From Thermoanaerobaculia bacterium (GTDB lineage Bacteria; Acidobacteriota; Thermoanaerobaculia; Gp7-AA8), in contig DASPHC010000055.1 of assembly GCA_035629865.1 (NCBI GenBank), forward strand, positions 134,940 to 198,939: DNA of 64,000 nt. The letters run 5' to 3'. The position numbers and the translations under genes were made by a program. The notes beneath the pieces were generated by a model that saw only the letters and a program-made list of their open reading frames with translations, was not told the DNA's origin and made no database searches. This document shows, in pieces, positions 1-64,000 of the stretch. Within the stretch, counting starts at the first letter, position 1. Every line of letters starts with the position of its first letter.

Positions 1-295
1 CCTGCGCCGCAAGATCATCATCGTCCCGCCGCACATGGGGCGCGACATCGCCCGGATCCCGAACGCCGAGACGATTGCCCTCACCGGCTGGGCGCTGCAC
101 GGCACCCGGGACGCCGATCACGGCCTCCCGCTTTCCGATCATGCCGACTTCGGCGAGCTGGTCTCGTTCGCCGAAAGCTCGCGCGCCAGTGTCGTTTACG
201 TCACCCACGGCTCGAAGCGCTTCGCCGACGAGCTCCGCCGCCGCGGCATCCGCGCGGAGTTCCTCCGCGGGAAGCCGCAGATGCGGCTGTTCTGA
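1..295 (+). CDS. MBL-fold metallo-hydrolase (beta-CASP/RNA-processing-like), C-terminal fragment; 5' end lies outside the window
   Basis: Open in frame from base 1. Conserved C-terminal motifs HADFGELV and VYVTHG are typical of MBL-fold nucleases. Codon usage matches the neighbours. Confidence 0.5.
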   Translation, partial: LRRKIIIVPPHMGRDIARIPNAETIALTGWALHGTRDADHGLPLSDHADFGELVSFAESSRASVVYVTHGSKRFADELRRRGIRAEFLRGKPQMRLF

Positions 296-415
296 TTCTC
301 TGGGCGCGGCGTGCGCGTTCTGCTTAGAATGCGCGCTGACTGGGGACTCGCCTTCAGATCTTCGAAACCCAACGACTCATCCTTACGTAGTAAGCCCGTG
401 TTTGGGAGGACTTGC

Positions 416-2095
416 ATGACCGCTGTTCGACGGTTGATCACAACTTTGCTGGTGACGCTCGCGGCGACCGTACTGCTCGCGCAGGAGACCACGGCCCCAC
501 GGGCGGCGACCGAGACGGTTACCGCCGAGACGGACCAGGACGCAGCAAATCCGAGAGCGCTGCAGCTCTCGCTCGACCAGGCTGTTCGCACTTCCATCGA
601 ACGGAACCTCGGCGTCCGGCTGCAGGAGTTCGAGTACCAGGAAGCCGGCTGGGGCCTCCGCTCGCAGTACGGCATCTACGACTTTCTCGGCGTCGGCCGG
701 CTGCAGGAAGTGGGCTCTCAGTCGGCGGGAACCTCGTCGATCCAGGCATCGGCGGAACGGAACGTCTCGGCACGCTTCGGCGTGCAGCAGAACCTTCCGA
801 CCGGCGGCAACTACGAGGTTTCGTTCGGGACCAACCGCGACGTCAGCACGGGCGGCGTCTCCACCTTCAGCCCGTTCTACGGCCAGCGCCTCGGGTTCAA
901 CTTCGAGCAGCCGCTGCTCCGTGACTTCGGCATCGACGTCAATCGCCGCGGCATCACCATCGCCCGCAACACTCTGGGCATCAACCACGAGACTTTCCGC
1001 ACCGCCCTGATGGACACCGCGGTCTCGGTCGAGCAGGGGTACCTGAACCTGATCTACGCCCGCCGCCGCGTCGACGTGGTCAAGGAATCGCTCTTCCTGG
1101 CACGCGACCAGGCCCGCATCACCCAGATCCGCATCGACGTCGGCGCGTCCGCGCCGCTGGACATCCTCCAGCCGCGTGTGACCATCGCCACGAGCGAAGA
1201 GCAGCTCATCATCGCCGTCGCCGACGTCCGTGAAGCCGAGGACCAGCTCCGCGGCCTGCTGCACCTCGATCCCGCGGAGTGGGATCGCCCGATCATCCCG
1301 ACCGACGCGATCGAGTACACCCCTGTGGCGATCGACACGGCTGACGCGGTGCGCCGCGCGTACGAGCTGCGGCCCGAGCTCCGCCAGGACCGCCTCGCCA
1401 CGGATACGCGCCGCGTGCAGTACCTCTACGCCCGCAACCAGACCCTCCCGGTGCTCGACCTCGACCTCGACTATGGCCTCTCCGGCTTTGCCGGCACGCG
1501 CCGCGCAGGCGGCGTGGTCGAACGGATCCCGTATGGACGCGGACTGAGCAACATCGCCGAAATGGACTTTCCGGGCTGGACGATCGGCTTCAACGTTGGC
1601 GTGCCGCTCACGAACATCGGTCCGCGCGCCGAGGCGCGCCGTGCGGAGCTCGACCTTCGCCAGTCCGAGCTGACGCAGGAGCAGACCCGCCAGAACGTCG
1701 CCCTCGACGTGCGCGGCGCCGCACGCGACGTCGACACTGCTGCCCGCTCCATCACCGCCACCCGCGCCGCGCGCGATGCGGCCGAGCGGAACGTCGAGGC
1801 GGAGCGCCGCCGCTACGAGAACGGCATGACCACGAACTTCCAGGTGCTGGAAGTGCAGCAGCAGCTCTCCGACGCCCGCATCCGCGAGCTGCAGGCGCTG
1901 GTCGGTTACAACCAGGCGGTGGCCCGTTACCACCGCGCGGTCGGCGACGTCCTCGACGTTCGCGGCATCAGCGTCGACATCCCCGAGCTCCCGGAAGAAC
2001 CGCGTATCTTCAGCAATCTGGATCGGTACAATTGGCTGAACTACGGAAGCCGGGTCGATCTGGAGGAGCAGCCGAATGACGACGGGAAACCTTGA
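416..2095 (+). CDS. TolC-family outer membrane efflux protein
   Basis: Signal peptide LLVTLAATVLLAQE. Two OEP repeats with conserved LSLDQAV and SIERNLGV motifs. The ORF is about 560 aa. Confidence 0.8.
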   Translation: MTAVRRLITTLLVTLAATVLLAQETTAPRAATETVTAETDQDAANPRALQLSLDQAVRTSIERNLGVRLQEFEYQEAGWGLRSQYGIYDFLGVGRLQEVGSQSAGTSSIQASAERNVSARFGVQQNLPTGGNYEVSFGTNRDVSTGGVSTFSPFYGQRLGFNFEQPLLRDFGIDVNRRGITIARNTLGINHETFRTALMDTAVSVEQGYLNLIYARRRVDVVKESLFLARDQARITQIRIDVGASAPLDILQPRVTIATSEEQLIIAVADVREAEDQLRGLLHLDPAEWDRPIIPTDAIEYTPVAIDTADAVRRAYELRPELRQDRLATDTRRVQYLYARNQTLPVLDLDLDYGLSGFAGTRRAGGVVERIPYGRGLSNIAEMDFPGWTIGFNVGVPLTNIGPRAEARRAELDLRQSELTQEQTRQNVALDVRGAARDVDTAARSITATRAARDAAERNVEAERRRYENGMTTNFQVLEVQQQLSDARIRELQALVGYNQAVARYHRAVGDVLDVRGISVDIPELPEEPRIFSNLDRYNWLNYGSRVDLEEQPNDDGKP

Positions 2096-2840
2096 GTCTC
2101 CGGGCGCAGGCGCGCCTGTCCAACCGCCGAAGAAGAACGTGTTCGCCAGAATCGCGGGGGTGCTGTTTTCCCCCGCGGAAACGTTTGACGATATCGCCCG
2201 CCGGCCGGACATCATCGGGCCGCTGCTGATCATTCTCGCCATCGGATACGTCACGACGTTCCTGGTCATGCCGCATCTCGATTTCGAGGCGTTGGCAATG
2301 CAGCAGGCCGAAGCGATGAGGAAGCAGAATCCCAACATGGGCGAAGGCGACGTCGAGCGGGTCGCCAGCATGACCAAGACATGGGGCCGGGCGATGGGCT
2401 TCGTCGGTCCGGTGCTCGGGGTGTTCTGGTACCTCATCGTCGCGGCCGTCCTTCTGGGTGCGTCCCGTGCGATGGGAGGGGCAGGAGACTTCAAACAGGC
2501 GCTGTCCACGACGCTCTACGCCTGGATGCCGCTGGTGCTTTACGGCATCATCGTCACGGTGATCGTCATGGCGAAGGGAATGGTCGACCCTTCGCAGATG
2601 GCGACCGTGGTGAAGTCGAATCCGGCGTTTCTGACGGATATGAAGGAGCAGCCGATTCTTTTCTCGCTCCTCTCCTCGTTCGACATTTTCACGATCTGGA
2701 CGATCATCCTGATGATCTTCGGCTTCTCCGCCTTCTCGAAGTTTTCGCGGACGAAATCGGCCGCGATCGTGGTCTCTTTGTGGTTGGTGATCATCGTCGT
2801 CAAGCTTGGGTTCGCCGCTCTGGCGGCCTCGAGAGCCTAG
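2076..2840 (+). CDS. Yip1-domain integral membrane protein
   Basis: N-terminal FSPAETF...IARRP motif of the Yip1/DUF1282 family, followed by five hydrophobic helices. The start overlaps the TolC stop. Confidence 0.6.
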
Positions 2841-2850
2841 AACGGAACCT

Positions 2851-3546
2851 ATGAGCGCAATGCCCGATACCCAGCCGGCCCACCTGATCGAGATGCACGA
2901 ATTGACGCGCGTCTACGACCTGGGCCCGCAGCAGATCTTCGCCCTTCGCGGCGTGAACCTGATCATCGAGCCGGGGGAGTATGTCGCCATCATGGGACCC
3001 TCCGGCTCGGGCAAGTCGACGTTGATGAACGTCATCGGCTGCCTCGACACGCCGACGTCGGGGTCGTATCTGCTCGACGGCGTGCCGGTGGAGACGCTCA
3101 ACGACGACGAGCTGGCCGCGATCCGCAACCGCAAGATCGGCTTCGTCTTCCAGACCTTCAACCTGCTGGCCCGCACGACGGCGCTGCAGAACGTCGAGCT
3201 GCCGCTCGTCTACGCCAAGATCTCCCGCACCGAACGCCGCCAGCTCGCCGAAGAGGCGCTGGTGGCGGTGGGGCTCGGAGACCGCATGAGCCACCAGCCG
3301 AACGAGCTCTCCGGCGGCCAGCGCCAGCGCGTCGCCATCGCCCGCGCGCTGGTGAATAAGCCGTCACTGCTGCTCGCGGACGAGCCGACGGGGAACCTTG
3401 ATTCGCAGACCGGACGGGAGATTCTCGACCTGTTCCAGGAGCTGCACTCGAACGGCAACTCGATCATCATGGTCACGCATGAGGATGATGTGGCGAAGGA
3501 AGCGAAGCGCATCATTCACATCCGCGACGGGAAGGTGAAGGATTAG
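2851..3546 (+). CDS. ABC transporter ATP-binding protein (MacB/LolD-like)
   Basis: Walker [13 protein letters not shown] signature LSGGQRQR and Walker B LLLADEPT are present. Confidence 0.85.
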
Positions 3547-3557
3547 GCAGAGCACGC

Positions 3558-3643
3558 GATAGGACGAATAGGACTGATAGGACCTATAAGACGTATAGGA
3601 CTCCGATCGTCCTATCAGTCCCATAGGTCCTATCGGTCCTATG
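3558..3643. repeat. Intergenic palindromic repeat cluster (ATAGGAC x4-5 facing GTCCTAT x4)
   Basis: Seen directly. Left-half ATAGGAC copies and right-half GTCCTAT copies form a long imperfect hairpin. The same family is at 7914, 11645 and 43597. Confidence 0.7.
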
Positions 3644-3723
3644 ATCTCGACGCGCCTTCTCGAAGTCGGGAATAACACTGTTTGCACCCTTGGCACGCCT
3701 CGCGAAATGCCTTTTCGCGCAGG

Positions 3724-5559
3724 ATGGTTACACCCGCCGTGCTCACCCGAAAATTCAAGTTGTTCGTTGCGCTCGCTTTCGTCTGTCTGACGTCCGCGTC
3801 GACGCTCTCGGCTGCGGAGAAGATGCCGCTGTCGCAGGTCGAGAAGGGGATGAAGGGCTATGGCCTGACTGCCTTCGAGGGGACGAAGCTCGAGAAGTTC
3901 GACGTCGAGATTCTCGGCGTGCTGCACAACATCGGGCCCGGCCAGAACCTGATTCTGGCACATGTCGACCATCCGGTCATCCGCCGTGCGGGGGTCATCG
4001 CCGGCATGTCGGGATCGCCGATCTTCCTCGACGGCAAGGTCATCGGTGCGCTCGCGTACGCTTGGCAGTTCTCCAAGGAACCGGTCGCGGGCATTACCCC
4101 GATCGACGAGATGCTCACGCTCTCTTCCCGCCGGCTCGCGCCGAGCGGGGCCACTCCGGCGGGCGCCGTCCCACGCATGACCGCAACCGAGCTCCTGAGC
4201 GCGGTATCGCGGTCGAAGCCGGAAGAGGCCTTCGACAAGTTCATCAAGAACCTCGCCGCACCGGTCAGCGCCGTCAGCGGAGCCAGGCGGATCTCGATGC
4301 CGATGTCGGTCTCCAGCTTCAGCCCGGAGACCGTCCAGCGCTTCTCGCCTTATTTCGAACAGATGGGCTTCGTCGCCGTGCCGAGCGGTACCGCGACGGC
4401 CTCGGCTTCGACCGGCAGCAAGAGCAAGTTCAGCCCCGGCGATCCGATCGGCGCGGTGCTCCTCACCGGCGATCTGAACGTGGCGGCGACCGGTACGGTG
4501 TCGTGGGTCGACGGAAATAACGTCTACGCCTTCGGCCATCCGTTCCTCGACATGGGGGAGATCAACTTCCCGATGGCGACGTCGGAAATCGTGACGGTGC
4601 TGCCCAGCCTGGCCAGCTCATTCAAGTTCTCCAATACCGGCCCGATCGTCGGCGTCCTGCAGCAGGACCGCGCCGCCGGCATCATGGGCGTTCTCGGCGA
4701 GAAGCCGCAGATGATCCCGGTCGAGGTGACGCTCAACGGCTCCGGCCCCGAGCAGGCCTACAAGGTCAACCTCGTCCGTCACACGACGCTCTCGCCGCTG
4801 ATCCTGGCCATGGTCGCCGACTCGGTGGTCGCCAACGCCCAGCGGGCGGCGGGCGAGCGGACGGTGCTGATGGACGCGGAGATCCAGCTCAAGGGCTTCG
4901 AGCCGATCCGCCTCCGCGAGGGATGGGCCGGCGCGCAGGCGCGCCAGTCGATTCCGCAGTACCTCGCCGTGATCTCCGGCTACATGATGTCGAACGAGTT
5001 CAGCCCGACGGAGATCGAGAGCATCAAGATCCGTCTCCATCACGACGACGAGCTTCGCATTGCCCGCCTCATGGAAGCGTCGCTGGTGATGCCGGACAAG
5101 GGCCGCGTCTCGCCGGGCGACGTCGTCAAGGTGCGCACCGTCCTCAAGCCGTTCCGCGGTGAGTCGTTCGTCGAGACCTTCGACGTCCGGATCCCCGAGG
5201 ACCAGCCGGCCGGGCCGGCGTACCTGCTGGTGGGAAGCGGCTCGGTGATGAACGCCGTCGACTTCACACTCGTGCCGCCCGATCCACGGACGCTCCAGCA
5301 GGTCATCGGCGTCCTGGAGCGCCTCCGCCCGGCGACCGACCTCACCGTCGGTCTCTACTCGACCGGTGAAGGAGCGGTGACCTCCGGCGTGTATCTCCCG
5401 AATCTTCCGCCGTCGATGCAGGCGGTGGTCAGTGCGGACACGTCGAACGGACCGCAGGCGGTGGTGAAGTACCACCCCACCAAGCATGACGCCAAGCCGC
5501 TCGGCTACATCGTCGACGGCGCGCTGAAGATCGACCTCAACGTCAAACCCCAGATCTAG
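3724..5559 (+). CDS. Secreted peptidase S55 (SpoIVB-like) family protein
   Basis: Signal peptide FVALAFVCLTSASTLSA. The GMSGSPIF segment resembles the S55 serine-protease core. The ORF is long with consistent codon bias. Confidence 0.55.
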   Translation: MVTPAVLTRKFKLFVALAFVCLTSASTLSAAEKMPLSQVEKGMKGYGLTAFEGTKLEKFDVEILGVLHNIGPGQNLILAHVDHPVIRRAGVIAGMSGSPIFLDGKVIGALAYAWQFSKEPVAGITPIDEMLTLSSRRLAPSGATPAGAVPRMTATELLSAVSRSKPEEAFDKFIKNLAAPVSAVSGARRISMPMSVSSFSPETVQRFSPYFEQMGFVAVPSGTATASASTGSKSKFSPGDPIGAVLLTGDLNVAATGTVSWVDGNNVYAFGHPFLDMGEINFPMATSEIVTVLPSLASSFKFSNTGPIVGVLQQDRAAGIMGVLGEKPQMIPVEVTLNGSGPEQAYKVNLVRHTTLSPLILAMVADSVVANAQRAAGERTVLMDAEIQLKGFEPIRLREGWAGAQARQSIPQYLAVISGYMMSNEFSPTEIESIKIRLHHDDELRIARLMEASLVMPDKGRVSPGDVVKVRTVLKPFRGESFVETFDVRIPEDQPAGPAYLLVGSGSVMNAVDFTLVPPDPRTLQQVIGVLERLRPATDLTVGLYSTGEGAVTSGVYLPNLPPSMQAVVSADTSNGPQAVVKYHPTKHDAKPLGYIVDGALKIDLNVKPQI

Positions 5560-5560
5560 G

Positions 5561-5715
5561 CATGAGGTACGGGGTACGAGGAATGAGTGAGCACAGGCCT
5601 GCTCCTGCCGACGACCTCGTACCTCGTACCACTTCCGCGACAGCAGAGAGCCTGGAGATGAGTTAGGGTGCCGGTCGGCACCTCGTACCTCATGCCTCGT
5701 ACCGCATACCCCCGC
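5561..5715. repeat. Intergenic inverted repeat (GAGGTACG / CGTACCTC arms)
   Basis: catgaggtacggggtacgagg at the 5' side and cctcgtacctcatgcctcgtacc at the 3' side are reverse complements. Confidence 0.5.
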
Positions 5716-5733
5716 CGTTTTGGAAAGGAAATC

Positions 5734-7905
5734 ATGCGCCGATTCATCATCCTGATCTCGGCTCTCGTCGTTGCTACACACGCGCTCGCCGTCGCGCCGC
5801 AGTTCTGGCGCGTCGGAGCCGCCGAAGAGTTCCTGGCCGGCGAGCTCGAAGGCTTCGCCGTCACCTCGCGCGGAGAGCTGCGTGTCGCGCCGGCGATGAA
5901 GAAAGTCGCCTCCTTCACCGACCCGTTCGTCCTCTCCCAGACGGTTGCGCCGAACGGGGACCGTTTCTTCGGCACCGGCAATGACGGCAAGGTCTACCGC
6001 CTGCGCGGCGAAGAGCTGAAGGTGCTGTTCACCGCGCCGGAGCCGGAGATCTACGCCGTCTCCTTCGCGAACGGAGCCCTGCTCGCCGGCAGCTCGCCGA
6101 ACGGCAAGGTCTATCGCATCGATCCGGAGAGCGGCCAGCAGAGCGTCTTCTTCGAGCCGAAGCAGGCCTACATCTGGGCCATTGAGCCCGCGGGCAGCGA
6201 CGTCCTGGTCGCCACCGGCGTCGAAGGGCAGCTCTTCCGCGTTTCTGCAAAGGGCGAGGGCAAGATCTTCTACGACTCGGCCGACACGCACATCCGCTCG
6301 GTCGCCGTGCGGAAAGACGGGACCATCCTGGCCGGCGGGTCCGGCAAGGGACGCATCTATCAGATCGGCCGCGACGGCGCGGCCATCGCACTGTTCGAAT
6401 CGCCGCTGAACGAGATCACCGCGATCTACGTCGACGCCAACGGCACCGGCTGGGCGGCGGGGGCGAGCAACGTCCTGCCGTCGACCGCGCCGAAGACGCA
6501 GCCGAAGAGCGGCAGCGGCTCGCAACAGCAGCAGGGATCCGGCCAGTCGGGCTCCGGCGAAGCGAAGAAGGAAGGGGAGGCGACTCCGACCGTCGAAGTC
6601 TCGTTCTCCTTCGACGACTCCACCGCCACCGCGGCCTCGCAGGCCGGCTCGGCGGAGATCTATCGCATCGATGCCGACGGCTTCGTCGACACGGTCCGCA
6701 AATTCGAGCGCGAGATGATCTACGGCCTGAGCGGCGGTCCAAACGGCTCCATCCTCGTCGCGACCGGCCCGAACGGCCGCGTCTATGAATTGAGCGGCGG
6801 CGAGGTCGCTCTCGTCGGCGCCGTCCCCGAAAAGCAGGTGGTCTCCATCTCCGGCTCCGGCAACACGGCTCTGATCACCACCACCAACACCGGTGCGGTC
6901 TACCGGATGGAAGGGCGCAGCGCCGCCACCGCGGAGTTCCGCTCGGTGGCGAAGGACGCGGAGCGCTTCTCGCGCTTCGGCAACTATCGGATCGAAGGGC
7001 GCAACATGCCGGCCGGCTCGGTCGCCGTCTCGTTCCGCAGCGGCAACACCCGTACGCCCGACGCGACGTGGAGCAACTGGACCGCTCCGCAGTCGTCGCT
7101 CGAAGGGAACGTCGGCGCTCCCGCCGCGCGGTACATCCAGTGGAAGTTGACGCTGCCGAAGCCGGCCGCCGATGCGTCGGTCGACCACGTCACGGTCGCG
7201 TTCATGAACCGCAACGTGCCGCCGGAGATCGAGGCGGTCGGCGTGCAGGAGCCGGCCGTGGTCTTCATTACTTCGGCCTATCCCTCGGCGCCGCAGGTCG
7301 TGGAGGCGACGAATCCCGACGAGTACGGGATCTTCACGAGTCTCGACAATCCGCGCGAGCGCGCCGTCGCGGAGCAGGGGAAGCGGATGTTCCGCAAGGG
7401 CTTCCGCACCGTCTCCTGGCGCGCCAGCGACGACAACGGCGACACCATCCGCTACACCCTCTCGTTCCGCCGGAAGGGGAGCGAGCAGTGGCTGCGCCTC
7501 CGCGAGAACATCGAAGAGACGCAGATGAACTTCGACACCTCCCAGCTTCCGGACGGTCTCTACGAGCTGCGCCTCGTCGCCAGCGACGCCTCGGACAATC
7601 CGGAGATGCCGCTGACGGATACACGGGACGGGGTCGAGTTCCAAGTCGACAACACCGCGCCGAAGATTGCCGTCGCCACGAACGGCAGCGACGTGACGGT
7701 GCGGATCACGGATGACGTCTCGCCGATCGGCCGCGTCGAATACTCGGCCGACGCGGAGAAGTGGATCCGCATCCTCCCGGTCGACGGCATCGCCGACTCG
7801 CGCGACGAGACGTTCCGCCTCGACCGCAAGAGCGTGGACGGCAAGTTCGTGGTGGTCCGGGCGGTCGACGCGCAGTACAACGTGACCACCGAGTCGGTAC
7901 GGTAG
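5734..7905 (+). CDS. Secreted beta-propeller protein (two-component-regulator-propeller-like repeats plus Y_Y_Y/Ig-like C-terminal domains), no kinase or receiver domain
   Basis: RBS plus signal peptide RRFIILISALVVATHALA. The N-terminal region has repeated GKVYRL, GKVYRI, GRIYQI and GRVYEL blades. A Gly/Ser/Gln-rich linker follows. The C-terminus resembles Y_Y_Y domains (TVSWRASDDNGD, YELRLVASDASDN). Confidence 0.6.
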   Translation: MRRFIILISALVVATHALAVAPQFWRVGAAEEFLAGELEGFAVTSRGELRVAPAMKKVASFTDPFVLSQTVAPNGDRFFGTGNDGKVYRLRGEELKVLFTAPEPEIYAVSFANGALLAGSSPNGKVYRIDPESGQQSVFFEPKQAYIWAIEPAGSDVLVATGVEGQLFRVSAKGEGKIFYDSADTHIRSVAVRKDGTILAGGSGKGRIYQIGRDGAAIALFESPLNEITAIYVDANGTGWAAGASNVLPSTAPKTQPKSGSGSQQQQGSGQSGSGEAKKEGEATPTVEVSFSFDDSTATAASQAGSAEIYRIDADGFVDTVRKFEREMIYGLSGGPNGSILVATGPNGRVYELSGGEVALVGAVPEKQVVSISGSGNTALITTTNTGAVYRMEGRSAATAEFRSVAKDAERFSRFGNYRIEGRNMPAGSVAVSFRSGNTRTPDATWSNWTAPQSSLEGNVGAPAARYIQWKLTLPKPAADASVDHVTVAFMNRNVPPEIEAVGVQEPAVVFITSAYPSAPQVVEATNPDEYGIFTSLDNPRERAVAEQGKRMFRKGFRTVSWRASDDNGDTIRYTLSFRRKGSEQWLRLRENIEETQMNFDTSQLPDGLYELRLVASDASDNPEMPLTDTRDGVEFQVDNTAPKIAVATNGSDVTVRITDDVSPIGRVEYSADAEKWIRILPVDGIADSRDETFRLDRKSVDGKFVVVRAVDAQYNVTTESVR

Positions 7906-7913
7906 CAGCGCTG

Positions 7914-8012
7914 GACGAATAGGACCTATGGGACGAATAGGACTGATAGGACCAATGGGACTCCATGGGTCCCATCGGTCCTATTCGTCCCATTGGTCCC
8001 ATTTGTCCGATA
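7914..8012. repeat. Intergenic palindromic repeat cluster (ATAGGAC/GTCCTAT family, with GGGACC/GGTCCC variant units)
   Basis: Same family as 3558..3643. gacgaataggacctatgggacgaataggactgataggacc faces ggtcccatcggtcctattcgtcccattggtccc. Confidence 0.7.
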
Positions 8013-8042
8013 GCCTACCGGCCTGCACCGTATAATCGCTGC

Positions 8043-9683
8043 GTGGTGAGACTTCGTCCGCTCGTCCTGCCGCTGCTGCTTCTCTGCCTCGCCTGCGGCG
8101 GACCGGGCGAGAAACCGGTGGCCGATACTGCTGCGCCGCCTCCGGTCGTGGACGACCAGCCGCGGGACGGCGGGACGCTCTACCGCCGGCTCGACACTGA
8201 CATCGCCACCCTCAACCCCGTCGTCTCGACCAGCCGCTCCGACCGTCTGGTCGCGAACCTCCTGTTCACCCCGCTGATTTACATCGACCGCGACCTGCAG
8301 CCGATCCCCGGCCTGGCCGACTCCTGGGAGATCTCCGACGACGGGCTGCTGTACACCTTCGACCTCAACCCCAAAGCGACGTTTTCCGACGGCAGGCCTG
8401 TCCGGCCGCGCGACGTCATTTTCACGCTCGAGAAGATCCTCGATCCGAAATCGGAGGCGGTGCAGATCACCGGCTCCTTCGACCTGCTCGACGTGGCCCG
8501 CACCCGCGTCGTGGACGAGGACACCGTCGAGATCGCGTTCAAGCAGGCGCTCGCCACGCAACTCATCAAGTTCAATGACGTCATCATCGTCCCGGAGCAT
8601 GTCTATGCCCCGGGCAACTTCCGGAAGGACTACAACGACCGCGCCGTCGGCAGCGGCCCGTACCGCCTGGTGCGATGGGTGCCGGGGAAAGAAGTGGTCG
8701 TCGAGCGCCGCGCCGATTACTGGGGGAAGCGGCCTTACATCCAGACCGTCGTCTTCAAGGTGATCGGCGACCATGGCACCGCGTTCAACGCGCTCAAGCG
8801 GGGGGAGCTCGACGAGAGCATCGTCCCCTCGGACACCTGGTGGCGCGAGCGCAACAACCCGGAAGTGACCAAGAAGATCGAGTTCCAGCGCTTCTACACG
8901 CGGAACTACAACTTCATCGCCTGGAACAACCGCAACCCGCTCCTGAGCGACAAGCGCGTACGGCGCGCGCTGGCCATGAGCATCCCGATCGAGAGCATCA
9001 TCAAGGACATCTTCCACGACACCGCGCGCGCCATGACCGGCCACTTCACGCCGGACGAGTGGGCGTACAACCCCACCGTCCCGGCCATCCGTCACGACCT
9101 CGACGGGGCACGGAAACTTCTCGCCGCGGCCGGCTTTGTGGACAGCAACGGTGACGGTGTGGTCGAGAAGAACGGCCGCCCGTTCAAAATCTCGATCGTG
9201 ATCATCGCCGGCAGTTCGACCGCCCAGCAGATCGCGCAGATGGTCCAGGCGGAGCTGAAGAAAGTAGGCGTGCAGCTCGACATCGCCCTGATGGACGGCG
9301 CGATGGCCATCACCCGCATCCTGGCCGGCAACTACGAAGCCGCGTACCTGTCGTGGGACCTCGATCCCGATCCCGATCCGTACATCCTCTTCCACTCCTC
9401 GCAGATCCCGCCGCGCGGCCAGAACGTCGTCTACTACACGAACCCCGAGGCCGACCGGCTCATCGACGCGGCCCGGCGCGAGCTCGACGCCGGCAAGCGG
9501 AAAGACCTCTACTGGAGGCTCCACGAAGTGCTTTCCGAGGACCAGCCGTACGCCTGGATCGTGCAGGTGTCGGCAAAATGGGCCATGAGCAAGCGCGTGC
9601 ACGGGGTGGTGCCGAGCCGCGGCTTCGGCCTCTTCAACTGGTACCCCGCCGAGAACGACTGGTGGATCGCGCCGGAGCGATGA
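8043..9683 (+). CDS. ABC transporter substrate-binding protein, family 5 (peptide/nickel type), lipoprotein
   Basis: GTG start. Lipobox LLLCLACGG. SBP_bac_5 architecture with YRLVRWVPGKEVV and a C-terminal AWIVQ motif. Confidence 0.85.
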   Translation: MVRLRPLVLPLLLLCLACGGPGEKPVADTAAPPPVVDDQPRDGGTLYRRLDTDIATLNPVVSTSRSDRLVANLLFTPLIYIDRDLQPIPGLADSWEISDDGLLYTFDLNPKATFSDGRPVRPRDVIFTLEKILDPKSEAVQITGSFDLLDVARTRVVDEDTVEIAFKQALATQLIKFNDVIIVPEHVYAPGNFRKDYNDRAVGSGPYRLVRWVPGKEVVVERRADYWGKRPYIQTVVFKVIGDHGTAFNALKRGELDESIVPSDTWWRERNNPEVTKKIEFQRFYTRNYNFIAWNNRNPLLSDKRVRRALAMSIPIESIIKDIFHDTARAMTGHFTPDEWAYNPTVPAIRHDLDGARKLLAAAGFVDSNGDGVVEKNGRPFKISIVIIAGSSTAQQIAQMVQAELKKVGVQLDIALMDGAMAITRILAGNYEAAYLSWDLDPDPDPYILFHSSQIPPRGQNVVYYTNPEADRLIDAARRELDAGKRKDLYWRLHEVLSEDQPYAWIVQVSAKWAMSKRVHGVVPSRGFGLFNWYPAENDWWIAPER

Positions 9684-10669
9684 CCTCGTATCTCCTCCGG
9701 CGCCTCTTCTATGCAGTCCTGACGTTCTTCGGCATCACCGTCGCCACCTTCGTGCTGATCCACAGCGTGCCGGGCGACCCGGTTACTTTCTTCATCGGAC
9801 AGCAGGGGCTGCGCAACATCCCGCCCGAGACGGTGCAGGCGATCCGTGCGGAGTTCCATCTCGACGAGCCGCTGCCGAAGCAGTACGTCCGCTGGGTCGG
9901 GGCGGCAGTGACGCTCGACTTCGGGATCTCGATCATCGACCGCCGCCCGGTACGCGAGCGGATCTTCGAGAAACTGCCGAATACCTTCCAGCTCAACTGC
10001 GTCGCCTTCTTGCTGGCGGCACTCTTCGGCGTTCCGATCGGCCTCTGGAGCGCGACCCGCTCCGGCCGGCCGGCCGAACGGATCTCGGCCGTCGGCTTCT
10101 TTCTCCTCTATTCGCTGCCGAGCTTCTGGGTGGCGCTGCTGCTGATGCAGTTCTTCTCGGTGAAGCTCGATCTCTTTCCGCTGCTCGGTATGACCTCGGA
10201 CAACTACACCGAGCTGTCGGCCGCGGGACGGTTCACGGACCGGCTGAAGCATCTCGTGCTGCCGGTGGTCACGCTGGCCTACGCGCAACTGGCGATCTTC
10301 GCGCGCTTCTCCAAGTCGGCGCTGACGGAAGTGATCCGGCAGGATTTCATCACCGCTGCGCGGGCGAAAGGCGCCGGGCCGGCCAAGGTGCTGCTGCACC
10401 ACGCGCTCCGCAACGCCCTGATTCCGCTGATCACGCTCCTCGGGATCACCATCCCGTACCTGATCTCCGGGAGCGTGATCGTCGAGAAGATCTTCCAGTG
10501 GGACGGCATCGGCCTGCTATACCTGCAGTCGATCTTCTCGCGCGACTATCCGATGGTGATGGGGCTGACGGTGGTGACGGCGATCGTGACGCTGCTGGCG
10601 AATCTCCTGGCGGACGTGCTCTACGCCGTCGCCGATCCGCGGGTGAGGCTGGGGGAGGGGCATGACTGA
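9680..10669 (+). CDS. ABC transporter permease (DppB/OppB-like)
   Basis: ATGA overlap with the substrate-binding protein stop. N-terminal YLLRRLFYAVLTFFGITVATFVLIHSVPGDP is typical of BPD_transp_1. Confidence 0.85.
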   Translation: MTSYLLRRLFYAVLTFFGITVATFVLIHSVPGDPVTFFIGQQGLRNIPPETVQAIRAEFHLDEPLPKQYVRWVGAAVTLDFGISIIDRRPVRERIFEKLPNTFQLNCVAFLLAALFGVPIGLWSATRSGRPAERISAVGFFLLYSLPSFWVALLLMQFFSVKLDLFPLLGMTSDNYTELSAAGRFTDRLKHLVLPVVTLAYAQLAIFARFSKSALTEVIRQDFITAARAKGAGPAKVLLHHALRNALIPLITLLGITIPYLISGSVIVEKIFQWDGIGLLYLQSIFSRDYPMVMGLTVVTAIVTLLANLLADVLYAVADPRVRLGEGHD

Positions 10670-11645
10670 TTCCGGCATCGACTCCCTCTGGCGGCTGACC
10701 TGGCGCCGTTTCCGGCGGAGCAGACTGGCGTCGCTGGCGTTGCTCTACGTCGGAATCATCACCGCGCTGGCACTGCTCGCGCCGCTGGTCGCGAACCGAA
10801 AGCCGCTGCTGCAAAGGACGGCGGCTGGCTGGAACTCGCCGGCGCTGACCGACTTCTGGATCGCCGATCCCGACATCGACCTTCCTCCGGTCGAGACGAC
10901 GTTCGCGCTGCCGGCCCCGGTGGCGTTCTCCCCGAACACGATCGCGCTCGCCTCGCGCCTGATGCCGCCGGGCGGCGGGCATCTCCTCGGTACGGACGAT
11001 CTCGGGCGCGACGTGCTGTCGCGGATGATCCACGGCGCGCGGGTGTCGCTGACGGTCGCCTTCTTCGCCACCTTCATCGCGCTGCTGGTCGGCTCGTTCC
11101 TCGGCGCGCTCGCAGGCTACTACGGCGGCGGGGCCGACTGGATCATTTCCCGCCTCATCGAGGTCGTCCTCTGCTTTCCCTTCCTCTTTCTCGTCCTCGG
11201 CATCGTCGCGCTCTTCAAGCCGTCCATCCTGACGATCATGATCGCGCTGGGGCTGACGTCGTGGACGAGCGAGGCGCGCTACGTGCGCGGCGAGCTGCTG
11301 CGCATCCGGGACATGGAGTTCGCGCACGCCGCCCGGGCCAGCGGCGCCGGCGATGCCCGCATCGTGTTCCGGCACCTGCTGCCGAACGCACTCGCGCCGG
11401 TGATCGTCTCCGCCAGCTTCGGCGTCGCCTACGCCATCCTTACCGAGTCCGCCCTCTCGTTTCTCGGCCTCGGCGTGCCGCTGCCGACGGCATCGTGGGG
11501 AAGCATCCTCACCGCCGCCAACGAGCACATCGACTACGCCTGGTGGCTGATCCTCTTCCCCGGAATGGCGATCTTCACGACCGTGGCCGCGTTCAACGTG
11601 ATCGGAGAAAGATTCCGGGAGGCGCTGGATCCGAGGAGCGATTGA
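10662..11645 (+). CDS. ABC transporter permease (DppC/OppC-like)
   Basis: Overlaps the upstream permease. The EAA-like loop ARASGAGDARIVFRHLLPNA is present, with six transmembrane segments. Confidence 0.85.
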   Translation: MTDSGIDSLWRLTWRRFRRSRLASLALLYVGIITALALLAPLVANRKPLLQRTAAGWNSPALTDFWIADPDIDLPPVETTFALPAPVAFSPNTIALASRLMPPGGGHLLGTDDLGRDVLSRMIHGARVSLTVAFFATFIALLVGSFLGALAGYYGGGADWIISRLIEVVLCFPFLFLVLGIVALFKPSILTIMIALGLTSWTSEARYVRGELLRIRDMEFAHAARASGAGDARIVFRHLLPNALAPVIVSASFGVAYAILTESALSFLGLGVPLPTASWGSILTAANEHIDYAWWLILFPGMAIFTTVAAFNVIGERFREALDPRSD

Positions 11646-11675
11646 TGGGACCTATAGGTCCTATCAGTCCTATCA
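11645..11675. repeat. Partial copy of the ATAGGAC/GTCCTAT palindromic repeat
   Basis: gggacctataggtcctatcagtcctatc lies between the dppC-like stop and the coaD stop. Confidence 0.6.
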
Positions 11676-12161
11676 ACTCACCGCCACCGGCAGCCGTGCC
11701 GCGAGCGCGTCGATCACCGGCGGGGGCACCAGGTGCGTAACGTTGCCGCCGAGGCGGAACACCTCTTTCACCAGCCTTGACGAGACGAACGTGTACTCCA
11801 CCGCGGGGATCATGAAGATCGTCTCGGCGTCGGCGTTGAGCTCGCGGTTCATCAGCGCCATCTGCAGCTCGTACTCGTAATCCGAGACGGCGCGGATGCC
11901 GCGGATGACCACCGTGGCGTTGGCGCGGCGCATGAACTCGACCAGGAGGCCGGAGAAGGAGTGGACTTCGAGCCCCGGGATCCCGGCGGTGCAGCGGGTG
12001 ATCAGCTCCATCCGCTCGGGAACGGAGAAGAGCGGCGACTTGCCCTCGTTCTCGAGCACCGAGACCAGCACGCGGTCGAAGAGCCGCGTGGCGCGGCGGA
12101 TGATGTCGAGATGCCCGTTCGTGAGCGGATCGAACGATCCGGGATAGACGGCGACGCTCAT
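11673..12161 (-). CDS. coaD: Phosphopantetheine adenylyltransferase
   Basis: N-terminal VYPGSFDPLTNGHLDII plus conserved ISSSRVRE-like motifs across the full length. Confidence 0.9.
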   Translation of the reverse strand: MSVAVYPGSFDPLTNGHLDIIRRATRLFDRVLVSVLENEGKSPLFSVPERMELITRCTAGIPGLEVHSFSGLLVEFMRRANATVVIRGIRAVSDYEYELQMALMNRELNADAETIFMIPAVEYTFVSSRLVKEVFRLGGNVTHLVPPPVIDALAARLPVAVS

Positions 12162-12272
12162 GCGGCGGGATGGTAGCAGAGGGGCGCCGCACGGGGAAAC
12201 GTCAACAACTTGATGGTCAACGTCTTGACGATCGACGCGGAGCGTCCTAAGATATTGTCATTCAAGTCACTG

Positions 12273-12701
12273 ATGGACTGGGAGGGTGTGATGCGGGATC
12301 AGAGAATTGAAGTCAAGCGCTCGAATCCGTCCGGTGCCCGGGCCACCTCTGGCGCGCCGAGGGGCCGCCTCCTCAACACACTGCTGACCTACCTGCCCGG
12401 CGCGTGGATCGACCCGAAGAACAACGAGCTGATCACGCTCTACCGCCTCCGCTACCGCATGGCCATGGAGGAGGAGAAGTACGACACGGCGATGATCTTC
12501 CTCAACAAGATCCTCGAGCTCGACCCGATGAACCTCGAGGCGAAGCTCTGCAAAGGCGAGATCTACCACCGCTGCCTCGCCGACTACACCCGCGCCATCG
12601 AGCAGTACAACAAAGTGATCCGCCTCTCCGCCGGTGCCAACGAGGTGATCCACACCCGCGCCCGCGCCGCGATGAGCGAGATCATGGAACTGCTCTCGTA
12701 A
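12273..12701 (+). CDS. Hypothetical TPR-like protein
   Basis: TPR-like helices (AMIFLNKILELDPMNLEAKLCKGEIYHR..AIEQYNKVIRL). The start is uncertain and may be upstream at 12210. Confidence 0.45.
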   Translation: MDWEGVMRDQRIEVKRSNPSGARATSGAPRGRLLNTLLTYLPGAWIDPKNNELITLYRLRYRMAMEEEKYDTAMIFLNKILELDPMNLEAKLCKGEIYHRCLADYTRAIEQYNKVIRLSAGANEVIHTRARAAMSEIMELLS

Positions 12702-12725
12702 GGCAGCAGCTCTCTCAAGCCACCA

Positions 12726-13005
12726 AAATCAATGGATGCGTCATCGAAATCGACGGCCGCGCTGTCGAATTGATGGCTGCGTCATCGAAATTGGTAGCCA
12801 TGTCATCGAAATCGATGGTGATGCAATCGAAATCGATGGCGATGCAATCAAAATCGATGGCCATGCAATCAAAATCGATGACCATGCAATCGAAATCGAT
12901 GGCGATGTCATCAAAATCGATGGTGATGTCATCGAAATCGATGACGATGTCATCGAAATCGATGGTGTTGGCATAGAAAACGATGGCGGCGCATGAGAAA
13001 TCGAC
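12726..13005. repeat. Tandem direct repeat array, 21-bp unit x about 13 (consensus ATGCAATCGAAATCGATGGYG)
   Basis: Seen directly. Contiguous head-to-tail 21-mers with point variants, open in all six frames. Located in a convergent intergenic gap. Confidence 0.9.
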
Positions 13006-13053
13006 CGCAGCGCCGGCAAAACGCTGCACTTCGCCACGAAGCCGTTGGCGCGC

Positions 13054-14061
13054 TCAGCGATCGCGTTCCATCACGAAGTCGAGCGCCATCTCCAGTGTTT
13101 CTTTTGCCGGCGACGCCGGGAACGGGTCGAGGGCGCGGCGGGCGCGGTTGGAGTAGTCGCGGGCGATCTCGCGGGTCTGGTCGAGCGCTTCGTAGCGGTG
13201 GACGATGTGCAGGATCTCGGCCGGGTCGACGCCGTCGAAGGTCTTGTTCGAGGCGACGCGCGCGATCAGCTCCCGCTCCCGCGCCGTCAGGTGCGGCATG
13301 GCCAGGATCAGCGGCAGGGTGACTTTTCCTTCCTTCAGGTCGGAGAGGGCCGGCTTGCCGAGGACTTCGGTGCTGGAGGTGAAGTCGAGCAGGTCGTCGA
13401 TCAGCTGGAAGGCGACACCGAGGTTGTAGCCGTACTCTTTGAGCGACACCGCCGAGGCCTCGGGGAGGTCAACCAGGTACGCCGGGATGCGGCAGGTGGC
13501 GCCGAACAGGGCGGCGGTCTTCCGGCCAACGATGTCGAAATAGTCCTCGACCGAGATGTCGCTGCGGCCGTTCTGCTCCGTCCCGAGGATCTCTCCCTCG
13601 ATCATCTTGATGGTCGCGTCGGAGAGGAGGCGCAGGACCTCGAGATTCCCCTCGCCGAGGGCCATGTGCATCGAGTGCATGAAGATGTAGTCGCCGACCA
13701 GGACGGTCAGGTTGTTGCCCCAGCCGTAGTTCACCGAGGTGCGGCCGCGACGGACGTCGGCCTCGTCGATGATGTCGTCGTGCACGAGCGTCGCGGTGTG
13801 GATGAACTCCACGACCGCGCCGTAGGTGACGTCGCGGATGCCGTCGTAGCGGAGCATCTTCGAGACGAGGAGCAGCAGGGCAGGGCGGAGACGCTTCCCG
13901 CCGCCGCCGAGGATGTGCTCACCGACGTCGGAGATGGTGGCGATCTTGGAGCGGAAGTTGTTGCGCAGCTCTTCTTCCACAAGCTCCAGTTTTGGGGCGA
14001 TCAGCTCGAGGACACGCTCCGCGTATGCTGTCTGCCCGTTGAGAGTGCGAGGAGCGGTCAC
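13054..14061 (-). CDS. ispB: Polyprenyl diphosphate synthase (octaprenyl/heptaprenyl-type)
   Basis: First and second Asp-rich motifs LVHDDIIDEADVRRG and FQLIDDLLDF. Confidence 0.85.
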   Translation of the reverse strand: MTAPRTLNGQTAYAERVLELIAPKLELVEEELRNNFRSKIATISDVGEHILGGGGKRLRPALLLLVSKMLRYDGIRDVTYGAVVEFIHTATLVHDDIIDEADVRRGRTSVNYGWGNNLTVLVGDYIFMHSMHMALGEGNLEVLRLLSDATIKMIEGEILGTEQNGRSDISVEDYFDIVGRKTAALFGATCRIPAYLVDLPEASAVSLKEYGYNLGVAFQLIDDLLDFTSSTEVLGKPALSDLKEGKVTLPLILAMPHLTARERELIARVASNKTFDGVDPAEILHIVHRYEALDQTREIARDYSNRARRALDPFPASPAKETLEMALDFVMERDR

Positions 14062-14076
14062 GGCGCGAAGGATAGC

Positions 14077-14571
14077 TCAACCGCGGTAGTTGGTGAACTG
14101 GACGGGGATCCCGTAGTCCCCCCCTTTCACCAGGGCCATGGCTTTCTGCAGGTCGTCCTTGCTGCGGCCGGTCACGCGGACCTGGTCGGCCTGGATGGAG
14201 GCCTGCACTTTCATCTTGGCGTCCTTGATGGCCTTGACGATCGCCTTCGCCTTCTCGCTCTCGATCCCCTGCACGATCTTGATGTGCTGGCGGACGGTGC
14301 CGCCGGAGGCCTGTTCGAGCTTCTGGTAGTCGAGCGCTTTCAGTGCGACGCCCCGTTTGATCAGCTTCGTCTCCAGGATGTCCTTGACGCTGCGCAGCTT
14401 CCCTTCGTCGTCGCTGACGAGGACGATCTCCTCGGCGGTCAGCTCGATCGAGCTCTTGCTGCCCTTGAAGTCGAACCGCTGGGCGAGCTCTTTCTGAGCT
14501 TGCTGCACGGCGTTGGCGACTTCCTGCATCTCGGTCTTCGAGACGATGTCGAACGAGAATTCCTGAGCCAT
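14077..14571 (-). CDS. yajQ: YajQ-family nucleotide-binding protein (UPF0234)
   Basis: MAQEFSFDIVSK start and a full-length match to YajQ-family layout. The longer ORF upstream is repeat-encoded junk. Confidence 0.85.
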   Translation of the reverse strand: MAQEFSFDIVSKTEMQEVANAVQQAQKELAQRFDFKGSKSSIELTAEEIVLVSDDEGKLRSVKDILETKLIKRGVALKALDYQKLEQASGGTVRQHIKIVQGIESEKAKAIVKAIKDAKMKVQASIQADQVRVTGRSKDDLQKAMALVKGGDYGIPVQFTNYRG

Positions 14572-14589
14572 TGGTACCTCTTCGCGACG

Positions 14590-14690
14590 TTCGTTATCGG
14601 TTGTCAGTTGCCGGTTATCTGCACTGCATCGCCCGGGCGACAAGGTTTCCCCGGACCGACGACCGACAACTGACAACGTCATGAGCGCAC
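14590..14690. repeat. Inverted-repeat element (GTTATCGGTTGTCAGTTGYCGG ... CCGACAACTGACAAC)
   Basis: Terminal inverted repeats flank a spacer of about 60 bp. The same family is at 35780 and 54360. Confidence 0.7.
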
Positions 14691-14695
14691 GGACG

Positions 14696-15313
14696 TCAGT
14701 CCGCGCGAATGACCTGTACTCCAGCCGGCGGTGAGAAACTGAAGGTGCCGGCGGACGCGGCGCGGCGATGATATCCCGAGAAATCGAACGACGTGTGGTT
14801 GCCGTCGCGGTCGGTGTACTCGATCCGCTGGATGAGATGGGTCGACGGGGCGATCGTCACGGTGACGGTCCGGACCAGCGATCCCTTCTCACGCGGCTGG
14901 AGGGTGGTCACGACCGAGCCTCCGCGGTTCTGCTGCTTGACCACGAAATGCTTGTCGCGCGCGGCCGGGTCGCCGAGGAGGAGGAACGGGAGCTCGCGCT
15001 TCCGGGCTTCCGTCACACGGCCCTGCGTCACCTGCTTGTCGGCCGGGACGTAGAACCAGGAGTTGCTGCCGTCGAAAACGAACAGTTTCTGCTCGGGCTT
15101 GCTGTAGCTCCAGCGCATGGCCGGCAGGGCGCCGAACACGACCGAGCCACTCTCGACCTGGCTGTTTTTGAAGCCTTTGGCGGTGAAGCGATGGGTGAAG
15201 CTGGCTTCCATACCGGACATGGCGGCAGCAGCACGGTCGAGCTCGACCGGCGCCGCAATGGCGCCCGTGGCGAGCACGAGCGCAAAAGTAAGGACAAATG
15301 CAGTTCTCTTCAT
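14696..15313 (-). CDS. lolA: LolA-like outer-membrane lipoprotein carrier protein
   Basis: Signal peptide MKRTAFVLTFALVLATGAIAAP. LolA-like length with beta-rich content. Confidence 0.65.
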   Translation of the reverse strand: MKRTAFVLTFALVLATGAIAAPVELDRAAAAMSGMEASFTHRFTAKGFKNSQVESGSVVFGALPAMRWSYSKPEQKLFVFDGSNSWFYVPADKQVTQGRVTEARKRELPFLLLGDPAARDKHFVVKQQNRGGSVVTTLQPREKGSLVRTVTVTIAPSTHLIQRIEYTDRDGNHTSFDFSGYHRRAASAGTFSFSPPAGVQVIRAD

Positions 15314-15356
15314 GAGACCCCTTTCAGCAACGGCCTTGCCTGTTACAGGCAGTCCG

Positions 15357-15713
15357 TTAGCTGGCTTCGATCGATACGATCGCGGAGTTGACAACAAAGA
15401 TGCGGTCGTTTTTGCTCCGGTCGTCCGGGAAGAGAAAGAAGCCGTTCCGCTCGGGGTTGTAGTGGGCCGTCCCGCGGATGACCTCGCCGTCGTTGAATTC
15501 GATCGCCAACTGCATCCCGCTGGCGGGCTCGAGCAGCTCGTCGCTCACCGCACGGGGGAAGAAGACCGCCTTCAGGTCCGAGAACGGCACGTCGGACTCG
15601 CTGCCGTCGTCGTGGCGGACGGTCAGCATTTCGCGGGATGGGTCGATCGGATCGAGCGTCGCCCGCTCGGTCCGGCCATCTCGAAAGCGCAGCACTACCT
15701 TATCGTCGTTCAA
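15357..15713 (-). CDS. Hypothetical protein with an internal tandem duplication of a module of about 50 aa
   Basis: The two halves share the pattern xFxDGxxxxxxxxP...DDxSxxD..F...KAVFF. ATGA overlap with the kpsF stop. Confidence 0.5.
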   Translation of the reverse strand: MNDDKVVLRFRDGRTERATLDPIDPSREMLTVRHDDGSESDVPFSDLKAVFFPRAVSDELLEPASGMQLAIEFNDGEVIRGTAHYNPERNGFFLFPDDRSKNDRIFVVNSAIVSIEAS

Positions 15714-16684
15714 AACAGTTGCAACCCCCAGAGATCGTGGATGTGAATGATACCTTCGACGCGGCGAGTCTCGTCGACGATGAAGAGGGAGGTGATTTTC
15801 CGCTCTTCCATGATCTGCAGGGCGACCGAGGCAAGCTCGCTGCCGGCGATGGTGACCGGGTTCTGCTTCATCGACTGGCCGGCCGTCTTCCGGACCACGT
15901 CTTCATCATGCCCCAGCATCCGGCGGAGGTCACCGTCGGAGATTACTCCCTGCAGCTGCCCGTCGTCGTTCGTGACGGCGGTGATGCCGAATCCCTTGCG
16001 CGACATCTCGTAGACGAATTCGCGCATGGCCGCATTCTCGGTGACGACCGGCACGTCGTCGCCGCGGTGCATCAGCTCGCGGACCCGCAGGAAGCGTTTT
16101 CCGAGCTTGCCACCGGGATGGAGGAAGCCGAAGTCTTCCTCCTTGAAGCCGCGGCGGACCAGGAGCGCCATCGCGAGGGCGTCGCCGAGGGCGAGGGTGG
16201 CGGTGGTCGAGGCGGTCGGTGCCAGGCCCAGCGGGCACGCTTCCTCGGAGATGGCGACGCTCAGGTGATGATCGGCGGCGCGTGCGAGCGTCGAAGCCGG
16301 CTTGCCGGTGATGGCGATGATCTCGACGCCGAGGCGTTTGATGCTCGGCAGGAGGCGCACGAGCTCCTCGGTCTCGCCAGAGTTCGAGATCGCGACGACG
16401 ACGTCGCCGCTGACGAGCATGCCGAGGTCTCCATGGATCGCCTCGGTCGGATGCATGAAGAACGACGGGGTGCCGGTGGAGGCGAGGGTGGCGCTGACTT
16501 TTTTGCAGATGATGCCGGACTTGCCGACGCCCATCGTCACCACGCGTCCCTTGCAGACCGCGATGAGCTCGACCGCGTCGACGAACGCCTGGTCGAGATG
16601 CTGGATGACGCCGAGGATCGCCGCCGCCTCGACTTCGAGCACACGTTTCGCCTCGGCGAGGGCGGGATGCGTCATGACCTGCAT
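15710..16684 (-). CDS. kdsD: Arabinose-5-phosphate isomerase (SIS plus tandem CBS domains)
   Basis: SIS motif GVGKSGIICKKVSATLASTG and two CBS domains. Confidence 0.9.
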   Translation of the reverse strand: MQVMTHPALAEAKRVLEVEAAAILGVIQHLDQAFVDAVELIAVCKGRVVTMGVGKSGIICKKVSATLASTGTPSFFMHPTEAIHGDLGMLVSGDVVVAISNSGETEELVRLLPSIKRLGVEIIAITGKPASTLARAADHHLSVAISEEACPLGLAPTASTTATLALGDALAMALLVRRGFKEEDFGFLHPGGKLGKRFLRVRELMHRGDDVPVVTENAAMREFVYEMSRKGFGITAVTNDDGQLQGVISDGDLRRMLGHDEDVVRKTAGQSMKQNPVTIAGSELASVALQIMEERKITSLFIVDETRRVEGIIHIHDLWGLQLF

Positions 16685-16688
16685 CCTA

Positions 16689-17615
16689 TTACAACCCCCG
16701 CGCGGCCCGTTCCTGCGGCTCGAGGAGGTGGTAGAGAGTGTTGGTGACGGGCACCGCCACGCCGCTCTGCTGCGCCAGCCTCACGACCGCGCCGAGTTGC
16801 GCGTCGAGCTCGGACGGCTTCCCTTCCATGATGTCGCGCTGCATCGACGACGTGGAGGCCGGCGCGAGGGCGTCGTAGCGCTCCCAGGTCTTCGCGACGG
16901 CGTCCTCGCCGAGGTCGATGCCGCGCGCTTTCGCCAGCTCGACAATCTCCTTCAGGGAACCGTCGACGATCAGCCGAACCTCCGGATTGACGCGCCACAC
17001 GCCGATGGGAACGCGGGTCAGGGCGCCGATGGCGCTCATGGAGGCGATGAAGAGGAACTTGGTCCACATGGAGCGGTGGATGTCGGGAGGGATCTCGGCG
17101 TTGATCCCGGCGCGCTCGAATGTTGCGCGGAGCCTCTCCAGACGCTCCGTGCGGCGGTTGTCGAGCTCCCCGAACATCACCAGCGGCTCGAAGGCCACGT
17201 GGCGGATGTGCCCCGGGGCGACGGCCAGGCTGACGATCGCGCAGAGTCCGCCGAGGACGTGCTGGCTGCCGAGGATCGTGGCCAGGACGTCGGGAGCATC
17301 GATGCCGTTCTCCACCGGCACGACGACGGTGTCTTTACCGATGAGCGGCCGTATCTGCACCGCCGCCTCGGGGACCTGCCACGACTTGACGGTCATGAGG
17401 ACGGCGTCGACCGGGTCTATGGTGGAAGGGTCGTCGGTGGCTTGGACGTGGTCGAGGGTGAAGTCGCCGAGGATGCTGTCGACGCGGATGCCTTTGGTCC
17501 TGAGTGCGTCGAGGGTGAGGTCGCGCGCGATGAACGTCGTGTCGACCCCCGCCTGTGCCAGCCGCCCGCCAAAGTATCCACCGACACCGCCCGCGCCTAC
17601 GACTGCGATTTTCAT
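16689..17615 (-). CDS. panE: 2-dehydropantoate 2-reductase
   Basis: N-terminal MKIAVVGAGGVGGYFGGRLA Rossmann motif and ApbA C-terminal domain. Confidence 0.85.
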   Translation of the reverse strand: MKIAVVGAGGVGGYFGGRLAQAGVDTTFIARDLTLDALRTKGIRVDSILGDFTLDHVQATDDPSTIDPVDAVLMTVKSWQVPEAAVQIRPLIGKDTVVVPVENGIDAPDVLATILGSQHVLGGLCAIVSLAVAPGHIRHVAFEPLVMFGELDNRRTERLERLRATFERAGINAEIPPDIHRSMWTKFLFIASMSAIGALTRVPIGVWRVNPEVRLIVDGSLKEIVELAKARGIDLGEDAVAKTWERYDALAPASTSSMQRDIMEGKPSELDAQLGAVVRLAQQSGVAVPVTNTLYHLLEPQERAARGL

Positions 17616-17679
17616 GGGGGGATTTTATGCATGGAGGCGTCCCCCAATGTGTCTTCCTGAGACAGGGCACTGCGCGAGG

Positions 17680-17915
17680 CGCAGCGAAAGCGATCCGCCG
17701 CAGCCGCCGTAGGCGGCGAAAGATCTGTAGGCCCGGCCTTTAGGCCGGGTAAGGTCGAGGAGAAAGGCAAGTCCGCGAAGCGGGCGACAGTGTAGGTTTT
17801 TCGCGTGTCCCCTGTTCTGTCGCCCGCTTCGCGGACTCGCCTTCGTAGGCCCGCACGATACCCGCCCTGAAGGGCGGGCCTACAGATCTTCCCGCCGCCT
17901 ACGGCGGCTGCGGTG
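17680..17915. mobile_element. MITE-like palindromic element, about 230 bp, copy 1
   Basis: Terminal inverted repeats GCCGCCGTAGGCGGCGAAAGATCTGTAGGCCCGGCCTTTAGGCCGGGT and its reverse complement. Nested inner inverted repeat GTCGCCCGCTTCGCGGAC. Copies at 61527 and 63866. Confidence 0.7.
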
Positions 17916-17972
17916 CTCATTTCTTCACAGCCTCTCGGATGACAGGAAGAGGGGGCTTGTCTCTGCTCGGTC

Positions 17973-18488
17973 CTACCCCTTCTTCTTCCATGCCCCCTGC
18001 GCACGATGGCTCCGCATCCACACCTCATCCAACGCCCCACCATCGAACATCTTCGCGATCCACACCACCTGCCCCGTATGCGTCGCGAGGTGCGCGGTCA
18101 CGTTGATCAGATCCTCGACGATCAGGTTGTGCATCGTCGGCTCGGGTGACGCGTCGTTCATCCGCTCCGGGGTGAGCGTTTCGAACGTTTTCTCCGCGTT
18201 GGCGACCATTTCGTCGAACAGCGCCAGAAGTTCCGCCTTCGGAATGGCCTTGCGCTCGCTGAACTCCGCCGCCCGGTCGCGCGTGTAATCGAGCCCGCCG
18301 AGGTTCCGGTTGAGAAAGTGATTCAGCGAGCCGGTGAGGTGCAGGAGGATGTTGCCGATCGAGTTCGAAGCCTCGTTCGGCCGCCACCAGACCTGCTCGT
18401 CCGTCAGCTTCTCCACCGCCGCACGAATCTGCGCGGGGAAGACGCCGGTGATGCGGGTACGGAAGGCGTTGAAAGCGATTTCGTTCAT
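17973..18488 (-). CDS. DinB/YfiT-like (DinB_2 superfamily) protein
   Basis: Conserved His positions (ILLHLTGSLNHF, HLATHTGQ) typical of the DinB four-helix bundle. Confidence 0.65.
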   Translation of the reverse strand: MNEIAFNAFRTRITGVFPAQIRAAVEKLTDEQVWWRPNEASNSIGNILLHLTGSLNHFLNRNLGGLDYTRDRAAEFSERKAIPKAELLALFDEMVANAEKTFETLTPERMNDASPEPTMHNLIVEDLINVTAHLATHTGQVVWIAKMFDGGALDEVWMRSHRAQGAWKKKG

Positions 18489-19124
18489 GAGAGTTCCGAT
18501 CTGAGGCGGCCGACGGCGGCGTCGTAGGAGGTGAAGAGGTCGCAGGAGTAGATGCTCAAGAGGCTGCGAGCATGATCGGAAAAGTCGCGAGAATTGCGAG
18601 TCACGAAGATGCTGGGCGAGACGTCTCCGGCCTCTTGCCGGTCCTCGAGATCCGACATCACACTCGAGAAGATGAGCAGATCGTCTTCACCTGACGTCAC
18701 TCTGATGGCGCGGAAGACCTGCACCGACTCGACGGCGTTATGGGTCAGCGGAAGATAAACGGCCGCTGGCTCCAGATCCCGAATCTTTTCCTCCAGAAGC
18801 GCGATTTTGCTCTCAGTCGCATTGCGTAGCGCGGAGAGGGCAGTCTCGAGCACGTCCACCATGCCGGCAAAAGGGCGCATTCGGCGAAACTCGCGAATCT
18901 GCAGTTCGACATTTTTTCGAAGCGCGGTTTCTTCCTTCCATTTGCGCCGAACTGCGTTCTGAGCTTCGTGGAGCGCGTAGACCGGGATTCGCAGACCGAG
19001 GCGACCCTTTCGCCCAATCTACGATCTGCTGACAACTGTCGCACTCCTCCTGGCCGAGCGTCAGCTCCAGAATGAGGTTGGTCTCAGCGTAGACGATCAC
19101 GCTGCGGACGGAAGGTCGACCCAT
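18485..19124 (-). pseudogene. PIN-domain (VapC-like) gene interrupted by at least one frameshift
   Basis: The N-terminal piece (19124 down to about 19005) reads VIVYAETNLILELTLGQEE, a PIN strand 1. The C-terminal piece (18880..18485, a different frame) ends with IFVTRNSRDF, the PIN T-x-N-x-x-D-F motif. The sequence between is RS-rich out-of-frame text. Confidence 0.45.
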
Positions 19125-19534
19125 CCGTCGCGGACGGCGTCAGTAAAGCCGATGGTCTCGAGAATCTCCGGCATGGGAACTCCGTCGCGAGTCGCCGCAC
19201 CGAGCCATGCGAGAAGAATGTCAATGAGCGTTGTGTAAGCGACCGCCGCCGCCGGTTTTCCGAGCTCCTGCAGGTACTTGCTGAAGAGTTCATCCGTGGG
19301 AATGGCCGCGACGGGTACCGGCTGGCGGGCAGGATCCTTCCAGAAGTACGTCTGATCGCGGGTGACGAGGACGACATACGGCGGCTTTTCGTTGCGGTTC
19401 AGGATGTCCGGCAAACGCTGCATGGCGAGCTCGGTAGAGCTCTTCTCATGAGCCATGACCGTGGCGATCACGACAACCTCCCGCTGCTCAGGATCGCTTA
19501 CCAGAACATCTGCTCGCATACCTGTTCCCAACAA
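19097..19534 (-). CDS. Hypothetical protein overlapping the PIN gene start
   Basis: ORF of 145 aa with good codon bias. Its 3' end overlaps the PIN start by about 27 nt. No recognisable family. Confidence 0.4.
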   Translation of the reverse strand: MLGTGMRADVLVSDPEQREVVVIATVMAHEKSSTELAMQRLPDILNRNEKPPYVVLVTRDQTYFWKDPARQPVPVAAIPTDELFSKYLQELGKPAAAVAYTTLIDILLAWLGAATRDGVPMPEILETIGFTDAVRDGWVDLPSAA

Positions 19535-19562
19535 GCCTACTACAACCCTTATTTACATGCCG

Positions 19563-20594
19563 TCACGATACCAGCCCGAGCCGCCGGGCGTGCTGTAGCG
19601 CTTCGGCCGAATCGCGCACGTAAAGCATCTCCACCCCGGCCGTCTTCGCTTCTTCGATGATCCTCGCGACCGCCTGGTCACGCACGTCGGCGGTGACGTC
19701 GCGGATGATGGCGGCGAGGATGCGGTCGGGATGGGTCTGGATGACGCGCAGGTAGATCTCGGGGTCGTGCTGGCCGCTGTCGCCGATGAGGACGAAGCGG
19801 AGGGCGGGGTAGTACTCGACCAGGAGCTGGATCTGGGCGAGCTTGTGCTCCTCGTGCGCGGCCATGAGGAGCGTCTTCTCGTCGATGCCCCAGTCCTGCA
19901 GGAACATCGGGCCGTGGGGGATGCCCTGGAGATTCATGAAGTCGTGCAGGAGCTCGTAGAGGTTCCAGGGGCTGCTGCTGACATAGAAGATCGGGTTCAC
20001 GTCGCGATGGAGGGCGCGGTAGAGATCGGCCACCCCTTCGAATGGCAGGCGGGAGGCGGCGTTGCGGATCACCGAACGGACCATGCCCAGAAGGCTGGTG
20101 GCGTTTGTGACCAGGACGGTGTCGTCGATGTCGCTGATGACCGCGAACTGTGCCGCTTCGGACGGGAGCATCACGTGCGCCACGGCAGTGTTGTCGGAGC
20201 CGGGGAGGGAGAGGTTTACCTCGTGCCAGAGCGTGTGCTGAGCGAGCTCGCGCGGCTCGAGGCGGAACTGGAAATGGCCCTCTTCATCCGTGATCGTCTC
20301 GACCACCGCATCGCGGTAGCTGGCCTGTACTTTCACGCCGGCGAGCTCGTCGCTCTGGAAGCGGCGGTAGGTGTTGAGGACGTTCCGCCAGAGGGGCTCG
20401 GCCCCGCTGGCGCGGGTGATCTGCTTCTCGGCGAGGACGCGCCCGCGGACGAGCATCTCGTGACCGCGGCCGAAGCCGCGGTAGGGGCTGATGACCGCGT
20501 TTCCGGCGTCGAAACGGCGGCGGCGGCGGTCGAGGTGGCGCTCCAGTCCGTGAGCGGCGCGGTGCAGAGTCCGGCGAGTCGGCATCTCTTTCAT
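19563..20594 (-). CDS. App1-like phosphatase (DUF2183 family)
   Basis: HAD-like DIDDTVLVT and IGDSGQHDPEIY motifs characteristic of App1/DUF2183. Confidence 0.6.
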   Translation of the reverse strand: MKEMPTRRTLHRAAHGLERHLDRRRRRFDAGNAVISPYRGFGRGHEMLVRGRVLAEKQITRASGAEPLWRNVLNTYRRFQSDELAGVKVQASYRDAVVETITDEEGHFQFRLEPRELAQHTLWHEVNLSLPGSDNTAVAHVMLPSEAAQFAVISDIDDTVLVTNATSLLGMVRSVIRNAASRLPFEGVADLYRALHRDVNPIFYVSSSPWNLYELLHDFMNLQGIPHGPMFLQDWGIDEKTLLMAAHEEHKLAQIQLLVEYYPALRFVLIGDSGQHDPEIYLRVIQTHPDRILAAIIRDVTADVRDQAVARIIEEAKTAGVEMLYVRDSAEALQHARRLGLVS

Positions 20595-20694
20595 TTTGCT
20601 GTAGAATCCGCCCCCTCCGGAACGGGCGGCGCGATCTTTGCGTCGTTTTCAGGCCTCAAAGCGTCAACTCTAACTTCTCGAAAAGGATCCCTGC

Positions 20695-22302
20695 ATGAGC
20701 GAATTGGTGACCGCCACAGATACGCCTACGGTGCGTCCGTCGACGGGCCAGGACGGCAACCGCGACAAGTCGCTGCCGGTCGAGCCGAAGTCGGTCGTCT
20801 GGAACCCGACCCCCGAGCAGCTCCGGCAGTTCGCCGGGGAGATGCCGAATGCGCGCCCGACCGAGTTCGGCAATCTGAACGTCGCCACGCGCGTCGTCTC
20901 GCGCTCCAAATTGTCGACCTTCGTCGCCACCGACACCCCGGAGCAGCACTCGGACCAGACCATCACGCGCGCTGAGTATGACCGCATCTCGCGGCTCCAG
21001 AACGACTACATCAAGACGCACGACATGCTCGTCGTCGAAGGCTACATCGGAAACGACCCCGAGTTTCGCGTCCCGGCCCGCCTGATCATCGAGAAGGCGA
21101 ACGCCAACATCGCGGCGATGCAGGACATCCTCTATTACCGGGCCAGCGAGGACGAGATCGCCGATTTCCAGCCGGCCGCGACTGTCATCTACACGCCGAA
21201 CCTGCGCGCCGAGGGATATCCCGACGAGCGCCTGATCGCGGTCGACCTCGAGAGCTACATCACCCGCGTCTTCAACTCCGATTACTTCGGCGAGTCGAAG
21301 AAGGGCGGACTGCGGATGTGGAACAAGCTGGTTTACGAGCGCGGCGGTCTGGCGCTCCACGCCGGCTGCAAAGTCATTCCGGTAGGCGACACGAAGCGCG
21401 TCGGCCTCATCGTCGGACTCTCCGGCACGGGCAAGACCACCACGACTTTCACCAAGCAGAACGAGTCGCAGCCGGTGCAGGACGACTTTTGCGCGCTCAT
21501 GCCGGGCGGGAAAATCTACGCGACCGAGAACGGCTGCTTCGCCAAGACGTTCGGCCTCAATCCGAACGACGAGCCGACGATCTACCACGCCTGCGCCTCG
21601 ACGCACGCTTACCTCGAGAACGTCTCCCAGAACGAGGAAGGGAAAGTCGACTACTTCGACACGTCCTACACGCCGAACGGCCGGGCCGTCATCCGGATGG
21701 AGGACATCTCCGGTGCCGCCGACGCGCGCGAGATTACCAAGGCCGACTTCCTCCTGATCCTGAACCGCAACGAGAACATCATCCCGGCCGTGGCGAAGCT
21801 CGAGGGGCCGCTGGCGGCCGCCTTCTTCATGCTCGGCGAGACCAAGGGCACCAGCGCCGGCGGCGCGTCGGAAGCCGGCAAGTCGCTGCGCGTCCCCGGC
21901 ACCAATCCGTTCTTCCCGCTGCTGCACGCCTACCAGGGCAACCGGATGCTCGAGCTCATGAACGACAGCCCGATGGAGGTCTACCTCATGAACACCGGCG
22001 CCATCGGCGGCGACGGAAAGGCCGAGGGGTCGAAGAAGGTGAAGATCCAGCACTCGTCCGCGGTCGTGAAAGCAATCGCCGAGGGGACCATCAAGTGGGA
22101 GCGCGATCCTGACTTCGGATACCTCGTGGCGACGGAAGTCCCGGGCATCGACGACGCCGACTACCTGCAGCCGAAGAAGATGTATGAGCGGCAGGGGAGG
22201 CTCGACGAGTACAACCAACTCGTCGCCAAGTACAACAATGACCGCCGGGAGTACCTGAGGAAGTGGAAGGGGCTCTCCGAGGAAGTGGTCAACGCGATCT
22301 GA
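20695..22302 (+). CDS. pckA: Phosphoenolpyruvate carboxykinase (ATP)
   Basis: Kinase-1a motif GLSGTGKTT and full-length PEPCK-ATP layout. A terminator follows. Confidence 0.95.
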   Translation: MSELVTATDTPTVRPSTGQDGNRDKSLPVEPKSVVWNPTPEQLRQFAGEMPNARPTEFGNLNVATRVVSRSKLSTFVATDTPEQHSDQTITRAEYDRISRLQNDYIKTHDMLVVEGYIGNDPEFRVPARLIIEKANANIAAMQDILYYRASEDEIADFQPAATVIYTPNLRAEGYPDERLIAVDLESYITRVFNSDYFGESKKGGLRMWNKLVYERGGLALHAGCKVIPVGDTKRVGLIVGLSGTGKTTTTFTKQNESQPVQDDFCALMPGGKIYATENGCFAKTFGLNPNDEPTIYHACASTHAYLENVSQNEEGKVDYFDTSYTPNGRAVIRMEDISGAADAREITKADFLLILNRNENIIPAVAKLEGPLAAAFFMLGETKGTSAGGASEAGKSLRVPGTNPFFPLLHAYQGNRMLELMNDSPMEVYLMNTGAIGGDGKAEGSKKVKIQHSSAVVKAIAEGTIKWERDPDFGYLVATEVPGIDDADYLQPKKMYERQGRLDEYNQLVAKYNNDRREYLRKWKGLSEEVVNAI

Positions 22303-22330
22303 GCTCGCAGCTCTAAGCTCGCAGTTCAAA

Positions 22331-22358
22331 GGCCCGGGCAAATCCCGGGCCTTTTCAT
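22331..22358 (+). terminator. Rho-independent terminator downstream of pckA
   Basis: GGCCCGGGcaaatCCCGGGCC stem-loop followed by TTTTCATTT. Confidence 0.65.
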
Positions 22359-22388
22359 TTCGCGTGTCTTTCTCCTGAGAGCTGCGAG

Positions 22389-24818
22389 CTACGTCTCCAC
22401 GTGTAAAAACATGTACAGCGCCGCCAGTGCAAACAGGATGTTCGCGCTCCACGCCGAGAGCAGCGGCGGCAGGTTCCCCACCTCGCCGAACTTCGTGAAG
22501 ATTCCGAAGATCGTCCAGTAGACGATTCCCAGGACCAGTGCGAGGCCGACGCCGTACAGCGCGCCCCGTTTGCCCATCCGGAAGGCGAACGGCATCGCGA
22601 TGAGGGCCATGACCAGGCAGATCGCCGGCCACGAAGTCTTCTCGTACAGCTTCGCGGCGAGGTTGTCGGCGCCATACCCGGAGGCGCGGAGGGTGTTCAC
22701 GTAGCGCCGCAGTTGCGCGTACGTCATCTGCTCGGGCGCCTTGACCTCGGTGGCGAAATCCTCCGGCGTCTCTTTGTAGAAGAGCGGCAACGGCTTGTCG
22801 ATCACCGAGAAAGTCGAGCTGCCGTCGTCGCGGAACGAGCGCATCCAGCCGTCCTCGAACGCCCACGCCTCGCCGTTCCAGGTCGCGCGGTGGGCGTAGA
22901 CACGCCGCGTCATCCGCCACTCCGTCGGATGGAACTCGTATACCTGCACCTGGGTCAGCCGCTTCTGGTCGCGGTTGTAGCCGAGGAAGTTGATGATGTA
23001 GCGCCCCTTGCCGAGGTACCAGAGCTTCTGCTGCGCCTCGGCGGCGATGGCCGGTTTCCCGTCGATCCTTCGCTTCAACTCGCTGACCCGGCTGGATGAG
23101 TACGGAAGGACGAAGTCGAGATTGAGGTACGCCACGATGCTGAGCAGCGCCGCCACGGCGATGATCGGCGCGCCGATGCGGTAGAGCGAGACCCCGCTCG
23201 ACTTGATCGCCGTCACCTCGTTGTTCTTCGACATCATCGCGAACGTGACCAGCGTGGCCACGAGCACCGAGATCGGCAGCGTCCAGTTCAGGACGCCGAA
23301 GATGTGGAAGCGGTAGTAGGTGAGCAGCGTCGACGCGGCCACGCCGTTTTCGCGGGCGTCCTTCGCCGTGTCGGTGTAGTCGATGATTACGAAGAGCGCC
23401 GCGACCGAAAACAGGACCAGCACCAGCACTTTCAGGAACTCCCGGAGGATGTAGCGGTCGAGGATGTTCGGGAAAGTGATGTCGAGCCGGTTCAGCAGCG
23501 CCCGCTCGTCCGAGGCGGCAGAAGGGGAGCGACGGGCGACCTTTCGCCCGAGCCATTCGGCCACTCGCCGGAAAACGCCGCCTTCCGCCCGGCCGCCGAC
23601 CATGTCCCGGTTCGCGCGGCCGAGGAAGTAGATGCCGGCCGCGAGGAGTATCAGGTTCGCCCCCCACATGCCGAGCCACGTCGGGATCTTCCCGTTGATG
23701 GCCAGTTGCTCGCCGTTGTTGAACATCAGGTAGTAGACGACGATGATCGCAATACTTAAAGAGAAACCTGAGCTTTTGCCGCCGCGGCGGTTGGTGATGC
23801 CGAGCGGCAGCGCGAGCACGCCGAAGGCGATGCAGGCGAACGGGATGGCGAACTTCTTATGGATCTCGACCCGGGCGATGTTCCGGTTGATCCGGTCGCT
23901 GTCGCCCTTGCCGCGGCTGAGGTGGCGCTCCTGGTCCAGCAGCTCGCGCAAGTTCATTTCACGGAACGACTTGGCCAGCGTCCTGGCGTCGAAGGCCGTA
24001 TTGGTCGTCGGCATCAGGATACGCTGCGACTCGTTCCTGGTGTGGTCGTAGCGGTCGGGCCGCCGTGAGTCCCACACGTGGGTTTCGGCGCCTGTCAGGT
24101 TCATCCAGATGTTTTTGGAGCCATCGGCGGCCTGGATGACCGACAGATTGCCGCCCTCGGCGGCGATGATCCGCTGTCCGCCGCCTTGCTGCGACAGCGC
24201 CGCGACGTCGTCTTCCTCCGGCTCGGCCATGTTCTCGCTCATCTGCTTCGGCGTCGTCGCGTCGCGCGATTCGTCGCTGCGGGTGTCGGAAACGAACACG
24301 CCTTTCCAGTTCCCGGTGGCCGGGTCAACCTGGTCGACGTAGATCATCAGCTCTTCGTACTTGTCGTAGAAGACCCGCGGCTTGACGGCCTGCTCGGCGG
24401 CGGAGGTCGTGAGCTCGATCCGGAACGTCTGGAGCTGCTGATTGCCTTTCGGCAGCACCTCGTTCACCAGGTAGAGGTTGAGGAGGAACATCAGCACGCT
24501 GAAGAAGAAGACCGGGCGGTAGATGGTGCGCGTCGACATGCCGAGAGCGCGCATGGCGACGACTTCAGAGTCCGAGGAGAGCCGGCCGACCGCGATCAGG
24601 ATTCCGAACAGCAGGGACATCGGCAGGGTCAGCACGATGATGTGCGGAAGCGAATACAGAAGCAGGCGGCCAACAGCGGCGCCCGGCAGCGACTGGCGGA
24701 TGATCAGGCCCGCCATGTCGAAGAGGTTCTGCATCAGGATGAGGGTCGTGTAGAACAGGAGCCCCAGGAACGTGGGAGCGACCATCTCCTTGAAGATGTA
24801 GCGCGTGAGGATGCTCAT
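22389..24818 (-). CDS. Fused LptF/LptG-type LPS export permease (two YjgP/YjgQ modules in one polypeptide)
   Basis: Two sets of transmembrane segments, each followed by a periplasmic beta-jellyroll region. Both halves carry the RYILREF/RYIFKEM YjgP start motif. Confidence 0.8.
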   Translation of the reverse strand: MSILTRYIFKEMVAPTFLGLLFYTTLILMQNLFDMAGLIIRQSLPGAAVGRLLLYSLPHIIVLTLPMSLLFGILIAVGRLSSDSEVVAMRALGMSTRTIYRPVFFFSVLMFLLNLYLVNEVLPKGNQQLQTFRIELTTSAAEQAVKPRVFYDKYEELMIYVDQVDPATGNWKGVFVSDTRSDESRDATTPKQMSENMAEPEEDDVAALSQQGGGQRIIAAEGGNLSVIQAADGSKNIWMNLTGAETHVWDSRRPDRYDHTRNESQRILMPTTNTAFDARTLAKSFREMNLRELLDQERHLSRGKGDSDRINRNIARVEIHKKFAIPFACIAFGVLALPLGITNRRGGKSSGFSLSIAIIVVYYLMFNNGEQLAINGKIPTWLGMWGANLILLAAGIYFLGRANRDMVGGRAEGGVFRRVAEWLGRKVARRSPSAASDERALLNRLDITFPNILDRYILREFLKVLVLVLFSVAALFVIIDYTDTAKDARENGVAASTLLTYYRFHIFGVLNWTLPISVLVATLVTFAMMSKNNEVTAIKSSGVSLYRIGAPIIAVAALLSIVAYLNLDFVLPYSSSRVSELKRRIDGKPAIAAEAQQKLWYLGKGRYIINFLGYNRDQKRLTQVQVYEFHPTEWRMTRRVYAHRATWNGEAWAFEDGWMRSFRDDGSSTFSVIDKPLPLFYKETPEDFATEVKAPEQMTYAQLRRYVNTLRASGYGADNLAAKLYEKTSWPAICLVMALIAMPFAFRMGKRGALYGVGLALVLGIVYWTIFGIFTKFGEVGNLPPLLSAWSANILFALAALYMFLHVET

Positions 24819-24966
24819 CGGGCGCGGATTATCTCGCGGGATTCACGCCAGACAGCGGATTCGGCGGGCGTTCTCACAGTTTCCACAAAGTCTATTAAGA
24901 TCGATTATGTTAAACAATGACTATCGTGTGGCCTCTCCGTCCCGGCCGACTTTGTCTGCCGGCGGC

Positions 24967-25410
24967 TCAGCGTCCGCGCTGTGCAGCGATCCTCGCCTCG
25001 CGTGCGCGTTGCAGCGCGAGCTGCCATCCTGCGCGTGATGCCTCGGGCAGTACGCCGATCGTCACGTCGACGGCTCTCTTTTGCCCATTCCGGATGATGT
25101 GAAACGTCATCCTGCTGCCGGGCTTCTGCGCGGCCAGGAACAGCAGCACGTCGAGATCGTCGGCAAAACGAAGCGATGCGCCGCCGACGGCCGTAATCAG
25201 GTCGCCCCCGCGGATGCCGGCGCTGTCGGCCGGGCCTCCAGGCGTCGTGCGCTCCACGAACAGAAACGGCTCGGACGCCCTGGTCCGATGCGGCCGGACG
25301 CTCATTCCGAACCACGGCTGCTGCGGCTCGGTGCGCTTCTCCGCACCGCGTAGGTCTCCGCTGCCGGTCAAGATCACGATGAGGAGCCCGAGAACGCCGA
25401 TCCGTTTCAT
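24967..25410 (-). CDS. Secreted PDZ-domain protein
   Basis: Signal peptide MKRIGVLGLLIVILTGSGDLRGA. PDZ core GGPADSAGIRGGDLITAVGG. ATGA overlap with the upstream gene. Confidence 0.6.
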   Translation of the reverse strand: MKRIGVLGLLIVILTGSGDLRGAEKRTEPQQPWFGMSVRPHRTRASEPFLFVERTTPGGPADSAGIRGGDLITAVGGASLRFADDLDVLLFLAAQKPGSRMTFHIIRNGQKRAVDVTIGVLPEASRAGWQLALQRAREARIAAQRGR

Positions 25411-27578
25411 GTCCGTCCTTCTTCTTCCTGTTTCTTTCTCGGCTGGAGATCCACGTTGTGCGTGGAGCCGGGTTGAACGACGACTTCGTGGCAGTCTTCT
25501 CTGGGAGAGCGGCTGCTGGGACAGAGCGTGTAGAGACCGGGCTCCACGTAAATCGCGCCGCCGAACCGGCCGAGCGGCTCAGGAAAGTGGAAGATGTACG
25601 CTGGGGCAACAACCCCACGCGCCGAGACCGACGCGCGATCGCCGAAACGGATCAGGCCTCCCTGCCGTGGCAGCTGGATTCGGAGAGGTTCCCGCGTAAT
25701 CGCCGTAGAAAGGACGGTTGCCGGATAATCGTATGTCAGCACGATCATTTGAACGGCCGTCGTGCCGCGACTCAACGGGCGTTCGAAGTAGCCGTTCAGC
25801 CCGGCGACGCCACCCGACCACGAACGGCCGCCGTCGACCGACATCTGGATTGACGCGCCGCTCGCAGGTAAGCCGTCGGGCGTGAGCACATACCCGGAGA
25901 CCAGCACTACAGGAGCGGTTTTCAGTGTCAGCTCGGCGGTTTCATCCTCTTCAATCCGGACGTCCAGGGGCGCCGGCGTGCTCCCGGCCGCGGACTGTGC
26001 GTCGACCTGGTAATCGCCGGCTGACAAACCGACGAGGTCAAACCGGCCGTCGCCGTTCGTCCGCTGCTGGGCAACGATCCGGCCACCGCGGAACAGGTGG
26101 ACGACCGCGGGATCACGTTGGCCGTCGTCACCGATGACCTCCCCGCGGATGCGCCCGCCTGGTAACTGAACCTCAATTTCGTGGAGAGACCCGCGCTGTG
26201 CGTCTTCCGCGATCCGGACAGGAGACGCTTCGATGCGCGCCGGCGCCGCGCCGTGTGGATAAAGGACCGTTACGGCCCACGTGCCGGCGGCAGGCAAAAT
26301 CCCTTCGAACCTCCCCTTTTCATCCGCAGTCATCCGGACGACTCCCGCAGACGGATGAGCGAGGTGGAGGTCCGCCTCGAGAGGGTCGTCGCCGGCGCGC
26401 ACGGCGCCGCGAATCCGCAACGCGTGAATCGCCAGCAGAATCGTCCGGCGGCCCCCCTCGTACAAGTCGATCTCGGTCCGAAGCGCGACCGCGTCGTCAC
26501 CGTCCCGAACCACCACTTCGTACAGGTCGACCCGGAGACCCTCGACCACCACGCGGCCGTCGAGACCAGCCTTAAGCAATGACGTGCGCGGTGGCTCGCC
26601 CGGCAGGAGCGGCGTCACCTCGGTCACTTCCACACGCCACGGCCGCCCCTGCGGGTCAGCCGCCGGCTCGAATACGATGTCGGCCTCGCCGATTGGTGCA
26701 TGCAGAATCGGGAACGGAAGCTTGACCGCCTCGCCGGTCCGGAGCTCGACCTCGGCAATGATGGCCGCCGACCACCCGGACGCCTCCGACACGATGCGGT
26801 AGTGACCGGCGTCGAGGCCGGCGATCTGGAAGAAGCCGCGCTTGTTGGTTTGTGATCCGCGCATCCGGCGTCCGGCCAGGTCATCGCGCCGGCTGTTACC
26901 CTGGAACTGCAGCGGGATCAGCGTCACAGAAGCACCCGCGAGCGGCTTCTTCTCCGCGTTCTGAACCCACCCGATGATGCTCGCACCCGGCCGTAACGCT
27001 GCCGGCTCGAGGACTCGCAGGCCCTGTGCGCCGGCGACGACGTCCCAGTAGTAAACGGCAGAAAACCCTGGGACTTCGAGACGGAGATCGAAGGTGACAC
27101 CGGCCGGTACGGCGCAGTGCCAACGCGTGCCGTCGAGGCTGCAACTGGTGGCGCTCTCGGGCATCGGTACAGCTGAGGCGAGCACGGAGACAATCCCCTT
27201 CACTCCCCGCAGCTTCGTTCCGCGCGGTGCCTCCAGCGTACTCTCGGCTGCCGCCGCCGCATACGCCGTCAGAGTCAGTCCCGACTCGTCATCAGCCGTC
27301 CAGCGGCGGGTCTCGCTCCAGCAGTCCGCTTTGCGAAGCGAGATCGACCACTCTTGTGTCTCGGCGAGCCGGAGGCTGTACTCATTGCGCGCCGGGTTTG
27401 TCGGAATGGTGACCGGCGTACCCTGGTCGGGAATCGCGATGAGCTCCGCACCTGCCAGACATTCACCGGCGGCCGGCGCGACCTCGATGTGAATCTTCAC
27501 GTCGGCGCGCGCAGGCATGATCACAACGCCGCTGCTGATCAGCAGCACCGCCGGCCACTGGCGGATCAGGCTTTTCAT
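25407..27578 (-). CDS. Secreted multi-domain carboxypeptidase-regulatory-like (CarboxypepD_reg) protein
   Basis: Signal peptide MKSLIRQWPAVLLISSGVVIMPARA. At least four repeats of the G.V..DG.P..GA.V.L......T..DG.F.L.GL.AG.Y motif. Confidence 0.65.
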   Translation of the reverse strand: MKSLIRQWPAVLLISSGVVIMPARADVKIHIEVAPAAGECLAGAELIAIPDQGTPVTIPTNPARNEYSLRLAETQEWSISLRKADCWSETRRWTADDESGLTLTAYAAAAAESTLEAPRGTKLRGVKGIVSVLASAVPMPESATSCSLDGTRWHCAVPAGVTFDLRLEVPGFSAVYYWDVVAGAQGLRVLEPAALRPGASIIGWVQNAEKKPLAGASVTLIPLQFQGNSRRDDLAGRRMRGSQTNKRGFFQIAGLDAGHYRIVSEASGWSAAIIAEVELRTGEAVKLPFPILHAPIGEADIVFEPAADPQGRPWRVEVTEVTPLLPGEPPRTSLLKAGLDGRVVVEGLRVDLYEVVVRDGDDAVALRTEIDLYEGGRRTILLAIHALRIRGAVRAGDDPLEADLHLAHPSAGVVRMTADEKGRFEGILPAAGTWAVTVLYPHGAAPARIEASPVRIAEDAQRGSLHEIEVQLPGGRIRGEVIGDDGQRDPAVVHLFRGGRIVAQQRTNGDGRFDLVGLSAGDYQVDAQSAAGSTPAPLDVRIEEDETAELTLKTAPVVLVSGYVLTPDGLPASGASIQMSVDGGRSWSGGVAGLNGYFERPLSRGTTAVQMIVLTYDYPATVLSTAITREPLRIQLPRQGGLIRFGDRASVSARGVVAPAYIFHFPEPLGRFGGAIYVEPGLYTLCPSSRSPREDCHEVVVQPGSTHNVDLQPRKKQEEEGRT

Positions 27579-27583
27579 GGCGG

Positions 27584-27832
27584 TCAGATGTCGTAGCAAT
27601 AGGCAGACTGCCGGCACCAACAGCCCTTCCGGCCATCACACATGCCTTGGCAGAACAAAGATCTCGTCCACGAGATCATCCCGTCACATGGCGGGTTGTT
27701 GCAGGCCAGCATGATGTTGCAGGCCGCGTAGTCTTCGCCTCTGACGCAAGCCCAGTACTCACACTCTGCAGATACCGGAAGTGCGGCAACAAGAAGGACG
27801 GCCAGCACGAAAAGAACCCGGACGAGTCTCAT
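27584..27832 (-). CDS. Small secreted cysteine-rich peptide (12 Cys in a 60-aa mature region)
   Basis: Signal peptide MRLVRVLFVLAVLLVAALPVSA. Mature ECEYWACVRGEDYAACNIMLACNNPPCDGMISWTRSLFCQGMCDGRKGCWCRQSAYCYDI. Lies 5 nt upstream of the CarboxypepD_reg gene. Confidence 0.55.
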   Translation of the reverse strand: MRLVRVLFVLAVLLVAALPVSAECEYWACVRGEDYAACNIMLACNNPPCDGMISWTRSLFCQGMCDGRKGCWCRQSAYCYDI

Positions 27833-27894
27833 GGACGTTACCTTTCTTTCTTTCTTTCGGTACCGCCATCATACCCGCGCTCAGGCTATGTGTG

Positions 27895-28725
27895 CTATTG
27901 CTCCGCTTCCAGCCGGCGCAGCAGCTCCCGCACCGCCTCGATCACTTCGCTCTTCTCCACGTTCGGCTTCTTGAACGCCAGGTTGAGGGTGAACGGGAGC
28001 GCTTTGTCTTTGAGAGCGAAGACGTAGTTTTTGGGGCGGCCGGCTTTCGATTCCGGTTTGGTGGAGGTCTGCTTGCGCAGGTCGTCGCGGGAAAGCTCGC
28101 CGGCGGCGTAGGCGCGGACGAACTGCTCCATCGCCTCTTCGGAGCCGGCGCGGGCGACCTGGACGAGGACGCTCTTGTTCGCGATTCCGGCTTCCCGGCA
28201 CATCGCCCGGATCCGGTCCGGGATGTCGTTGATGAGCAGCGTCTCGGTGACTGTCGTCCGGGACTTGCCGATGACCTGGGAGATCTTCTCGTGGGTGTAG
28301 CCGAACTTCTGCTGCAGGATGTACAGCCCTTCCGCCTCTTCGAACGGCGTCAGGTCTTTCCTCTGGATGTTCTCGATGAGGGCGATCTCGAGCTGCTCGC
28401 GGTCGTCGACGTCGAGCTCGATGGCCGGGATCTCATCGAGGCCGGCCATGGTGGCGGCGCGGTAGCGGCGCTCGCCGGAGATGATCTGGTAGCGGTTCGG
28501 CCCGATCTGGCGGACCAGGATCGGCTCCAGCACGCCCTTGTCGCGGACGCTGGAGGCCAGCTCTTCGATATTGCCGAGCTGGGTGCGCGGCTGATTGGCG
28601 TTTGGCTCGATGAACTGGAGCGGCAGCATCGAGCCGATGTGCCGGCCGGAGCGGCGGGTCAGCTCGTCGACATAGTGCGAGTCGGCGCGCATTACGGAGC
28701 GTTCGGGAAGGCCACGCTTAGCCAT
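27895..28725 (-). CDS. parB: Chromosome partitioning protein ParB
   Basis: ParB box GERRYRAA and HTH region. Confidence 0.9.
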   Translation of the reverse strand: MAKRGLPERSVMRADSHYVDELTRRSGRHIGSMLPLQFIEPNANQPRTQLGNIEELASSVRDKGVLEPILVRQIGPNRYQIISGERRYRAATMAGLDEIPAIELDVDDREQLEIALIENIQRKDLTPFEEAEGLYILQQKFGYTHEKISQVIGKSRTTVTETLLINDIPDRIRAMCREAGIANKSVLVQVARAGSEEAMEQFVRAYAAGELSRDDLRKQTSTKPESKAGRPKNYVFALKDKALPFTLNLAFKKPNVEKSEVIEAVRELLRRLEAEQ

Positions 28726-28754
28726 GGGACGAGGTCCTCAGAACGAGAGATGAG

Positions 28755-28838
28755 AGATGAGAGATGAGCGATGAACGGAGAGCCGCTGAGCGTTCATCGC
28801 TCATCTCTCCTCGCTCATCTCTCGTACCGCGCAGCATG
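28755..28838. repeat. Palindromic repeat (GAGAGATGAGCGATGA family)
   Basis: gagagatgagagatgagagatgagcgatgaacg faces cgttcatcgctcatctctcctcgctcatctctc. Family copies at 56224 and 63787. Confidence 0.7.
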
Positions 28839-28841
28839 GTC

Positions 28842-29597
28842 CTATACACGGGACAGAAGCTCCTCGGACAGACTGTAGTACTCCATCGCCCCGCTCGATT
28901 TCGGGGCGAACGTGAAGATCGATTCTTTGTAGGCCGGGCTTTCCTCGAGGCGGATCGACTTGGTGATCACGGTATTGAAGACCCGGTCGCCGAAGACGTT
29001 GCCGATGGCCTCGTGGATGTCCTTCGACAGCGTGGTCCGCTTGTCGTGCATGGTGATGACGACGCCGAGGAGCTGCAGATTCGGGTTCGGGCGAGCCTTG
29101 ATCTTCTCGATCGTCTCGAGGAGGTCGTCCGTCCCTTCCAGCGCAAAGTACGACGACTGGATCGGCACCAGGACGTGCGTCGAGGCCACCAGCGCGTTCA
29201 CCGTGATCATGCCGAGGGTCGGCGGCGTGTCGATGAAGACGTAGTCGTACTCGTTGGCGGTCTCTTTCATCCGGTCCTTGAGGCGGAACGGACCGTCCAT
29301 GTCTCCGATGAGCTTCGACTCGAGCTTGGCCAGGGCGATCTTGGATGGCGCGACGAAGAGGTTCGGCACCGGCGTCGGCACGATGACCTCGGCCAGCTCC
29401 ATCTCCTCGCTCACCATGACGTCGTACATCGACCGCGTGATGGCGCGTGCGTCGACGTAGCTCATCGTCGAGTTTGCCTGCGGATCGAGGTCGATCAGCA
29501 GCGTTTTGAGGCCCTTGTTTGCGACCGCGGCGGAGAGGTTGATGGCGGTGGTGGTCTTTCCGACACCGCCTTTCTGGTTGGCGACAGTGATGATCAT
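28842..29597 (-). CDS. parA: Chromosome partitioning ATPase ParA/Soj
   Basis: Deviant Walker A KGGVGKTT and full ParA layout. Confidence 0.95.
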   Translation of the reverse strand: MIITVANQKGGVGKTTTAINLSAAVANKGLKTLLIDLDPQANSTMSYVDARAITRSMYDVMVSEEMELAEVIVPTPVPNLFVAPSKIALAKLESKLIGDMDGPFRLKDRMKETANEYDYVFIDTPPTLGMITVNALVASTHVLVPIQSSYFALEGTDDLLETIEKIKARPNPNLQLLGVVITMHDKRTTLSKDIHEAIGNVFGDRVFNTVITKSIRLEESPAYKESIFTFAPKSSGAMEYYSLSEELLSRV

Positions 29598-29638
29598 GAA
29601 CCGGAAATGATTCTACCGGATCGCACGACCGCGCCGCC

Positions 29639-30145
29639 TCACATCTTGTACTTGCCGAGGTCCTCGGGGGAGAGATTCTCAAACCACTTCTTCGATCTCT
29701 CGTCCGGATCCTCGCCGTCTTCCGGCGTGATGGTCTGGGCCTGTTCGAGCACGGACTGGGCGACGAAGATCGGCGCCTCGGCGCGCAGCGCCAGGGCGAT
29801 GGCGTCGCTGGGACGCGCGTCGATCTCCAGCATCCGGTCATTGCCGCCGCGGGTGATCAGCAGGCGGATCTGGGCGAAGAACGTCGAGTCGCGAAGATCG
29901 TTGATGACGATGCGCGAGACCCGCGCGTCGAGCTCCGCGATCATCGTCCGCAGCAGGTCGTGGGTCATCGGCCGCGGCGTGCTGATGTTTTCCAGCTGCA
30001 GCGCGATGGCGTTGGCCTCGAAGATCCCGACCCAGATCGGCAGGAAGAACTTCTCCTCGTCATCCTTGAGGACGACGATCGGCGAGTTCGACACCGGGTC
30101 GAGCATCAGCCCTTTGATCGACATCGGTACGAGCTCACTGGTCAT
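29639..30145 (-). CDS. Bifunctional nuclease family protein (DUF151/BFN domain)
   Basis: IWVGIFEANAIA and ARPSDAIALALR motifs of the BFN family. Confidence 0.7.
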   Translation of the reverse strand: MTSELVPMSIKGLMLDPVSNSPIVVLKDDEEKFFLPIWVGIFEANAIALQLENISTPRPMTHDLLRTMIAELDARVSRIVINDLRDSTFFAQIRLLITRGGNDRMLEIDARPSDAIALALRAEAPIFVAQSVLEQAQTITPEDGEDPDERSKKWFENLSPEDLGKYKM

Positions 30146-31440
30146 GCGACAGCCTCCCCGCGCAACGTATGGTGCTGCGCCGATTCGATGCGCACCGCCA
30201 GAATACTCCCGAGCGGCGTGGAAGGGTCGGCATGAAAATTCACTACCCAGAAATCGTCGGTTCTTCCGGAGAGCATGGCCGGGTCATGGCGGCTCGGTCC
30301 TTCGACCAATACCGGCAGCACACGGCCGCGATACGACTCCAGCCGCTCGCGTTTGTGCCGCTCGTGGAGATCGAATAATCGCTGCAGACGCTCCGACGCG
30401 ACGGCGTCGTCGACCGGCGGACCGATCCGCAGCGACGGCGTCCCCGGCCGCGGCGAATACTTGAACGCGAACAGCGAGCCGTAGCGGACTTCCTCCAGGA
30501 GGCTCAGCGTCTCCTGGAAGTCTTCCTCGGTCTCGCCCGGGAAACCGACGATGAAGTCGGTCGAGAACAGCATTTCCGGGACCGCCGCACGGATCCGGCC
30601 GATCGTTTCGAGGTACTTCTCGCGCGTGTACAACCGCTTCATCCGTCGCAGCACGCGCGACGAGCCCGACTGCACCGGCAGATGGAGGTAGCGGGAGATG
30701 TTCTCGTGGTCGCGCATGGCGGCGATCATCGAATCGCTCACTTCCGCCGGGTGCGAGGTCATGAAACGGAGGCGGGCGACGCCGGGGATCTCCGCGACGG
30801 CGCGCAGCAGGCCGCCGAAATCGCGTCCGCTTTTCGGGCAGCGGTAGGCATTGACGGTCTGGCCGAGGAGCTCGATCTCCACTCGCCCGCTTCCGACGGC
30901 CGTGCTGACCTCGGCCAGTACATCTTCGAAGACCCGCGACTGCTCGCGGCCGCGCGTGGTCGGGACGATGCAGAACGTGCAGTTCTTGTTGCAGCCTTCG
31001 ATGATCGTCACCCACGCCCGGGTCGCGGAGGTGCGGTCGATGTTCGTGTAGTCGTAGTTGCGGTCTTCGTGAAACTCGAGCGCGATGCGCTTCCCGTTCT
31101 CCAGCACGTCGTCGAGGTGTCCGACGTTGCCCGGACCCATGACAAAGTCGACCCAGGGGGCGCGCTCGAGGATCTGCTCCCCTTCCTGCTGTGCCACGCA
31201 GCCGCAGACGCCGATCTTGAGCTCGCGCTCGTTCTTCAGCTCGCGGAGCCGTCCGAGATGGGAGTAGACCTTCTGCTCCGACTTGTCGCGGATCGAGCAG
31301 GTGTTGAGGAGGATCAGGTCCGCCTCGCTCTCCGCCTCGACGCGCTTGTACCCGCGCAGCTTCAGATGACCCGACAGCCGCTGCGTGTCGAGCTCGTTCA
31401 TCTGGCAGCCCCAGGTTTCGATGTAATAGGACTTGGTCAT
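30142..31440 (-). CDS. miaB: tRNA-2-methylthio-N6-dimethylallyladenosine synthase
   Basis: UPF0004 cysteines, radical-SAM CNKNCTFC and TRAM domain. Confidence 0.95.
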   Translation of the reverse strand: MTKSYYIETWGCQMNELDTQRLSGHLKLRGYKRVEAESEADLILLNTCSIRDKSEQKVYSHLGRLRELKNERELKIGVCGCVAQQEGEQILERAPWVDFVMGPGNVGHLDDVLENGKRIALEFHEDRNYDYTNIDRTSATRAWVTIIEGCNKNCTFCIVPTTRGREQSRVFEDVLAEVSTAVGSGRVEIELLGQTVNAYRCPKSGRDFGGLLRAVAEIPGVARLRFMTSHPAEVSDSMIAAMRDHENISRYLHLPVQSGSSRVLRRMKRLYTREKYLETIGRIRAAVPEMLFSTDFIVGFPGETEEDFQETLSLLEEVRYGSLFAFKYSPRPGTPSLRIGPPVDDAVASERLQRLFDLHERHKRERLESYRGRVLPVLVEGPSRHDPAMLSGRTDDFWVVNFHADPSTPLGSILAVRIESAQHHTLRGEAVA

Positions 31441-31503
31441 TGTTAAGCTCGCAGCTCTCAGCTCGCAGCTCTCAGGGGGTTTTTGCTGAGAGCTGAGAAC
31501 TGC
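31441..31503. repeat. AGCTCGCAGCTCT repeat with a hairpin
   Basis: agctcgcagctctcagctcgcagctctcag ... ctgagagctg. A related copy flanks the pckA terminator at 22303..22392. Confidence 0.5.
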
Positions 31504-31945
31504 CGCCCGCGAGCTGTTCGAGCTCTTTCCTCGCCGTATCCAGCCGCGTCTTCACGTCATTGAACTGCTTCACGAGCTCGCCATCGCGGCGGTCGAGGTC
31601 ATCCTCTTCGTAATACCTCTGTTCGAGCGCGGCCAGCTCTTTTTCGAGCGTGGCCACGTTCGCTTTGGCGGCCGCGAGCAGTTGATTGTGCTCGGCGCGT
31701 ATTTTCCTGTCGGCTGCGTGCTTCTCGGCGAGCGTCGGCTGCGGGGGCTCGTCCGGCAGCGGACGGAGCGGCGTCTCCAGGAGCTTTCCCTTCGACTTCT
31801 TCACGTCCTCGTTGGTGATGACCTTGGACGTACTCTTCTTGCGCTTCGCCTTTGCCGTGCGGGCGGTCTCGACGAGATCATCCGCGGCTGCGCCGAACGA
31901 CCAAGTCGTGGCCAGCAGCAACAGCGCGAGCGCGAGCGGTTTCAT
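31472..31945 (-). CDS. Secreted coiled-coil protein (hypothetical)
   Basis: Signal peptide MKPLALALLLLATTWSFGAAADD, Lys-rich segment and coiled-coil C-terminus. The longer upstream ORF is RG-rich shadow. Confidence 0.5.
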   Translation of the reverse strand: MKPLALALLLLATTWSFGAAADDLVETARTAKAKRKKSTSKVITNEDVKKSKGKLLETPLRPLPDEPPQPTLAEKHAADRKIRAEHNQLLAAAKANVATLEKELAALEQRYYEEDDLDRRDGELVKQFNDVKTRLDTARKELEQLAGGSSQLSAKTP

Positions 31946-32319
31946 GCGCGACCGTATCGATCCTCGAGGCGGACCACGTCCTGCAGCTCCGGCGTCGAGA
32001 CCTCCGCCACGTCGGTGTCGACAACCGCGTACATCCGATGAATCAAACGGGGCGGGATATGAAACGCCTCCCCTTTCCGCAGCGACAGCTCCCGGCGATC
32101 GCCGTCGTGCTCGATCGTCAGTTTCAGCTCGCCGTCGACAACGTACAGCGTCTCGTCTTTCATTTCGTGGTACTGGAGGCTCAGCGACTCCCCCTGGTTC
32201 ACATGCAGGATCTTCCCGACGTACCGCTCGGTGTGGGCGAAGATCAGCTCGTAGCCCCACGGCTTCGGGACGTGGGTGATCGGGCGGTGCTTGAAGAACA
32301 GCTCTCGTTCGTCGCTCAT
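31942..32319 (-). CDS. Cupin-domain protein
   Basis: Cupin motifs GESLSLQYHEMKDETLYVVDG and EAFHIPPRLIHR. ATGA-type overlaps with the ptsI stop and the downstream gene start. Confidence 0.7.
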   Translation of the reverse strand: MSDERELFFKHRPITHVPKPWGYELIFAHTERYVGKILHVNQGESLSLQYHEMKDETLYVVDGELKLTIEHDGDRRELSLRKGEAFHIPPRLIHRMYAVVDTDVAEVSTPELQDVVRLEDRYGRA

Positions 32320-34103
32320 AGGGGTTGATTGACCAGTCCTTCCGGGAAACGCATGGCCACGCTCTCGATCACGAACTCCTCGATCTCCTGCGCGGTCTTC
32401 TTCTGCAGTGCCATCTCGGCGATACGCCGGCAGTCTTTGTAACGCACCGAGCGCACCACATTCTTGATCACCGGGATCGACGACGGGTTCATCGAGAAAA
32501 TCTCCAGGCCGAGGCCGATGAGCACGATCGCGTAGATCGGGTCGGAAGCCATCTCGCCGCACATCTCCACCGGGATTCCGGCCCGCTTGCCGGCGTCGAT
32601 GACCATCTTCACCAGCCGGAGGATGGCCGGATGCAGCGGCTCGTACAGATAGCTGACGTTCTCGTTGCTCCGGTCGATGGCCAGCGAGTATTGAATGAGG
32701 TCGTTCGTCCCGATGGCGAAGAAATCCGCCTCGGTGGCCAGCAGGTCGGCGATCACCGCGGCCGACGGCACTTCGATCATGATCCCGATCTGCAGGTCTT
32801 TGTTGTGGGCGATCCCCTCGGCGTCGAGCTCCTGGCGGATCTCGCGGACGAGCGTCTTCACCTGCCGCAGCTCCTGCACGCCGGAGACGAGCGGGAACAT
32901 GATCTTGATCTTCCCGTGCGCCGAGGCGCGCAGCAGGGCCCGCAACTGGGTCTTGAACATGTCGCGGTGCTGCATGCAGAGCCGCAGCGCGCGGAGACCG
33001 AGGACCGGATTGTCTTCCTTCGAGCCCATCACCTCGCGGGCCAGCTTCTTCCCGCCGAGGTCGAACGTCCGGATGATGCACCAGTTCGGCGCCGTCGATT
33101 CCGCGATCTTCCTGTAGATGTTGAAGTGCTCTTCCTCGGTCGGCAGATCGGGGCTGGTGGAGATGTAGAGGAATTCGCTGCGATAGAGCCCGATCCCTTC
33201 TGCGCCGAACTTGTTCGCGTCGTCCAGCTCCTCGACCAGCTCGATGTTCGCCTGCAGCGAGATCTTCCGGTTGTCCTTCGTGATCGCCGGCAGGAGGCGG
33301 TTCTCGAGCAGCTTCTGCTCCGCTTCCTCGTGCCGGGAGACGCGGCTGATGTACTCCGAGACCATCGCCGGGGTCGGGTTGACGACGAGGGTCCCCTCGT
33401 AGCCGTCGACGATCACCAGCTCGTCGTTGTCGACGATCTTGGTGAGGCGCGGCACGCCGATGACGGCGGGCATGAAAAGCGACTTGGCGATGATCGAGGT
33501 GTGCGACGTCCTGCCGCCGACCTCGGTCGCGAAGCCGACGATCGGACGGCGGTTGAAATGGATCGTGTCCGACGGCGTCAGATCGTCGGCGATGATGATG
33601 ACGTCGTGCTTGATCTCGGAGAGGTCGTGATGCGCGACTCCCATCAGGTTCACCAGCACGCGCTCGGCGACGTCCTTGACGTCGGCCACGCGCTCGCGGA
33701 GGTACTCGTCGTCGAAGGACGCGAAGCGGGCCTGTAGCTCTTCCTGCACCTCGGCGAGTGCCCACTCGGCGTTCACCTGCTCGTTCTCGATCTTCTGGAC
33801 GACTTTGTCGGCGAACGAGGCATCGCCGACGATCATGGCGTGGGCCTCGAAGATCTGGGCGTACTCATCACCCATCGAGCGGCTGACTTTGAGCTTCAGC
33901 TCGAGCAGCTCGTCGCGGGTCTTCTCCAGCGACTCCAGGAACCGTGTGACCTCGGAGTCGACTTCCTCCTCGCGAATCGGGACCCGGTAGACCGAAGCCA
34001 CGCGCTTCTCGACGATCACCGCCCTGCCGATGGCGATGCCGGGAGAGACCCCGACGCCTTTGTAGGTGCGAATGTCGCTACGCGTTTGAGCTGAGGACGG
34101 CAT
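32316..34103 (-). CDS. ptsI: Phosphoenolpyruvate-protein phosphotransferase (PTS Enzyme I)
   Basis: Active-site region GGRTSHTSIIAKSL and PEP-utilizing C-terminal domain. Confidence 0.9.
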   Translation of the reverse strand: MPSSAQTRSDIRTYKGVGVSPGIAIGRAVIVEKRVASVYRVPIREEEVDSEVTRFLESLEKTRDELLELKLKVSRSMGDEYAQIFEAHAMIVGDASFADKVVQKIENEQVNAEWALAEVQEELQARFASFDDEYLRERVADVKDVAERVLVNLMGVAHHDLSEIKHDVIIIADDLTPSDTIHFNRRPIVGFATEVGGRTSHTSIIAKSLFMPAVIGVPRLTKIVDNDELVIVDGYEGTLVVNPTPAMVSEYISRVSRHEEAEQKLLENRLLPAITKDNRKISLQANIELVEELDDANKFGAEGIGLYRSEFLYISTSPDLPTEEEHFNIYRKIAESTAPNWCIIRTFDLGGKKLAREVMGSKEDNPVLGLRALRLCMQHRDMFKTQLRALLRASAHGKIKIMFPLVSGVQELRQVKTLVREIRQELDAEGIAHNKDLQIGIMIEVPSAAVIADLLATEADFFAIGTNDLIQYSLAIDRSNENVSYLYEPLHPAILRLVKMVIDAGKRAGIPVEMCGEMASDPIYAIVLIGLGLEIFSMNPSSIPVIKNVVRSVRYKDCRRIAEMALQKKTAQEIEEFVIESVAMRFPEGLVNQPL

Positions 34104-34107
34104 CAGC

Positions 34108-34377
34108 TCATTCTACTTCGTCGAATTTGGCGTCGATCAGCTTCTCGATCGCATCGAGGGCGTCGCGCTCGTCCTGGCCGTCCGCCCGGACGAGAATCGA
34201 CGACCCGCGACCGGCGGCGAGCAGCAGGATTCCGAGAATCGACTTGCCGTCGACCTCTTCCTCCCCTTTCCGGATCTTGATGTCAGCTTTGAAGCGCGCC
34301 GCGGTGTGCACCAGCTTCGCCGCGGCGCGTGCATGAAGTCCGAGCTTGTTCTTGATCTCGATCGACCGCTCGGTCAC
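34108..34377 (-). CDS. ptsH: Phosphocarrier protein HPr
   Basis: GLHARAAAKLV around His15 and GKSILGIL around the Ser46 region. Inferred GTG start overlaps the EIIA stop (GTGA). Confidence 0.8.
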   Translation of the reverse strand: MTERSIEIKNKLGLHARAAAKLVHTAARFKADIKIRKGEEEVDGKSILGILLLAAGRGSSILVRADGQDERDALDAIEKLIDAKFDEVE

Positions 34378-34799
34378 GCCGTGGCTCCGGCGCGTTTCTC
34401 CGCCGTCAGCAGGTCGGACGCCACGCGGATGGCTTTCGAGCCCTTCTCGCTGATCACGTGGGCCAGCGTGGAGACGTCCTTCGACTCCTGCTTGACCATG
34501 GCGAACTTCACCACCATCGGCAGGTTCACGCCGGTGACGATCTCGATCCTCCCCTGCTCCAGAAACGAGAGGCTGATGTTGCTCGGCGTCCCGCCGAACA
34601 TGTCGGTAAAGATGATGACGTCGCGGTCGTGCCCGATCCGCTCGAGGGCGCCGGCGATCTTCTCGCGCGCCTCGTCGACGGTGTCGCTCCATTCGAGCGG
34701 TACGGCTTCGATGCCGGAAACGTCTGCTTCGATCTGGCGGGCCGCGTTCAACAGCTCGTACGCCAGATTTCCATGGGTAACAATCAATGCCCCGATCAA
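34374..34799 (-). CDS. PTS EIIA component, mannose/fructose/sorbose family
   Basis: N-terminal MIGALIVTHGNLA is the EIIA-Man signature. Confidence 0.8.
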   Translation of the reverse strand: MIGALIVTHGNLAYELLNAARQIEADVSGIEAVPLEWSDTVDEAREKIAGALERIGHDRDVIIFTDMFGGTPSNISLSFLEQGRIEIVTGVNLPMVVKFAMVKQESKDVSTLAHVISEKGSKAIRVASDLLTAEKRAGATA

Positions 34800-34869
34800 G
34801 AACTACCTCCGCGGGTGCGCATAATAAGACAAATCGGCCGGCACCCCGCCGGATGGCGAACGCGGCCGC

Positions 34870-35742
34870 TCACCTCTTATAGTCCCGGTGCACCGTCTCC
34901 ACGGCGTACCCGGCCTCTTCGAGGTCGTCGCTGAGGCGCTGGCCGATGGCGACGGAGCGGTGCTTGCCGCCGGTGCAGCCGATGCCGATGGTCAGGTAGC
35001 TCTTCATCTCCTTCCGGTAGCCCGGGAGGACGTACGTTACGAAGTCGAGCAGGCGGGCGTAGAACTCTTCGTACCCTTCCTGCTCGCGCAGATATTCGAT
35101 GACCTCGGGGTCGAGCCCGGTCTTCGGCCGCAGCGATTCGACGAAGTGCGGGTTCGGCAGGAAGCGGACGTCGAAGAGGAGGTCGAGATTGTACGGAAGG
35201 CTGTATTTGAAGCCGAAGGTGATCAGGGTGACGAGCATGGTCGGCTCGTGGCCCGGGATCTGGAACCGGCGCAGGACCTCGGCTTTCAGCTCGTGCACGG
35301 AGAACTGGGAGGTGTCGAGGGACATGTTCGCCAGCGACTTGACCTCGGTCAGGGCATCACGCTCGGCTTTGATGGCCTCCAGCAGCGGCCGATCTTTCGC
35401 CAGCGGGTGCGGGCGCCTCGTCTCCGAGTAGCGCCGGGCCAGCGCCTCGTCGCTCGCCTCGAGGAAGATCAACACCGTGTTCGGGACGAGCTTCTGCAGC
35501 CGCTCGCGATAGAAGTTCGGGAAGATGGTGGCGAAGTCGCGGGTCCGGACGTCGACGACGATGCCGACCCGGTTCGCTTTCTCGTGCGTCGTGACCTCGG
35601 CGAGATACGGCTCGATCAACTGGATCGGCAGGTTGTCCGTGCAATAGAAGCCAAGATCCTCCAGCGTCGACTGTACGTAGCTCTTGCCGGAGCCGGAAAG
35701 GCCGGTGATGACGACGAGATATTCAGGAGGTTGAATACTCAA
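34870..35742 (-). CDS. rapZ: RNase adapter protein RapZ (YhbJ)
   Basis: Walker A GLSGSGKS and C-terminal GCTGGKHRSV motif. Confidence 0.9.
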   Translation of the reverse strand: MSIQPPEYLVVITGLSGSGKSYVQSTLEDLGFYCTDNLPIQLIEPYLAEVTTHEKANRVGIVVDVRTRDFATIFPNFYRERLQKLVPNTVLIFLEASDEALARRYSETRRPHPLAKDRPLLEAIKAERDALTEVKSLANMSLDTSQFSVHELKAEVLRRFQIPGHEPTMLVTLITFGFKYSLPYNLDLLFDVRFLPNPHFVESLRPKTGLDPEVIEYLREQEGYEEFYARLLDFVTYVLPGYRKEMKSYLTIGIGCTGGKHRSVAIGQRLSDDLEEAGYAVETVHRDYKR

Positions 35743-35779
35743 ACGAGACAGTTCCTCCGCGAGAGGTGAAGTTTAACGA

Positions 35780-35895
35780 GGTTATCGGTTGTCAGTTGTC
35801 GGTTATCTGTCAGTCCTCGGCTTCGGTTGCCGTACCGCGAGTGCCGTCCAGGCGATCAATGGCAGACAACTGACAACCGACAACTGCTTCACCGT
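35780..35895. repeat. Inverted-repeat element (GTTATCGGTTGTCAGTTGTCGG ... CCGACAACTGACAACCG)
   Basis: Same family as 14590 and 54360. Lies between hprK and rapZ. Confidence 0.7.
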
Positions 35896-36965
35896 TGCCT
35901 CCGCGTGCGGTCGATCACGTCCGGTGCGAATCGCGTGCGCGAATGCACGCTCCGGAGCTCCGAGCTGGCCTTCTCTTCGTTGTTGCTGGGCGGCAGGTGG
36001 TCGCTCATCGCCGCCGATCCCTGCCGGGCGATCTTCTCGTCGATGCGCCGGGTGAACTCGCGCGCGGAGTCGTAGCCCTGCAGCTTCATCAGGTGATTGC
36101 GGGCCGCGACCTCCACGAGCAGCGCCAGGTTGCGCCCCGAGGCAACCGGCAGCCGGACGTACGGTTTTTTCACCCCGAGCAGCTCGTAGGTCTCGCCGCT
36201 GATGCCGAGGCGGTCGTACTCCGCCCCTTCCACCCACTTCTCCAGCTTCACCACCATGTCGATCGGCTTCACGTCGCGGGTCGAGGCGACGCCGAAGAGG
36301 TCCTTGATGTCGATGATGCCGATGCCGCGCAATTCCATGTGATGGCGCAACAGGTCGTTCGAGTAGCCGAGCAGCACGTCGTTTGGATGGCGCTTGATGA
36401 CCACCAGGTCGTCGGCGATGAGCCGATGGCCGTTCGAGACGAGGTCGAGCGCGCATTCGCTCTTGCCGATGCCGCTGTCGCCGAGGAGCAGCACGCCGAT
36501 GCCGTAGACGTCGAGAAGGCCCGAGTGCATGGTCAGCCGGGGGGCCATGTTCTCTTCGAGGAAGTAAGTCGTCCGGGTGATGGTCGTCGACGACATGGCC
36601 GGCGTGGAGAAGAGCGGCACGGAGCGCTTCTCGCACTCGACCCGCAGCTCGTCCAGAGGCGTGATCCCTTTGGTGACGATGAAGCAGGAGATATCGAGCC
36701 CGCTGACGTCGCGGATCCGCTTCTCCCGCAGGCGCGGCGGAAGACTCTGCAGATACTTCGTCTCCGAGGCCCCGATGATCTGCACCCGCCACGGCTTGAT
36801 GTACTCGTAGTAGCCGGCAAAGGCGAGCCCCGGCTTCTGCACGCGCGGACGCTGGATGACGTTGTGAAGTCCGTCGTCGCCGGTGACGAGCTTGAGCTGG
36901 AGGTCCTCCATCTCGCCCACCATCAGCGACTGCACCGTGGTCTCTATGTAGTCTTCATCGGTCAC
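35889..36965 (-). CDS. hprK: HPr kinase/phosphorylase, with a C-terminal extension of about 45 aa
   Basis: Walker A GDSGIGKSE and HprK signature LRGIGIIDI. Confidence 0.9.
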   Translation of the reverse strand: MTDEDYIETTVQSLMVGEMEDLQLKLVTGDDGLHNVIQRPRVQKPGLAFAGYYEYIKPWRVQIIGASETKYLQSLPPRLREKRIRDVSGLDISCFIVTKGITPLDELRVECEKRSVPLFSTPAMSSTTITRTTYFLEENMAPRLTMHSGLLDVYGIGVLLLGDSGIGKSECALDLVSNGHRLIADDLVVIKRHPNDVLLGYSNDLLRHHMELRGIGIIDIKDLFGVASTRDVKPIDMVVKLEKWVEGAEYDRLGISGETYELLGVKKPYVRLPVASGRNLALLVEVAARNHLMKLQGYDSAREFTRRIDEKIARQGSAAMSDHLPPSNNEEKASSELRSVHSRTRFAPDVIDRTRRQR

Positions 36966-36999
36966 ACGTGCAGTTTATCGTCCCTGTGTGGGAGCGCGG

Positions 37000-37656
37000 C
37001 TACTTCTTGAGCGACGTCCTGGCCTGCTTCTCCATCAGCTCCTGCCCTTCCTTCTCCTTGGTGCGGCCGGCGAAGCGGTCTTTGCCGGTGGCGCCGTCGG
37101 CTTCGACGACGAAGGTCAGGTCTTTGACGTCGAACGTCTTGGCGATCTCGGGGCCGCTGAAGGTGATCGAATAGGTGCGGATCATGTTGGACGTGCTCAT
37201 GCTGCCGCCGAGGTTCGTCCCGCCGTCATCCGACTTGCCGCCGCCGCTGGAGCCGATGTTCGAGAGCGCCCCTGCCACGGCCGGATTGTCGCGCTTGGTC
37301 GTGGTGTCGGTGCGGTCGGAGACGTTGATGCCGGACGGCGGCCCGAACAGGACGATCAGCTTGCCGCGAAGGGTCTTCGAGGCGGGGATCTTGCCGATGG
37401 TGAGGTACTTGTCGGCCTGTTCGGCGCGCTTCTTCACCTCGGCCTCGAACTCGGGACCGCGGCCGGCCAGAAAGTCCGAGACGAACTTCGCCGCGGCGGC
37501 TTCACTGGTCAGAGCGCCCCACTGGTCGCGCTCCGCCTTGGTCATGAAATAGCCGGCCGGCGTCTCGTTCCAGCCGTCGTACTTGCCAAGGTTCGCAGCG
37601 AAAAGGGGAACGGCGAGAAACGCGACTGCCACGGCGAGAATGCTGATCCGACGCAT
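37000..37656 (-). CDS. Secreted hypothetical protein
   Basis: Signal peptide MRRISILAVAVAFLAVPLFAA and a Gly/Ser-rich low-complexity middle region. Confidence 0.5.
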   Translation of the reverse strand: MRRISILAVAVAFLAVPLFAANLGKYDGWNETPAGYFMTKAERDQWGALTSEAAAAKFVSDFLAGRGPEFEAEVKKRAEQADKYLTIGKIPASKTLRGKLIVLFGPPSGINVSDRTDTTTKRDNPAVAGALSNIGSSGGGKSDDGGTNLGGSMSTSNMIRTYSITFSGPEIAKTFDVKDLTFVVEADGATGKDRFAGRTKEKEGQELMEKQARTSLKK

Positions 37657-37720
37657 GAGGCCTCCAGGGTTTGTGTTTGGCCCCGATGGTACACCGCGCC
37701 GCGGTAACGATGCTGTTACT

Positions 37721-37800
37721 ACAAAGGCAGAAGGCAGAAAGCAAAAGGCAGAAGGTTCACATCCTTCTGCCCTCTGCCTTCTGACTTCTGCCTTTGACTT
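37721..37800. terminator. Long perfect hairpin (GGCAGAAGG repeats) downstream of hpf; putative terminator
   Basis: aaaggcagaaggcagaaagcaaaaggcagaagg-ttcacat-ccttctgccctctgccttctgacttctgcctttg. A related motif is at 40637..40668. Confidence 0.5.
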
Positions 37801-37809
37801 TTGTGCGGC

Positions 37810-38373
37810 TCAGAATTCGGGCGAGATCAGGCCGAGATTGTTGTCGCGGCGCTTGTAGATCACCGAGACCCGGTCCGTGTCGATGTCGCGGAAGACGATG
37901 AACTCGTTCTTCGAGTCGTCGAGCCGGAGGGCGGCCTCTTCGATCGACATCGGCCGGATGGCGATGCTGTTGGTCTTGACGATGCGCGGCGCGCGCTCCT
38001 CGGTCTCCTCGCGGAGCTGTCCGGGCTCAAGCACCTGCACGTTCCATTCGCTGATGCCCGGCTTCGAGCCGTCGTTGCGATGGTGGTCGCGGAGCTTGCT
38101 GCGGTTCTTCTGGGCCTGGCGCTTGATGTGGTCGAGGGCGGAGTTGACGGCGTCCTGCATCGACTCGTCGGACTCCTGCACGCTCTTGACGTCGTGCTCC
38201 TTCCCCTTGATCAGGATCTCGCAGATGTTGCGGTACTTCTCGACCTGCAGGACCACCCGCACGTCGATCACGTCGTCGAACAGTTTCTCCTGGATCTTGG
38301 CCAGCTTCTTCTCGACCAGGTCCCGGACGTCGGGAGGAATCTCGTAATTACGGCCGGAAATCTCGGTTGCCAT
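37810..38373 (-). CDS. hpf: Ribosome hibernation promoting factor (long form)
   Basis: N-terminal ISGRNYEIPPDVRDLVEKKLAKI and C-terminal dimerisation extension. Confidence 0.85.
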   Translation of the reverse strand: MATEISGRNYEIPPDVRDLVEKKLAKIQEKLFDDVIDVRVVLQVEKYRNICEILIKGKEHDVKSVQESDESMQDAVNSALDHIKRQAQKNRSKLRDHHRNDGSKPGISEWNVQVLEPGQLREETEERAPRIVKTNSIAIRPMSIEEAALRLDDSKNEFIVFRDIDTDRVSVIYKRRDNNLGLISPEF

Positions 38374-38388
38374 ACACCACACCTCGAA

Positions 38389-39843
38389 CTAAAAGATTTG
38401 CTTGCGGTCCGTCGACGAAGGGATGTTGAGCTCGTCGCGATACTTCGCCACGGTCCGGCGGGCGATATTGATTCCCTCGTCGTTCAGGATCTTCATGATC
38501 TTGGAGTCGCTGAGGGGCTTGCGCGGGTCCTCGTTCTCGATGTAGCTCTGGATCTTCTTCTTCACCGTCAGGGAGGAGATGTCTTCGCCGGTGTCGGAGT
38601 CGATGCCGGAGTGGAAGAAATACTTCATCAGGAAGAGGCCGCGCGGCGTGTGCATGTACTTGTTGGACACGACACGGGAGACGGTGGACTCGTGCATCTG
38701 GATGTCGTCGGCGACGTCGCGGAGCACGAGGGGACGCAGGAAGTCGATGCCGCGCTCGAGGAACTCGCGCTGGTGCTTGACGATGGACTCGGCCACTTTG
38801 TAGATCGTGCGCTGGCGCTGGTCGAGGCTCTTGATGAGCCACACCGCGGAGCGGATCTTGTCTTTGATGTAGTTGACCGTCTCGCCGTCCTGCTTGGAGT
38901 CCATGGAGTTGAGCATCGAGCGGTAGCCGCTGTTGATGCGCAGCTTGGGCATGCCGTCCTCGTTGAGGACGATTACGTACTCGTCGCCGACCTTGTGCAC
39001 GTAGACATCGGGCTCGACGTAGATCGCTCGCTCATTGGAGTATTTCCTCCCAGGCTTGGGATCGAGGTGCTTGATGATCTCGACCATGCCCTCGAGCGTC
39101 TTCATGTCGATGCCGAGGGACTTGGCCAGCGGAACGAACTTTCGCTGCATGAACTCGTCCCAGTGGTCGCGGATGATCACCTCGACCAGAGGGGCGTCGA
39201 CTTCGAGGAACCGCATCTGCAGCAGCAGGCACTCCCGGAGATCGCGGGCCCCGACGCCGATCGGGTCGAGCGACTGCACGGCCTTGATCGCGGTCTCCAC
39301 TTCCTCGGCGCCGTAGCCGCCCGAGGCCACGATCTCCTCCTCGTTGGCCCGCAGATACCCGTCCTCGTCGATGTTGCCGATGATGAACTGGGCGATCTCC
39401 TTGGTCCGCGGTGAAGCATCGGACATGGAGAGCTGCCAGGTGAGGTGGTCGGAGAGGTTCGGCGGGCGGGTGAGCGTGTTCTCGATGGGGAACTCTTCGT
39501 GCTCCTCCCCCATCCCGCGCGGGTTGTAGCCGTACTCGATGTAGTCCTGGAAGTAGGCGTCGTAGTCGATCTCTTCGAACGAGTCCTTTTCTTTTTCCTG
39601 GGTCTCGACCTTCGGAGCCTCGGCCGCTGCTTCGTTCTCGCTCTTGGTTTCCTCAGCCTGCGTTTCTTCGGCTTTGACTTCTTCGGCGGTCTCGTCGAGA
39701 AGCGGGTTCTCGAGCAGTTCCTGGTTCAGGACTTCCTGAAGCTCGAGCTTCGAGAGCTGCAGCAGCTTGATCGCCTGCTGCAGCGACGGCGTCATGATCA
39801 GCTTCTGGCTGAGTTTGAGATGAAGCTTCTGTTCAAGTGCCAT
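38389..39843 (-). CDS. rpoN: RNA polymerase sigma-54 factor
   Basis: N-terminal LQLSQKL, RpoN box ARRTVAKYRE and HTH region. Confidence 0.95.
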   Translation of the reverse strand: MALEQKLHLKLSQKLIMTPSLQQAIKLLQLSKLELQEVLNQELLENPLLDETAEEVKAEETQAEETKSENEAAAEAPKVETQEKEKDSFEEIDYDAYFQDYIEYGYNPRGMGEEHEEFPIENTLTRPPNLSDHLTWQLSMSDASPRTKEIAQFIIGNIDEDGYLRANEEEIVASGGYGAEEVETAIKAVQSLDPIGVGARDLRECLLLQMRFLEVDAPLVEVIIRDHWDEFMQRKFVPLAKSLGIDMKTLEGMVEIIKHLDPKPGRKYSNERAIYVEPDVYVHKVGDEYVIVLNEDGMPKLRINSGYRSMLNSMDSKQDGETVNYIKDKIRSAVWLIKSLDQRQRTIYKVAESIVKHQREFLERGIDFLRPLVLRDVADDIQMHESTVSRVVSNKYMHTPRGLFLMKYFFHSGIDSDTGEDISSLTVKKKIQSYIENEDPRKPLSDSKIMKILNDEGINIARRTVAKYRDELNIPSSTDRKQIF

Positions 39844-39870
39844 GGATGCGACTGCAGGTACCTTCCTCGG

Positions 39871-40623
39871 TCAGTTTAGATTGAATGTCTCGCCCAGGTA
39901 AATTCGCCGGACCTCAGCGTCGGCCGATAGGCTCTCGGGCTCTCCCTGCCGGAAGATCTCACCTTCTTTGATGATGTAGGCCCGATCGGTGATCTTCAAT
40001 GTTTCCCGTACGTTGTGGTCCGTAATGAGGATCCCGATCCCCCGGACCCGCAGTTGCGAAACGATGCGTTGTATTTCGAAGACTGCGATTGGATCGATTC
40101 CTGCAAACGGTTCGTCTAGCAAGATGAATGCCGGGTTGATCGCCAGACTTCTCGCGATCTCCACCCTCCGTCTTTCCCCACCCGACAACGCATACGCCCT
40201 GCTCCGCGCGATGTGTGTGATCCCGAACTCTTCCAGCAACGCGCGCGTGCGCCGTTCGCGCTCGGCCCGCGGCAGACGCATGGTCTCGAAGACCGATAAA
40301 AGGTTCTCTTCCACGGTGAGTTTCCGGAACACCGACGCTTCCTGCGGGAGATAACTGATGCCCCGCTGCGCGCGCAGGTACATCGGCAGCTCGGTGATGT
40401 CGTCGTCGCCCAGAGCCACCGTTCCGCCGTCCGGCTTCACCAGCCCGACGATCATGTAGAACGTGGTCGTCTTCCCCGCGCCATTCGGCCCGAGCAACCC
40501 CACGATCTCCCCCTGCCGGATCTCCACGGAAACATCCCGTACCACCCTTCGCCCCTTGTAAACCTTCACCAGATGGGTCGCGGTGAGATGCAGCGGCTCC
40601 TGTTTGGCAACGCCATCAGCCAT
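39871..40623 (-). CDS. lptB: LPS export ABC transporter ATP-binding protein
   Basis: Walker [10 protein letters not shown], signature [13 protein letters not shown], synteny with rpoN. Confidence 0.9.
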
Positions 40624-40695
40624 GCGCGGCGGAGAGTATCAGGTGAGGGCAGAAGGACGAAGGCAGAAGGCAGAAGTGGGAAAAGAGTTACAGCG

Positions 40696-40917
40696 TCACG
40701 CTCCCACGACGACGTATTCGGCGAACGCGCTCGACTGCGGAATCGGCAGACCATCTTCGCGCAGCCCTTCGACGTGCAATTGAATCGCTTCGTACATGTT
40801 GCGTTCCGTCTCTTCGCGCGTCGCGCCGGTGGCGACACAGCCCGGCAAATCGGGCGAGTACGCCGAGAAGTTCTGGCCTGCGTCTTCGATCACGATCAGA
40901 AACCGATGCACGTTCAT
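40696..40917 (-). CDS. hicB: HicB-family antitoxin (UPF0150)
   Basis: FSAYSPDLPGCVATGATREE is a HicB N-terminal-domain motif. 4-nt overlap with hicA. Confidence 0.75.
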   Translation of the reverse strand: MNVHRFLIVIEDAGQNFSAYSPDLPGCVATGATREETERNMYEAIQLHVEGLREDGLPIPQSSAFAEYVVVGA

Positions 40918-41108
40918 TTCAAGCCTGCCTGTTTGAGGATGCTGTTGAATGTTCCGGGCGCGAGATCATCGCTCAGTTTACCGGCGATCGTCACACGGCC
41001 TGGCTTCGACGGATGCCGGAACTGACGGTGACTGCTGCCGCCCGAAGGCACTTGGTACCAGCCGTCATCCTCAACGATCCCAATGGCATCGCGGACCTTC
41101 GTCGGCAC
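40914..41108 (-). CDS. hicA: HicA-family toxin (mRNA interferase)
   Basis: GSHRQFRHPSKPGRVTIAGK...LAPGTFNSILKQAGL is the HicA/YcfA signature. Confidence 0.75.
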   Translation of the reverse strand: MPTKVRDAIGIVEDDGWYQVPSGGSSHRQFRHPSKPGRVTIAGKLSDDLAPGTFNSILKQAGLK

Positions 41109-41131
41109 GCGGTCATTCTAAACCGCGATTC

Positions 41132-43102
41132 CTACGGCCCCTCGTGTTTGTACGTCCCCTTGGTCTTGCCGTCCGGGCTGAGCACCTGTACGCGGTCTCG
41201 GGCGACGTCGAAGACGATCTGCTGGCCGGAGACGTCGCCGTTCGGGTCGCTGATTTTGGCCGGAGTGCCGAAGACGTAGATCATTTTTTTGTCGACGTGG
41301 TAGATGGCTTTGTCGCCGGCGCCTTTGCGGCCGGTGGAGGACTCGCTCATCGCCACCGCGGTCTCCGCTTCCATGCGCTGCACTTTGCGGTTCTCGTCGA
41401 GGAAGAGCGTCGCTTTCTCCGACTTGAGGTTGCGGGTCTCGTCGACGATGTTGACCTTGCCGAGGAACTCCACGCGGCGCTCGCCGCGGCGGGCGATGAG
41501 CTGGTCGCTCGTGGTCTGCATCGGGGCCTTGCGCGCCTCGGCGCCGCTGGTGTTGTAGAGCAGCGTGCGGACGTTGCCGCGGGCGGTGATGGAGTCGCCG
41601 TTCCCCTGCACCTGCATCTCGTGGGCGAGGATGGTGTTGCTGTCCTGCCACGCTTTCACGTTGCCGGTGAAGACGGCGATCTTCTGCTGCTGGCGCATGA
41701 TCAATTCGTCGGCGTTGACGAAGACCGGCTTGGCTGATGGGAAGAGGTTCGTGGCATCGGCGGTCGGTCCGCCTCCCTTTCCCTTCCCGACGAGCTGCGC
41801 GATCACCGAACCGCTGGCGCGGGCCACCTGTGCCCGCGGCGAAAACTCGATCTGTTTCGCCTTCAGGATCTGGCCGTCGGCAACGACCGTCGCCTGCCAG
41901 CCCGGATCGGTGGTCAGGATGATCTTGTCGCCGGCGATGTCGTAATTCGCGCGGAACGCCGAGGCGGTGTTCTTCGGGTCGGCGTAGCGAAAGGCGCCTT
42001 CGAGATGCGCCGAGCGCGCGCGGCGCGTGGTCTGGTCGTAGTAGACGGTCACGTGCTCGGCGTTGATCTGCCGCGTCTCCGGTCCCATTTCCTTCATCAC
42101 CACCTGCCAGTCGGCCTTGATCTCCTGGATCAGCCGGTTGGCGATGGCCACGCGGAAGTTGCGCGCGGTGATCTCGCGGCGCGGCGGTCCGTCGAGCACC
42201 GCCCTGGCGATGTTCTCCGCGGAGATGGCGTTGAAGGCGTTGATCTGGCCGTCGGGACCGAGCTCGGTGTTGAAGGAGTCGGAGGTGATGGTCTTGCGGC
42301 CGCCGAGGTCCTCGCCGGGAAGCTGGTTCGCCCCGACGACGATCACGCAGTTGCGCTGCCCTTCCATCCCGATGAGCTGGCGGCGGTCCTGGGTGAAGCG
42401 GCCGGTCATGAAGTCGGCGCGGAGGCTGTCGGCGCCGCGGTCCATCTGCACCTGGTCGCGGAACTCGACGATGTTCTCGCGGCGGCGAAAAATGCTCTCC
42501 ACTCCGCGGAGGGTCATCGGCACTTCGGCCGGCTGCGAGGGGACCATGGTGGCGTCGACCTGCTTGTGGAGGCGCAGGGTCTCTCCCTCGACGTCGAGGT
42601 CGAGCGCGCCGGCTTTGCCGTTCCAGCGGTCGACCTTGAACTCGACCGGGATGTCGTTGGTCAGCCGGGCGCCGTCGTAGCGGATCTCGGCGGTCTTGAT
42701 CTCGATGTTGTCGCTGGAGGTGACGCGCACGCCCCCCTTGGCCTCGGCTTCTTTGGTCTTGCTGTTGAACTGGGCTTCGGGGCAGGAGATGACGTACGTG
42801 AGGCCGTTGGCGCGGTAGAGGGTGAGGGTGACCCCTTCGAGCGTGGTCCAGCCCGACTGAAACGAGACGATCCGGGTGGCCACGATCTCCGAAACGACGC
42901 GTCCGCCGATCGTCTGCACGTCGCGAAAGGCCTTTCCTTCAACCAGCGGGGCATCCTGGGGACGCTGGGTGGAGGTGACGGCCTCGGCGGGCTTGCGCGC
43001 GCCCCGGCCGCGGGAGGCGGTCCAGTTGGCGATGATGACGCCGAGAAATGCGAGGAAGACGATCGGCAGCGCGATGCGGAGTGCCTTGACGGTGCGCTGC
43101 AT
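41132..43102 (-). CDS. LptC/LptA-like LPS transport protein (N-terminal membrane anchor plus several OstA-like beta-jellyroll domains)
   Basis: Transmembrane anchor ALRIALPIVFLAFLGVIIANW. Repeated OstA_N-like segments. Position immediately upstream of lptB. Confidence 0.65.
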   Translation of the reverse strand: MQRTVKALRIALPIVFLAFLGVIIANWTASRGRGARKPAEAVTSTQRPQDAPLVEGKAFRDVQTIGGRVVSEIVATRIVSFQSGWTTLEGVTLTLYRANGLTYVISCPEAQFNSKTKEAEAKGGVRVTSSDNIEIKTAEIRYDGARLTNDIPVEFKVDRWNGKAGALDLDVEGETLRLHKQVDATMVPSQPAEVPMTLRGVESIFRRRENIVEFRDQVQMDRGADSLRADFMTGRFTQDRRQLIGMEGQRNCVIVVGANQLPGEDLGGRKTITSDSFNTELGPDGQINAFNAISAENIARAVLDGPPRREITARNFRVAIANRLIQEIKADWQVVMKEMGPETRQINAEHVTVYYDQTTRRARSAHLEGAFRYADPKNTASAFRANYDIAGDKIILTTDPGWQATVVADGQILKAKQIEFSPRAQVARASGSVIAQLVGKGKGGGPTADATNLFPSAKPVFVNADELIMRQQQKIAVFTGNVKAWQDSNTILAHEMQVQGNGDSITARGNVRTLLYNTSGAEARKAPMQTTSDQLIARRGERRVEFLGKVNIVDETRNLKSEKATLFLDENRKVQRMEAETAVAMSESSTGRKGAGDKAIYHVDKKMIYVFGTPAKISDPNGDVSGQQIVFDVARDRVQVLSPDGKTKGTYKHEGP

Positions 43103-43161
43103 GTTGTTGCGACGTAACAGCTTCGCCTCGCATTTCGTTCCGCGGGCGGTACACTGGCGTC

Positions 43162-43581
43162 ATGCGGCTCGCCCTCTTCGCAGTTGCGCTCCTCCTTTTC
43201 GCCACCCCCGTCCTGCCGGATGATGAGAACAAGCACGTCAAGGAGCTGATGGCGGCCATCAAGGGGAAAGAGAACCGCCCCGCCGGCGAGGTCTTCAAGA
43301 ACGTCCAGATGATGAAGGACGTCCCCGCTGGCCGCTTCCTCAAGATCATGGACACCGGCTTCAACAAGGCCCTCGGCACCACCTGCGATCACTGCCACGC
43401 CGAGGACCGCTGGGAAGCCGACGAAAAGCGCCCCAAACGCGCCGCACGGGAGATGATGGTCCTGGTCAACCAGATCAACGACAGCCTCCAGAAGCTCCAG
43501 GACATCGACACCTCGGATGCGACGGTGAACTGCACCACGTGCCACCGGGGGTATGTGAAACCGGCCACGCAGATGCGGTAG
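43162..43581 (+). CDS. c-type cytochrome with two CXXCH motifs
   Basis: Signal peptide plus the haem-binding motifs CDHCH and CTTCH. Confidence 0.65.
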   Translation: MRLALFAVALLLFATPVLPDDENKHVKELMAAIKGKENRPAGEVFKNVQMMKDVPAGRFLKIMDTGFNKALGTTCDHCHAEDRWEADEKRPKRAAREMMVLVNQINDSLQKLQDIDTSDATVNCTTCHRGYVKPATQMR

Positions 43582-43596
43582 GTGGGTGGGGTGAAC

Positions 43597-43622
43597 CCAT
43601 AGGTCCTATTCGGTCCTATCAG
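43597..43622. repeat. Partial copy of the ATAGGAC/GTCCTAT repeat
   Basis: cataggtcctattcggtcctatc between the cytochrome and recJ stops. Confidence 0.55.
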
Positions 43623-45286
43623 CCCGGCGCCACATCCACCACATTCAACCTGGCGCCGCACCACTTGTCCGGCTCTACGTGCACCAGCAGATCCACGGTG
43701 CCCACGAGCAACACCCCCAACTGCTTCACGCTCGGCCAGAGCACGCCGGTAGCGTTGCCGGTTGCATCCTGCAACGACAGCTCGCAGCAATCCTCGGCGA
43801 AATTGCGGGTTCCGGTGACGGTCACCCCACGAATCACAAAAAGCGGCTGGGCGTTCCCGGCCCCGAAGGGCTGCAGCATTTCGTGGACGGCGAGGAACTC
43901 CGCGTCCACATCCGCGAACGTCAGCGTGGCATCGACGTGCGCTTCGCGGCGGTAGAGCGTCTCGTCGAGGCGCGCGAAACTCTCGAGCAGGCGGCGGCGG
44001 AGCTCCGGGAGGTTGCGCGTTTCGAGGGAAAAGCCGCAGGCGAATTCGTGGCCGCCGAAGTGGGTGAAGAGGTCCGCCACCTCTTCGAGCCGGCCGTGCA
44101 GGTCGATGGTCGGGATGCTGCGGGCGGAGCCGACGCAGAGGTCGCCCTCGATGGTCATCACCAGCGCCGGCCGGTAATAACGCTGGGCGATGCGGCCGGC
44201 GGTCAGGCCGAGAACCCCGCGATGCCATCCCTCCCCTGCCAGGATCAGCACCGGCTCGTCACCTTTTACCTGCTCCTCCGCCGACGCGCGGACCTCTTTC
44301 TCGATCTGCTGCCGCTCGGCGTTCATCCGGTCGAGCTCCGCGCAGATCTCCCACGCCGCCTCTTCGGTCGCCGCGCCGAACAGGTCGATGGCCGTATTCG
44401 CCGACGCCAGCCGTCCCGCGGCATTGATGCGCGGGCCGATCTTGAAGCCGACATCTACAGCTCGTAGAGGACGCCCTGCGAGGCCGAGCCGCTTCAAAAG
44501 CGCCCGCAGGCCGGGATTCTTCACGTCCGCGAGACCGGCTAACCCGAGGGAGGTGATGGTCCGGTTCTCGCCGATCAGCGGAGCGACGTCGGCCACGGTC
44601 CCGATCGCGGCGATCTTCAGAAGCGAGGCGATCGAAATCTTCCCGGCGCTCTCTGAGGGACGCCTGCGGATCAACTCGCAACAGAGCTTGAACGCGACTC
44701 CAACCCCCGCCAGCTCCTTGAACGGATACTCACACCCCGGCTGCTTCGGGTTCAGCACCGCCGCGGCCTCGGGGAGATGTCCGGGCGGCAGGTGATGGTC
44801 GGTGATGATGACGTCGATCCCCCGCTCGATGGCCCGGCGCACCGGCTCGACGCTGGTGATGCCGCAGTCGACGGTGATGACCAATTTCACATTGCGCTCG
44901 GCCAGCACCCGGTCGAGCACCTCCATCTTCAGCCCGTAGCCGTCGACCAGCCGGTGCGGCACGACAAACCCCGCATCCGCGCCGAGGGAGCGCAGGACTG
45001 ACTGCAGGAGAACGATCGACGTGACGCCGTCGACGTCGTAATCACCGTAGATGACGATCGCCTCCCCATCGCGCACGGCCCGCGCGATCCGCTCGCAGGC
45101 GTGATCCATCCCATGAATGCCCGAAGGATCGTGCAGGTCGCCGATGGCGGGAGCGACGAACCGCCGGAACGACTCCTCATCCGATACGCCGCGCCGGATC
45201 AAAAGTGAGCGCAGCGTCGCGTTCGCAACCGGGATGCGGGGATTGTCGGGAGGAGACTCGGAAAGGGTCCAGAAGTCGTGGATCAC
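43619..45286 (-). CDS. recJ: Single-stranded-DNA-specific exonuclease RecJ
   Basis: DHH motifs IYGDYDVDGVTS, ITVDCG and ITDHH, plus DHHA1 domain. Confidence 0.9.
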   Translation of the reverse strand: MIHDFWTLSESPPDNPRIPVANATLRSLLIRRGVSDEESFRRFVAPAIGDLHDPSGIHGMDHACERIARAVRDGEAIVIYGDYDVDGVTSIVLLQSVLRSLGADAGFVVPHRLVDGYGLKMEVLDRVLAERNVKLVITVDCGITSVEPVRRAIERGIDVIITDHHLPPGHLPEAAAVLNPKQPGCEYPFKELAGVGVAFKLCCELIRRRPSESAGKISIASLLKIAAIGTVADVAPLIGENRTITSLGLAGLADVKNPGLRALLKRLGLAGRPLRAVDVGFKIGPRINAAGRLASANTAIDLFGAATEEAAWEICAELDRMNAERQQIEKEVRASAEEQVKGDEPVLILAGEGWHRGVLGLTAGRIAQRYYRPALVMTIEGDLCVGSARSIPTIDLHGRLEEVADLFTHFGGHEFACGFSLETRNLPELRRRLLESFARLDETLYRREAHVDATLTFADVDAEFLAVHEMLQPFGAGNAQPLFVIRGVTVTGTRNFAEDCCELSLQDATGNATGVLWPSVKQLGVLLVGTVDLLVHVEPDKWCGARLNVVDVAPG

Positions 45287-45309
45287 GTGAGGACTACGTT
45301 AACGCACGT

Positions 45310-46260
45310 TCACTTCTCGAACACGCCCATCTTCCGAAACTTCTTGTACCGCTCGTCCAGGAGCGCCGGCACTTTCAGCTTTTGCAGCTCGCGGATGATA
45401 CGTTCGAGCACCGGGCCGATCAGCTCGGCGGCGGCGGCGGGGTCGGCGTGGGCTCCGCCGACCGGTTCGGGGATGATCTCGTCGATGATGTTGAGCTTTT
45501 TGAGATCCTGGGCGGTGATCTTCATCGCCGCGGCTGCGTCGGGAGCGGCCGAGGAGTTTTTCCAGAGGATGGCGGCGCAGCCTTCGGGGGAAATGACCGA
45601 GTAGACGGCATGCTCGAGCATCAGCACGCGGTCGCCGACGCCGAGGGCCAGGGCGCCGCCGCTGCCACCTTCGCCGATGACGGTGATGATAATCGGAACG
45701 GTGAGCGCGGCCATCTCGCGGAGGTTCACCGCGATCGCTTCCGCCTGCCCACGCTCCTCGGCGCCGACGCCGGGATAGGCGCCCTGGGTGTCGATGAACG
45801 AGAGGACCGGCAGGTGGAACTTCTCGGCGAGCTTCATCACCCGCAGCGCCTTCCGGAACCCTTCCGGACGCGGCTGGCCGAAGTTGCGGAGGACCTTTTC
45901 CTTGGTGTTCCGCCCTTTCTGGTGGCCGACCACACAGCACGGGATGCCGCGGAAGCGGCCGAACCCGGACACGACGGCCGGATCGTCGCCGAACTTGCGG
46001 TCGCCGGCGATCTCCTGCCACTCCTCGATCATCATGCTGATGAAATCGAGCGTGTAGGGGCGCTGGGGATGGCGGGCGACCAGCGTCTTCTGCCAGGGGG
46101 TGAGGTTCGAATAGATTTCGTTCGAGACTTTGGTAAGCTTCTGGCGGAGCTCGGCGATCTCGGTTTCCGTAGCTGTTCCCGCTTCGGCCGCGGTGAGCTC
46201 TTCGATTCGACGCCGGATCCGCAGGATTGGCTCTTCGAATTGCGTCGGGTCTGCGCTCAT
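45310..46260 (-). CDS. accA: Acetyl-CoA carboxylase carboxyltransferase alpha subunit
   Basis: TFIDTQGAYPG and GEGGSGGALA motifs. Confidence 0.95.
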   Translation of the reverse strand: MSADPTQFEEPILRIRRRIEELTAAEAGTATETEIAELRQKLTKVSNEIYSNLTPWQKTLVARHPQRPYTLDFISMMIEEWQEIAGDRKFGDDPAVVSGFGRFRGIPCCVVGHQKGRNTKEKVLRNFGQPRPEGFRKALRVMKLAEKFHLPVLSFIDTQGAYPGVGAEERGQAEAIAVNLREMAALTVPIIITVIGEGGSGGALALGVGDRVLMLEHAVYSVISPEGCAAILWKNSSAAPDAAAAMKITAQDLKKLNIIDEIIPEPVGGAHADPAAAAELIGPVLERIIRELQKLKVPALLDERYKKFRKMGVFEK

Positions 46261-46289
46261 GTGGGCGTGACCCTAACAAAGAAAGCGAC

Positions 46290-46877
46290 ATGCTGGCAAC
46301 TGAAGAACATCCATCCTCGGCCGACGAGCCCCAGTCGAGACCCGACTCGCGCCCGAGCCTGCTCGAAACGCACGCGCACAACGAGCGCATGCGCCATATC
46401 CCATCCACCGCCTCGATCGTCCAGAAACTGGACGCCGACCTGCGCCGCAGGATCGAGCGGCTCTGGCTCCCCTACAACGACCTCCCGGCCAGCGATCCGC
46501 GCCATCCGGCGATGGAAGTGGAGTTTCGCGCACTCTGCCGCTCGCTCGACCGAATCGGCGACTGCGCCCGCAACCATCACCACCACCGTGGCCACAACCA
46601 CCCGCCGAACGACCTCGGCCACCGGCTCACCTGGACGCTCAACCAGACCATCGCCGCCCTGAACGCCGCCGAGGCGGAGACATTCGGCAGGCGCTTTCCC
46701 TTCCAGACCTTCGAACGCTCCAACGCCGAGCCGCTCTGGGCCGCGGTCCTCGCGTCGATCCAGCACGTGCAGAAGCTGCAGGAGCTGGTTCGCGAGATCG
46801 AGCCGGAGATCGACGAGCGGATGTACGAAGGGCTGGTGGTGTTGCAGGAACCGTTAAGGCGAGAGCCGATGGCCTGA
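46290..46877 (+). CDS. Hypothetical protein with a His-rich patch
   Basis: ORF with acceptable codon bias, divergent from accA. No family recognised. The gene call itself is uncertain. Confidence 0.35.
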   Translation: MLATEEHPSSADEPQSRPDSRPSLLETHAHNERMRHIPSTASIVQKLDADLRRRIERLWLPYNDLPASDPRHPAMEVEFRALCRSLDRIGDCARNHHHHRGHNHPPNDLGHRLTWTLNQTIAALNAAEAETFGRRFPFQTFERSNAEPLWAAVLASIQHVQKLQELVREIEPEIDERMYEGLVVLQEPLRREPMA

Positions 46878-46904
46878 AGGTCCGCTGGTCTACGGATAGC
46901 CGGT

Positions 46905-46965
46905 TTTCGCCGGAGCGCCGGTTTTCAAAACCGGCCGGTCCGCCGACCTCGGGTCGGCGGGCTCT
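46905..46965. terminator. Two adjacent perfect hairpins between convergent genes (putative bidirectional terminator)
   Basis: CCGGTTTTcAAAACCGG and CCGCCGACCtcgGGTCGGCGG. A related repeat family is at 52880..53140. Confidence 0.55.
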
Positions 46966-47032
46966 TGCGCTGCGTGAACGCGGGCCGGTCGGAGACCGGC
47001 GCTCCATTACGAAGACCGGCGCTCCAACTCGC

Positions 47033-47728
47033 TTACTGGATCGCGGTCACCGGGTGCAGTTCCCAGCCGTTGGTCGTCTTCAGGTTCGCGCCGCCGTAGC
47101 ACGTCGTCGTTCCGCTGTTTCCGCCCGGATGCTGGGTATCCCAGAACGGTCCGCCCGTGACGGTGACGGCGATCGGGACCGGGAGACAGGTGTACGTGCT
47201 CCGCGGCAGCTGCAGAGGGTTTCCAACGAGTTGCAGAAATGCGTTGCGCACGGCCGTGAACGGCGCATTGCCCGGCCCCGGCAGTCCCGACACTTCCACG
47301 TTGATGAGGTTCGTCACACCCGCCATGAAGACAGGCGTGTCGCCGAGGATGACGTGGAAGTCGTTGTCGTTGGGGAGGTTGTAGGCGTACATGTAGGCGC
47401 CGAAGGATGCGCGGTTGTTTTCCACCCCGGTTCGCGGCGCCACGTTGTTCAGGCCAGGCGGAATCGGCAGCGTGGTGACGGCGGTGATGGAGGTGTACGA
47501 GACCGGGACCGCCGTCGTCACCATCGTGGTTTTGGCGCTGGCTCGCACCTTCCCGTCGAACACCAGGTTCGGCAGGTTGTCGACGATCAGCACCATCTGG
47601 CCCGCAACCGCCTCTTCCCCCTCCTCCCGCAACTCGACCTGGGGAAGGGGCTGGACGGTCCTGCACGCGGAGAAGAAGAACGTGACCACCAGGGCCGGGA
47701 TCAACAAAAATTGTTTGAGCTTCATCAA
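47033..47728 (-). CDS. Hypothetical lipoprotein
   Basis: Signal peptide plus lipobox VVTFFFSAC. Thr/Val-rich middle region. Confidence 0.55.
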   Translation of the reverse strand: MMKLKQFLLIPALVVTFFFSACRTVQPLPQVELREEGEEAVAGQMVLIVDNLPNLVFDGKVRASAKTTMVTTAVPVSYTSITAVTTLPIPPGLNNVAPRTGVENNRASFGAYMYAYNLPNDNDFHVILGDTPVFMAGVTNLINVEVSGLPGPGNAPFTAVRNAFLQLVGNPLQLPRSTYTCLPVPIAVTVTGGPFWDTQHPGGNSGTTTCYGGANLKTTNGWELHPVTAIQ

Positions 47729-47813
47729 AGCCTCCGGAGAGGAGGGTCACGGCGATGGAAGATCCCTACCCAGGAGCCGGCGCAGCCGACCGAGCGCCGA
47801 CTCTATAGGACTG

Positions 47814-50246
47814 TTAGAGGATGTTGATCGGATCCACGTCGATCGCCACCTCCACCCCCTTCCACTTTCTCGGTAACAGCACCGCCTCCACCGCTCGCCG
47901 CAGCGCTGTCCGCTGCGCGGAGCGCAGCAGAATCTGGTAGCGCCAGACCCCCTTGATCCTCGCCATCGGCGCAGGTGCCGGGCCCTGCACGCGCGTTCCC
48001 GCCAACGGCGCGACCGCCTCTTCCAGCATCTGCCCACACTCCCGCGCCGCCTTCTCCACATCCATCAAATTCTCGCCGCGGAAGAGGATGGCGATCATGG
48101 CCGTCACCGGCGGGTAGTGAAATGTCCGCCGGAATTGGATCTCGGCTTCGAAGAAGGCTTCGTAGTCGTGCTGCAAGGCGTGCTGAATCGCGTAGTGTGC
48201 CGGAAACGCCGTCTGGATCATCACCTTGCCGCGTAACTCCCCCCGTCCCGCCCGCCCGGCCACCTGGGTCAGCAGGTAGAACGTCTTCTCGGCCGACCGA
48301 AAGTCGGGGTAGCCGAGGATCGAGTCGGCGTTCAACACACCGGTCAACGTCACGTTCGGGAAGTGGTGCCCCTTGCTGAGCATCTGCGTCCCGATCAGCG
48401 CCTGGGTCTCGCGTCTCCGGAAGCGGTCGAGGATCGCGACCATCGAGCCTTTTTTGCGGGTCGAGTCGCGGTCGAGGACGTCGACGGTCACGCCGGGGAA
48501 GTCGCGCTGGAAGCGCTCTTCGACCTTCTCCGTCCCGAAGCCGATCGGCTGCAGGACTTCTCCCTGGCAGAGGGGGCATTTGGCGGGGATGGTCTTGCGC
48601 GCGCCGCAGTAGTGGCAGATGAGGAGGTTGTCCCGGCGGTGGACGGTCAGCGTGACGCTGCAGTCGTTGCAGCGGAATTCGTGGCCGCACTCGCGGCAGA
48701 GCAGGTACGGCGCGTAGCCGCGGCGGTTGATGAGGATGATCACCTGCTCGCCGGCGACGAAGATCTCCCGCATGGCGTCGCGGAGGGTGGCGCTGAAGAT
48801 GACGAAGCCTTTGTCTTCCTTCTCCGCCTTCTCTTTGCGGAGGTCGATCAGCTCCACGTCCGGCAGGGCGCGCGCTTCGACGCGTTTCTTCATCCGCAGC
48901 AGGGTGTACTTGCCGCGGGCGGCGTTCTCGCGCGACTCGAGCGACGGCGTGGCCGAGCCGAGGACCACCGGGATGCCGCGTCCCTGGGCGCGGACGACGG
49001 CGAGGTCGCGGGCGTTGTAGCGCGGCGTCTCTTCCTGCTTGTAGGCGCCGTCCCCCTCTTCGTCGACGACGATCAGGCCGAGGCGCTGGAAGGGGACGAA
49101 TAGCGCGGAACGGGGACCGATGGCGACGTCGACCTCGCCGCGGCGCGTCCGCCACCATTGGTCGTACCGCTCACTCGCGGAGAGGCTGCTGTGGAGGATG
49201 GCGATCCGCTCGCCGAAGCGCTCTTTCAACCGCGAGGCGAAGACGGGCGTGAGGGCGATCTCGGGGACGAGCAGCAGGGCCTGTTCTCCCCTTTTCACGA
49301 CGGCCCGCATCAATTCGATGTAGACCTCGGTCTTGCCGGAGCCGGTCACCCCTTCGAGCAGAAACGGCGCGAACGTGCCGAGGGAAGCCTCGACGGCGGA
49401 AATGGCGGCTTTCTGCTCGTCGGAGTAGCGGATCTCCCCTGCCCCGGCGTCTTCCAGTCCGGCCAGAAAGGCGTCGAGGGTGTGCCGGCGCGCCCGGCGC
49501 TCGATCCGCACGACTTCCTTCTTCGCCAGCGCCGACAGCACCGCCGCGCTCACGCCGGCGTGCTCGAGCGCGCGCACCGACAGCTCGCCTCCGCGCGACT
49601 GCATCAGTCCGACGGCGGCCTGCTGCTTCGGCGTCAGCCCGCCCGGATCGCTCTCCAGCACGACGAAGCGGTCGTACCGCACGCCTTCGTTGTCCTTGAG
49701 CCGGTCGCGCAACGCGATGATGCCGGCGTCGCGCAACCGGTCGACGGCGCTCCTCGGCACGCGCATCTCCTCGAAGATCGTCGCCACCGGCAACGGCCGC
49801 TTCGCCAGCTCGGCGACGACGGCGAGGTCGCTCTCCAGGATCTGTCTGGCCATCACCGCCGCCTCGATCATCTCCGTCGTGGCGGTCAGCACGGCCTGCC
49901 GTTTTCCTCGGGCGGCCATGTTGGCGGGTAAGGCGGTGCGCAACATCTCGCCCAGCGGGGCGAGGTAGTATTCGGCTGCCCAGCGGCAGAGGTCGATGAT
50001 CTCGGGAATGAGCGCGGGCTCGTCGTCGTCGAGGACCGAGCGGATCGGCTTCATCTTCGCCGCATCGACCGGCGCCTCGTCGACGAGCGAGACGACGAAG
50101 CCGGTCGTCAGCTTGGTGCCGAGCGGCACCTCGACGCGCGAGCCGAGCCGTACGCCGTCGCGCAGCGATTCCGGAATGGCATAAGTGAAGGTATCGTGCA
50201 CCGCGAGCGGAATCGCCACCGCGGCGTACGCGGAAAGACCGGACAT
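47814..50246 (-). CDS. priA: Primosomal protein N' (replication restart helicase)
   Basis: Walker A GVTGSGKT, DEAH-like DEEGD, and the double Cys zinc-binding region CRECGHEFRCNDC...CHYCG. Confidence 0.9.
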   Translation of the reverse strand: MSGLSAYAAVAIPLAVHDTFTYAIPESLRDGVRLGSRVEVPLGTKLTTGFVVSLVDEAPVDAAKMKPIRSVLDDDEPALIPEIIDLCRWAAEYYLAPLGEMLRTALPANMAARGKRQAVLTATTEMIEAAVMARQILESDLAVVAELAKRPLPVATIFEEMRVPRSAVDRLRDAGIIALRDRLKDNEGVRYDRFVVLESDPGGLTPKQQAAVGLMQSRGGELSVRALEHAGVSAAVLSALAKKEVVRIERRARRHTLDAFLAGLEDAGAGEIRYSDEQKAAISAVEASLGTFAPFLLEGVTGSGKTEVYIELMRAVVKRGEQALLLVPEIALTPVFASRLKERFGERIAILHSSLSASERYDQWWRTRRGEVDVAIGPRSALFVPFQRLGLIVVDEEGDGAYKQEETPRYNARDLAVVRAQGRGIPVVLGSATPSLESRENAARGKYTLLRMKKRVEARALPDVELIDLRKEKAEKEDKGFVIFSATLRDAMREIFVAGEQVIILINRRGYAPYLLCRECGHEFRCNDCSVTLTVHRRDNLLICHYCGARKTIPAKCPLCQGEVLQPIGFGTEKVEERFQRDFPGVTVDVLDRDSTRKKGSMVAILDRFRRRETQALIGTQMLSKGHHFPNVTLTGVLNADSILGYPDFRSAEKTFYLLTQVAGRAGRGELRGKVMIQTAFPAHYAIQHALQHDYEAFFEAEIQFRRTFHYPPVTAMIAILFRGENLMDVEKAARECGQMLEEAVAPLAGTRVQGPAPAPMARIKGVWRYQILLRSAQRTALRRAVEAVLLPRKWKGVEVAIDVDPINIL

Positions 50247-50291
50247 TGGACGCGAAGCATTCGCCGGTCGTAGGAGTGTTGTCAATCGACG

Positions 50292-51221
50292 ATGAGCAGG
50301 AACGAGGAAGTCGCACGAGAGTTCTGGAACCGTGAGGTCCACACCCCCACGCACTCGAACTGGATGGCCCACCCGCTGGTGCGCGCCTACATCAACCGCT
50401 CCATCGCCGGAGACTCCGGCCAGTGGCCGATGGACTGGCTGGAGACGTGGCTGGCCGGGCGGCGGTTCAAGCGCGGCCTGAGCGTCGGCTGCGGCGCCGG
50501 CTCGCTGGAGCGTGACCTGATTCGCCGCAACCTGTGCGAGCAGATGGACGCCTTCGACGGCTCACCGGAATCGATCCGGGTGGCCATCGACGAGGCGGCG
50601 AAGCTCGGCTACGGCGACCGCATCCACTACCGCACCGGCGATTTCAACGAGCCGCAGCTCCCGTCCAATACGTACGACATCGTCTTCGTCCACCAGGCCA
50701 TGCACCACGTGGCCAAGCTCGAAAAACTCTACCGGGCCATCATGAAGACGCTGGCGCCGGACGGGCTGCTCTACCTCGACGAGTACATCGGCCCCTCGCG
50801 CCACGAATGGACGGAGCAGAACTTCGCCCCGATCCAGGGCGTCTTCCAGTCCATCCCGCGCGAGAAGCGGAACCTCGACTCCCTCCTCCTCCCGATCCAG
50901 GTCCACGACCCCTCGGAGGCGATCCGCTCCAGCGAGATCCTGCGCGAGCTGGCAGTCGGCTACGACACCCTCGTCCGCCGCGACTACGGCGGCAACGTCC
51001 TCTCCATCATCTACGGCCAGGTCGAAGACACCGACGCCATGACCGAGCACCTGATCGTCGAGGAGGAAAAGCTGCTGCGCGAAGGGATGGAGCCCTTCCT
51101 CTCGATCATCATCGCCAAACCAAAGCGAGGGATCGCCGGAGCGGTGGCGCGAGGACGGTATTTCCTGGAACCGAAGCTCAAGCGGATCGGGCGCGAGGTG
51201 CGAAAAGTCGTGTCGCGTTGA
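50292..51221 (+). CDS. Class I SAM-dependent methyltransferase
   Basis: Motif I LSVGCGAGSLE and an acidic post-I residue. Confidence 0.7.
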   Translation: MSRNEEVAREFWNREVHTPTHSNWMAHPLVRAYINRSIAGDSGQWPMDWLETWLAGRRFKRGLSVGCGAGSLERDLIRRNLCEQMDAFDGSPESIRVAIDEAAKLGYGDRIHYRTGDFNEPQLPSNTYDIVFVHQAMHHVAKLEKLYRAIMKTLAPDGLLYLDEYIGPSRHEWTEQNFAPIQGVFQSIPREKRNLDSLLLPIQVHDPSEAIRSSEILRELAVGYDTLVRRDYGGNVLSIIYGQVEDTDAMTEHLIVEEEKLLREGMEPFLSIIIAKPKRGIAGAVARGRYFLEPKLKRIGREVRKVVSR

Positions 51222-51388
51222 GCCGCATTTCTCGCCACGAGAGGCGAAGAGCCGCCACTCGTGCCATGAAGTTGATCGTCTGGAACCAACTTGTGAGCGA
51301 GGGGAGGCAGCGACGCAGTGAGGGTAAGCCTATGCATTGTTGCGGCATGTCCACCCATCGGCCATGCCGGAATTTACGGCGGGTAGCG

Positions 51389-51680
51389 CGGACTCATCGA
51401 TGAGTAGCGCGGACTCATCGGTCGGTCGGGATCGACTCATGGATCGGTCGGGATCGACTCATGGATCGGTCGGGATCTACCCATGGATCGGTCGGGATCG
51501 ACCCATGAATCGGTCGGGATCGATCCATGGATCGGTCGGGATCGACCCATGGATCGGTCGGGATCGACCCATGGATCGGTCGGGATCGACTCATGGATCG
51601 GTCGGGATCGACTCATCGCCGGTCGGGATCGACTCATCGGCCGGTCGCGATCGACTCATCGGCCGGTCGCGATCGACTCA
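51389..51680. repeat. Tandem direct repeat array, 22-bp unit x about 13 (consensus CGGTCGGGATCGACYCATGGAT)
   Basis: Seen directly. Head-to-tail 22-mers with decay at both ends and two GATC per unit. Located in a convergent intergenic gap. Confidence 0.9.
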
Positions 51681-51681
51681 C

Positions 51682-52377
51682 CTAAGCGCCGATCCCCAGC
51701 TCCGTCATCACCTTCTTCATGTCGTTCCAGACGTCCTTCTTCGCCGAAGGGGTCCGGAGCAGGTACGCCGGGTGGTACGTCGGCATCAGTTTGATGCCGT
51801 TGTAGTCGAGCCACTGGCCGCGGACGGCGGAGATGCCGTAGCTCTTCTCCGTCAGCGACTGCAGGCCGAAGCGGCCGAGGGTGACGATGACTTTGGGCTG
51901 GATCAGCGCGACCTGGCGTTGGATGAAGGGGCGGCAGCTTTCCAGCTCGTCAGGCTCGGGATTGCGGTTCTCCGGCGGGCGGCATTTGATGACGTTGGCG
52001 ATGTAGACGTCGTCGCGGGTGAGCTTCATGGCCTTGATGATGTCGGTCAGCAGTTGTCCGGCGCGGCCGACGAACGGCTCCCCCTTCTTGTCCTCGTCAA
52101 AGCCCGGAGCCTCGCCGATGAACATCAGGTCGGCGTTCGGGTTGCCGACGCCGAAGACGACATTGGTGCGCGTCCCCGCGAGGCGGCACGACTGGCAGTT
52201 GTGGGCTTCGAGTCGGAGGGCGTCGAAGGCGCCGGGCTGGTCTCCCGCTGCTTCCAGCGCTGCGTCCCCCATTGCTTCCACGGCTGCTTCAGTTTTCGTC
52301 CGGACCGGGGTGAGGTCGAGATGGGTATATCCAAGCTCGCGGAGGTAGGCGAGCTCCTGCAGGACGTCGGGATTCAT
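51682..52377 (-). CDS. Uracil-DNA glycosylase, family 4
   Basis: 4Fe-4S cysteines CQSCRL...C and motifs GEAPG and HPAYLLR. Confidence 0.85.
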
Positions 52378-52440
52378 GCCGTCGATTATCGTCTATACTC
52401 GCCTCGGTCCAACACCTCGAACAAGGAGAACCCCAGCCCC

Positions 52441-52794
52441 ATGAAGAAGTTGACGAAGCTCACGCTCGCCGCTCTGCTCGTCTGCTCGGTCGCCGCCCCC
52501 GCCTTCGCCCGCAAGGCCACCGTCAAGATCATCAACCAGAGCAAATGGGAGATTCACCACCTCTTCCTCTCCTCCACCGAGGAAGAAACGTGGGGCCCGG
52601 ATCAGCTCGAAGACGAGATCCTGACCAAGGGACAGTCGCTCACCCTCACCAAGATCCCCTGCGACCTGTACGACATCAAAGTCGTCGACGAAGACGGCGA
52701 CGAATGCGTGATCGAGCAGGTGGATCTGTGCGGGGATGACAGTTACTGGAAGATCACGGACAAGGATCTGCTGGAGTGTGAGGGGTATCAGTAA
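52441..52794 (+). CDS. Small secreted hypothetical protein
   Basis: RBS AAGGAGA at 52423. Signal peptide MKKLTKLTLAALLVCSVAAPAFA. Four Cys residues. Confidence 0.55.
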   Translation: MKKLTKLTLAALLVCSVAAPAFARKATVKIINQSKWEIHHLFLSSTEEETWGPDQLEDEILTKGQSLTLTKIPCDLYDIKVVDEDGDECVIEQVDLCGDDSYWKITDKDLLECEGYQ

Positions 52795-52879
52795 CGGTTG
52801 CTGGTTGTCGGTTGCTGGTTGTCTGGGCCGTCTCGCGATAGATGAACGGTGACGCGAGAGCTGCCCCTCGGGTCTCGGC

Positions 52880-53140
52880 GTTACGGAGCGCCGACGTTCC
52901 GTCGGCCGGTCCGCCGACCTTCGGTCGGCAGTCTCTCGGGGTGAGTGAAGATCGACAGATCACCATCCTCCCGAGGGCGACCGGACTAAAAGTCCGGCCC
53001 ACATGTGGCCAGGATTTCCTAGCATCGGCTGCCCACATGTGGCGCGGACTTTTAGTCCGGGCCGGCACTCGCGACGCGCAGACTGCCGACCGAAGGTCGG
53101 CGGACCGGCCGGTCGAAGACCGGCGCTCCTTTGGTTCGCC
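52880..53140. mobile_element. MITE-like palindromic element of about 260 bp (family 2)
   Basis: Outer inverted repeats GAGCGCCG..CCGGCCGGTCCGCCGACCTTCGGTCGGCAG. Inner inverted CCGGACTAAAAGTCCGG and duplicated CCCACATGTGGC. Confidence 0.65.
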
Positions 53141-53160
53141 GCGGAGCGGCGAACTCGCGC

Positions 53161-54348
53161 TCAGGCCTTGACGCGCGCCACGACCAGATCCAACAACCGG
53201 TCCGCAATCACGTTCTTCGGCGCCCTCCCGATCCGCGTGAGACTCCCATCCGCGGCGATCACCATCACTTCGTTCTGGTCCGAATCAAACCCGATGCTCG
53301 CATCGGCCACGTCGTTGGCGACGATCAGGTCCGCCCCTTTGCGCACCAGTTTCTCTCTGGCGTTCTGTTCGACGGAGTCGGTTTCGGCGGCGAAGGCGAC
53401 GATGAAGGGGCGGGGGTCGAGGCGGGCGACGGCGGCGAGGATGTCGGGGTTTTTGCGGAGGACGAGGGTGAGCTCGTCGCTTCCTTCGACTTTCTTGATC
53501 TTCCGGTCGGCCACCTCGGCGGCGGCGTAGTCGGCGACGGCGGCGGCTTTGATGAGGATCTGGTGCCGCGGGGCGGCGGCCATTACGGCGTCGTGCATCT
53601 CCCGGGCGGTGCGGACGCGGGTGACGTCCACTCCCGCCGGCGCGGTGCGGGCGGTGGGGCCGGAGATGAGGGTGACGCTCGCTCCCCTCTTCCGCGCCGC
53701 CTCGGCGATGGCGTAGCCCATCTTCCCCGAGGAGCGGTTGGAGATGTAGCGGACGGGATCGATCGGCTCGCGGGTCGGACCGGCGGTGACGAGGATGGTG
53801 CGCCCTTCGAGATCGCGCTTCCCGAACTGCGTTTTCACGAGCTCGACGAGCACCGGGACGTCCGGCATCTTTCCGGCGCCTTCTTCGCCACAGGCGAGGA
53901 GGCCGTTGACCGGCTCGATGATCTCGACACCGCGCGCGCGCAGCCGCTCGATGTTCTCCGCGACGGTCGGGTGGGCGAGCATGTGGGTGTTCATGGCCGG
54001 CGCGACCACGACCGCGGCCCGATGGGCCAGCGCGTAGGTGGTGAGGGCGTCGTCGGCGATGCCGGCGGCGAGCTTGGCGAGGATGTTGGCGGTGGCGGGG
54101 GCGATGAAGAGGAGCTCGGCCCAGCGGGCGAGCTCGATGTGATCGACGCCGCCATGTCCGGCGTCGCCCCACTGGTCGGTGATGACGCCGTGGCCGGAGA
54201 CGGCGGCGAGGGAGAGCGGAGAAACGAAGCGGGCGGCGTTGGGGGTGAGGATGACCCGGACCTCGGCGCCGATGTCTCTGAGGCGCCGCACGAGCTCGGG
54301 GGCCTTGTAGGCGGCGATGCCGCCCGATACGCCGAGGACGATCTTCAT
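53161..54348 (-). CDS. coaBC: Bifunctional phosphopantothenoylcysteine decarboxylase / phosphopantothenate-cysteine ligase
   Basis: N-terminal flavoprotein domain (KIVLGVSGGIAAYK) and C-terminal DFP domain (SSGKMG). Confidence 0.95.
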   Translation of the reverse strand: MKIVLGVSGGIAAYKAPELVRRLRDIGAEVRVILTPNAARFVSPLSLAAVSGHGVITDQWGDAGHGGVDHIELARWAELLFIAPATANILAKLAAGIADDALTTYALAHRAAVVVAPAMNTHMLAHPTVAENIERLRARGVEIIEPVNGLLACGEEGAGKMPDVPVLVELVKTQFGKRDLEGRTILVTAGPTREPIDPVRYISNRSSGKMGYAIAEAARKRGASVTLISGPTARTAPAGVDVTRVRTAREMHDAVMAAAPRHQILIKAAAVADYAAAEVADRKIKKVEGSDELTLVLRKNPDILAAVARLDPRPFIVAFAAETDSVEQNAREKLVRKGADLIVANDVADASIGFDSDQNEVMVIAADGSLTRIGRAPKNVIADRLLDLVVARVKA

Positions 54349-54359
54349 GGCTGCGCCGC

Positions 54360-54452
54360 CGTTATCGGTTGTCCGTTGTCAGTTGTCCGAACCGACGACG
54401 CTCGGAGGGCCGTGCATCGACAGACAACCGACAACTGACAACTGTTTTCAAC
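54360..54452. repeat. Inverted-repeat element (GTTATCGGTTGTCCGTTGTCAGTTGTCCG ... CAGACAACCGACAACTGACAAC)
   Basis: Third copy of the family seen at 14590 and 35780. Confidence 0.7.
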
Positions 54453-54668
54453 CTACTCGTTGTTATCCAGCGAGGTGCTCTCTTCGCTCGGGGGCGTGAG
54501 CTGCCACTTCACCTGGTCGCGCTCGACTTCTTCCATGGCCACGCGCGTCGGCTTGGCGTGCTTGCTCTTGGTGCGCGGCTGGGCGCCCTGGATGAGCTGC
54601 TCCGCCCTCTTGCTGACCAGCAGCACGTAGCGGAACTTGGAGTCAATTCCTTCCGGCAGTCCTTCCAT
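54453..54668 (-). CDS. rpoZ: DNA-directed RNA polymerase subunit omega
   Basis: SKFRYVLLVSKRAEQL omega signature. Sits downstream of gmk as in many bacteria. Confidence 0.8.
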   Translation of the reverse strand: MEGLPEGIDSKFRYVLLVSKRAEQLIQGAQPRTKSKHAKPTRVAMEEVERDQVKWQLTPPSEESTSLDNNE

Positions 54669-55329
54669 TGCGGTCCTCCTCTTTGAAGCGCTCGGCCATC
54701 CTGCCGATGGCTTCGAGCGCGGTCTTGGTCTGTAGTTTCTTGGCGATGATCGCGGCCTTCAGGCATTCGGTCGCGATCTCGAGGTCGTCGTTGATGATGA
54801 TGTAGTGGTAAAAATCCTTCCCCTCGTTGATCTCGTCGATGGCCTTGCGCAGCCGGATGTCGATCTCCTCCTCCGTGTTCAGGCCGCGGCTGATCAGCCG
54901 CCGCTCCAGCACGTCGAGGGAGGGAGGGAAAATGAAGACGCTCAGCGAGCGGGCGCTCAGATCGTGGTCCTGCGCGATCTGTTTCGCTCCCTGATAGTCG
55001 ATGTCAAGGATCACATCCTGCCCGGCTTTGAGCCTTCCGAGCACTTCAGAACGGGATGTCCCGTACAAATTGGCATGAACGTGCGCCCATTCGAGAAATT
55101 CCCCCTGGGCGGCCATGCCCCGGAACGTCTGATCGGACACGAAGTAGTAGCTGGTCCCTTCGGTCTCCCCCGGGCGAGGGTCGCGGGTGGTGTGCGAGAC
55201 CGAGAAATAGAGCTCGATCTGCAGTGGACGAAGACGCTCGCGGACGGTGTTGATCAGGGTCGTCTTCCCTGCGCCAGACGGGCCGGAGATGATGAACAAC
55301 GTCCCGTCCGCGTGGAAGTTACTCGACAT
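54643..55329 (-). CDS. gmk: Guanylate kinase
   Basis: P-loop GPSGAGKTT and the GMP-binding region. Confidence 0.9.
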   Translation of the reverse strand: MSSNFHADGTLFIISGPSGAGKTTLINTVRERLRPLQIELYFSVSHTTRDPRPGETEGTSYYFVSDQTFRGMAAQGEFLEWAHVHANLYGTSRSEVLGRLKAGQDVILDIDYQGAKQIAQDHDLSARSLSVFIFPPSLDVLERRLISRGLNTEEEIDIRLRKAIDEINEGKDFYHYIIINDDLEIATECLKAAIIAKKLQTKTALEAIGRMAERFKEEDRNGRTAGRN

Positions 55330-56209
55330 TCTGTACCTGCTCGCGGATGCGCTCCACCTCCGTCTTCAATTCTACGACAAGGGTGCGGATGGCCGCGGAG
55401 CGCGACTTGGAGCCCATGGTGTTGATCTCGCGGAGGGTCTCCTGCGACATGAAGTCGAGCTTCTTGCCGGCCGGCTCTTTGCCGGCAATGGCTTTCTCGA
55501 CCTGGTCGAGGTGATGCGCGAGGCGGGTGAGCTCCTCGGCGATATCCCCCTTCTCGACCATCATCACCACTTCCTGGGCGATCCGCTCCTGGGCGATCTC
55601 GACGTTGGCCGAGGCGGCGATCTCGTGGACGCGCTGCTGGTACGACGCCAGGAGCTCGGAGCGGACTTCGTCGCGATGGGCGGAGATCTCGTCGCTGAGC
55701 CGGCGGATGGTGGCCACCCGCGCGGAGATGTCGTCCCGCAGCGAGACTCCCTCGCGGGACCGCAGCTCCTGCAACGCGGTAAACGCGTGCCGCACGAGGG
55801 CGAGCAACCCTTCCCGCTCTTCATCGGCGACCTCGGCGTCATTCGCCTCGACCTGCAGCAGGTCGGGAACGCGCATCAGGTCGCTCCCGGTGAGCGACGA
55901 GCCGAGCCCGAGCTCTTCGGCGATCGCGCGGAGCTGCGGGATGATCTGGTTGGCGATCCCGGTGTTGATGCGGACGCTGTAGTCCGGCTGCTGCGTTCGC
56001 TGGATGCGGATGGAGAGGTCGACTTTTCCGCGGGAGAAGAATTCGGAGGCAAGGGCCCGCAGCGGCGCTTCCATGTCCCACATCCACTCCGGGAGGCGGA
56101 CCGAGACTTCGAGAAAACGATGGTTGACGCTCTTGGTCGTGACCGTGGCGAAATAGCGGGGCGAAAGCGCCCCCGACGCGCGGCCGAAGCCTGTCATTGA
56201 ATGAATCAT
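55319..56209 (-). CDS. yicC: YicC-family stress-induced protein
   Basis: MIHSMTGFG start and YicC N- and C-terminal domains. The longer ORF begins inside a repeat and is not used. Confidence 0.85.
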   Translation of the reverse strand: MIHSMTGFGRASGALSPRYFATVTTKSVNHRFLEVSVRLPEWMWDMEAPLRALASEFFSRGKVDLSIRIQRTQQPDYSVRINTGIANQIIPQLRAIAEELGLGSSLTGSDLMRVPDLLQVEANDAEVADEEREGLLALVRHAFTALQELRSREGVSLRDDISARVATIRRLSDEISAHRDEVRSELLASYQQRVHEIAASANVEIAQERIAQEVVMMVEKGDIAEELTRLAHHLDQVEKAIAGKEPAGKKLDFMSQETLREINTMGSKSRSAAIRTLVVELKTEVERIREQVQNVE

Positions 56210-56223
56210 AAATTCGAGAGATG

Positions 56224-56300
56224 AGCGATGAGAGATGAGCGATGAACCTCGGGGAAGGCTCTGCTCATCTCTCATCGCTCATCGTTCATCTCGCTCCTGT
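56224..56300. repeat. Palindromic repeat (GAGAGATGAGCGATGA family)
   Basis: gagagatgagcgatgagagatgagcgatgaac faces gctcatctctcatcgctcatcgttcatctc. Confidence 0.7.
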
Positions 56301-56901
56301 ACCAGTCGTTCTGCCTCATCAGCGAGGTCGTTCATCGCACGCTCCACTCTCAGCCGCCATTCCTCGACGTTCCCGTCACGCGGGACGACCATCGGCTCTC
56401 CATAGAGAAAGAGCGCCTTCGAGAACGGCAGCGGGACGACCATGCGATCCCACGAGCGCAGATGCTTTTTTTTTTAGCGGCGAAGGCGATCGGGATGATC
56501 GGCAGGCCGGTGGTCTTTGCTGCATAGACGACGCCGTCTTTGGCGACCCGGGCCGGCCCCTTCGACCCGTCGGGGGTGAAAACGATGTTCCGGCCGTCGC
56601 GCGCCAGGCGGACGAGCTGGCGCAGGGCGGCCGTCCCGCCGCGGGTGGACGAGCCGCGTACCACCTCCACGTCGAACCAGCGGAACGTGCTCGCGCTGAT
56701 CTGGCCGTCCTTCGAGCGGGAGCTGATCACCGCGATCGGGCGCCGGAACTTCGAATGCAGCATCAACAGCAGATGAGCGTGCCAGAACGACAGGATGTAC
56801 TGGGGCGTCCCGGTGATGTTCTCCGGGTGGACGTGCCTCACCCGCAGGGTGGCGTGCAGGACGCGGACGAACAGGCTGATCAGGAACGAGGCAAACGTCA
56901 C
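56287..56901 (-). CDS. Lysophospholipid-acyltransferase-like protein (DUF374 family), interrupted by a frameshift in an A10 homopolymer at 56464..56473
   Basis: The N-terminus matches DUF374 (FWHAHLLLMLHS, VVRGSSTRGG, FTPDGSKGP). After the A10 tract the annotated frame is Arg/Ser-rich junk. The +1-A frame reads HLRSWDRMVVPLPFSKALFLYGEPMVVP, the conserved DUF374 C-terminus. Confidence 0.6.
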
Positions 56902-56962
56902 GGTTCGGCGCGCAGTGTATCGAAGAAGAACGAAGGTGTGACCCCTGTGTGAAAATACGCGC

Positions 56963-59287
56963 GTGGCCGATGCCTTCCCGACAGTTCTGGACCATTACCG
57001 AGTCCTCTCGCTGATCGGCGCGGGAGGCATGGGCGAGGTCTACCTGGCCAGCGACGACAAGCTCGGCCGGAGGGTGGCGATCAAGATCCTCCCCGACTCC
57101 GTCAGCCGCGACACCGAGGCGAAGCTGCGCATGCTCCGCGAGGCCCGGGCCGTGGCGGCGCTCGATCATCCGAACGTCTGCACGATCTATGAGGTCGGCG
57201 AGCACGAGGGGCGTCCCTACATCGTCATGCAGTTCGTCGAGGGCGAGACGCTCTTCGACCGGCTCCAGCAGTCGCGCATGTCCCCGACTGAATGCCTCGA
57301 CGTGGCCACGCAGGTCGCGGCGGCGCTCGACGAGGCCCACAGCCACGGCGTGGTCCACCGCGACATCAAGCCGATGAACATCATGCTCACCCCGCGCGGC
57401 GTGGTGAAGGTGCTCGACTTCGGCCTGGCGAAGTTCACCGGCGGTATCGACGCCACGGCCGACTCGCTCAAGTCGCGCACCGGCATCATCACCGGGACGG
57501 CGCCGTACATGTCGCCGGAGCAGCTTCGCGGCTCGACGGTCGACGCGCGCACCGACATCTTCTCCCTTGGCGTGGTTCTCTACGAGATGGTCACCGGCCG
57601 CCGCCCCTTCGAGCGTGGCAGCACGGTCGCGACGATCACGGCCATCCTCTTCGAGGAGCCGAACCCGGTCGACGAGCCGGGCTTCACGGCCTTCGTGCCG
57701 ATCCTCCGCCGGGCCATGGCGAAGGAACCGTCGAAACGCTACAGCACCGTCGGGATGCTGCTCGAGGCGCTGCAGGACGTGAAGGCGCGGCCTCGCTCCG
57801 GCGCGAAGCGCCCCCCGCGCGCTGCCACCGCGGAGCTCGACCCGACGGAGTCGATGGAGCGTCCGGCCGTGACCCGCCCGCGCAGCGGACGGATCGAATC
57901 GCTGGCCGTGCTGCCGTCGGTGAGCGGCGACCTCGAGGCCAGCCTCGAATATCTCGTCTACGGCCTCAGCGAAGGGATCGTCAACGCGCTCGCCCAAGTC
58001 CGGAAGCTGCGCGTGATCGCGCCCGGCACGGCCGCCCAGTACGCCGGTACCGAGCCGGATCCGCGGGAGGCGGGACGCGAGTTGAACGTCGCCGCGATCG
58101 TGGTCGTGAGGGCGCGCGTCGACGGTGACCAGCTGCACGCGGACGTCGACCTGGTCAGCACCGCCGACGGCTCGCTGCTCTGGTCGTCGAAGTACACACG
58201 CGCGGTCCACGAGGTCGCGGCGCTCTCCGAGGCCATCGCGGACGACATCGCGGAACGGATCCGCGGCGGCACCACCACGTCGCCGCGGCGCGCAGCGAAG
58301 AAGAAGCGAGCCATCGACGTGGAAGCGGAGCAGTTGCACCTCAAGGGGCGCTTCCAGTGGATCAAGCGCCATCCGGAGGCGGTCAAGCGGGCCATGACCT
58401 TCTTCCAGCAGGCGGTGGAGCGCGACCCGTCGTTCGCCCTCCCCTACGCCGGTCTCGCCGACTGCTTCGTGATGCTCGGCTTCATGCAGGCCCTCCCGCC
58501 GCGGGAGATCCTGCCGAAAGTGAAGGCGGCGGCGAAGAAAGCGATCGAGCTCGATCCGCTGCTCGCCGATCCGCACGCCACGCTCGGCTATGCCGCCGGC
58601 CTGTTCGAGTGGAACCTGGAGGCCGGCCAGCTCGAGCTCGAGGAGGCGATGCGCCTCAACCCGAATTATCCGTGGGCGCCGCACTGGCTGGGCATCCTCA
58701 TGTCCGGCCGCGGGCATACGCGGCGCGCGCTGGAGCTGATCGACATGGGGAAGGACCTCGATCCGCTCTCCCCGATCATCAACGTCAGCGCCGGGATCCC
58801 GCTCCACATCGCCCGCCGCTACGACGACGCGGTGAATTGCTACCGCTCGGTCCTGGAGATGGACCCGACGCTCGCCCCCGGCCACTATTACCTCGGCATG
58901 TCGCTGCAGATGCGCGGCGAGTACGACGAGGCCGCGCGCTCCATCGAGCGCGCCATCGAGATCGCCGGCCCGGCCCCGATCTTCCTCGGCGGCATCGCCC
59001 ACGTCTTCGCCTCCGCCGGCCGCACCGCCGACGCGACGCGCATGGTCGACGAGCTACACACCATGGCCCGCCAGCGCTACGTCTCCCCCTATGGCTTCGC
59101 CATCGCCCACACGGGCCTCGGCCAGAACGACGAGGCCCTGGCCGCGCTGGAGAAAACGCTCGACGAGCACAACGCCTGGGCGTACTTCATCCCGGTGGAC
59201 CCAAGGTTCGACAGCCTGCGCGAGGATGCGCGGTTTGGACCGCTGGTGGAGAAGTATGGGCTGCCGGCCAGTTGCGAGATCGACTGA
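56963..59287 (+). CDS. Serine/threonine protein kinase with C-terminal TPR domain
   Basis: GxGxxG IGAGGMGEVY, VAIK, HRDIKPMN, DFG and APE motifs. TPR repeats lie in the C-terminal 330 aa. Confidence 0.85.
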   Translation: MADAFPTVLDHYRVLSLIGAGGMGEVYLASDDKLGRRVAIKILPDSVSRDTEAKLRMLREARAVAALDHPNVCTIYEVGEHEGRPYIVMQFVEGETLFDRLQQSRMSPTECLDVATQVAAALDEAHSHGVVHRDIKPMNIMLTPRGVVKVLDFGLAKFTGGIDATADSLKSRTGIITGTAPYMSPEQLRGSTVDARTDIFSLGVVLYEMVTGRRPFERGSTVATITAILFEEPNPVDEPGFTAFVPILRRAMAKEPSKRYSTVGMLLEALQDVKARPRSGAKRPPRAATAELDPTESMERPAVTRPRSGRIESLAVLPSVSGDLEASLEYLVYGLSEGIVNALAQVRKLRVIAPGTAAQYAGTEPDPREAGRELNVAAIVVVRARVDGDQLHADVDLVSTADGSLLWSSKYTRAVHEVAALSEAIADDIAERIRGGTTTSPRRAAKKKRAIDVEAEQLHLKGRFQWIKRHPEAVKRAMTFFQQAVERDPSFALPYAGLADCFVMLGFMQALPPREILPKVKAAAKKAIELDPLLADPHATLGYAAGLFEWNLEAGQLELEEAMRLNPNYPWAPHWLGILMSGRGHTRRALELIDMGKDLDPLSPIINVSAGIPLHIARRYDDAVNCYRSVLEMDPTLAPGHYYLGMSLQMRGEYDEAARSIERAIEIAGPAPIFLGGIAHVFASAGRTADATRMVDELHTMARQRYVSPYGFAIAHTGLGQNDEALAALEKTLDEHNAWAYFIPVDPRFDSLREDARFGPLVEKYGLPASCEID

Positions 59288-59462
59288 CGGTTGGACCCTT
59301 TCCCGACATCCCTTGCGGCGAGACGCCGCCGGCGCCGGGACGGCCCCCGACCAGACGGGGGAGACGCCGGCGCTCCCCGTGGCGGGAGCGGAGGTGCTCG
59401 GGAGGCCGGCAGGGGTGTGGACGAGAGCTACCAAACCACGGCAAGCCATCGTGCGTACATAG

Positions 59463-60440
59463 TTGGTGCGCTCCATGATGACTCGCGTTCTCCCGCTGGT
59501 TCTGCTGTGCGTCCTCACGGTTTCATCGCCCGCCTGGTGCGAGACGGTCGCCGGCCCTCCGGGACGGATGGTCGATGTCGGAGGGCGGCGTCTGCATCTG
59601 CTCTGCGTCGGTGCCGGCTCCCCAACCGTCGTTTTCGAATCCGGTCTCGGCGAAGGCTCGTACGCATGGGCTCTCGTACAGCCTGCCGTCGGACGGCAGT
59701 ATCGTGCCTGCTCCTACGACCGCAGCGGCATCGCGTTCAGCGATCCCGATCCGGCCCCGCGGTCTGTTGCCGGATTGGTGAGTGACCTTCATGAACTGCT
59801 GGGTCGTTCGGGCGAGCGCGGACCCTATCTTCTTGTCGGTCACTCGCTGGGCGGACTCTTCGTCCGCCGGTACGCGATGCGCTATCCGGACGAGGTCGCG
59901 GGATTAGTGCTCGTCGACTCGTCGCACGAGGACGGACGCCGCACCGCATCGCGCGAGATCGCCGACGCACAGGCGAAGGCTCTGGCAGCGAGAGGCGAAC
60001 AGATGAAGAGGTGGCGTGTGTCCGGACAGTTCGAGGAGATGGGATTCCATGACAAGGTCCCGAAGAGCATGCTCAGGGTGCTCAAACCTCGCAGCGGGTC
60101 GGAGAACTGGTGGGATGCACGGTTCCGTGAAAACAGCCTGCCCGATGCACAGGACGACCTCACGCCCGAGCAGCGGCGTCTCCAGGTACCGGTTGTCGTG
60201 ATCACCGCGACCGAGTGGCCTACGCCGCGAAACTATCCTCCGATCGCGTGGAAGCAACACATCGAAACCCGGATGCGCCTGCAGGAAGAGCTCGCGTCCC
60301 GGTCGCCGCGCTCGAAGCATATCGTCGTTCGGACTGAGCATCACGTCCAGTTCGAGAACCCGGACATTGTCATCAAATCGATCGTCGAGCTGGCACGCCA
60401 CTGGCGGACCTGGCCTTCGACGGGATCTCCTTCGCAGTGA
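59463..60440 (+). CDS. Secreted alpha/beta hydrolase
   Basis: Signal peptide plus nucleophile elbow GHSLGG. Confidence 0.7.
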   Translation: MVRSMMTRVLPLVLLCVLTVSSPAWCETVAGPPGRMVDVGGRRLHLLCVGAGSPTVVFESGLGEGSYAWALVQPAVGRQYRACSYDRSGIAFSDPDPAPRSVAGLVSDLHELLGRSGERGPYLLVGHSLGGLFVRRYAMRYPDEVAGLVLVDSSHEDGRRTASREIADAQAKALAARGEQMKRWRVSGQFEEMGFHDKVPKSMLRVLKPRSGSENWWDARFRENSLPDAQDDLTPEQRRLQVPVVVITATEWPTPRNYPPIAWKQHIETRMRLQEELASRSPRSKHIVVRTEHHVQFENPDIVIKSIVELARHWRTWPSTGSPSQ

Positions 60441-60495
60441 ATACCGCCGCAGTGACGAACCAGAAATTTGGGGTCACCGCCCCTTCCTCCGCGCC

Positions 60496-60909
60496 TCAGT
60501 GCGTCATCCCCCACCCCACGAGAAAGATTCCGATGGCGAGCAGCACCACGGAGCAGCCGATCTTGCGGGTACGGGGAACGGGACGGGCGCCCGAGGGAAG
60601 GTTCGGGTCGTACGCCACCTGCAGCGGCGCCCCGACGGTTTTGGGAGCATCGGCGGCGTCGATCTCGTACTCGACGCCATCGGCCGCGCGAAAGCGGACG
60701 ATGGGAACGGTATAGAACGAATCGCTGGACGTCGGGGCGTTCCTCGACAGATGTCCTCTCCTCCCAATGCGGGAAACGAAGCCTTCGGCCTTCGCCGCTC
60801 CGGCACACCACACCTCATGGCTCCGGTGCGCCTTGCTGTCGGCCCGCCAGAAAAACGCCGCGACCGCGCAGGCAGCCGCACCGGCTGCGACCAGGGACGT
60901 GTCCGGCAT
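60496..60909 (-). CDS. Hypothetical membrane protein (DUF3592-like)
   Basis: N-terminal transmembrane segment and C-terminal transmembrane segment flank a beta-rich segment. The start is uncertain. Confidence 0.4.
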   Translation of the reverse strand: MPDTSLVAAGAAACAVAAFFWRADSKAHRSHEVWCAGAAKAEGFVSRIGRRGHLSRNAPTSSDSFYTVPIVRFRAADGVEYEIDAADAPKTVGAPLQVAYDPNLPSGARPVPRTRKIGCSVVLLAIGIFLVGWGMTH

Positions 60910-60986
60910 GCGGCCATGATCGAGAGATCGGCGGCGAATGTCCACCGGCGTTGGTGATGCAGGACGTGCCGGCGGAACCGGCACCC

Positions 60987-61358
60987 TCAGCGGTGCTGAT
61001 CGACGAGAACCGGGTTTCCGTCGGGGTCCTCCGCGATGAAGCTGGCCGGACCGGTCGTGCTCTCATCGGCTTCGCTGACGAACTGAACGCCCTGTGCCTT
61101 CAACTGGCGCTGCAATTCGCGGACGTCCGTGAACGTCGCCAACTCCTGGGCATTGCTGTCCCAGCCAGGGTTGAAGGTCAGGATGTTCTTCTCGAACATG
61201 CCCTGAAAGAGCCCGATGACATGGTCGCCGTTCTTCAGGAGCAGCCAATTCTGGGAAGGATCGCCCCCGAACGCTTTGAACCCGAACTTCTCATAAAACT
61301 CCCTCGATGCGCCGAGGTCCTTGACCGCCAGGCTGATCGAAAACGCGCCGAGCTCCAT
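60987..61358 (-). CDS. VOC-family (glyoxalase/bleomycin-resistance fold) protein
   Basis: Full-length beta-alpha-beta-beta-beta glyoxalase fold pattern, with PDGNPV near the C-terminus. Confidence 0.7.
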
Positions 61359-61526
61359 GTCCTGCTCCCGTGTGTTTCAAGATTCCGGAGCGATGTGCTT
61401 CGCCGGTCGGAGAGTGAGGGCGGAATGGTACCGCTTCCTCGCAACGGTGTGCCGTACCGACTGCTCTGACCCCCACCTCTTCCGGAAATAGGCGGCCGCT
61501 CGCGGGTGCAAAGACTCCGACGAGAG

Positions 61527-61740
61527 GCGCCGAAGGCGGCGAAAGATCTGCGTAGGCCCGCCCTTTAGGCCGGGTTACGCGTGGACACGTTCCAAGCCCG
61601 CGTAGCGGGCGACAGAACACAAGCCCGCGCAGACGTGCTTTTCTGTCGCCCGCTACGCGGGCTCACCTGAGGGGCGCTTGTGAAACCCGGCCTAAAGGCC
61701 GGGCCTACAGATCTTTCGCCGCCTTCGGCGGCTCCTGCAA
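61527..61740. mobile_element. MITE-like palindromic element, copy 2 (same family as 17680..17915)
   Basis: GCCGAAGGCGGCGAAAGATCTGCGTAGGCCCGCCCTTTAGGCCGGGT ... GTCGCCCGCTACGCGGG ... ACCCGGCCTAAAGGCCGGGCCTACAGATCTTTCGCCGCCTTCGGCGGC. Confidence 0.7.
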
Positions 61741-61913
61741 GGTCAGAGGACACCGTTTCCTGGAAACGGCACTTAGATGGCGCAGAAGTCGACGTTGGGA
61801 TCAGAAGTCGCTGCTCTGCCTCCAGGCGAGGAGTGTCGGCACATCGCTTCGTCCCTACCCAGCGAACGTACGCGATCTGGTTTTTCAACAGAACCGAGAC
61901 AGCCGTGAGCTGT

Positions 61914-63782
61914 CTACCCCGCTGCCGGCTGTAGCGGTAACTCGTCATCCACAAACTGCAGGTCATACAACTTCCGGTACACCCCGCGCCGCGCCAGCAG
62001 TTCTTCGTGCGTTCCCACCTCCACGATCGCTCCCTTGTCGAGCACCACGATCTTGTGGGCGCTGCGGATGGTGGAGAGGCGGTGGGCGATGACGAGGGTG
62101 GTGCGGCCTCGCATGAGGTTGTTGAGGGCTTGCTGGACGAGGCGTTCGGATTCGGTGTCGAGGGCGGAGGTGGCTTCGTCGAGGATGAGGATGGGGGGGT
62201 CTTTGAAGAGGGCGCGGGCGATGGCGAGGCGCTGGCGCTGGCCGCCGGAGAGGAGGACGCCGCTTTCGCCGATGGAGGTGTCGTAGCCTTTGGGGAGGTT
62301 GGTGATGAATTCGTGGGCGTTGGCGGCCTGGGCGGCTTCGATGACCTGGCGTTCGTCGACGTCGGAGCGGCCGTAGGCGATGTTGTTGCGGACGGTGTCG
62401 TTGAAGAGGATGACTTCCTGGGTGACGAAGCCCATGAGGCCGCGCAGCGATTTGAGACGGGTGTCGCGGATGTCGACGCCGTCGACGGTGATCCGGCCTT
62501 CGCTGACGTCGTAGAAGCGCGGGAGGAGGTTGACCAGGGTGGACTTCCCTGCCCCGCTGCCGCCGACGAGGGCGACGATCTCGCCCGGCGCGACGTCGAG
62601 GTTGACGTTGCGGAGGACGGGGTCGTTGCCGTAGGTGAAGGTGACGTTTTCGTAGTGCACGCCGCTGCCGACGGACTGGATCTCGACGGCGTCCGGCTTC
62701 TCGGTGACTTCGTTGGGGATGTCGAGCATGCGGAAGACGCGCTCGGCGGCCGACAAGGCGGTGTTGAGGGAGAGGTTGACTTTGTTGAGCTTCTTGATCG
62801 GCGCGTACATCAGGGCCAGGGCGGTGAGGAAGCTGGCGAATTCGCCGCCGGTGAGGGTGCCGGCGGCGATGCGGGACTGGGCGTAGCCGAAGAGCATGAC
62901 CATGCAGAAGCCGGCCAGGAGCTCCATCACCGGCGAGGTCATGGCCTGCACGCGCTGCGCGCTAAGGGTCCAGCGGAGGTGCTTGCGGGTGGCTTCGTGG
63001 AAACGGCCGATCTCGAACGGTTCCATGGTGAAGGCTTTGACGATGCGGACGCCGCGGATGGTCTCTTCGAGCAGGGTCGCGATCTCGGCCATGCGCTCCT
63101 GGGAGCGATGGGTGGTCTTGCGGAGGCGTTTCCCGAACTGCACGACGGGAAAGACGATCAGCGGTGCGCCGACGAGGCTGACCAGGGCGAGCACGGGGTT
63201 GAGGATGAAGAGCCAGCAGATCAGGCCGACCAGCGTGACCGATTCCTGCAGCAGGTCGCCCATGCGGGTCGACACGGCGGCCTGGATGGCGTCGGCGTCG
63301 GAGACGACCCGGCTGACGATCTCGCCGGTGGAGCGCTCGCTGAAGAAGCGATGGCTCTGGCCGATCATCCGTTCGTAGAGTTGGTTGCGCAGCGCGCGGA
63401 CGGTGGATAGGCCGACTTTCTGGAATGAGTATTCGGAGAGGAACGAGGTGATGGCCCGGACGACGAAGACCATCAGCAGGATGGTGAGGACGCGCTTCCA
63501 GCGCAACTTCGGGTCGCCGTTCCACCACGCCTTGAAGCGCTTCTGGACGCGGTTGACGGCGGGCAGGTTCTGCTCGAGGAATCGTTCGGCGCCGGAGACG
63601 CGGGGGTTGGGCTCCCCTTTCCTCTGGATGCCCGGAGGCGTGAGAACGTCGTCGACGATCGGCTGCACGAGCGCCGCGAGAACGGTCTGGGTCAGCGCGA
63701 AGACGATCATCGAGCCGAAGGCGAGGAATGCCCAGGCTTTGTAGGCGCGGAGGTAGCCGTAGAGGCGGCGGAGGGGGGTCAT
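61914..63782 (-). CDS. msbA: ABC transporter ATP-binding/permease protein, MsbA-like lipid exporter
   Basis: Six-TM ABC_membrane domain plus NBD motifs ([29 protein letters not shown]). Confidence 0.85.
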   Translation of the reverse strand: MTPLRRLYGYLRAYKAWAFLAFGSMIVFALTQTVLAALVQPIVDDVLTPPGIQRKGEPNPRVSGAERFLEQNLPAVNRVQKRFKAWWNGDPKLRWKRVLTILLMVFVVRAITSFLSEYSFQKVGLSTVRALRNQLYERMIGQSHRFFSERSTGEIVSRVVSDADAIQAAVSTRMGDLLQESVTLVGLICWLFILNPVLALVSLVGAPLIVFPVVQFGKRLRKTTHRSQERMAEIATLLEETIRGVRIVKAFTMEPFEIGRFHEATRKHLRWTLSAQRVQAMTSPVMELLAGFCMVMLFGYAQSRIAAGTLTGGEFASFLTALALMYAPIKKLNKVNLSLNTALSAAERVFRMLDIPNEVTEKPDAVEIQSVGSGVHYENVTFTYGNDPVLRNVNLDVAPGEIVALVGGSGAGKSTLVNLLPRFYDVSEGRITVDGVDIRDTRLKSLRGLMGFVTQEVILFNDTVRNNIAYGRSDVDERQVIEAAQAANAHEFITNLPKGYDTSIGESGVLLSGGQRQRLAIARALFKDPPILILDEATSALDTESERLVQQALNNLMRGRTTLVIAHRLSTIRSAHKIVVLDKGAIVEVGTHEELLARRGVYRKLYDLQFVDDELPLQPAAG

Positions 63783-63786
63783 GTTG

Positions 63787-63835
63787 CGAGAGATGAGAGA
63801 TGAGCGATGAGAGATGAACGATGAGAGATGAACGG
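63787..63835. repeat. Palindromic repeat (GAGAGATGAGCGATGA family), direct-repeat-rich copy
   Basis: gagagatgagagatgagcgatgagagatgaacgatgagagatgaacg immediately upstream of the msbA start. Confidence 0.65.
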
Positions 63836-63865
63836 GGGCCGGCCGGCGACAGGACGCCCATGCCT

Positions 63866-64000
63866 CTGCTGCCGTAGGCAGCAAAAGATCTGTAGGCCCG
63901 GCCTTCAGGCCGGGTAAAGCGTGGATCGATGTTCGAGTCCGCGTAGCGGACGACAGACCAGAAACGCGCCGGTGGTCTTTTCTGTCGCCCGCTACGCGGG
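63866..64000. mobile_element. MITE-like palindromic element, copy 3 (cut by window end)
   Basis: GCCGTAGGCAGCAAAAGATCTGTAGGCCCGGCCTTCAGGCCGGGT ... GTCGCCCGCTACGCGGG matches copies 1 and 2. Confidence 0.65.

Follow-up and report, generated by a model that had tools for sequence, protein, structure and literature searches.

GTAG-tagged, REP-like palindromic repeats in an uncultured Thermoanaerobaculia genome, including two copies beside an msbA-type gene

Repetitive extragenic palindromes of the GTAG type, as set out in the survey of Di Nocera, De Gregorio and Rocco (2013, PMC3733652), are defined by a GC-rich hairpin with a stem of 5-13 bp and a loop of 2-20 nt and by a GTAG tag lying outside the stem, and the survey's account of their setting notes a preference for unidirectional and convergent gene pairs. 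For P. putida and P. fluorescens the same source describes composites of a degenerate GTAG REP and an unrelated stem-loop, present in hundreds of copies, whose inverted repeats flank tyrosine transposase genes; its passages on Acidobacteria mention tyrosine transposases with long flanking inverted repeats ("TIRYTs") and name no GTAG REP family. Related repeats are found in the REPIN-RAYT systems of Pseudomonas and enterobacteria (Bertels and Rainey 2011, PMC3116915) and in the BIMEs of E. coli (Ton-Hoang et al. 2012, PMC3333891). Repeats of the REP/REPIN type have been studied almost solely in Proteobacteria, and the family described here, well populated and clearly divided into subfamilies, comes from an uncultured Thermoanaerobaculia genome and so extends this class of repeat to a phylum about which little is known.

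The window, the whole 64-kb stretch of DNA that was analysed, contains three copies, and no more, of a palindromic element of about 210 bp. The AGATCT-GTAG-hairpin core occurs five times in the window against none in 100 shuffles, and a profile of 87 family members returns exactly three copies, A (61525-61734), B (17701-17910) and C (63866-64000, truncated by the window end at 64000). A sequence-only reading of this DNA had placed the copies at these positions, with terminal inverted repeats and a nested inner inverted repeat, beside genes it named msbA, panE and DinB-like, all of which proves correct, the products being an MsbA-type ABC exporter, PanE and a DinB_2 protein. Its estimate of about 220 bp fits the palindromic core but not the full unit, which subfamily-specific flank modules bring to about 290 bp (~61481-61775 for copy A). 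The three window copies represent three separate subfamilies, A belonging to II, B to III and C to I. Self-complementarity of the element reaches only about 80%, because the two internal spacers within each copy differ; the predicted single-strand folds have energies of -171 kcal/mol (z = -15.6) for copy A and -179 kcal/mol (z = -17.9) for copy B.

Copy A begins with an outer flank module (61481-61525; CCGGAAATAGGCGGCCGCTCGCGGGTGCAAAGACTCCGACGAGAG) that precedes the outer hairpin in many subfamily II arms, followed by the left outer hairpin H1 (61526-61540; GGCGCC-GAA-GGCGGC, one mismatch from the consensus GCCGCC-GAA-GGCGGC) and, on the plus strand at 61544-61575, by AGATCT, a 2-nt insertion (GC), GTAG and the tagged hairpin H2 (GCCCGCCC-TTTA-GGCCGGGT). 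Its inner inverted repeat (61594-61664) consists of arms at 61594-61617 and 61641-61664 around a variable loop at 61618-61640. The right side runs through the tagged H2, CTAC (the minus-strand GTAG) and AGATCT (61685-61714, minus strand), the right H1 (61718-61732; GCCGCC-TTC-GGCGGC) and an outer flank module (61733-61775) that is a minus-strand variant, CCAGGAAACGGTGTCCTCTGACCTTGCAGGAG, and fits the type c arm flank consensus. Copy B, at 17650-17946 including outer modules with GTCATCCTGAG-like ends, has a left arm of H1 (17703-17717), AGATCT (17721-17726) and GTAG with H2 (17727-17750), inner arms at about 17768-17791 and 17815-17838, and a right arm of H2 with CTAC (17860-17883), AGATCT (17884-17889) and H1 (17894-17908). 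Partial copy C (63868-64000) comprises H1 (63868-63882; GCTGCC-GTA-GGCAGC), AGATCT (63886-63891), GTAG with H2 (63892-63915), an inner arm (63935-63958), a loop and a second inner arm that has begun by position 64000.

By scanning one 20-mer of the element against the source soil metagenome (Thermoanaerobaculia, Acidobacteriota; JGI 3300018432, contigs Ga0190275_*), at least 119 stretches were recovered, so the proposal of a high-copy, non-autonomous interspersed element, which depended on further copies being found, is upheld. The sampled loci hold 139 element sites in 1.06 Mb. Among 239 half-sites, 98 were paired, giving 94 distinct complete copies, and head-to-head pairs account for 98 of 141 site groups, with a core-to-core span of 164-175 nt. 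Three main subfamilies make up the family, and the outer boundaries vary by subfamily and by arm. The spacers are conserved inside subfamilies and unlike between the two arms, and the idea of conserved modules joined by random spacers was accordingly dropped. One diverged copy was found by exact 20-mer match in another Acidobacteriota MAG, where the tag and both hairpins are kept with different stem sequences. A degenerate-pattern scan of genome contigs and a search of viral contigs each returned no match to the element.

Each arm opens with H1, a GC hairpin whose triloop is GNA, and continues through AAAGATCT and GTAG to hairpin H2, and two such arms lie head to head across the inner inverted repeat. 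The GTAG is unpaired and immediately 5' of H2 in 230 of 232 distinct arms. H1 stems are GCCGCC/GGCGGC or GCTGCC/GGCAGC with mostly GTA, GAA, GGA or GCA loops, and H2, CCCGGCC-TTYA-GGCCGGG, has a stem of 7-8 bp and a 4-nt loop and is 99% paired across 87 copies. Taken together, the local hairpins are 98.4% paired, their variable stem pairs are compensated throughout (CG 52 / UA 33; GC 79 / CG 8), and the compensation score was matched by 0 of 500 shuffles. When the same columns are instead paired arm to arm, pairing is broken in 25 and 18 of 87 copies; H1 is heterotypic, with unlike arms, in 23 of 82 copies, and an H2 variant lacks a matching partner arm in 17 of 18 carrier elements (18 of 19 cells for that column pair). 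Arm-to-arm covariation is seen in the inner repeat only. The compensatory changes thus keep each local hairpin, not arm-to-arm pairing.

Judged by sequence anatomy, the element matches head-to-head dimers of GTAG-type REPs, of a REPIN- or BIME-like kind, rather than a classical MITE. With the GTAG REPs as surveyed in PMC3733652 it shares a short GC-rich hairpin with an unpaired GTAG at its base, stem changes that are complementary, the coexistence of families in one genome, many copies (hundreds), a location between unidirectional and convergent genes and, as in their head-to-head dimers, GTAG ends to the outside with structured spacers of 20-100 bp. Unlike the REPs of that account, the element's arm adds an outer GNA-triloop hairpin and a conserved linker, an inverted repeat of about 24 bp is conserved within its spacer, its flank modules are specific to subfamilies, and no flanking RAYT gene was found for it in 1.18 Mb sampled. 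As in the P. putida and P. fluorescens composites of the same survey, the repeated unit is a two-hairpin arm, a tagged REP plus a second stem-loop; the sequences are unrelated, and a transposase link for the element would be drawn by analogy. Similar to the REPIN-RAYT system (PMC3116915), it forms an inverted doublet with many intergenic copies, without target duplication and with mobilisation in trans by a Y1 transposase presumed, but it is about twice the size and about one quarter of its copies have heterotypic arms, which means that conservation does not act on the whole-element hairpin; where that system has a single-copy RAYT gene flanked by the repeat, for the element such a gene is hypothetical. 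E. coli BIMEs (PMC3333891) resemble it as mosaics of REP hairpins and other motifs in alternative combinations, in the GTAGGCC-like start of the REP and in being targeted by insertion sequences, and differ in their motif set and unrelated lineage, with gyrase or IHF binding at most hypothetical for the element.

The copies are intergenic, lie mostly downstream of genes and avoid divergent intergenic regions; with genes called by a GC3-based caller, 54 copies have tandem, 26 convergent and 4 divergent neighbours against a background of 444/130/127, and three apparently intragenic copies sit at called gene starts. Comparison with relatives at 72-93% protein identity indicates that the element is an insertion relative to related genomes, from which its mobility is inferred, and the locus comparison that had been proposed finds it absent from orthologous sites. 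Copy B occupies a 357-bp intergenic insert (17616-17972) from the DinB_2 stop to the panE start, between panE (16689-17615, minus strand) and the DinB_2 gene (17973-18488, minus strand); in three relatives these genes share a 4-nt overlap. At msbA, relatives without the element have overlapping lpxB and msbA and a msbA-DUF374 spacing of 23-103 nt. The repeats split once-coupled operons, DinB_2-panE and apparently lpxB-msbA too. In a comparison of contigs L018 and L072, synteny stops short of the element. The repeats also disrupt short-read assemblies, contigs L001 and L129 both terminating in them, and attract insertion sequences.

The best lead to what mobilises the family is a Y1 enzyme of the IS200/IS605 type that works on hairpin ends, a likely partner on sequence grounds because the GTAG is invariant, the local hairpins are compensated and target duplications are absent. 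This kind of partner had been named beforehand, and the suggestion survives as a lead but without an element-flanked gene: no Y1 gene flanked by the element's AGATCTGTAGG-hairpin arms occurs in the 1.18 Mb of sampled DNA, over which an E. coli RayT phmmer query and an HUH/Y motif regex gave no match, as did four acidobacterial TIRYT queries from the PMC3733652 supplement. A joint profile made a single match in that sample, an IS200-type Y1 gene at L049:307-747 (147 aa, PF01797 Y1_Tnp, E = 1e-21), on a contig of the source metagenome that also carries two element copies. This gene and its orthologues are flanked by a GNA-loop hairpin, an 8-nt spacer, ATAG and a second hairpin, a low-copy set distinct from the element and having the two-hairpin grammar in common with it. 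It is a tentative possibility, with the odds against it, that an uncharacterised clade of ~148-aa IS200/RayT-like Y1 transposases has the family as its substrate, forming a new Acidobacteriota system of the REPIN-RAYT type; if so, the two-hairpin signal would run from a hairpin with a GNA triloop through an 8-9-nt linker and an RTAG tag to a second hairpin, and the system would combine three coexisting repeat subfamilies with specialised IS4-family elements that target the loop of the tagged hairpin. Proteins of this clade are common in Thermoanaerobaculia and other soil phyla. The element also offers a clean two-hairpin signal for testing candidate Y1 enzymes.

Our preferred reading, to which we assign a probability of roughly 0.6 as a whole, is that the elements are head-to-head doublets of GTAG REPs, that they spread in trans by a Y1 transposase and that the pair beside msbA reflects two independent insertions. 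A Y1 (HUH) tyrosine transposase of IS200/RayT type would recognise the tag plus hairpin and spread copies in trans as single-stranded DNA hairpins; selection for this recognition, possibly together with host uses of the hairpins, may keep the local stems intact; and the msbA-flanking pair would form no functional unit. This reading is weakened by the only Y1 gene found having another, low-copy hairpin set, by a doublet whose ~107-nt spacing with its own inverted repeat, outer hairpin and modules exceeds typical REPINs, and by flanking repeats of 26 and 52 bp in two copies, which a Y1 mechanism does not predict.

Classical bacterial MITEs are exemplified by the Correia/NEMIS elements of Neisseria, and the element resembles these in its size, terminal inverted repeats, non-coding content and interspersed distribution. 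As such a MITE it would be an internally deleted derivative of a DDE-type insertion sequence, cut and pasted by its terminal inverted repeats with short target-site duplications, an account that suits a palindromic, high-copy unit of ~210-300 bp with long terminal inverted repeats and the IS4-family transposase genes that separate the halves of an element in L043 and in L113, yet one that we regard as very unlikely. These IS4-family genes were rejected as the autonomous parent: insertion sequences of this family lie inside the H2 loop at four sites, their own ends (17-20 bp) are unrelated to the palindromic element, and the one in L113 lies between 10-bp duplicates of hairpin-loop sequence (GCCTAAAGGC), which marks it as having inserted into the element. 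In the sampled 1.18 Mb, insertion sequences other than these IS4-family ones do not touch the element. Where copies lie close together in L031 and L010, the gaps, considered as a place for a transposase, contain an antitoxin-like gene and membrane proteins, and an insertion sequence with the element's own ends was not found in the sampled 1.18 Mb. Measured against a shuffled-pair control, direct repeats at the flanks of 92 of the 94 copies do not rise above chance, the other two copies carrying the long repeats of 26 and 52 bp, and there is no duplication of fixed length; nor are the outer boundaries constant between subfamilies and arms, and conservation tracks the local hairpins rather than terminal sequence. 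Of the "MITE" proposed by the sequence-only reading, a non-autonomous element inserted relative to relatives is supported and the classical sense of the label is not, and the target-site duplications it had looked to are lacking beyond chance in those 92 copies. Insertion sequences, the IS4 family among them, are known to target REPs (PMC1525189). Selection by the host presents a rather unlikely primary explanation, compatible with REP doublets spread by Y1, in which the hairpins are kept as RNA or chromosome structures (stabilisers of mRNA 3' ends, barriers to transcription, or sites bound by proteins, for example by gyrase or IHF as in BIMEs) and spread is secondary. Enrichment between convergent genes and depletion between divergent ones, very stable predicted folds, compensated stems and the roles documented for enterobacterial REP/BIME repeats (PMC3333891, and in the REP survey PMC3733652) argue for it. 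Against it, a terminator scan found no intrinsic terminator (GC hairpin plus T run) within element copies, T runs follow none of the copies, and upstream of copy A msbA carries a terminator-like hairpin of its own; copies are oriented without preference with respect to the direction of the flanking genes (16:10, 5:5, 4:5); relatives lack copies at orthologous sites, with the genes translationally coupled, so copies are dispensable there; and Rfam gave no gathering-level match in the window, the sole signal being a hairpin model of a plant miRNA, matched below threshold and by chance.

The msbA-type ABC exporter gene itself (61914-63782, minus strand) lies outside the element, with one copy 174 nt downstream and the other 84 nt upstream; an exact look-up of its product gave no record. 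This bracketing had been taken to form a composite-like unit, and on that view copies A and C would be a transposon-like or recombination-prone pair that moves, deletes, inverts or amplifies msbA. The closeness of the copies on both sides, their exact runs in common (the longest 24 nt direct and 22 nt inverted) and L043, where recombinant junctions are possible via insertion sequences inside these elements, speak for such a unit. The claim is nevertheless not supported, and we hold it to be extremely improbable, because A and C belong to unlike subfamilies (110 of 128 positions identical) and the msbA neighbourhood is ancestral on the side that lies within the window. Compared with related genomes, where the order is lpxB-msbA-DUF374, msbA retains this neighbourhood on the readable, downstream side, upstream of a conserved DUF374-yicC-gmk-rpoZ-coaBC block. 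Both copies are non-coding, neither with a transposase, and 10 of 20 neighbouring site pairs in the sampled loci lie less than 3 kb apart, the msbA pair included, so that such pairs occur at least nine more times. With three sites in about 56 intergenic regions, the chance of an adjacent pair is, by a rough estimate, about 0.1. The placement around msbA looks incidental and carries no special consequence for msbA itself. Two further features adjoin the gene: the terminator-like hairpin with a T-rich tail (61897-61915, minus strand), right after the msbA stop and distinct from copy A, and a 7-nt tandem array (GAGAGAT / TCATCTC; 63788-63834) in the gap separating copy C from the msbA start codon. 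This array is a separate class of repeat, which the relative L129 also has upstream of msbA.

The analysis of these repeats places the element in a large REP/BIME-like family of a Thermoanaerobaculia genome, the members of which are GTAG-tagged hairpins arranged as head-to-head doublets. The GTAGGCCCGGCCTTTAGGCCGGGT motif, with up to three mismatches allowed, occurs at five sites in the window and at none in 100 shuffles; these sites form two inverted pairs (17727/17883 and 61552/61708) and a lone site at 63892, the partner of which falls past the window end. Searched with a profile made from 87 family members, the window yielded just these three places and nothing weaker. Folded as single strands, two copies reached -171 kcal/mol (z = -15.6 against shuffles) and -179 kcal/mol (z = -17.9). 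The element is real, with the outer and inner inverted repeats described by the sequence-only reading common to its copies. That reading's names for the neighboring genes were likewise borne out: copies A (61526-61732) and C (63868 to the window end) bracket an MsbA-type ABC exporter (61914-63782, minus strand), while copy B (17703-17908) lies between the genes for PanE and a DinB_2 protein. A glyoxalase-fold protein is encoded downstream of copy A.

Each arm begins at its outer end with a hairpin, H1 (GCYGCC, three-base loop, GGCRGC). The linker NAAAGATCT leads from H1 to GTAG and the second hairpin, H2 (GCCCGGCC-TTYA-GGCCGGGT); ~22 nt of spacer then precede one arm of the inner inverted repeat (GAGCCCGCGTAGCGGGCGACAGAA), the two inner arms being set apart by ~20 nt of variable loop. 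Of 232 distinct arms, 230 carry GTAG. H1 takes one of two forms, GCCGCC/GGCGGC or GCTGCC/GGCAGC, each fully paired, and nearly all arms have a GTA, GAA, GGA, or GCA loop there, closed by C-G. GNA triloops of this kind are known for their high stability as single-stranded DNA. For H2, the arms have CCCGGCC/GGCCGGG or, in 22 cases, the doubly changed CCCGCCC/GGGCGGG. In an alignment of 87 copies, the local hairpins were 98.4% paired and their variable pairs almost perfectly compensated (CG 52 / UA 33 with 2 exceptions; GC 79 / CG 8 with 0 exceptions), values reached by 0 of 500 shuffles. Arm-to-arm pairing of the same columns, by contrast, was broken in 25/87 and 18/87 copies, and the two arms of one copy carried unlike H1 types in 23 of 82. 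The conserved objects are therefore the local hairpins of each arm and not one long hairpin. For the inner repeat, arm-to-arm pairing was 93% with partial covariation.

The presence of further copies beyond the window was established by scanning a metagenome collection with a 20-mer of the element, which returned at least 119 stretches, nearly all from metagenome 3300018432 and two sister samples. The window itself matches a contig of this JGI metagenome (Ga0190275_10002732), apart from a 22-nt tandem array whose length differs by 110 nt, and NCBI labels the closest PanE and MsbA homologues Thermoanaerobaculia or Acidobacteriota. In 121 loci plus the window (1.06 Mb, 139 sites), we identified 239 half-sites, 98 of which form head-to-head pairs spanning 164-175 nt from core to core, and 94 distinct complete copies. 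Clustering resolved three main subfamilies and two small ones: subfamily I (n = 43, H1 GCTGCC) includes copy C, subfamily II (n = 23, H1 GCCGCC, GAA loop) copy A, and subfamily III (n = 15, H1 GCCGCC, GTA loop) copy B, with within-subfamily identities of 85-88%. The spacers are not random sequence, as six types are conserved within subfamilies; each copy has unlike types in its two arms, so that copies are only ~80% self-complementary and have an orientation. Beyond H1 lie more modules of 6 to ~65 nt, specific to subfamily and arm and in some cases terminated by a GTCATCCTGAG-like motif, which extend copy A to ~61481-61775 and copy B to ~17650-17946. This combination of hairpins and modules resembles the mosaic composition of E. 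coli BIMEs. A diverged copy in one representative genome, an Acidobacteriota MAG, retains GATCTGTAG and both hairpins with other stems (GCCCGCG-AAA-CGCGGGC and CCCTGCC-TTCA-GGCAGGG).

Genes were called with our own GC3-based caller, which covered 90% of the window. The 84 classifiable copies lie between tandem (54), convergent (26), or divergent (4) genes against a background of 444/130/127 (chi-square ~15), the same bias for tandem and convergent over divergent intergenic sites as reported for REPs (PMC3733652); their orientation relative to flanking genes showed no bias. The sequence-only reading had labelled the element a palindromic MITE. Flanking direct repeats were no longer than those of shuffled pairs in 92 of 94 copies, and this lack of the target-site duplications of a classical MITE, together with the GTAG-tagged doublets, leaves that label without support. 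Long direct repeats surround the other two copies, of 26 bp (approximately L031:7377-7402 and 7653-7678) and of 52 bp (L034:1076-1127 and 1470-1521), the latter taking in the stop codon of a gene. Half elements, comprising one full arm and one inner arm, stop in the inner-repeat loop and pass into unrelated sequence (loci L019, L027, L037, L040, L057 (two), L085, and L010:882). Moreover, the H2 loop holds IS4-family insertion sequences (Nterm_IS4 and DDE_Tnp_1; NF033592) of two types, with ends CCAATGGCGTCAACTT... and AACGGTCTTAAGATAAG..., at L113:999-2468, L043 ~156-1545, L104:150 onward, and, as a remnant, L010 ~3640-3660. The L113 insertion is accompanied by a 10-bp duplication, GCCTAAAGGC, and the L043 junction appears recombinant: each flank is the reverse complement of the other, the pattern that recombination between two copies of an insertion sequence would leave. 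REP hairpins are known insertion-sequence targets, including for one IS4-family member (PMC1525189).

In three relatives (PanE 72-74% identical), a 4-nt overlap joins the DinB_2 gene to panE; in the window the two genes are 357 bp apart, with copy B inside. The junction in a closer relative (PanE 86%; L131:144-571) is occupied not by the element but by 428 bp of arrayed TGTCAACGATGACA-type short palindromes. Different repeats have taken up this junction in different lineages. At the msbA locus, lpxB runs 4 nt into msbA in the relatives whose MsbA is 91% and 87% identical, and DUF374, yicC, gmk, rpoZ, and coaBC come after msbA there, at a distance of 23 or 103 nt. In the window lineage, an array of 7-nt repeats and copy C lie upstream of msbA. 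Downstream, copy A and ~4.5 kb come before the DUF374-yicC-gmk-rpoZ-coaBC block; these ~4.5 kb encode the glyoxalase-fold protein, a hypothetical protein of 137 aa, an alpha/beta hydrolase, and a TPR-containing Ser/Thr kinase. The stretch, which adjoins copy A, is a lineage-specific insertion; it spans window ~56963-61358 (L002:896-5225), and relatives L128 and L130 lack it. A 93% relative (L129) has the 7-nt array upstream of msbA and a different, 9-nt palindromic array downstream, with no copy A. Since relatives lack copies at these junctions, A and B are lineage-specific insertions, and copy C probably is as well, while msbA stayed in place.

The bracketing of msbA had suggested a composite-like unit, a proposal that the comparison of the two copies does not support. 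A and C belong to different subfamilies, share 110 of 128 comparable nt with longest exact runs of 24 nt direct and 22 nt inverted, and have no coding content. In our sample, 10 of 20 neighboring site pairs are less than 3 kb apart, so that such spacing is expected by chance from a dense intergenic repeat. Rare recombination between the short runs common to A and C may occur. The terminator-like hairpin of msbA lies directly after its stop and is distinct from copy A.

REPs that RAYT-type Y1 transposases handle are marked by an unpaired GTAG at the hairpin foot (PMC3733652, PMC3333891). Queries with E. coli RayT, the HUH/Y motif, and four acidobacterial tyrosine transposases (supplement of PMC3733652) found no RAYT among all ORFs in 1.18 Mb. 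A joint profile identified one 147-aa Y1_Tnp gene (PF01797, E = 1e-21; NF033573 barely above cut-off) at L049:307-747, minus strand; two subfamily II copies lie on the same contig. This gene is bordered by its own mirrored hairpins, and its orthologues of the 147-148 aa class in two further metagenomes (80% and 74% identical; L132:39-482 and L133:5001-5447) are flanked by tandem clusters of GCGCC-GGA-GGCGC, 8 nt, ATAG, and CCGGTGG...CCACCGG, a REPtron-like arrangement on Thermoanaerobaculia-type contigs. The ATAG unit has the same grammar as the arm of our element but a different sequence, and the Y1-flanking hairpin set has no repeats elsewhere in the sample; the putative link between the element family and a Y1 enzyme is therefore drawn by analogy, and it gains strength from the occurrence of this candidate enzyme family in the same population. 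The IS200/IS605-type partner proposed earlier is the best current lead. Y1 homologues are widespread, mostly with one contig per cluster; many bear the JGI COG name "REP element-mobilizing transposase RayT," and NCBI labels them mostly IS200/IS605.

Many intergenic regions of the window carry tandem arrays with a period of 7 or 9 nt, often as inverted pairs able to form a hairpin; to our knowledge, such arrays have no described counterpart. They comprise 7-nt GAGAGAT (28745-28823, 56216-56290, 63788-63834) and AAGGCAG (37724-37794, 40648-40676), 9-nt ATAGGACnn (3559-3642, 7913-8008), AGCTCGC (31446-31475, 22298-22324), and GGTTGYC-type arrays (52795-52823, 54359-54389, 14593-14621, 35781-35821). 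These array types also border many element copies in other loci and lie on both sides of msbA in L129. Long-unit arrays occupy 51412-51680 (22 nt x 12) and 12740-12988 (21 nt x ~10), the former with 5 units (110 nt) fewer than its counterpart in metagenome contig L083, the sole difference over 12.4 kb. A second large nested palindrome at 52885-53129 (also 46930-46963), with the small hairpins CCGACGTTCCGTCGG, CCGACCTTCGGTCGG, and CCGGACTAAAAGTCCGG, probably represents another REP-like family; its ATGTGGCCCGGACTTTTAGTCCGGGC unit also occurs in L031, L044, L049, and L121. The element and the 7-nt array break short-read assemblies: L001:1-20 lies inside the element and L129:1-90 inside the array, both at short-read contig ends.
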